This document shows, one piece after another, positions 1 through 32,000 of a DNA stretch of 32,000 bases. The notes below the pieces were generated by a model, which was given only the letters and a program-made list of their open reading frames with translations, was not told the DNA's origin and did not search any database. Origin of the DNA: Saccharolobus solfataricus (lineage in GTDB: Archaea > Thermoproteota > Thermoprotei_A > Sulfolobales > Sulfolobaceae); NCBI RefSeq assembly GCF_900079115.1, contig NZ_LT549890.1, positions 180,001 to 212,000 on the forward strand, read 5' to 3'. A program made the translations under genes and the position numbers. Every line of letters starts with the position of its first letter. Position 1 is the first letter of the stretch.

Positions 1-383
1 TATATATCTTCTATCTTATCCTCATCTTCTCTAGATATCTCAATACCGTGTGGAGAAAGGACTTTGATACCATTATATTCAGCTGGATTATGACTGGCAG
101 TTATTATAACACCACCGTCATATCCTAAAGCCTTCACACCATATTGGAAAGCTGGAGTAGGAGCCATCCCTGCTTCATAAACCAGTACACCACTACTTAA
201 CAATCCACTCTCAACAGCTTTAAGTAGCATATCTCCTCCTGCTCTTACATCCCTACCTATTAGAATTCTAGCACCTTTACCAAAATATGTTCCTATAGCT
301 TTTCCAATCTTTAACGCAAACTCTGGTTGTAATTCAGTATTGGTAACTCCTCTTATTCCATCAGTTCCAAACAACTTACCCAT
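1..383 (-). CDS. alpha-D-phosphohexomutase family protein (phosphoglucosamine/phosphomanno/phosphoglucomutase type); N-terminal ~127 codons only, gene runs off the left edge
   Basis: Hand translation of the minus strand from ATG (383-381): [108 protein letters not shown]... The FGTDGIRG N-terminus and the TASHNP phosphoserine loop are family signatures. Absent from the ORF track because it is open at the window edge. Confidence 0.85.
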
Positions 384-447
384 ATACTACTATAAATGCC
401 ATGAAATATAAAAATAAGCCTATATAGGTCACTATGATCAAAAGAAG

Positions 448-522
448 GGCTCGGGCCGGGATTTGAACCCGGGACTTCCGGGTCCACAGCCCGGCGCTCT
501 TCCAGGCTGAGCTACCCGAGCC
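448..522 (-). tRNA. tRNA-His (anticodon GUG) with genomically encoded G-1
   Basis: Minus strand reads G-GCTCGGG-TA-GCTC-AGCCTGGAA-GAGC-G-CCGGG-CTGTGGA-CCCGG-AAGTC-CCGGG-TTCAAAT-CCCGG-CCCGAGC-C. This is a full cloverleaf with a 7-nt anticodon loop carrying GTG. The extra 5' G opposite discriminator C is the His identity element. No encoded CCA. Confidence 0.92.
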
Positions 523-571
523 AGCCGCTATTGTATATCATTATCTAATTCATTTTAAACTCTTCTTTTTA

Positions 572-1813
572 TCATCTTCTTAATTGCTCCTTTACTATAT
601 CCAATATCTTTCTCGCTATTACCGTCTTAAAATTCTTTGGTATTTTCCTTACATCACCATTCTTATCTATAACTATAACCTCATTATATTCAGACGAAAA
701 TCCTATATCCTTTCTTCTCACATTATTAGCTACGATTAAATCAAACCCGTGTCTCCTCATTTTGATTTTAGCTTTCTCAATCAGCTCTTCATCAGAATTT
801 ACAGTCTCTGCGGAAAAACCTACTAGCAATACATTATACTTCCTAATGTATTCAGAAATTTTCGGTGTTCTTTCTAATTCAACTTTAGGTATTTCTGTAT
901 GACTGTCTATTTTAGTGTCAGATTTATTTTTAAACTTGTAATCAGCAGGCGCTCCAGCTAAAATTACAACATTAAACTTACCATTTTCTATACTTTTTAC
1001 AACTTCATTTAGCATCTCCTCAGTTGTCTCTACATACACTATATCCTTAACATAAGGTTCTATCTTAGAACTTATAGGTCCACAAATAACTCTAACTTTA
1101 GCTCCTCTGAAATACGCCTCATTCGCAATAGATATACCCATAGTTCCGCTACTTGGATTTGAAATAAATCTAACAGAATCTAAATACTCACGTGTAGGCC
1201 CAGCAGTAGCTAATATATTAAACCCAGATAAGTCTTTCCCTCTTAAAACATATGAGGTTATTCTACTGGTTAAGTATTCTAACTTAGGATAGTGTGCTAA
1301 ATCTCCAACTATCTCTGGTTCTATTACCTCTACTCCTATCCTTTTTAACCTATCTGCTGCATCTGCAACTTGAGGTGAAATATACATTTGTAAATGCATT
1401 GAAGGAACTATAATTAAGGGCTTTTTCATCCCAACGAAATTCAGCGCAGTAGCCGTTATTGGTGTATCAGCTATTCCATAAGCTATCTTTACCATAGTAT
1501 TTGCAGTAGATGGAGCTACGATCATTACGTCATTGTCTTCTGCCAATGAAACATGCTCTAAGTCACCAGTAAGCTTAGTAACTACATTATTTCCAGTAGC
1601 CCACTTAAACATCTCTGGGGAAATTAGCTTGGCAGCGTCTTTACTTATAATGACACTCACTTCTGCACCGTTCCTCATTAAACTTCTGGCTAAATCTAAT
1701 GACTTATATATTGCGACGCTCCCAGTTACTGCTAATAGTATCTTCTTATCAGCTAGTTCATTACTTATGCTCCCAATTATCTTCTTTGAAGGATGCGTCA
1801 TGTATGTGTGCAT
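572..1813 (-). CDS. coaBC: bifunctional phosphopantothenoylcysteine decarboxylase / phosphopantothenate-cysteine ligase (CoaBC/Dfp flavoprotein)
   Basis: 413-aa ORF. The N-terminal flavoprotein domain (KKILLAVTGSVAIYKS...) is followed by a CoaB-like ligase domain (ATAGPTREYLDSVRFISNPSSGTMG). ATG at 1813; a second in-frame ATG at 1801 fits better with a TATA-like element at 1828-1837. Confidence 0.85.
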   Translation of the reverse strand: MHTYMTHPSKKIIGSISNELADKKILLAVTGSVAIYKSLDLARSLMRNGAEVSVIISKDAAKLISPEMFKWATGNNVVTKLTGDLEHVSLAEDNDVMIVAPSTANTMVKIAYGIADTPITATALNFVGMKKPLIIVPSMHLQMYISPQVADAADRLKRIGVEVIEPEIVGDLAHYPKLEYLTSRITSYVLRGKDLSGFNILATAGPTREYLDSVRFISNPSSGTMGISIANEAYFRGAKVRVICGPISSKIEPYVKDIVYVETTEEMLNEVVKSIENGKFNVVILAGAPADYKFKNKSDTKIDSHTEIPKVELERTPKISEYIRKYNVLLVGFSAETVNSDEELIEKAKIKMRRHGFDLIVANNVRRKDIGFSSEYNEVIVIDKNGDVRKIPKNFKTVIARKILDIVKEQLRR

Positions 1814-1845
1814 ATATATTAACTACATTATATAAAGATATTGAT

Positions 1846-2349
1846 ATGGAGCTCGCTGAAAAAGATAAAGGAAGAGATTTCACACTAAGAAACGCAAGAA
1901 TGGATGATATAGACCAAATAATAAAAATAAATAGGCTAACATTACCTGAAAATTATCCATATTATTTTTTTGTTGAACACTTAAAGGAATATGGCCTAGC
2001 ATTTTTCGTAGCTATAGTTGATAATAGCGTAGTAGGATACATAATGCCTAGAATAGAATGGGGATTCAGCAACATTAAACAATTACCCTCGTTAGTCAGA
2101 AAAGGACATGTGGTTTCAATAGCAGTATTAGAAGAATATAGAAGAAAAGGAATAGCTACTACATTATTAGAAGCCTCGATGAAGAGCATGAAAAATGACT
2201 ATAATGCTGAGGAAATATATTTAGAAGTAAGAGTCAGTAATTATCCCGCAATAGCCCTATATGAGAAACTGAACTTTAAAAAAGTTAAAGTACTAAAAGG
2301 TTATTATGCTGATGGGGAAGACGCATATCTTATGGCAAGACCACTCTAG
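1846..2349 (+). CDS. ard1: GNAT N-alpha-acetyltransferase, Ard1/Naa10-type (167 aa)
   Basis: From ATG 1846: MELAEKDKGRDFTLRNARMDDIDQIIKINRLTLPENYPYYFF...VSIAVLEEYRRKGIATTLL...YYADGEDAYLMARPL. It has the acetyl-CoA motif RRKGIA typical of GNAT. Sequence and length match what I recall of the characterised S. solfataricus Ard1. The track ORF start at 1699 is an antisense run-on into coaBC. Confidence 0.85.
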   Translation: MELAEKDKGRDFTLRNARMDDIDQIIKINRLTLPENYPYYFFVEHLKEYGLAFFVAIVDNSVVGYIMPRIEWGFSNIKQLPSLVRKGHVVSIAVLEEYRRKGIATTLLEASMKSMKNDYNAEEIYLEVRVSNYPAIALYEKLNFKKVKVLKGYYADGEDAYLMARPL

Positions 2350-2836
2350 CCAGTTTTACTTCGCCTTGTTCGGGATAATATTCACCATAATACCCCATAC
2401 TGAAATTACCAATAGATATCACTCTGGTATTATTTATATAATACTCTTTCTGAACCTCGGAATGCGCATGCAAAAGAATCCTAGGCTGATTAGATAATAC
2501 CTTAGCTAGAACCTCTTGAGAACCAACTCTAACACCATTTATAATTCCAGTAATTGAGCCTTTCGGAGGATAGTGTGAAATAACGATATCTGTAGAGAAG
2601 TCTGAAGAGATATTTAAATACTTATTGAGATATTTACCAGTGCTCTTCAAGTATTTTAGTACTGAAACATCCTCCATATCCCCAGTTATACCTATAAACC
2701 CTCTTATAAACTGAGGACACTCTATATCCCCTAACCCCACGAAAAGATCAGCATCGAGCTCGTTTACAAAATTTATAAGATCTAAATTACACTGAAAACC
2801 CGCTATGAGGATTACCTTTCTTACCATACCACTCAT
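2330..2836 (-). CDS. metallophosphoesterase-fold protein (YfcE/MJ0936-like) with degenerate motif I
   Basis: 168 aa. Motifs GLGDIE (GD), ISHYPP (His) and LLHAHSE (HxH) fit the calcineurin-like phosphoesterase fold. The first motif reads ILIAGFQCN instead of xxDxHG. It overlaps the upstream CitG-like gene by 41-50 nt and converges on ard1 with a 20-nt overlap. Confidence 0.6.
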   Translation of the reverse strand: MSGMVRKVILIAGFQCNLDLINFVNELDADLFVGLGDIECPQFIRGFIGITGDMEDVSVLKYLKSTGKYLNKYLNISSDFSTDIVISHYPPKGSITGIINGVRVGSQEVLAKVLSNQPRILLHAHSEVQKEYYINNTRVISIGNFSMGYYGEYYPEQGEVKLARVVLP

Positions 2837-3683
2837 CTAGATAATATATAGCCAACGCTGAGGCTATAAGATCGGCTGTTGACCCTGGATTAAAATTGTT
2901 GTTAATCAGATACTTATTAAGCCATTCTAACTCATTAGAAGATGGGCAATCGCCAGAGAAAACTAACCTAGCAACCTTAGATGCTTCTAATGCAGCGTGA
3001 GCTCCATACTTCTTATAAATTAAAGTATCCGGGTAGTTTGAAAGTATGTATAAAAACGCTCTTTGCACATCTCTTTCAAGTCCACATAAACCTTCCTTTA
3101 TAACTTTATATGCAGCAAAAGTTATCGAATAATCATTAACCATATTAAGTGCTACTATATCATATTTCGATGAAAACTCCATAAGCGTAAAAAAATCAAT
3201 ATTCTCTATTTCTCTATAATCCATTGAACTTAATTTACCTAAATATTTCAAATTTAACTCCTTTAATGCATCGAGAAACCATCTAGTCTCGAGAGCTCCT
3301 AAACTCCTTAGAAGTTTAGCAGCCTTTTTCCTCAATTCAAAAACATTATTAATCTTAGCAGCCTCATATGCGAAGGGCGCAATTAAAAGATAAGTACCAA
3401 ACAACTGGTATTCGAATCCAAATTTATTAGAACGAGTTACCAATTCTACTAACGTATCATAAATTCTACTAATCCCTCTAAATCCCCTTATGCATAATTC
3501 TTTATAATACGTAGAAGAAATTAATGCACTTTTCACTATATCAATGTATTTCACATTTACAAGATCTTGGGATCTACTTGCATTACCGGGTTTAAAAATA
3601 TAAGATTCTATTATTGAGGCTTGAGATAAAATGTAAGAGACATCATTACAAAGGTCTAATAAACCCTCTAACATCTTTGTCAC
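2787..3683 (-). CDS. CitG/MdcB-family protein (ATP:dephospho-CoA triphosphoribosyl transferase homologue)
   Basis: 298 aa. The C-terminal NFNPGSTADLIASALAIYYL closely parallels the E. coli CitG C-terminus NLSPGGSADLLILTWFL as I remember it. An N-terminal KPG segment is also family-like. The track start is GTG (3683); an ATG lies at 3674. Confidence 0.7.
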   Translation of the reverse strand: MTKMLEGLLDLCNDVSYILSQASIIESYIFKPGNASRSQDLVNVKYIDIVKSALISSTYYKELCIRGFRGISRIYDTLVELVTRSNKFGFEYQLFGTYLLIAPFAYEAAKINNVFELRKKAAKLLRSLGALETRWFLDALKELNLKYLGKLSSMDYREIENIDFFTLMEFSSKYDIVALNMVNDYSITFAAYKVIKEGLCGLERDVQRAFLYILSNYPDTLIYKKYGAHAALEASKVARLVFSGDCPSSNELEWLNKYLINNNFNPGSTADLIASALAIYYLDEWYGKKGNPHSGFSV

Positions 3684-4545
3684 CGATAATTACAACGTTC
3701 TCCTTCTCACAGCTCATTAATAAACCCTCAACCTCAACTTGTCTCTTTCCAAATAAAGCTGATGAAAAAATACCCTCATAACTCACTATCTTAGAAACAT
3801 TATATTCATTATTATCTAAAACGTATGCAACAGAAGGATAAATTAAAGCTTCGTAATCCCCCGAAATATGAGCTTTAAATTTTACCTTACCTATTTTTTT
3901 ACAAATATCGTTACAATATCTCCAAGGTTTATCATCGGCAAAAAGTACAGAGATCTTTATACCCCTATATATCCCTCGTCTCCTATTATCATACAGTAAA
4001 CTTGAGAAATTTATACCGTAATTCTCATTAGCCTCGATAATCCATTCAGAATCTTTTTCAAATCCATCAAAAGATTCAATGAAATCTAATGCACTCTTAC
4101 GCCCATATATTATTATATCAATATCAGAATTGCTGTGATAATTACCTAGTAAAATAGATCCAGTAACACCTATATCGTTAACTCTTACATATTCTTCTAT
4201 AAAACTGATAAGAGCATAAATTATACTATCACTGACACTCTTCTTTAATATCTCTCGTAATCTTTCTTCAGGCTTTAAATGTCTAGAAATATTAGATAGA
4301 AGAACTATAGGAAAAGATGCATCATAGCAACTCTCAAAATTAAACCGTTGATTAATCTTGATTAGATTATGAACACCATACTTCTTAAATATCCTCTCAT
4401 ATCCATTCCAAATACCTTTGCCGGTATAAACATATTTTAAATAGGCAAAAACATAACCAGGGGGATTATAATTGGTTAAAACAGTATACACGTTACCCTC
4501 TTTATCAATTATAATGTCTCTATCCAAGAAATAATCTCGTCCCAT
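3646..4545 (-). CDS. predicted nucleotidyltransferase (DNA polymerase beta superfamily fold) with C-terminal beta-rich, possibly OB-like, domain
   Basis: 299 aa. The signature GVTGSILLGNYHSNSDIDIIIYG matches the G[SG]...D.D minimal NTase motif. ATG start at 4545 lies 37 nt inside the upstream gene. Confidence 0.55.
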   Translation of the reverse strand: MGRDYFLDRDIIIDKEGNVYTVLTNYNPPGYVFAYLKYVYTGKGIWNGYERIFKKYGVHNLIKINQRFNFESCYDASFPIVLLSNISRHLKPEERLREILKKSVSDSIIYALISFIEEYVRVNDIGVTGSILLGNYHSNSDIDIIIYGRKSALDFIESFDGFEKDSEWIIEANENYGINFSSLLYDNRRRGIYRGIKISVLFADDKPWRYCNDICKKIGKVKFKAHISGDYEALIYPSVAYVLDNNEYNVSKIVSYEGIFSSALFGKRQVEVEGLLMSCEKENVVIIGDKDVRGFIRPL

Positions 4546-5417
4546 TCTTTCAACCTCACAAACGAGATTGGAGTCCCACTACTATCCAACATACTAATAT
4601 AATGACGTAGAAGCCCACCAGAATACGCATTAGCGATAAATGCCGCACCGACTGCTGCTTCCTTAAACTTAAAATCATATTTCTTACCAATCTCCAAATA
4701 GTTCTTATTATATCCAGATACTATAATCGGCAACTTATACTTATCACTATACCATTCCACTATAATTCTGGTAAGCTCTAAATTCCTACCAACATTATAA
4801 ACAGTTGACTTATCTATCCTAGAATATTTATGAAGAAGATAAGCTATTTCTCCATCTAAACCAGATAAATAGGTTCCGCCATAACCATCAACTATCTTAC
4901 CGTTAATAACGATAACAATTGCAGTAAATCTTCTTCCCATTTCAACTAGAATAAAATTATCTAGTTTAAGATAAACCCTATAGAAAAATGTAGAAGCAAC
5001 CTTATCTGCAGTGCCCTTATCAATAACATTTACCTTCCTATCATTAGGTAGACTATTTAGTTCAATAACTGAGGGAATCGTAAAAGAATTATAAAAAGAC
5101 AAATATTGTTTTGAAGCTAGTAAGAAATCTCTTAAAGGGCCATGAGATAATGGATCTTTTAACGTAAGGATAAATATTTCTCGATTGTTAATATTTCTAA
5201 TATTGTAGAAAGGTAGACCATGACCAGAAGGCAAAGCCACTGCCATAGGTCTATAATCGGCTATTAGTTTGGCTAAAAATATAGAGCTTTTCTCTACTAG
5301 ATCTGTACATATTTCAAAATATTTGATCAAATTCCCTAGTTCATCAACAAAGGCGAAAGCATAAGTCTCACTACCTGGATCGATACCAACATAAATCATC
5401 AGTGGCTGCCTCGCCAT
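4509..5417 (-). CDS. ASKHA (acetate/sugar kinase-Hsp70-actin) fold protein, DUF1464-like (so-called predicted butyrate kinase family)
   Basis: 302 aa. The N-terminus MIYVGIDPGSETYAFAFVDELGN is the phosphate-1 motif of ASKHA ATPases. The in-frame ATG at 5399 (MIYVGID) lies ~26 nt from an A/T-rich element and may be the real, leaderless start. Confidence 0.5.
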   Translation of the reverse strand: MARQPLMIYVGIDPGSETYAFAFVDELGNLIKYFEICTDLVEKSSIFLAKLIADYRPMAVALPSGHGLPFYNIRNINNREIFILTLKDPLSHGPLRDFLLASKQYLSFYNSFTIPSVIELNSLPNDRKVNVIDKGTADKVASTFFYRVYLKLDNFILVEMGRRFTAIVIVINGKIVDGYGGTYLSGLDGEIAYLLHKYSRIDKSTVYNVGRNLELTRIIVEWYSDKYKLPIIVSGYNKNYLEIGKKYDFKFKEAAVGAAFIANAYSGGLLRHYISMLDSSGTPISFVRLKEWDEIISWIETL

Positions 5418-5579
5418 ATCATTATTTCAAAACGGCTTTTCGTCATCATCAAAATCAGATAGTACAACACAGATATATAAAGTATAGTATTCATTCTAAC
5501 TCCTTCCTCGCTTTAAAATCTTTCACCCTCATTCTTCATAAATATAATAAAGATATGTACAAGGTTCACAATTTAAATA

Positions 5580-5652
5580 CGCCGCGGCCGGGATTTGAAC
5601 CCGGGTCAGGGGCTCGACAGGCCCCCATCCTAGACCACTAGACTACCGCGGC
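5580..5652 (-). tRNA. tRNA-Asp (anticodon GUC)
   Basis: Minus strand: GCCGCGG-TA-GTCT-AGTGGTCTA-GGAT-G-GGGGC-CTGTCGA-GCCCC-TGAC-CCGGG-TTCAAAT-CCCGG-CCGCGGC-G. 73 nt, canonical cloverleaf, no intron, no encoded CCA. Confidence 0.9.
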
Positions 5653-5745
5653 AACTTTACGTATGCATGAGTATCTACTAATAACTTACTTAAAAAGCCT
5701 TCGCTTGCTAAAATCCTCCAATATCACATAAGACGAGAAATAATA

Positions 5746-5848
5746 TGGTAGCGGGGCCTGGATTTGAACCAGGGACCTCGGGGTTTCCCAACGCGTGCTT
5801 TAAAGAGTATATGAGCCCCGCGGCCTTACCAGGCTAGCCCACCCCGCT
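5746..5848 (-). tRNA. initiator tRNA-Met (anticodon CAU) with a 25-nt intron at 37/38 and an encoded 3' CCA
   Basis: Minus strand: AGCGGGG-TG-GGCT-AGCCTGGTAA-GGCC-G-CGGGG-CTCATA[intron]A-CCCCG-AGGTC-CCTGG-TTCAAAT-CCAGG-CCCCGCT-A-CCA. The A1:U72 pair and three consecutive G:C pairs at the bottom of the anticodon stem are archaeal initiator hallmarks. Confidence 0.8.
5785..5809 (-). other. tRNA-iMet intron (TACTCTTTAAAGCACGCGTTGGGAA)
   Basis: The insert lies between positions 37 and 38. Anticodon-loop CUCA can pair with intron UGGG to give a 4-bp central helix. That helix is flanked by 3-nt bulges (UA|U and AA|A) holding the splice sites, i.e. a bulge-helix-bulge motif. Boundaries are ambiguous by 1 nt. 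Confidence 0.6.
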
Positions 5849-5862
5849 ACTTTACCCCGCTA
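5841..5862. repeat. 9-nt direct repeat ACCCCGCTA x2 (5841-5849 and 5854-5862); the second copy duplicates the tRNA-iMet 5' end inside its own leader
   Basis: Read directly: cccACCCCGCTActttACCCCGCTAtc. Confidence 0.6.
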
Positions 5863-6111
5863 TCTAAGATATACTCTATAGTACCTTTAAAGTTATTGTT
5901 ATCATTCACTAAAATAACCATGCATCTTCTAGCGTTAACTAGAGAACTTATAGTTAGATTTTAGAGTTTATGGCCTAACCTACTATATAGCCCAAGCTTT
6001 ACTCCACTTCTCATACATTCATTGAGAACCTTATTATTTATGAATAAAATTACTCAATACAATAACAAGAGTCAGATCATTAATGTAAATTTTTTATATA
6101 AATTTAAATAG

Positions 6112-6195
6112 CGCCGGGGGCGGGATTTGAACCCGCGCGGGGAAACCCCCACTGGCTCTCCAGGCCAGCCCCTTAGTCCGCTCGGGCACCCCGGC
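6112..6195 (-). tRNA. tRNA-Ser (anticodon GGA), class II with long variable arm
   Basis: Minus strand: GCCGGGG-TG-CCC-GAGCGGACTAA-GGG-G-CTGGC-CTGGAGA-GCCAG-TGGGGGTTTCCCCGC-GCGGG-TTCAAAT-CCCGC-CCCCGGC-G (84 nt). It lies 31 nt downstream of the rps10 stop on the same strand, so co-transcription is plausible. Confidence 0.9.
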
Positions 6196-6226
6196 ACTCT
6201 ACTATATTATAGAAGAGTAAAAAGAT

Positions 6227-6535
6227 TTATATCAATTGTATCTCAATGTAAACGTCCTCGGGTACTCTCACTCGCATTAGCTGTCTCATCACACGTTCAT
6301 CTGCTGCAATATCTATTAATCTTTTATGTACCCTCATTTCCCATTTTTCCCACTTTTTCCTTCCTTCTCCATGAGGAAGTCTCATAATCGGAACTTCTAG
6401 TTTGCTAGTTGGCAATGGAATTGGACCTCTCATTTCTATCCCTGTTTTCTCAACGATACCCCTTATTTGCGTTATAACATAATTTAAATTCTCAACGTTA
6501 GTACTCCATAATCGAATTCTAGCTTTTGTAGGCAT
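6227..6535 (-). CDS. rps10: 30S ribosomal protein S10 (uS10)
   Basis: 102 aa, [16 protein letters not shown]...[24 protein letters not shown]...HKRLIDI is typical uS10. GGTGA lies 4 nt upstream of the ATG. Position after EF-1alpha is conserved. Confidence 0.95.
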
Positions 6536-6559
6536 AAAATCACCAATAAAAAATTAAAA

Positions 6560-7867
6560 TTATTTAATTTCTACTTTGGCTGGTTTTACATCAACAATTA
6601 TTCCTACTCCAACAGTCTTACCCATATCCCTCATCGCGAATCTGCCTAGTGGTGGGAACTCATTATACTTCTCTACGCATAGTGGCTTAATTGGTTTGAA
6701 TTTGACTATCGCTACATCTCCTTGTTTCAAGAACTGTGGATTCTTTTCTGCTTCTTGACCAGTTCTTGGATCTAGTTTTGATACTAATTCTGAAACTCTG
6801 CATGCCACACTCGCAGTATGAACGTGAATCACTGGTGTATAGCCATTTGCCAAGGCCGTAGGATGCCATACTACTATTATTCTTGCAGTGAATTCATCAG
6901 CAACAGTAGGTGGATTATTCGGATGACCTACAACATCTCCTCTTTTTATATCTTTCTTTTCAACACCTCTAACGTTAAATCCAATATTGTCACCTGGCTC
7001 CGCTTTATCCATCTTAGTGTGGTGAGTTTCTATTGACCTAACTTCACCTACTTTGCCTGCTGGCATGAATACTATCTTATCACCTACCTTTAACACTCCG
7101 CTTTCTACTCTACCTACCGGTACAGTACCTACTCCAGAGATTGAGTAGACGTCTTGAATTGGAATTCTTAATGGTTTATCTACTGGTTTTGGTGGTAATT
7201 CTAACTGATCTAAATATTCTTCTAAGGTAGGACCGTTATACCATTTCATATTTTCTGATCTATGAGTTATGTTATCGCCTGCAGGTGCAACTACTGGTAC
7301 AAATCTAACCTTATTTGTATTAAATCCATAACTTCTCATAAATTTACTGACTTGGTCAACAATCTCCTTATAACGTTTTTCATCATATGGTGGCTCTGTT
7401 AAGTCCATTTTGTTTACTGCAACTATTAATTGATCTAAACCCATGGTCTTGGCTAGAATTATATGCTCTCTTGTTTGTCCTTCTACGCTCATTCCAGCTT
7501 CATATTCACCCTTCTTAGCTGAAACCACTAGAATTGCGGCATCTGCTTGGCTAGCACCAGTTATCATGTTCTTTACGAAGTCTCTATGACCGGGAGCATC
7601 AATTATTGTAAAGAAGTACTTTTTAGTTTCAAATCTCATGAATGTTAGATTTATTGTTACACCTCTTTCTCTTTCTTCTTTTAGTCTATCTAGTAGAAAT
7701 GCGAACTTTTCAGATTCTTTACCTAATTTTTTAGCAGCTTCTTCTGCTTCCTTCACTGTTTTTTCATCTATGAAACCTCTATCCATTAGTAGTCTTCCCA
7801 CTAGTGTGCTTTTACCATGATCGATATGACCTATTACTATTAAATTAAGGTGAGGCTTTTGAGACAT
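6560..7867 (-). CDS. tuf: translation elongation factor EF-1alpha (aEF1A)
   Basis: 435 aa with the GTPase motifs GHIDHGKST, DAPGH and NKMD. Confidence 0.97.
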   Translation of the reverse strand: MSQKPHLNLIVIGHIDHGKSTLVGRLLMDRGFIDEKTVKEAEEAAKKLGKESEKFAFLLDRLKEERERGVTINLTFMRFETKKYFFTIIDAPGHRDFVKNMITGASQADAAILVVSAKKGEYEAGMSVEGQTREHIILAKTMGLDQLIVAVNKMDLTEPPYDEKRYKEIVDQVSKFMRSYGFNTNKVRFVPVVAPAGDNITHRSENMKWYNGPTLEEYLDQLELPPKPVDKPLRIPIQDVYSISGVGTVPVGRVESGVLKVGDKIVFMPAGKVGEVRSIETHHTKMDKAEPGDNIGFNVRGVEKKDIKRGDVVGHPNNPPTVADEFTARIIVVWHPTALANGYTPVIHVHTASVACRVSELVSKLDPRTGQEAEKNPQFLKQGDVAIVKFKPIKPLCVEKYNEFPPLGRFAMRDMGKTVGVGIIVDVKPAKVEIK

Positions 7868-7912
7868 TTATAACACTCTCTTAACCGATATAGTGATAGA
7901 GTTAATAAAAGT

Positions 7913-8494
7913 TTACCTTGAACTTAAGGCTATTCTTTCTATCTCTTCTTTTCTTTTAATTGCAAAACTCTTAGAGTCATTGTTTGCTGCAGCAATTATT
8001 TCTTCTGCTAAAACTTCCTCAATAGGTTTTGGATTATTGAACGATGCATCCTTAGCACCGGTAGCTATATGCCTTAAGGCTAAGTCTATTCTTCTTTGTG
8101 GAGATACGTCTACTGCGACGTAATACACTATACCACCGTACATAATTCTAGTAACTTCTTCTCTAGGTGCGCTATTCTCTATGGCTCTAACTAATACTTG
8201 GATTGGGTTTTGACCAGTCTTTAAATAAATTATGTCGAATGCTAATTTAACAATATTATATGCTAAGTGTTTTTTTCCTTTATTTCTACCAGGTCTCATT
8301 ATTTGATTTATTAGCCTTTCAACTATTGGAACTTTAGCCTTACCAAATCTCCTATGTTCATGCCTACCCCCAGTGTGTGGCAAATAAACTGGCATTAGAG
8401 AAATGTACTTCTTTAAGCTAGGATCTCTGATTTCAACTTTAGTATCCCACTTACCAAACACTTTGATGTCTAATTGTAAGTTCTCTAAGGACAT
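7913..8494 (-). CDS. rps7: 30S ribosomal protein S7 (uS7)
   Basis: 193 aa. The motifs ...[37 protein letters not shown]... are typical archaeal uS7. GAGGT lies 8 nt upstream of the ATG. Confidence 0.95.
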
Positions 8495-8530
8495 CTATTT
8501 GTTACCTCTTAATGGTATCTATGATTTGGA

Positions 8531-8542
8531 TATTTAAATTTA
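8531..8542. promoter_or_regulatory. palindromic A/T element (tATTTAAATtta), candidate shared TATA box for divergent rps7 and the DUF151 gene
   Basis: This is the only strong TATA-like element in the 75-bp divergent spacer. It lies ~42 nt from the rps7 ATG (leaving room for the GAGGT leader) and ~36 nt from ATG 8573. Confidence 0.35.
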
Positions 8543-8569
8543 TGATACATAAGTATATGTAGTGTATAC

Positions 8570-9049
8570 GTGATGAGTCTTCAACCAATCAAGGACGAGG
8601 ATTATATAAAAGTTAATTCTGTTGACGCATTCTTTATGCCTCTTCATGGTATACCAACTATAGTATGTTATTTGGAAGACGGAAGACAATTTTATCTATT
8701 CAGCGTACCTGCAGAAATCGTTATAGCAATAAATAAAACGAAAGGGAATAAAGAGGAGGAGTTTGGCGATAAAAGAGAAAATATATATGATATCATCTCG
8801 TTTATACCAGAAATCACCGAGGAATTTTCCAAGCATATAGAAAAAGTTATTATAGACGATATGATAAGGGATACGGGAGTTTACGTAGCTACAGTTGAAT
8901 TTAAATTTGATGGTGTAATAATTCAGAAAAGAATGATACCAAGTCATGCAATATTTCTTGCTATAATTTCAAATAAGCCGATTTTCGTTAAGAAAGGATT
9001 AGTTGATGAACAAGAAAAGGAAAGTAGAGAAGGACAACAAAAATTTTAG
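8570..9049 (+). CDS. bifunctional nuclease (BFN / DUF151) family protein
   Basis: 159 aa. The segments ...HIEKVIIDDMIRDTGVYVATVEF... and ...KRMIPSHAIFLAIISNKPIFVKKGLVDE align by eye to Thermotoga TM0160-type DUF151 proteins (DKVIIHSL.DNTFYATLVI; SRPSDAIILAVKTGAPIFVSDNLVEK). The track start is GTG 8570; an ATG follows at 8573. Confidence 0.7.
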   Translation: MMSLQPIKDEDYIKVNSVDAFFMPLHGIPTIVCYLEDGRQFYLFSVPAEIVIAINKTKGNKEEEFGDKRENIYDIISFIPEITEEFSKHIEKVIIDDMIRDTGVYVATVEFKFDGVIIQKRMIPSHAIFLAIISNKPIFVKKGLVDEQEKESREGQQKF

Positions 9050-9120
9050 AATTGTTCATTTTACTATTACAATTACAACTTATTGCTTCTAATATTTTAT
9101 AATGTTAGAATACAAAATAG

Positions 9121-9573
9121 TTACCTGACTGGCTTTTGCTTCTTACCCTTATATAACGCGTCTAGCGATACACCGTTTACCATTATAACCTTATACCTCA
9201 CTCCAGGTAAGTCACCCATTGATCTACCTAATGTACCTCCAATTCCAGTAATTATAACTTCATCATGTTCATCAATGAAATTAACTCCACCGTCCCCAGG
9301 CACAAATGCAGTAACAACTCTGCCATTTCTTACTAACTGAACTCTTACACATTTTCTAACCGCCGAATTTGGTTGCCTTGATTCTATTCCTACTTTTTCT
9401 AAAACTATTCCTCTTGCCATTGGAGCTCCTCCTAATGGATCATATTTCTCCTTTAACTTTAGTATCTTCGTCTTATACTTTCTTTGACTTCTTCTGAATT
9501 TTAATCTTTTTAGTCTTAACTTCCTAGCAGCGTATATCCCCTTAGGTGACTTGCTTTTAACCACCTTTTCCAA
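9121..9573 (-). CDS. rps12: 30S ribosomal protein S12 (uS12)
   Basis: The sequence ...[29 protein letters not shown]...[14 protein letters not shown] is typical uS12. The track start at 9573 is TTG; an in-frame GTG at 9564 would give 147 aa. Confidence 0.95.
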
Positions 9574-9578
9574 CCCCT

Positions 9579-10010
9579 TTAAACTATTACCACATTATCA
9601 ATATCCATATACCTCTTTAAAATTAGCTTTGCTCTTGCTACATTCCTACCATTCTTACCTATTGCTAATCCTTTATCTTGAGGATCTATATTTATATATA
9701 CTGACTTTTTAGAACTAGTATTTACTACTTTCACACTTCTAACTCTAGCTGGGCTCATTAGATTTTTTACCAATTCCTCTAAATTGTCACTATAAGCTAC
9801 TAGTTCTATATCTTTACCTATAATTTTCTTTAACTTTTTAACGTTAATACCGCTCTTACCTATAGCGACTCCCATATCTTTTGAATCTACTAGAAATATT
9901 ATCCTATTGTTTTCATTATCGATAATACAATCTCTCACATTAGCTCTTGTCACTTCTTGAAATAAGGAAATGTAACGTATCTCCTCTGGAGTTAATCTAA
10001 TTTCTGGCAG
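9579..10010 (-). CDS. nusA: archaeal NusA-like protein (two KH domains); 5' boundary unresolved (no canonical start upstream of the conserved N-terminus)
   Basis: There are two GxxG KH motifs ([16 protein letters not shown]). The first canonical start (GTG 9953) cuts off the in-frame conserved segment [19 protein letters not shown]. The frame is open up to the rpl30e stop at 10017-10019. CTG at 10010-10008 lies 6 nt after GGTGA. The 3' end is firm. Confidence 0.85.
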
Positions 10011-10016
10011 AAAAAA

Positions 10017-17537
<7,521 letters not shown>

Positions 17538-17542
17538 TTAGT

Positions 17543-17797
17543 TCACCCACTAATTACATACCTATATGAGACAACTTCTCCATATAATTGACTCTTCCTT
17601 ATAATTCTAATTATATCCCCTGGTTTCGCATTTATACTCCTGGCAACGGGATCTGAAGCCCTTATCCAAGGTAATTGTTCTGGTCTAATTCCTAATTCTT
17701 TTAGAATTTTATACGCCTCATCGATATTAAGTACCTCATGCTTAGGTACAAGATAGTGAATTCTTGGATCAATTTTCTTATTAGATGATCCTCTCAT
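17543..17797 (-). CDS. rpoH: DNA-directed RNA polymerase subunit H (Rpo5)
   Basis: 84 aa; [40 protein letters not shown]...GDIIRIIR is typical of the RpoH/RPB5 C-terminal domain. It is the first gene of the rpo operon. Confidence 0.93.
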
Positions 17798-18135
17798 TAT
17801 TAACCATTATTCACATACTACATTTGGTTAATAAGAGTTTTACTCTGACTTACTTAATAGACTATATAATATTCGATGCGTTACCTTTCAAGTACTTTGT
17901 AATTTTATTCAGTAATTCATATATAAACATTAAATCCAATTTTAGAGACATTTACTCCTATTCGGCAATAAATTATCCTAAATAGTATCAAGCAACCTCT
18001 CAGTCGAAATATTCATCTATAATATATTGACTTTTTCAAATATATAAAATTAATTATTATAATATCATTTTAATCATAACTATAATAATATTATTAAAAA
18101 GAAAGTTTGTCTTCCACGCAATTTTGTAGTAAACT

Positions 18136-18144
18136 AATTTATTC
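18136..18144 (+). promoter_or_regulatory. candidate TATA box (aaTTTATTc) for infB
   Basis: The centre lies ~30 nt upstream of ATG 18171. GGTGA abuts the ATG with no spacer, so a leaderless or very short-leader mRNA is more likely than SD-dependent initiation. Confidence 0.3.
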
Positions 18145-18170
18145 TAATAATACATTAAGGTCATAGGTGA

Positions 18171-19973
18171 ATGAAAATTAGCAACTCTGAGAGAAGGCTT
18201 AGGCAACCTATAGTAGTAGTATTAGGCCATGTAGATCATGGAAAAACTACACTACTTGATAAAATAAGGGGTACAACAGTAGTTAAAAAGGAACCTGGAG
18301 AAATGACACAAGAGGTAGGAGCTAGTTTCGTTCCAAGTTATATAATTGAAAAATTAGCAGAACCTCTTAAGAAGGTAATACCCATAAAACTTCAGATACC
18401 AGGATTATTGTTTATTGACACGCCAGGTCATGAATATTTTTCAAACTTGAGAAGAAGAGGTGGAAGCGTAGCAGATATTGCGATCCTAGTTGTTGATATA
18501 ACTGAAGGCCTACAGAAGCAATCAATAGAATCAATACAAATACTAAGAGAAAGAAAAGTTCCATTTCTCATAGCTGCTAATAAAATAGATAAAATACCCG
18601 GATGGAAATCAAATAATGACATACCGTTTTTAGCATCAATCGAGAAACAGAGGAATGATGTGAAAGTTTATCTAGACAACTTAGTCTATAATTTAGTTTC
18701 TCAATTAGCAAACTTAGGCTTTAGCTCAGAACGTTATGATAGAATAAAGGATTTCACTAAAACAGTAGCAATAGTTCCGGTTTCTGCAAAGACCGGTGAA
18801 GGCGTTGCAGATCTTTTAGCATTACTAGCTGGATTAACCCAAAGGTACTTAGAGACTAGATTAAAATTTGCAGAGGGTCCAGCAAAGGGAGTTATATTAG
18901 AAGTAAAAGAAGATCCAGGGTTAGGACACACCATAGATGTTATAATTTATGATGGAGTGCTTAAGAAAAATGATACTATAATATTAGGAGGCATTAACGG
19001 CATTATTATAACTAAAGTTAGAGGAATATTTGTACCTAGACCATTACAAGATATGAAATTAAGCAAGTATGATCTAACGCCAATAGATGAAGTATATGCA
19101 GCAGCTGGAGTGAAGATATCTGCACCCAATTTAGAGGAAGCATTAGCTGGATCACCAATTTATGTGGTAGAAGACGAGTCTAAGGTTGAGCGATATAAAC
19201 AACAGATAGAAGAGGAAATTAAAGAAGTTAGACTCTACAGCGATATTGACGGAATAATACTCAAGGCAGATAGTTTAGGAACATTAGAAGCCTTAGTTAG
19301 TGCTCTGCAGCGTGAAGGGATTCCAATAAGGCTAGCGGACATAGGGCCGATTTCGAAAAGAGATGTTATAGAAGCGAGTATAGTAGCTCAAAGATCAAAA
19401 GAATATGGAATTATTGCTGCTTTTAGAGTAAAGTTATTACAAGGAATTGATACTAGTGGAATAAAAATATTGTATAACGAAATAATTTATCAATTAATCG
19501 AAGATATCAAGAAGCATATTAATGATGTCAGGGAAGCGGAAAAAAGGCGCACGTTTGACACATTAATATTGCCAGGGAAAATAAAGATCTTGCCGGGTTA
19601 TGTATTTAGACGCAGTGACCCAGTAGTAGTAGGTATTGAGGTTATAGGAGGCATTATAAGACCTAAGTATCCGTTAATTAAGGAAGATGGAAGGAGAGTC
19701 GGTGAGGTACTACAAATCCAGGATAATAAGAAAAGTCTAGAAAGAGCCACTAAAGGAATGGAAGTTGCAATATCAATTAAAGGCAATATAATGATTGGGA
19801 GACATGTAAATGAAGGGGATGTTTTATACACAGACGTACCTAAAGAAGACCTCGAGATATTAGTCAACAAGTATCCAAGTTCTATTACAGATGATATGAG
19901 GGAAGTAATAAAAGAAATAATAAGAATAAAGAGAAAAGAAGATCCTTTATATGGATTAGGATTACAGATCTGA
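18171..19973 (+). CDS. infB: translation initiation factor aIF5B (IF-2 homologue)
   Basis: 600 aa with the GTPase motifs [17 protein letters not shown] and NKID. Domain order is typical of aIF5B. Confidence 0.95.
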
Positions 19974-20378
19974 TTTATCGAAGAATAACGACATCTCTCG
20001 CTGAGCTTTTTCAATAGAATCAGATGCATGAATGACGTTTTCTGACTTAGATAACGCATAATCTCCTCTTATAGTGCCAGGAGGTGCCTCTTTAGGATCT
20101 GTATTACCAATCATTCGCCTTATCACTTGCACTACGTCATCGCCTTCTATCACCATGCATACTACTGGACCAGAGGTCACGTAATTTACAAGTTCTTCAA
20201 AGAAACTTTTTCCTTTGTGCTCCTCATACAATTTTTCAGCTGTGTCCCTTGACATTTTCACCATTTTAAGAGATACAATTTTTAATCCCCTTTTCTCAAA
20301 TCTACTAATTATCTCGCCTATTAATCCCCTCTTAACTCCATCTGGCTTTATCATTACAAATGTTCTTTGTGCAACCAT
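19962..20378 (-). CDS. ndk: nucleoside diphosphate kinase
   Basis: 138 aa; [20 protein letters not shown]..., ...GTIRGDYA... and NVIHASD (active-site His) are present. Confidence 0.95.
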
Positions 20379-20381
20379 TTT

Positions 20382-20567
20382 TCATCGAACCTTCATATAT
20401 CTAGTAGTCCATTTATACTTCTTTGGATCTCTATGATACTTCAGCATTGATTTCCTACACTTACTTGAACAAAACCACAAGATTGTACCATCATTCCTTA
20501 CATACATTAATCCAGTTCCTGGAGGTATTTCATGACCACAGAAACTACATTGCCTAGTAGTAGGCAT
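20382..20567 (-). CDS. rpl24e: 50S ribosomal protein L24e (eL24)
   Basis: 61 aa with zinc ribbon [13 protein letters not shown]...FCSSKC. Confidence 0.93.
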
Positions 20568-20582
20568 TTAAACCACAAATAA

Positions 20583-21548
<966 letters not shown>

Positions 21549-21554
21549 TGAGAT

Positions 21555-22982
21555 ACGGATGATGATGTAAAAATAGGATTAGAAGTTCATGTTCATATAA
21601 CTGCATTGAAAACTAAACTATTCTGTTCATGTCCATCGGATTATACTGGAAAAGACCCGAATACAGTAACTTGTCCCGTATGTTTAGGATTACCTGGGGC
21701 TATTCCCGTATTAAATGAAAATGCAGTAAAATACGGTATCTTAACTGCATTAGCCCTTAACTGTCAAATTGCTGAAAAATTGATTTTCGATAGAAAACAC
21801 TATTTTTATCCAGATATGTCTAAAAATTATCAGATATCTCAGTATGATGGACCAGGTAGTATGGCCATAGCCAAAGACGGTTATATCAAATTAAATGATA
21901 AAATCATAAGAATTAGAAGAATAAATATAGAAGAAGATCCGGCAAAGATAGTCTACCCTACTGGTTCTATACTAACTAGCAAATATACGTTACTAGACTA
22001 TAATAGATCTGGTACACCATTGTTAGAAATTGTAACAGAACCAGATCTAAGGTCTGCTAAAGAAGCCAGATTCTTCCTAGAAAAATTAAGGTCAATCCTA
22101 GAACATTTAGGTGTATGTGATTGTGGTATTGAAGGTGCAATGAAAGCTGATGTAAATATATCAGTAAAAGGAGGAGAGAGAGTGGAAGTTAAGAATGTGG
22201 GTTCTCCTAAAGACGTTGAGGATGCTATAAATTATGAAATTGCAAGACAGAGAGCTAGTATACTACAAGGTATCAAGATAGAAAGAGAGACTAGACATTG
22301 GGATAACGAAAGGAGAGTTACAGTACCTTTACGAACTAAAGAGACTGAGGAGGATTATAGATATTTTCCAGATCCAGATTTACCGCCATACTCAATAACA
22401 CCAGAGCTTATCGAGAAGTTTAAACGTGAAATGCCAGAGTTACCAGACCAGAGAGCGGAGAGATTTGTAAAACAATACAACGTTACTCCATATCAAGCTC
22501 AAGTTTTAGTTAATGAAAAAGCGTTAGCAGATTTATTTGAAGAAATCACAAACAACTATAAAAACTATGCCAAAGTCGCAAATCTGCTAATTAACGATTA
22601 CATGAGATGGCTTAACGAAAATAATATCACAGTAACACAAAGTAAAGCCAAAGCTAATCATATCATTGAACTATTTGAATACTTAGATTCTGGCTTAATA
22701 TCAATAAAAATAGTAAAAGAACTACTACCTGAAATGATCTTAACTGGAAAAACTCCGGGACAACTAATTAAGGAAAAGGGTATGACAAACATCAAAGATG
22801 AGAACTACTTAGAAAGGATTATAGATGAAGTATTAAATGAAGAGAAAGAGGCTGTAGAGAAAGCTAAGAGAGATCCAAAAGTTGTAAATTATTTAGTAGG
22901 TATGGTAATGAAGAAGACGGGGAAAAGAGCTGACCCTCAAATGACAGTTGAAATAATAAAAAAGAAGCTAGGTTTAACTTAA
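21555..22982 (+). CDS. gatB: Asp/Glu-tRNA(Asn/Gln) amidotransferase subunit B; 5' boundary unresolved
   Basis: The track ORF (TTG 21606) starts inside the family-defining N-terminus. In frame upstream is DTDDDVKIGLEVHVHITA (compare bacterial VIGLEVHVEL), bounded by TGA TGA at 21546-21551. The only start-like in-frame codon is ACG 21555, 6 nt after GGTGA. The C-terminal GatB/YqeY-like tail is present. Confidence 0.88.
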   Translation, partial: TDDDVKIGLEVHVHITALKTKLFCSCPSDYTGKDPNTVTCPVCLGLPGAIPVLNENAVKYGILTALALNCQIAEKLIFDRKHYFYPDMSKNYQISQYDGPGSMAIAKDGYIKLNDKIIRIRRINIEEDPAKIVYPTGSILTSKYTLLDYNRSGTPLLEIVTEPDLRSAKEARFFLEKLRSILEHLGVCDCGIEGAMKADVNISVKGGERVEVKNVGSPKDVEDAINYEIARQRASILQGIKIERETRHWDNERRVTVPLRTKETEEDYRYFPDPDLPPYSITPELIEKFKREMPELPDQRAERFVKQYNVTPYQAQVLVNEKALADLFEEITNNYKNYAKVANLLINDYMRWLNENNITVTQSKAKANHIIELFEYLDSGLISIKIVKELLPEMILTGKTPGQLIKEKGMTNIKDENYLERIIDEVLNEEKEAVEKAKRDPKVVNYLVGMVMKKTGKRADPQMTVEIIKKKLGLT

Positions 22983-22983
22983 C

Positions 22984-23724
22984 ATGGAGATTTTTATGTT
23001 ACAGAGTAATCAAATAAAGGAAAAAGAATTACGGCTTAGGCTATTTAGTGTAGATATCTTAAAAGAATTGAAAAACATTTATACTTACAAAGAATTGTCC
23101 AAATTCTTCAATATTCAAGAAAGTTTGATATGTAGATACGTTAACGGGAGAACAATACCTAGCGAGAGACAAGCTTTAGAAATCGTTACAAGGATAAAGA
23201 ATAAGGAATTTCTATATAACTTCTTTATAAGAAAAATAAGAGTTTATGAAGATGATTTCATAGATGTATCTAATTTGCTATTTTATCCTAACTTACTAAA
23301 AACATTTCTAGAATTATATTTAATTAAATTAAATAAAGTTAGTGATGTAACAAAAATAGTAGGCATTGCCTCAAACGGAATCCCATTTGCTACAATAGTA
23401 GCTTCAATATTAGAAAAACCACTCATAATATCGAAAAAACATAAGGACTCTACTCAGATACAATATATTGAGGAGAATATCAGAGAAAGTAATGGCGTAA
23501 TTTCAACACTTTACATAAGGGGTGATTATATTTCAAAAAAGGATAAGATACTTATAGTTGATGATGTAATTAGAAGTGGAAAAACCCTACTTTCACTTTA
23601 CAACTTGATAGGTAAAGCGAATGCAAGTGTAGTAGGGGCTCTTATAATAGCAACTAATACTGATACTTGGAAGGATAAATTCATAAACAAAGATATAAAT
23701 CTTATGGTGCTTTTTAAAGTATGA
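22984..23724 (+). CDS. HTH (Cro/C1-like) domain fused to a type I phosphoribosyltransferase domain; putative PRPP/nucleotide-responsive regulator
   Basis: 246 aa. The N-terminus YKELSKFFNIQESLICRYVNGRTIPSERQALEI looks like a helix-turn-helix. The C-terminus has the PRPP loop KILIVDDVIRSGKT. It starts 1 nt after the gatB stop. Confidence 0.6.
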   Translation: MEIFMLQSNQIKEKELRLRLFSVDILKELKNIYTYKELSKFFNIQESLICRYVNGRTIPSERQALEIVTRIKNKEFLYNFFIRKIRVYEDDFIDVSNLLFYPNLLKTFLELYLIKLNKVSDVTKIVGIASNGIPFATIVASILEKPLIISKKHKDSTQIQYIEENIRESNGVISTLYIRGDYISKKDKILIVDDVIRSGKTLLSLYNLIGKANASVVGALIIATNTDTWKDKFINKDINLMVLFKV

Positions 23725-24263
23725 GTATAGCTAAAATTCAAAGAAATGTTTACGTCATAGGTGGTAAGTTAATAGACGATAATGATACCAATGCATATCT
23801 AGTTTATGATGACGAAAAAAATTATTATACACTTATTGACACTACAACTGGTGCTAACATTCGATACGTAATAGAGAGCCTTTTAGAGATCTTAAAGGGA
23901 AAGGATAAACTAAAGTACGTCATATTAACAAGCTGTAAGTTTGAAAATAGTGGTGGATTATACTATATTTATAATTTATTTAAACCAATTACAATAGCAC
24001 ATTTTCCAGATTCTATAATGATCAGAAAAGGTGAGTGCGAAAATAGATTATATACCCCATCCCCAATATCATTAGAAATTAAGCAGAAACAATATATTTT
24101 GGATAATCTTTTAATACTCCTTAGTAAAAATATCACTAATGGAAATATAGTGGTAAAATATAATGATGTCTTGTTTTCTGGAAGTAATACAAAGATCACA
24201 CAATATTCTAAATACATAAAATATATTTGCGATGTAAACAAATGTAGATCAGTGAGTGATTAA
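23721..24263 (+). CDS. metallo-beta-lactamase-fold-like protein lacking the HxHxDH metal motif (putative pseudoenzyme)
   Basis: 180 aa. NVYVIGG...NAYLVYDD...YTLIDTTTG...KYVILTSCKFENSGGL follows the MBL beta-strand/motif order, but THxHxDH is replaced by TSCKFEN. It has an ATGA overlap with the upstream gene. Confidence 0.45.
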   Translation: MSIAKIQRNVYVIGGKLIDDNDTNAYLVYDDEKNYYTLIDTTTGANIRYVIESLLEILKGKDKLKYVILTSCKFENSGGLYYIYNLFKPITIAHFPDSIMIRKGECENRLYTPSPISLEIKQKQYILDNLLILLSKNITNGNIVVKYNDVLFSGSNTKITQYSKYIKYICDVNKCRSVSD

Positions 24264-24264
24264 A

Positions 24265-24474
24265 ATGGTATTCGAGGAAAGTTGTCAATCTTGTGGAAAA
24301 ATAAAGGAAACGAAATACTGCTCAGTACTCAAAATTAATGTTTGCTATGAATGCTGCACATTATGCAAAAAGCGAATTGATTGTAATCTAAGAGTTTGGT
24401 TCAAAGATTTAATTCCAAATAAAAAACAACAGCTTAGAAAACAAGAAAAAACTACATTAGAAAAATACTTTTGA
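24265..24474 (+). CDS. small cysteine-rich protein (8 Cys in first 40 aa) with basic C-terminal tail
   Basis: MVFEESCQSCGKIKETKYCSVLKINVCYECCTLCKKRIDCNLRVWF...KKQQLRKQEK. The pattern is C-x2-C-x8-C-x7-C-x2-CC-x2-C-x5-C. ATG 24265 comes 1 nt after the upstream stop. Coding status rests on packing and the Cys pattern only. Confidence 0.45.
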   Translation: MVFEESCQSCGKIKETKYCSVLKINVCYECCTLCKKRIDCNLRVWFKDLIPNKKQQLRKQEKTTLEKYF

Positions 24475-24484
24475 TTAATATATG

Positions 24485-26233
24485 TCACATCTGTTGGAAG
24501 GATTTGTAAGTGTTCTTATAGATCTCGGAATTCTCTAAGGTTGAAGCAATACGTTTATACTTTATAGCATCGCCCAATGAGTTCTCTCCATGTTCCTTAG
24601 TCCATTTATCAAGGGGTATTTGATATTCTCTTAATACTTTATCTCTATACAAATCGTTTAATACATTATAGGTACAGAATGGAATTACTCTACCATCCGG
24701 AACAACATAGTGAATATCACATCTCATCACTCTTTGTACATCGTAATTATATAAGTCCATGAAGTGCATACTTCCTAAGAATAATGTTCTATAGTGCCAC
24801 TCTCCAAGTGCTTCGTAGTTATGATGAATTATTATGTTATAGAGCATCTTATATACATCAAAGTCCTTAGGTCCTTGCTCTTTATCTATGAACTTCCTTA
24901 TACTATACAATACTTTACTTGCAACCCATACCTTATTAGCGCCTTCCCTTAACTCTTCTTCTTTCTCTTTAAGATATTCTAGCAAACCTTCTAAATCAAT
25001 AAACTTCGAAATTGGTATGAAGTGAGGTTCGTGATTCCTCCATTCTACATATACATATGTTCCAGCTCCACAAGAAGGATGATTAGCCATTTCGAATTGC
25101 TCCTTACCAGTTAAAGCTTCAACTAGCCTTGAGAAGACAACAGAAGTACCTATTGGATACCAACTATCCTTAGTTATCTCACCATCAGTTTGTTCTTCTA
25201 TGTTCTTTATAACTTCGGGTATCGTGATTCTGAATTTAGCTCTCATATTCCTTTTCATCATTCCGGTTAAGCTCACTGGCTGGAAGTTTACTGATCTAAC
25301 TACATCCATATTATATGCTGCAAACTTAACTATATTCCCTAGATCATTGTCATTAACTGTCTTTATTACAGTAGGAACTAGCACAACACTTGTCATTCCT
25401 GCTCTTCTGAATACTTCTAACGTGTAGGGAATTTCCCAATGATTCTTAGGATTAGTTTTTCTAGTTGTACCGTCAAAACTCATGTATACAGTATTTACTC
25501 CAGCCTCTCTAAGAGCTCTAGCGTATTTAATTGCCTTATCGGGATCTTCTAAATACAGTTTAGCAAAAGTGCCTCCCCAACTATTTAATTGAATATGTTT
25601 TACACCATTTTCTCTAAGCATCTTTATTATTTCTATTATGTCCTCCCTTAATGTAGGCTCTCCTCCAGTCACTTGGATAACAAGCGTAATATCTTGTTTC
25701 TTTAGTTGATCTACCATAAACTTAATTTGCTCTAACGTAGGTTCATAAACATATCCTGCCTTTTCAGCATAGAAGAAACAATACCAACAAGATAAGTCAC
25801 ATCTATTTGTTATCACTAAATTAACTAATGCTGAGTGTTGATGATGCATCGGGCATAATCCACAGTTATAAGGGCAGGGAGATTTCAAGTCAACATAGGG
25901 GACTTTAGGTCCTTTTCCTTCATACTCCCAATAGTCAAACTTATAGTATAGACTAGAATCTGCGTAATATAAGTCCTCAAATTCTCCGTGTTCTGGGCAT
26001 ATTTTTCTTATGAACAATTTCCCTTCTTTTTCAAATATAGTAGCTGGTAATAGCCTATAGCATGCTGGACATAGTGAATGAGTTACTCTAACTAATTTCT
26101 CATCTTTAGCTAATGTTGGTAAGGGTCCTCCTATATTAATTTCTTTATCTCCAAATTTGACTACTCCTTCCTCGAAACTTGACGGTGCAGGCAAAAGTCT
26201 GGAATGCCTTTCAGTATTTACTATCTGAGCCAT
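24485..26233 (-). CDS. radical SAM enzyme with N-terminal Cys-rich domains; candidate tetraether lipid synthase (Tes / GDGT-MAS, MJ0619 family)
   Basis: 582 aa. It has the CxxxCxxC radical SAM motif ([12 protein letters not shown]), an N-terminal SLCPACY...CPEHG rubredoxin-like site and a [14 protein letters not shown] auxiliary-cluster motif. The architecture matches my recollection of the MJ0619/Tes family. The radical SAM call is firm; the specific function is inferred. Confidence 0.8.
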
Positions 26234-26252
26234 TGAAAGTAAGATTTGCGAT

Positions 26253-26266
26253 CTTTATATATAAAG
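26253..26266 (-). promoter_or_regulatory. perfect 14-nt palindrome CTTTATATATAAAG, candidate TATA box of the radical SAM gene
   Basis: The centre lies ~26 nt upstream of ATG 26233 and no SD is visible, consistent with a leaderless Sulfolobus-type promoter. Confidence 0.45.
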
Positions 26267-26294
26267 ATATTCTCTTTGACTTACATACATTCAG

Positions 26295-27266
26295 TTAATA
26301 CCAACCGATGAAATTATCCCATCCAGTATTTTTAATCACGGTATTTTTATATGTTATTAATCTATTTTCATGAATAACTTGTCCGATAATTAATGGATTA
26401 AACGCTAGATATTGAAGTTCAGCTAGCATTTCCTTCACTGGGGAATTTTTGTCTATAATAAGTAAAGGCAAAAACTCTTCTCCAGCGTATTTTAAAATAT
26501 CGAGTTCAGTTAAATTTAAGCGAAGCTTTAACGAGTTGAAGACATTTTTATCTATTGGAATTTCGGTAATATTTATCCCTAAGTTGAAATTATCAACTAT
26601 TTTATATAAAGATACCATAAGACCGTCACTAATATCAGTAGAATATTTAATGAACTTGCAGTATTTTTTCATAAAAAATAGTAATGACTTTTTAACGATA
26701 GGATGTTTTACTTTAAGTAACGATTCTGGCAAGATTTGTATATTAAAATTGTTTATATAAGAAATAAAAACATTAGTGGTATAACCAATATAGTCACCAA
26801 TTACTAAAAGATCACCATCATCAATAACTTTATCACTAATATCACATAAAACTTCTCCTTCTACAAAAACATCAACCCAGCCATTAGAATCGGAATCATT
26901 TAAATCTCCTCCTACATACCTTCCTCCATAATAATGAATAGCATCAGATATACCGCCAATAAGTTCCTCTGCTTTATTCACATCGAAATCAGGAGGTAAG
27001 CCCAATGAAATTAAATAGAATTCAGGTTTAACTCCCTTCGCTATAATGTCACTGGTAGAGGCTGAAATTGCCTTCCATCCAATATCGTAGAGTGACATAA
27101 ATGGAAAAGCGTACGACAGCTTAAATCCATCCACCTTATATCCTCTTTTTTCATTGATGAATACATCATCTAATAATTTAATGTCCATATAATTCTTAAT
27201 ATATCTCTTAATAAACTCGTGCTCGCCTATGTTTTTTAGTTTCACAAAATACAAGTTACTTATCAA
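26295..27266 (-). CDS. thiL: thiamine-monophosphate kinase (AIR synthase-related, ThiL-like)
   Basis: The motifs IGEHEFIKRY (compare GEFxLI), ...GGDLN..., ...STDISDGL... and ...AGEEFLPLLII (compare GGEDYELLF) follow the ThiL pattern. The track start is TTG 27266; GTG 27245 is an alternative. Confidence 0.7.
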   Translation of the reverse strand: MISNLYFVKLKNIGEHEFIKRYIKNYMDIKLLDDVFINEKRGYKVDGFKLSYAFPFMSLYDIGWKAISASTSDIIAKGVKPEFYLISLGLPPDFDVNKAEELIGGISDAIHYYGGRYVGGDLNDSDSNGWVDVFVEGEVLCDISDKVIDDGDLLVIGDYIGYTTNVFISYINNFNIQILPESLLKVKHPIVKKSLLFFMKKYCKFIKYSTDISDGLMVSLYKIVDNFNLGINITEIPIDKNVFNSLKLRLNLTELDILKYAGEEFLPLLIIDKNSPVKEMLAELQYLAFNPLIIGQVIHENRLITYKNTVIKNTGWDNFIGWY

Positions 27267-27302
27267 AGTCTTAATTTATTTCCCATAAATAATTAGATTC
27301 CA

Positions 27303-27391
<89 letters not shown>

Positions 27392-27415
27392 TCATTTTAC
27401 TATATATTCAATGGA

Positions 27416-27425
27416 TTATTTAAAG
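27416..27425 (-). promoter_or_regulatory. candidate TATA box (CTTTAAATAA on minus strand) for tRNA-Thr
   Basis: The centre lies ~30 nt upstream of the mature tRNA 5' end at 27390. Confidence 0.4.
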
Positions 27426-27445
27426 CTTAAAATGCGAACCTTATA

Positions 27446-28819
27446 TCATCTATCTTGAGCTTCTCGTATTTCTGAACCTTTGATTACGCCTTTTGCATAG
27501 CTAATAGCTCTCTCTATTAATTTATCATAGGAACCCAAGTAGTTTTTAGGATTAAGTACGTTCTCAAGTTCTTGCTTAGAGAAATAACTTAAAATTAAAC
27601 TATCCTCTAGGCAAACCTCTAATAACGTTTTTCCAGTTTGTCTTACTTTTGACGTCAGTTTGTTAACGTATTGATGAGCTTCATGCCTTTTCATGCCCTT
27701 TAAGGTTAAGTTTATCATCAGACTTTCTGCCATTATTTGTCCTTTAGTTAAGTTCAAATTCTTTTCAATATTCTCGAAGTTAACCCTTAAATTCCTCAAA
27801 AGACTTATCATACTATCTAATATTTCGTCAATAACTAGAAATTCATGTGATATTATTATCCTCTCTGACGAACTGTTAGTCAGATCTCTTTCGTGCCATA
27901 ATGGAATATTTTCTAGTGACGCTACGACAAGAGAGCGTAAAACTTTTGCTAAACCCCCAATCTTTTCTGACGTGACTGGATTTTCCTTCTGAGGCATAGT
28001 ACTACTTCCTACACGACCTTCTACGCCTTCACTTATTTCATTTATTTCCGGTCTCATTAGTTCCCTAACTTCTAATGCGAATCGATCACATTGAGATGCC
28101 AAAATTGCAAGATCAGAAGTTAATTCTGCAAATGCGTCTCGTGGAGCAACTTGAGTTGAAATCTCATGAGGTCTTAATCCTAAAAATTTCATAACATTCT
28201 CTTCTATTTCTAACCCTATATTGCCCCAAGCTGCCATCGTGCCAACTGCACCTGCCATTTTACCTTTTACTATTCTTTTCTCAACCTCATTTAACCTCTC
28301 TAGTGATCTAGAAAATTCATAGATATAATTTGCAATTTTAAAGCCTAATGTTATAGGCAATGCATGCTGCCCATGAGTTCTTCCTACCATTGCTAAATCT
28401 TTATACTTAATTGCTAAACTAACCATCATTTCCAATATTTCTACTACTTTTGTCTTTACTAATCTTATTGCGTCTCTAAATACTAACGCATAAGCTGTAT
28501 CTACAATATCATAACTTGTTGCCCCAAAATGAACGTATCTTCCAGAATCTCCACTTCTTTCTGCCATTAAGACTACCATAGCCATTACATCATGACCAAT
28601 TTTTGATTCAAGTTCATCTACTTCCTCTGGTCTTATTGTTAATGAAGCTTTCTCAACTTTTTGAACGTCTTCCTCTTTTACTAAACCATATTTGGTTAAT
28701 GCTTTTAATAACGCTATTTCTACTTGAATTCTCCTTTTCAAGATTTCTTCTCTACTGAAAAACTTTCTCATCTCATTACTACCGTATCTCCATTCTAAAG
28801 GACATATACTATCCTCCAT
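27446..28819 (-). CDS. purB: adenylosuccinate lyase
   Basis: From ATG 28819: [21 protein letters not shown]... It has the fumarate-lyase signature [11 protein letters not shown]. The track start at 28870 is an upstream GTG extension. Confidence 0.93.
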
Positions 28820-28844
28820 GGCTAATTGTAAAGTATGTTCAACA

Positions 28845-28852
28845 TTTATTAA
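28845..28852. promoter_or_regulatory. single A/T element TTTATTAA, candidate shared TATA box for divergent purB and purP
   Basis: The spacer between ATG 28819 (minus) and ATG 28875 (plus) is 55 bp. The element centre is ~29 nt from one ATG and ~26 nt from the other. No SD is visible for either gene. Confidence 0.4.
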
Positions 28853-28874
28853 CTTATACTGTAATCTCACAACA

Positions 28875-29888
28875 ATGATAATCGCAACAATCGGTAGTCA
28901 TTCTGCATTACAGATCTTACATGGAGCCAAGAAGGAAGGTTTTCAAACTATGGTAATAACTGATAATAAAAGAGAAAATTTCTACAAAAATTTTAGTTTT
29001 ATTGATAACATTTATGCATATGCTAGCCTAGATGAAGCAGTATCTATAATTAATGGTATTAAGGATTATGGTATATTAATCCCACATGGAAGTTTAGTAG
29101 AATACCTAGGCAAGGAAAGAGTAGATAAAATTGAGACAAAAATTTTTGGAAACAAGAAAATATTCGAGTGGGAAGCAGATCAGAAAAAGAAAATGGAACT
29201 ACTTAGAAAGTCAAACATAAAGATTCCAGAGATATTTGAAAGACCAGAAGATGTGGATAGATTAGTAATCGTAAAGCTTAACGGAGCTAAAGGGGGTAAG
29301 GGATACTTCCTAGCTAGGAATAAAAGTGAAGTAAAAGAAGGAATTCAAAAGCTCATTGAGAGTAAAATGATAAGAGACGAAAATGAAGTAATAATCCAAG
29401 AGTATGTCGTAGGAGTTCCGATGTATTTTCAATTTTTCTATAGTGACATTATAAATAGAACAGAAATCTTCGGAATAGATATAAGATACGAAACTAACAT
29501 AGATGGACTTAGAAGGCTTCCTTTTGAGTATATGAAAGAACTTAAGATAAACCCTACGTTTGTAGTTGTTGGCAATATTCCAGCTGTAGCTAGAGAGAGC
29601 TTACTACCAGTTGCTTTAGAGTACGCTAATAACTTCGTTAGAACTACTAAGGAATTAGTACCTCCAGGGATGATAGGACCATTTTGTTTAGAGTCAATAA
29701 TAACTGATAATTCAGATATAGTTGTTTTCGAGTTCTCTGGAAGAATAGTTGCTGGAACTAACTTATACGTAAATGGGAGTCCATATAGTTGGCTTTACTG
29801 GGATGAGCCCATGAGTATAGGAAGAAGGATCGCAAGAGAAATCAGAGTCGCAAACGAAAAAGATAAGTTAAGCCTCGTGGTGAGCTAA
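28875..29888 (+). CDS. purP: 5-formaminoimidazole-4-carboxamide ribonucleotide (FAICAR) synthetase, PurP family (ATP-grasp), copy 1
   Basis: From ATG 28875: [23 protein letters not shown]..., the characteristic PurP N-terminus. It also has ...[15 protein letters not shown]...[11 protein letters not shown]... Confidence 0.85.
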
Positions 29889-30938
29889 ATGAATGTTAAG
29901 ATAGCTGCATTAGCTAGTCATTCTGCACTTGACGTCTTCGATGGAGCTAAAGATGAAGGTTTTCAAACAATAGGGCTGTGTAAAAAGGGAAGAGAAAGAC
30001 CTTATTTGGAATTTAAAGCAATCATGGATAAATGCATAATTTTGGAAGATTTCAAAGAAATAATCTCAGATAAGGTACAAAGTATACTACTCAGCGAAAA
30101 TGCCATAATTGTTCCTAATAGGAGCTTAGCGGTTTATGTAGGTTATGATGGAATAGAAAAAATGAAAACGAAAGTCTTCGGCAATAGATATATGTTACGA
30201 TGGGAAGAAAGGATAGGTGAGAAAAATTATTATAAAATACTAAATGAGGCGAAGATCTCTATACCCAAATTATTCAAACCAGAAGAGATTGATAGACCAG
30301 TAATAGTTAAACTACCTGAGGCCAAAAGGAAAGTTGAGAGAGGATTCTTTTTCGCTGTAAACAAGGAAGATTTCGAAGCTAAACTCAACGAATTATTGAG
30401 AAATAACGTAATAGATAATGAAGGTTTAAAAAATATGGTAATAGAGGAATTTGTGTTTGGAGCTCACTTTAATCTTAACTACTTCTACAGCCCAATATTT
30501 AATAGATTAGAATTAATAAGCGTGGATAGAAGAATTCAAAGTGACTGGGATAGCTTATATAGATTGCCTGCTGACATTCAAATAAAATTAGGTAGGATAC
30601 CAAAACTAATAGAGGTTGGCCATGAGCCAGTAACAATAAGAGAAAGCTTGTTGGAAAAAGTCTTTGAGATAGGATATAGGTTTGTAGACGCCACACAAAA
30701 ACTTGAGCCCCCTGGGATAATAGGACCCTTTACTCTACAAGTTATGGTGACCCCAGATTTGGATCTTGTCGTATACGATGTTGCCCCAAGAATTGGAGGT
30801 GGTACAAATGTATATATGGGAACTGGGAGTCAATACTCTAAATTTTACTTCGGAAAGCCAATAAGTTTAGGAAGAAGAATAGCATTAGAGATAAAGCATG
30901 CTATAATAAATAATCTTACCGAAAAAATACTAACTTAA
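29889..30938 (+). CDS. PurP-family paralogue, copy 2 (function not assignable from sequence)
   Basis: 349 aa; [27 protein letters not shown]..., ...[15 protein letters not shown]... and [11 protein letters not shown] are collinear with copy 1 but strongly diverged. It starts at the nucleotide after the copy 1 stop. Confidence 0.8.
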
Positions 30939-30940
30939 TA

Positions 30941-31005
30941 TGTCATTATGATTTTTACGTTAATTAAGAAGATGTTATCGAAGTATCTAGGTTTCTATAA
31001 TGACA
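30941..31005. repeat. 9-nt inverted repeat TGTCATTAT (30941-30949) / ATAATGACA (30997-31005), 47-nt spacer, between purP2 and purA
   Basis: Read directly from the sequence. Confidence 0.5.
30952..30956 (+). terminator. oligo-T tract (TTTTT) 14 nt after the purP2 stop, candidate archaeal intrinsic terminator
   Basis: Archaeal RNAP terminates at T-runs. This is the first T5 after stop 30936-30938. Confidence 0.3.
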
Positions 31006-31062
31006 GATAAGGCATAGATATACTTAAATAAGATAAAGTAGAGGTATACAAAACGGTGTTTA

Positions 31063-32000
31063 ATGCTAGAATTAATTATTGGAGGATTTTTTGGTGATGA
31101 AGGAAAGGGAAAAGTAGCGGCATATTTGGGTATTAAAGATAGACCAAAATTAAGCGTGAGGACGGGATCTATTAATGCCGGGCATACCGTTACATATTCA
31201 GGGAGGATATGGAAGCTAAGGATCATCCCATCTGCATTTATAAATAAATCTACCGAATTAGCTCTAGGTCCTGGGGCGCTCACATCGTTAGACGCCCTAT
31301 TTAAAGAGATGAGGGAAACAGAAACTTATGATAGATTATATATTGATTCTCATGTTGGAATTATAACCGAAGATGAGATAAGAGATGAGAAAAACGACCC
31401 TTATCTTATGAATGTAATTGGAAGCACTGGCCAAGGCGTCGGTTATGCAGAGAGCAAAAGAATATTAAGAAAATTAAAGTTAGCAAAAGATTATAAAGAA
31501 CTTGAAAAGTTTATCATAGATGTTCCTAATAAAATATTGGATTACTTAGATAATGGTCATAATATTCTTATAGAAGGAACGCAAGGACACTATTTAAGTC
31601 TGTACCATGGCGAATATCCATACGTAACTAGTAGAAACACTACTGCATCAGGGGTATTAAGCGAGGCTGGAATAGGACCAAAATATGTGGATCACATAAT
31701 AATTACCTTCAAGAGTTACGTTACCAGAGTAGGAAAAGGTCCACTGGAAGGTGAGTTAACAGAAGAAGATGCAAAAAAACTCGGTTTAACGGAATATGGT
31801 ACCGTAACTGGAAGATTAAGAAGAGTAGCGCCATTTAACGTTAAACTTGCTAGGGAAGCAATCAGAATAAATTCAGCTACAATAGTTGCGATAACTAAAC
31901 TAGACACCTTATTTAAGGACGCATATAGAGTAAGAGAATATGAAAAATTACCTGCTGAGGCTAGGAAGTGGCTAGATGAATTAGAAGAAGAGCTAAAAAC
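31063..32000 (+). CDS. purA: adenylosuccinate synthetase (short archaeal type); 3' end beyond the window
   Basis: Hand translation from ATG 31063: [43 protein letters not shown]...GSTGQGVG...EGTQG...[13 protein letters not shown]...GTVTGRLRR... The frame is open to the window edge. GGTG lies 4-8 nt upstream. It is absent from the ORF track because there is no stop in the window. Confidence 0.9.

Follow-up and report, generated by a model that had tools for sequence, protein, structure and literature searches.

An overlapping four-gene operon

The window analysed here is a 32-kb stretch of Saccharolobus solfataricus DNA, and all positions are counted from its first nucleotide. It contains four minus-strand open reading frames that encode, in 5' to 3' order, a DUF1464 (ASKHA) protein, a Pol-beta nucleotidyltransferase (NT), a CitG-like protein and a degenerate metallophosphoesterase-like protein. 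Each frame overlaps its neighbour, by 37 nt, by 29 or 38 nt and by 41 or 50 nt, respectively. The features of the locus are:

5474..5481, minus strand: candidate TATA-like element (TTTATATA), 57-64 nt upstream of ATG 5417; a low-confidence assignment from direct sequence reading
4509..5417, minus strand: DUF1464 family ASKHA-fold protein, 302 aa
3646..4545, minus strand: Pol-beta-type nucleotidyltransferase, 299 aa
2787..3683, minus strand: CitG-like (PF01874) protein, 298 aa from GTG or 295 aa from ATG 3674
2330..2836, minus strand: small divergent calcineurin-like protein, 168 aa; alternative ATG at 2827
1846-2349, convergent to the operon: GNAT gene, separating coaBC from the operon
572-1813, minus strand: coaBC (TIGR00521, 333 bits)

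The coordinates and overlaps given for the four frames in the original prediction were reproduced exactly, and its assignment of them to one operon was borne out. The gene order is common to 11/11 Sulfolobales/Thermoprotei loci recovered, with overlapping ends throughout and a 25-nt gap at one locus (L013) as the sole exception, and the overlapping frames are kept across genera at 35-60% identity; this shared order and overlap argue that the arrangement is not due to chance. Shine-Dalgarno-like motifs lie within the upstream genes, with tgaggt 8-13 nt ahead of the NT start at ATG 4545 and ggtga 5-9 nt ahead of ATG 3674. The latter favours ATG 3674, which gives the 29-nt overlap, as the likely start of the CitG-like gene.

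The 3' end of the phosphoesterase-like gene is overlapped by 20 nt by the convergent GNAT gene, beyond which lies coaBC. The proximity of coaBC had been put forward as a clue to function, and it does lie within about 1.5 kb of the operon in 9/11 Sulfolobales loci, but as a separate transcription unit and, among the related loci compared, with no such linkage outside Sulfolobales. The S. solfataricus operon is set among tRNA genes, S10 and EF-1alpha, a translation-gene neighbourhood that is not conserved at the other loci. As originally noted, genes for citrate lyase, malonate decarboxylase or acyl-carrier protein (ACP) were not seen among the annotated ORFs of the window, nor did any recur as a neighbour across about 170 related loci. 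Across the 11 Sulfolobales loci no pterin gene adjoins the operon, the one exception being a PTPS-like ORF in L011 at a distance of 3.7 kb.

Assignment of the four proteins

Profile-HMM searches upheld the family assignments proposed for the first three proteins. The first belongs to the DUF1464/ASKHA group on the basis of a full-length PF07318 match (352 bits, E 4e-105), an ASKHA fold and an N-terminal DxG phosphate-1 motif (D13-x-G15) that is invariant; no cysteine is invariant. It is 100% identical to the S. solfataricus database entry 'DUF1464 family protein', whose 296-aa form results from an alternative start at 5399. The AlphaFold model (pLDDT 90.5) has the two-domain ASKHA architecture, and its nearest folds by Foldseek (E about 1e-8) are ROK sugar kinases, butyrate kinase, type III pantothenate kinase and EutJ, and the 210 PDB matches with an E-value of 1e-3 or lower are ASKHA kinases. 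The protein is probably a small-molecule kinase or ATPase. An NCBIfam profile search returned no match whatsoever.

The second protein matches PF01909 (NTP_transf_2) with 30 bits (E 6e-7) and belongs to a large uncharacterised archaeal family with 1,700 representatives at 50% identity. Its model (pLDDT 93.4) comprises an N-terminal beta domain, a nucleotidyltransferase core and a C-terminal OB fold. The core motif residues are G126, G129-S130 and S140-D141-x-D143, of which G129-S130 and D141-x-D143, the Pol-beta G-S...D-x-D signature, are unchanged across 53 family members and every paralogue. The whole chain had no match in the PDB; its core is similar to poly(A)/poly(U) polymerases and its C-terminus to OB folds of the RPA32/RMI2 type, with Stn1 also among the OB matches. 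The proposal that this protein is a CitX/MdcG-type partner was not sustained, as only NTP_transf_2 and Polbeta were matched in Pfam with a threshold of E 0.1, and an NCBIfam search gave no match. The beta and OB domains are extra to CitX/MdcG.

For the third protein the PF01874 match is strong (155.9 bits, cut-off 27, E 2e-45) and spans residues 18-280 of 298, including the NFNPGSTADL motif that had been taken as a CitG signature. Invariant motifs in the Sulfolobales alignment are K28-P29-G30-N31 and N262-P-G-x-T-A-D268. However, the protein falls far below the equivalog cut-offs for CitG (TIGR03125, 18.8 vs 272.3), MdcB (TIGR03132, 12.2 vs 282.35) and NF002315 (14.1 vs 280), and these models align only to its C-terminal 70-80 residues. 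The closest PDB entry, and the sole solved structure with detectable sequence similarity, is 3h9p (E 2e-7, residues 91-285). In a neighbour-joining tree the Sulfolobales proteins form one clade, consistent with a single archaeal family, the remaining clades of which are NT-linked or DUF447-linked. The protein would appear to be of the archaeal type that is linked to tetrahydromethanopterin (H4MPT), a linkage observed for its relatives and not at the Sulfolobales loci themselves.

The designation of the fourth protein as a metallophosphoesterase could be retained only in part. It matches PF14582 (Metallophos_3) with 37.7 bits, a match restricted to residues 51-164 in the C-terminal half, but alignment shows that the canonical motifs I (DxH) and III (GNH) are absent. 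The motif I position is C16 and G-(E/D)-x-(E/D) stands in place of motif III, whereas GD (D37), H88 and H123-x-H125 are retained; the invariant residues are C16, D37, C40, H88, H123 and H125 only. The protein thus lacks the full set of five motifs (DxH, GD, GNH(D/E), H, GH) of calcineurin-like metallophosphoesterases, and it has no NCBIfam match. About 160 loci from outside Sulfolobales yielded no homologue, the gene being confined to the Sulfolobales/Thermoprotei version of the cluster, where it takes the slot directly downstream of the CitG-like gene that in Euryarchaeota is held by DUF447.

Relatives lie within pterin and C1 gene clusters

The exact quartet is confined to Sulfolobales and related Thermoprotei, so the anticipated conservation beyond close relatives does not hold for the operon as a whole; it does hold for the NT/CitG-like pair and for combinations of DUF1464, NT and pterin genes, which are widely conserved. 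The predicted pairing of a CitG homologue with a Pol-beta nucleotidyltransferase is seen again at loci of Bathyarchaeota-like and other archaea, and both NT/CitG-like adjacency and DUF1464/NT co-clustering are found in unrelated lineages with differing gene orders. The relatives that carry the methanopterin link are 25-35% identical to the Sulfolobales proteins.

The tightest clusters (L089, L002 and L170) contain the pterin-branch genes MptG, MptH and MptA. The metagenomic locus L089, a methanopterin biosynthesis cluster that is close to complete, has all three conserved families inside it and comprises two NT genes, CitG-like, DUF447, an MptE-like gene, a DmrX-like flavoprotein (TIGR02700, 195 bits), DUF1464, MptA (TIGR00294, 218 bits), a PTPS-like gene, a member of the RFAP-synthase family (TIGR00144, 145 vs 113.5) and MptH (TIGR00284, 361 vs 257). 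In the Helarchaeota loci L002 and L172, MptH and MptA are flanked by DUF1464 and two NT paralogues. L170 has the order DUF1464-flavoprotein-MptH, then MptA-NT, together with CofH/CofG, and in L169 an MptE-like gene lies near DUF1464. Two bacterial-looking contigs (L171, L173) carry Fae, (Mtd), DUF1464 and an ATP-grasp gene, followed by Fhc/Mch, and in Methanoperedens an MfnA-like decarboxylase gene adjoins DUF1464.

In Bathyarchaeota-like loci, Ftr, Fwd and Mch have CitG-like and as many as four NT paralogues as neighbours. Of 27 metagenome loci anchored on NT and 12 kb or longer, 13 have CitG-like and 15 have Ftr, Mch, FwdA or Mtd; these counts, drawn from related lineages, do not represent independent events. 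The usual order is CitG-like, ECF S-component, NT x3-4, UbiX-like, Ftr, FwdDBAC, Mch. The euryarchaeal CitG-like gene overlaps DUF447, which lies directly 3' of it in 48/70 loci, and methanogenesis marker 9 is upstream in 23/70.

A possible role in assembly of a methanopterin-type side chain

The folate analogue of S. solfataricus has the characteristics of a methanopterin (PMC3261824, PMC3697235). Because relatives of the operon proteins lie inside methanopterin biosynthesis and C1-pathway gene clusters, we read the operon as making part of this archaeal folate substitute, and propose, with a probability of about 0.5, that it encodes enzymes assembling the side chain of the Sulfolobales methanopterin-type C1 carrier (sulfopterin). 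The computed basis of this reading is gene structure, family membership, operon conservation and the co-localisation of three conserved families, in several lineages, with genes of methanopterin biosynthesis and the H4MPT/methanofuran pathways; we infer every substrate, the sequence of reactions and what the ASKHA and phosphoesterase-like proteins do. The original description of an uncharacterised cofactor pathway was a fair one.

The CitG family transfers an alpha-(5-triphospho)ribosyl group from ATP with adenine as the leaving group, and CitX/MdcG carry out the phosphodiester-forming step on the CitG/MdcB products. In the pattern of its linkages, the methanopterin side chain, polyol-O-alpha-ribofuranosyl-5-phosphodiester-hydroxyglutarate, formally matches the CitG/CitX product attached to ACP. 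According to our proposal, the CitG-like enzyme would transfer alpha-(5-triphospho)ribose from ATP onto a hydroxyl of a pterin-arylamine-polyol intermediate, releasing adenine, and NT would allow a second alcohol, which in methanopterin is 2-hydroxyglutarate, to attack the alpha-phosphate of the triphosphate, giving a phosphodiester and pyrophosphate. The DUF1464 protein could provide an ATP-dependent phosphorylation or activation step, and the phosphoesterase-like protein might strip a phosphate, for example the 5'-phosphate of a ribitol intermediate ahead of ribosylation. Counting against the ATP-dependent step, the ribosyl donor in methanopterin synthesis has been proposed to be PRPP.

The OB fold of NT and the occurrence of four NT paralogues are not accounted for by a single phosphodiester step. 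The degenerate active site of the phosphoesterase-like protein likewise counts against phosphate removal. Against the proposal as a whole stand the 25-35% identity of the relatives that carry the methanopterin link and the lack of an adjoining pterin gene at the Sulfolobales loci.

An unlikely alternative is that the cofactor served by the module is not a pterin but a different one, either from the same C1 pathway (methanofuran-like or F420-related) or unknown. The overlap of the euryarchaeal CitG-like gene with DUF447, the NT paralogues beside the methanofuran-using Ftr and Fwd, the MfnA-like decarboxylase in Methanoperedens, CofH/CofG in L170 and the vitamin-type ECF S-component beside CitG-like would all suit such a role. 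On the other hand, methanofuran-dependent enzymes are not known from Sulfolobales, which nevertheless keep the module, nor is methanofuran known to have a ribosyl-phosphate unit, and the tightest clusters hold genes of the pterin branch. Context alone does not part methanopterin from methanofuran, since Ftr and Fwd use the latter and Orf9, presumed to be a DUF447 protein, is reported as a homologue of the methanofuran enzyme MfnF (PMC8141765).

That the CitG-like enzyme makes triphosphoribosyl-dephospho-CoA, which NT then attaches to some protein acceptor, as originally suggested, could explain the apposition of a CitG domain with a Pol-beta nucleotidyltransferase and the nearby coaBC. We consider it decidedly unlikely, as the CitG/MdcB models are missed by >250 bits, NT gives no CitX or MdcG match in Pfam, coaBC is a unit of its own beyond a convergent gene and is unlinked outside Sulfolobales, the annotated ORFs of the window include no lyase, decarboxylase or ACP gene, and the relatives' neighbours are pterin, methanofuran and other C1 genes, not CoA or ACP genes. 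The restriction of the exact quartet to one order and related Thermoprotei might instead mean that functionally unrelated genes are held together by synteny, a very unlikely explanation given the overlapping frames and internal Shine-Dalgarno motifs kept across genera, and the recurrence of the NT groupings elsewhere. Slightly less probable again is an RNA-directed system, in which the CitG-like protein would modify RNA or tRNA with a 2'-O-ribosyl phosphate while the OB-fold NT and the ASKHA protein act on nucleic acid. Here the polymerase-like core and OB fold of NT, the tRNA, S10 and EF-1alpha genes around the S. solfataricus operon, and TiaS and Kae1/Bud32 genes within a few kb in L002 and L170 have to be set against conserved neighbours that are pterin and C1 genes; moreover, the matching OB folds (RPA32, RMI2, Stn1) double as heterodimerisation modules, which would fit the multiple NT paralogues.

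Comparison with known systems

Relatives of the operon proteins invite comparison with the H4MPT genes of methylotrophs. Orf7, encoded in an mch-orf5-orf7 island, has been named 'H4MPT-linked C1 transfer pathway protein', and in a Methylomonas genome the gene at its position (after mch and an alpha-L-glutamate ligase gene) is annotated as triphosphoribosyl-dephospho-CoA synthase; these sources give no reaction for it (PMC3615186, PMC11533326). Compared by gene position and description, the euryarchaeal and Bathyarchaeota-like CitG-like proteins share the context of this CitG-family protein amid H4MPT genes, whereas the Sulfolobales loci have no neighbouring mch or fae and place the gene in an operon with DUF1464, NT and the phosphoesterase-like gene. 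The structural genomics entry 3h9p, an uncharacterised 'putative triphosphoribosyl-dephospho-CoA synthase', is weakly similar to the CitG-like protein. Methylotroph Orf20, which we take to be an ASKHA-fold protein, resembles DUF1464 in position, the latter holding the same positions in L170, L171 and L173; as the S. solfataricus protein has no NCBIfam match, the two appear to be different ASKHA families. Orf20 is encoded in an orf19-orf20-afpA island, beside an ATP-grasp ligase and an AfpA/DmrX-type flavoprotein among H4MPT genes (PMC3615186).

The slot of the phosphoesterase-like gene in Sulfolobales is that of DUF447 in those 48 euryarchaeal loci and in L089. The two proteins have no sequence relationship, and it is speculation that they are functionally equivalent. 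DUF447 is the family that we presume to include methylotroph Orf9.

A further parallel is with bacterial CitG/MdcB and CitX/MdcG, with which the locus shares a PF01874 domain with KPGN and NPGSTAD motifs, an adjacent Pol-beta-superfamily transferase and the two predicted steps, transfer of ATP-derived alpha-triphosphoribose followed by phosphodiester formation with release of pyrophosphate. It differs in the distance of the CitG-like protein from the CitG/MdcB equivalogs, in the three-domain architecture of NT, in the pterin and C1 context of its relatives in place of ACP, lyase and decarboxylase genes, and in the proposed acceptor, a small molecule and not a protein serine. If our proposal is correct, CitG/CitX-like logic would here serve a small molecule.

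A conserved operon of overlapping genes

Four minus-strand genes of the window, which encode a DUF1464 (ASKHA) protein, a Pol-beta nucleotidyltransferase (NT or NTase), a CitG-like protein and a phosphoesterase-like protein, run into one another, and the overlaps of 37 nt, 29 or 38 nt and 41 or 50 nt described in the original prediction are reproduced from the ORF coordinates. Shine-Dalgarno-like motifs are present inside the preceding genes, just 5' of the NT start and of the ATG at 3674, and the motif upstream of this ATG makes 29 nt the likelier overlap at the CitG-like start. Saccharolobus solfataricus entries in the database match the CitG-like and DUF1464 proteins at 100% identity.

Genes of the operon and its surroundings
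572-1813, coaBC, neighbour of the operon
1846-2349, plus strand, GNAT/RimI-type acetyltransferase (TIGR01575 rimI, 95 bits against a cut-off of 86)
2330-2836, minus strand, phosphoesterase-like protein (Pfam Metallophos_3, 37.7 bits, C-terminal half only)
2787-3683, minus strand, CitG-like protein (Pfam CitG, 156 bits)
3646-4545, minus strand, NT (Pfam NTP_transf_2, 30 bits)
4509-5417, minus strand, DUF1464 protein (Pfam, 352 bits)

A CitG-like profile run against a single genome for each GTDB species returned 80 loci. The order DUF1464, NT, CitG-like, phosphoesterase-like is found at 11 of 11 loci from Sulfolobales and related Thermoprotei, a set that includes one locus recovered separately from the scan; gene ends overlap in all of them save for a 25-nt gap between DUF1464 and NT in L013, and protein identities within the set fall to about 35%. 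The operon is thus conserved, and it is probably translationally coupled.

The GNAT gene, which we take to encode the characterised Sulfolobus N-terminal acetyltransferase Ard1, is convergent with the operon and shares 20 nt with its last gene, an arrangement retained in most Sulfolobales loci. The other neighbours are tRNA-Asp and tRNA-Ser, followed by the S10 and EF-1alpha genes. Other Sulfolobales always have, next to DUF1464 on its upstream side, a conserved gene whose product of about 165-190 aa belongs to no Pfam family; the gene is either co-directional (L003:7507-8004, L011:7695-8234, L013:7699-8196) or divergent (L004:7590-8141, with equivalents in L005 and L007-L010). By eye the N-terminus of the protein resembles a ribbon-helix-helix domain, and it may be a dedicated regulator. 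The S. solfataricus window has no copy of it, and tRNA genes stand there instead.

Protein families and structural models

The CitG-like protein clearly carries the Pfam CitG domain, but against the curated equivalog models it scored 18.8 bits for CitG (cut-off 272) and 12.2 bits for MdcB (cut-off 282), and the sole related structure found for it was 3h9p, an uncharacterised structural-genomics entry. The NTase gave no match to a CitX or MdcG model in a Pfam scan. In its structural model (pLDDT 93) a Pol-beta core is preceded by a beta domain at the N-terminus and followed by a C-terminal OB fold resembling that of RPA32 or RMI2; a Foldseek comparison of the whole chain with the PDB gave no match at E values up to 1e-3, and PDB sequence searches with NT and DUF1464, as single sequences and as profiles, returned nothing useful. 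DUF1464 was modelled as an ASKHA protein (pLDDT 90.5) whose nearest relatives are ROK sugar kinases, butyrate kinase and type III pantothenate kinase, and its lack of invariant cysteines disfavours a role as an Fe-S activator. In the fourth protein the calcineurin-like domain is degenerate: it is missing motif I (DxH) and motif III (GNH), and its invariant residues are D37, H88, H123, H125 and two cysteines; no homologue was found outside Sulfolobales in the roughly 160 loci examined.

In a neighbour-joining tree of CitG-like proteins, the Sulfolobales, NT-linked and DUF447-linked members fall into taxon-coherent clades, and at two CitG-like loci (L089 and L092) an NT and a DUF447 neighbour occur together. 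These comparisons fit one archaeal family with differing neighbours.

CitG-like and NTase genes outside Sulfolobales

The remaining GTDB CitG-like loci, roughly 70 in number, derive from Methanothrix, Methanoperedens, ANME-1, Methanocellales and similar lineages, and none of them has an NT, DUF1464 or phosphoesterase gene within 10 kb. A DUF447 gene overlaps the CitG-like stop in 48 of the 70 euryarchaeal loci (L014-L083; e.g. L083:3863-4447), and a methanogenesis-marker-9 gene (TIGR03277) is immediately 5' of the CitG-like gene in 23. Methanotrichaceae have a RimI-like GNAT gene on the other strand, some 1.3 kb further downstream, an echo of the Sulfolobales GNAT neighbour. DUF447 is presumably the family of methylotroph Orf9. 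Orf9 has been reported as the homologue of the methanofuran enzyme MfnF (PMC8141765). Orf7, encoded in the mch-orf5-orf7 island of methylotrophic bacteria, has been termed 'H4MPT-linked C1 transfer pathway protein' (PMC3615186). In a Methylomonas genome, the gene located after mch and one for an alpha-L-glutamate ligase is annotated as triphosphoribosyl-dephospho-CoA synthase (PMC11533326), and we read it as the orf7 equivalent.

A profile search found 935 relatives of the NTase, and a library-wide HMM search gave 1,700 representative clusters for the family; named matches came only from Sulfolobales, Bathyarchaeota, Nezhaarchaeota and Helarchaeota. At two of three loci that were looked up, a second NT paralogue is followed directly by a CitG-like gene. 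A metagenome scan anchored on non-Sulfolobales NTs yielded 80 loci with up to four NT paralogues each, all of which keep the catalytic G-S...S-D-x-D motif. CitG-like genes are present in 23 of these loci and Ftr in 31-32, and among those of at least 12 kb (n = 27) a CitG-like gene occurs in 13, an H4MPT-pathway enzyme in 15 and either in 21, counts that exceed the number of independent events because the loci are phylogenetically related. Several of the 80 loci also contain Mch, FwdA/B/C/D, Mtd or a FrhB-like gene. The usual gene order is CitG-like, ECF-type S-component, three to four NT genes, UbiX-like flavoprotein, Ftr, FwdDBAC and Mch.

Four tandem NTase paralogues with intact catalytic motifs are seen in Bathyarchaeota-like contigs (L103, L114, L117, L123, L134 and L140; e.g. 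L114:6417-11047), where the arrays adjoin an ECF-type S-component and a CitG-like gene. Such paralogues could form hetero-oligomers via the OB fold, or could perform several transfers.

Co-localisation with methanopterin genes

In the L089 locus, genes for NT, NT, CitG-like, DUF447, MptE-like, a DmrX-like flavoprotein, DUF1464, MptA, a PTPS-like protein, an RFAP-synthase family member and an MptH-type dihydropteroate-synthase-like protein stand side by side. A Helarchaeota locus (L002) and its relative L172 have MptH and MptA surrounded by DUF1464 and two NT paralogues, which in L002 are members of the same NTase family. Among further DUF1464 loci, L170 has the order DUF1464-flavoprotein-MptH, then MptA-NT, and L169 has an MptE-like gene near DUF1464. 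On two bacterial-looking contigs (L171 and L173), DUF1464 sits between Fae/Mtd and ATP-grasp/Fhc/Mch genes; the L173 protein (8001-9560, 519 aa), from a Fae-Mtd-DUF1464-ATP-grasp island, has an additional C-terminal region of about 160 aa. Three of the four operon families repeatedly co-localise with methanopterin biosynthesis genes and H4MPT/methanofuran enzymes in several archaeal lineages and, for DUF1464, the co-localisation with C1 genes extends to bacterial-looking contigs.

There are exceptions. At a Methanoperedens locus the neighbour of DUF1464 is an MfnA-like decarboxylase gene, and in bacterial L167 and L168 (both 7045-9053) DUF1464 overlaps an upstream radical-SAM/SPASM gene. The latter two represent a widespread bacterial contig type (Omnitrophota in one source) with transposase, NucS and SSB genes around DUF1464. 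No pterin genes are present on them, and for this reason they look like a different use of the family.

Other genes of the window

Further genes of the window
24485-26233, minus strand, radical-SAM tetraether lipid (GDGT) synthase Tes (NF045702, 722.6 bits against a cut-off of 450)
26295-27266, minus strand, AIR-synthase-related protein, directly upstream of Tes (best match ThiL, 92 bits, below the cut-off of 184)
28818-29888 and 29889-30938, plus strand, tandem PurP-like pair (DUF1246 + DUF1297), adjoining adenylosuccinate lyase (27446-28870)

A Pfam 'HMPTM zinc ribbon' match had pointed to a pterin methylase at 24485-26233, an identity that was dropped since NCBIfam identifies the protein as Tes. 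PurP is the family of AICAR formyltransferases that depend on formate and not on folate. Sulfolobus has been noted to carry purP in duplicate (PMC3261824). An AIRS-family gene, again below cut-off, also lies near an NT gene in L084, and in L085 the gene of this kind is a genuine HypE (378 bits); the proximity of these genes to NT genes is probably coincidental.

Discussion

We propose, at a probability of about 0.35, that the enzymes long missing for the attachment of alpha-ribosyl-5-phosphate and the phosphodiester-linked terminal group to methanopterin-type cofactors belong to the CitG-like, COG1665-type NTase and DUF1464 families, with CitG/CitX prosthetic-group chemistry turned to a small molecule. 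Sulfopterin would be made by the Sulfolobales operon, as the most compact form of the system, and the 2-4 NTase paralogues of Bathyarchaeota, Helarchaeota and Nezhaarchaeota would point to chemically undescribed side-chain variants. Literature searches found no reaction assigned to the operon families in the literature available. No account of DUF1464 or the NTase family was found there, and CitG-like Orf7 figures solely as an H4MPT-linked gene with no assigned function.

The original prediction had the CitG-like/NTase pair make a prosthetic group derived from dephospho-CoA, with coaBC nearby. The pairing itself and the label of a cofactor pathway stand, but the CoA/ACP chemistry is not supported. 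It is weakened by the failed CitG/MdcB equivalog tests, by the lack of ACP or lyase genes among the annotated ORFs of the window and the recurrent neighbours at about 170 related loci, and by a coaBC proximity that is confined to Sulfolobales, for which reason a link of coaBC to the operon is rejected. Neither is synteny alone a likely account of the four genes, given that partial combinations recur in distant lineages. The OB fold and the surrounding translation genes are the sole hints of a role in RNA modification, and that neighbourhood is not conserved. The module may serve methanofuran or another C1 cofactor, as the DUF447, Ftr and Fwd neighbours would indicate; Sulfolobales are not known to use methanofuran.

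The methanopterin side-chain proposal has weaknesses of its own. No pterin gene adjoins the operon in the Sulfolobales loci, published biochemistry of methanopterin synthesis reportedly proposed PRPP rather than ATP as the ribosyl donor, and the proposal explains neither the OB fold nor the existence of several NT paralogues.

Methanogens, anaerobic oxidisers of methane and alkanes, and many archaea besides carry C1 units on methanopterin, as do methylotrophic bacteria. We know of no genes assigned to the late steps of its side chain, and found none in the literature available; the same is true, at gene level, of the biosynthesis of the Sulfolobus analogue. If correct, the proposal would open these late steps to direct testing, with four candidates in a genetically tractable, aerobic archaeon, would give a role to DUF1464 and about 1,700 uncharacterised nucleotidyltransferase clusters, and would provide new targets for methanogenesis inhibitors. 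Should the explanation be wrong, the conserved CitG-like/NTase pairing would still mark an unknown ribosyl-phosphate transfer system in archaea.

In the side chain of methanopterin a polyol is joined to an alpha-ribofuranose, the 5-phosphate of which is diesterified to 2-hydroxyglutarate. The CitG-like enzyme would move a triphosphoribosyl group from ATP to a pterin-arylamine-polyol intermediate and the NTase would then make the phosphodiester, releasing PPi, while phosphorylation and dephosphorylation steps would fall to the ASKHA and phosphoesterase-like proteins; we infer each of these substrates from observations at the level of genes. The folate analogue of Sulfolobales has methanopterin characteristics and is preferred by their SHMT (PMC3261824, PMC3697235). 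Together with this analogue and the gene co-localisation, the proposal draws on the likeness of the methanopterin side chain to the product of CitG and CitX, since both formally follow one pattern, an alpha-glycosidic ribosyl unit whose 5-phosphate forms a diester with a hydroxyl.
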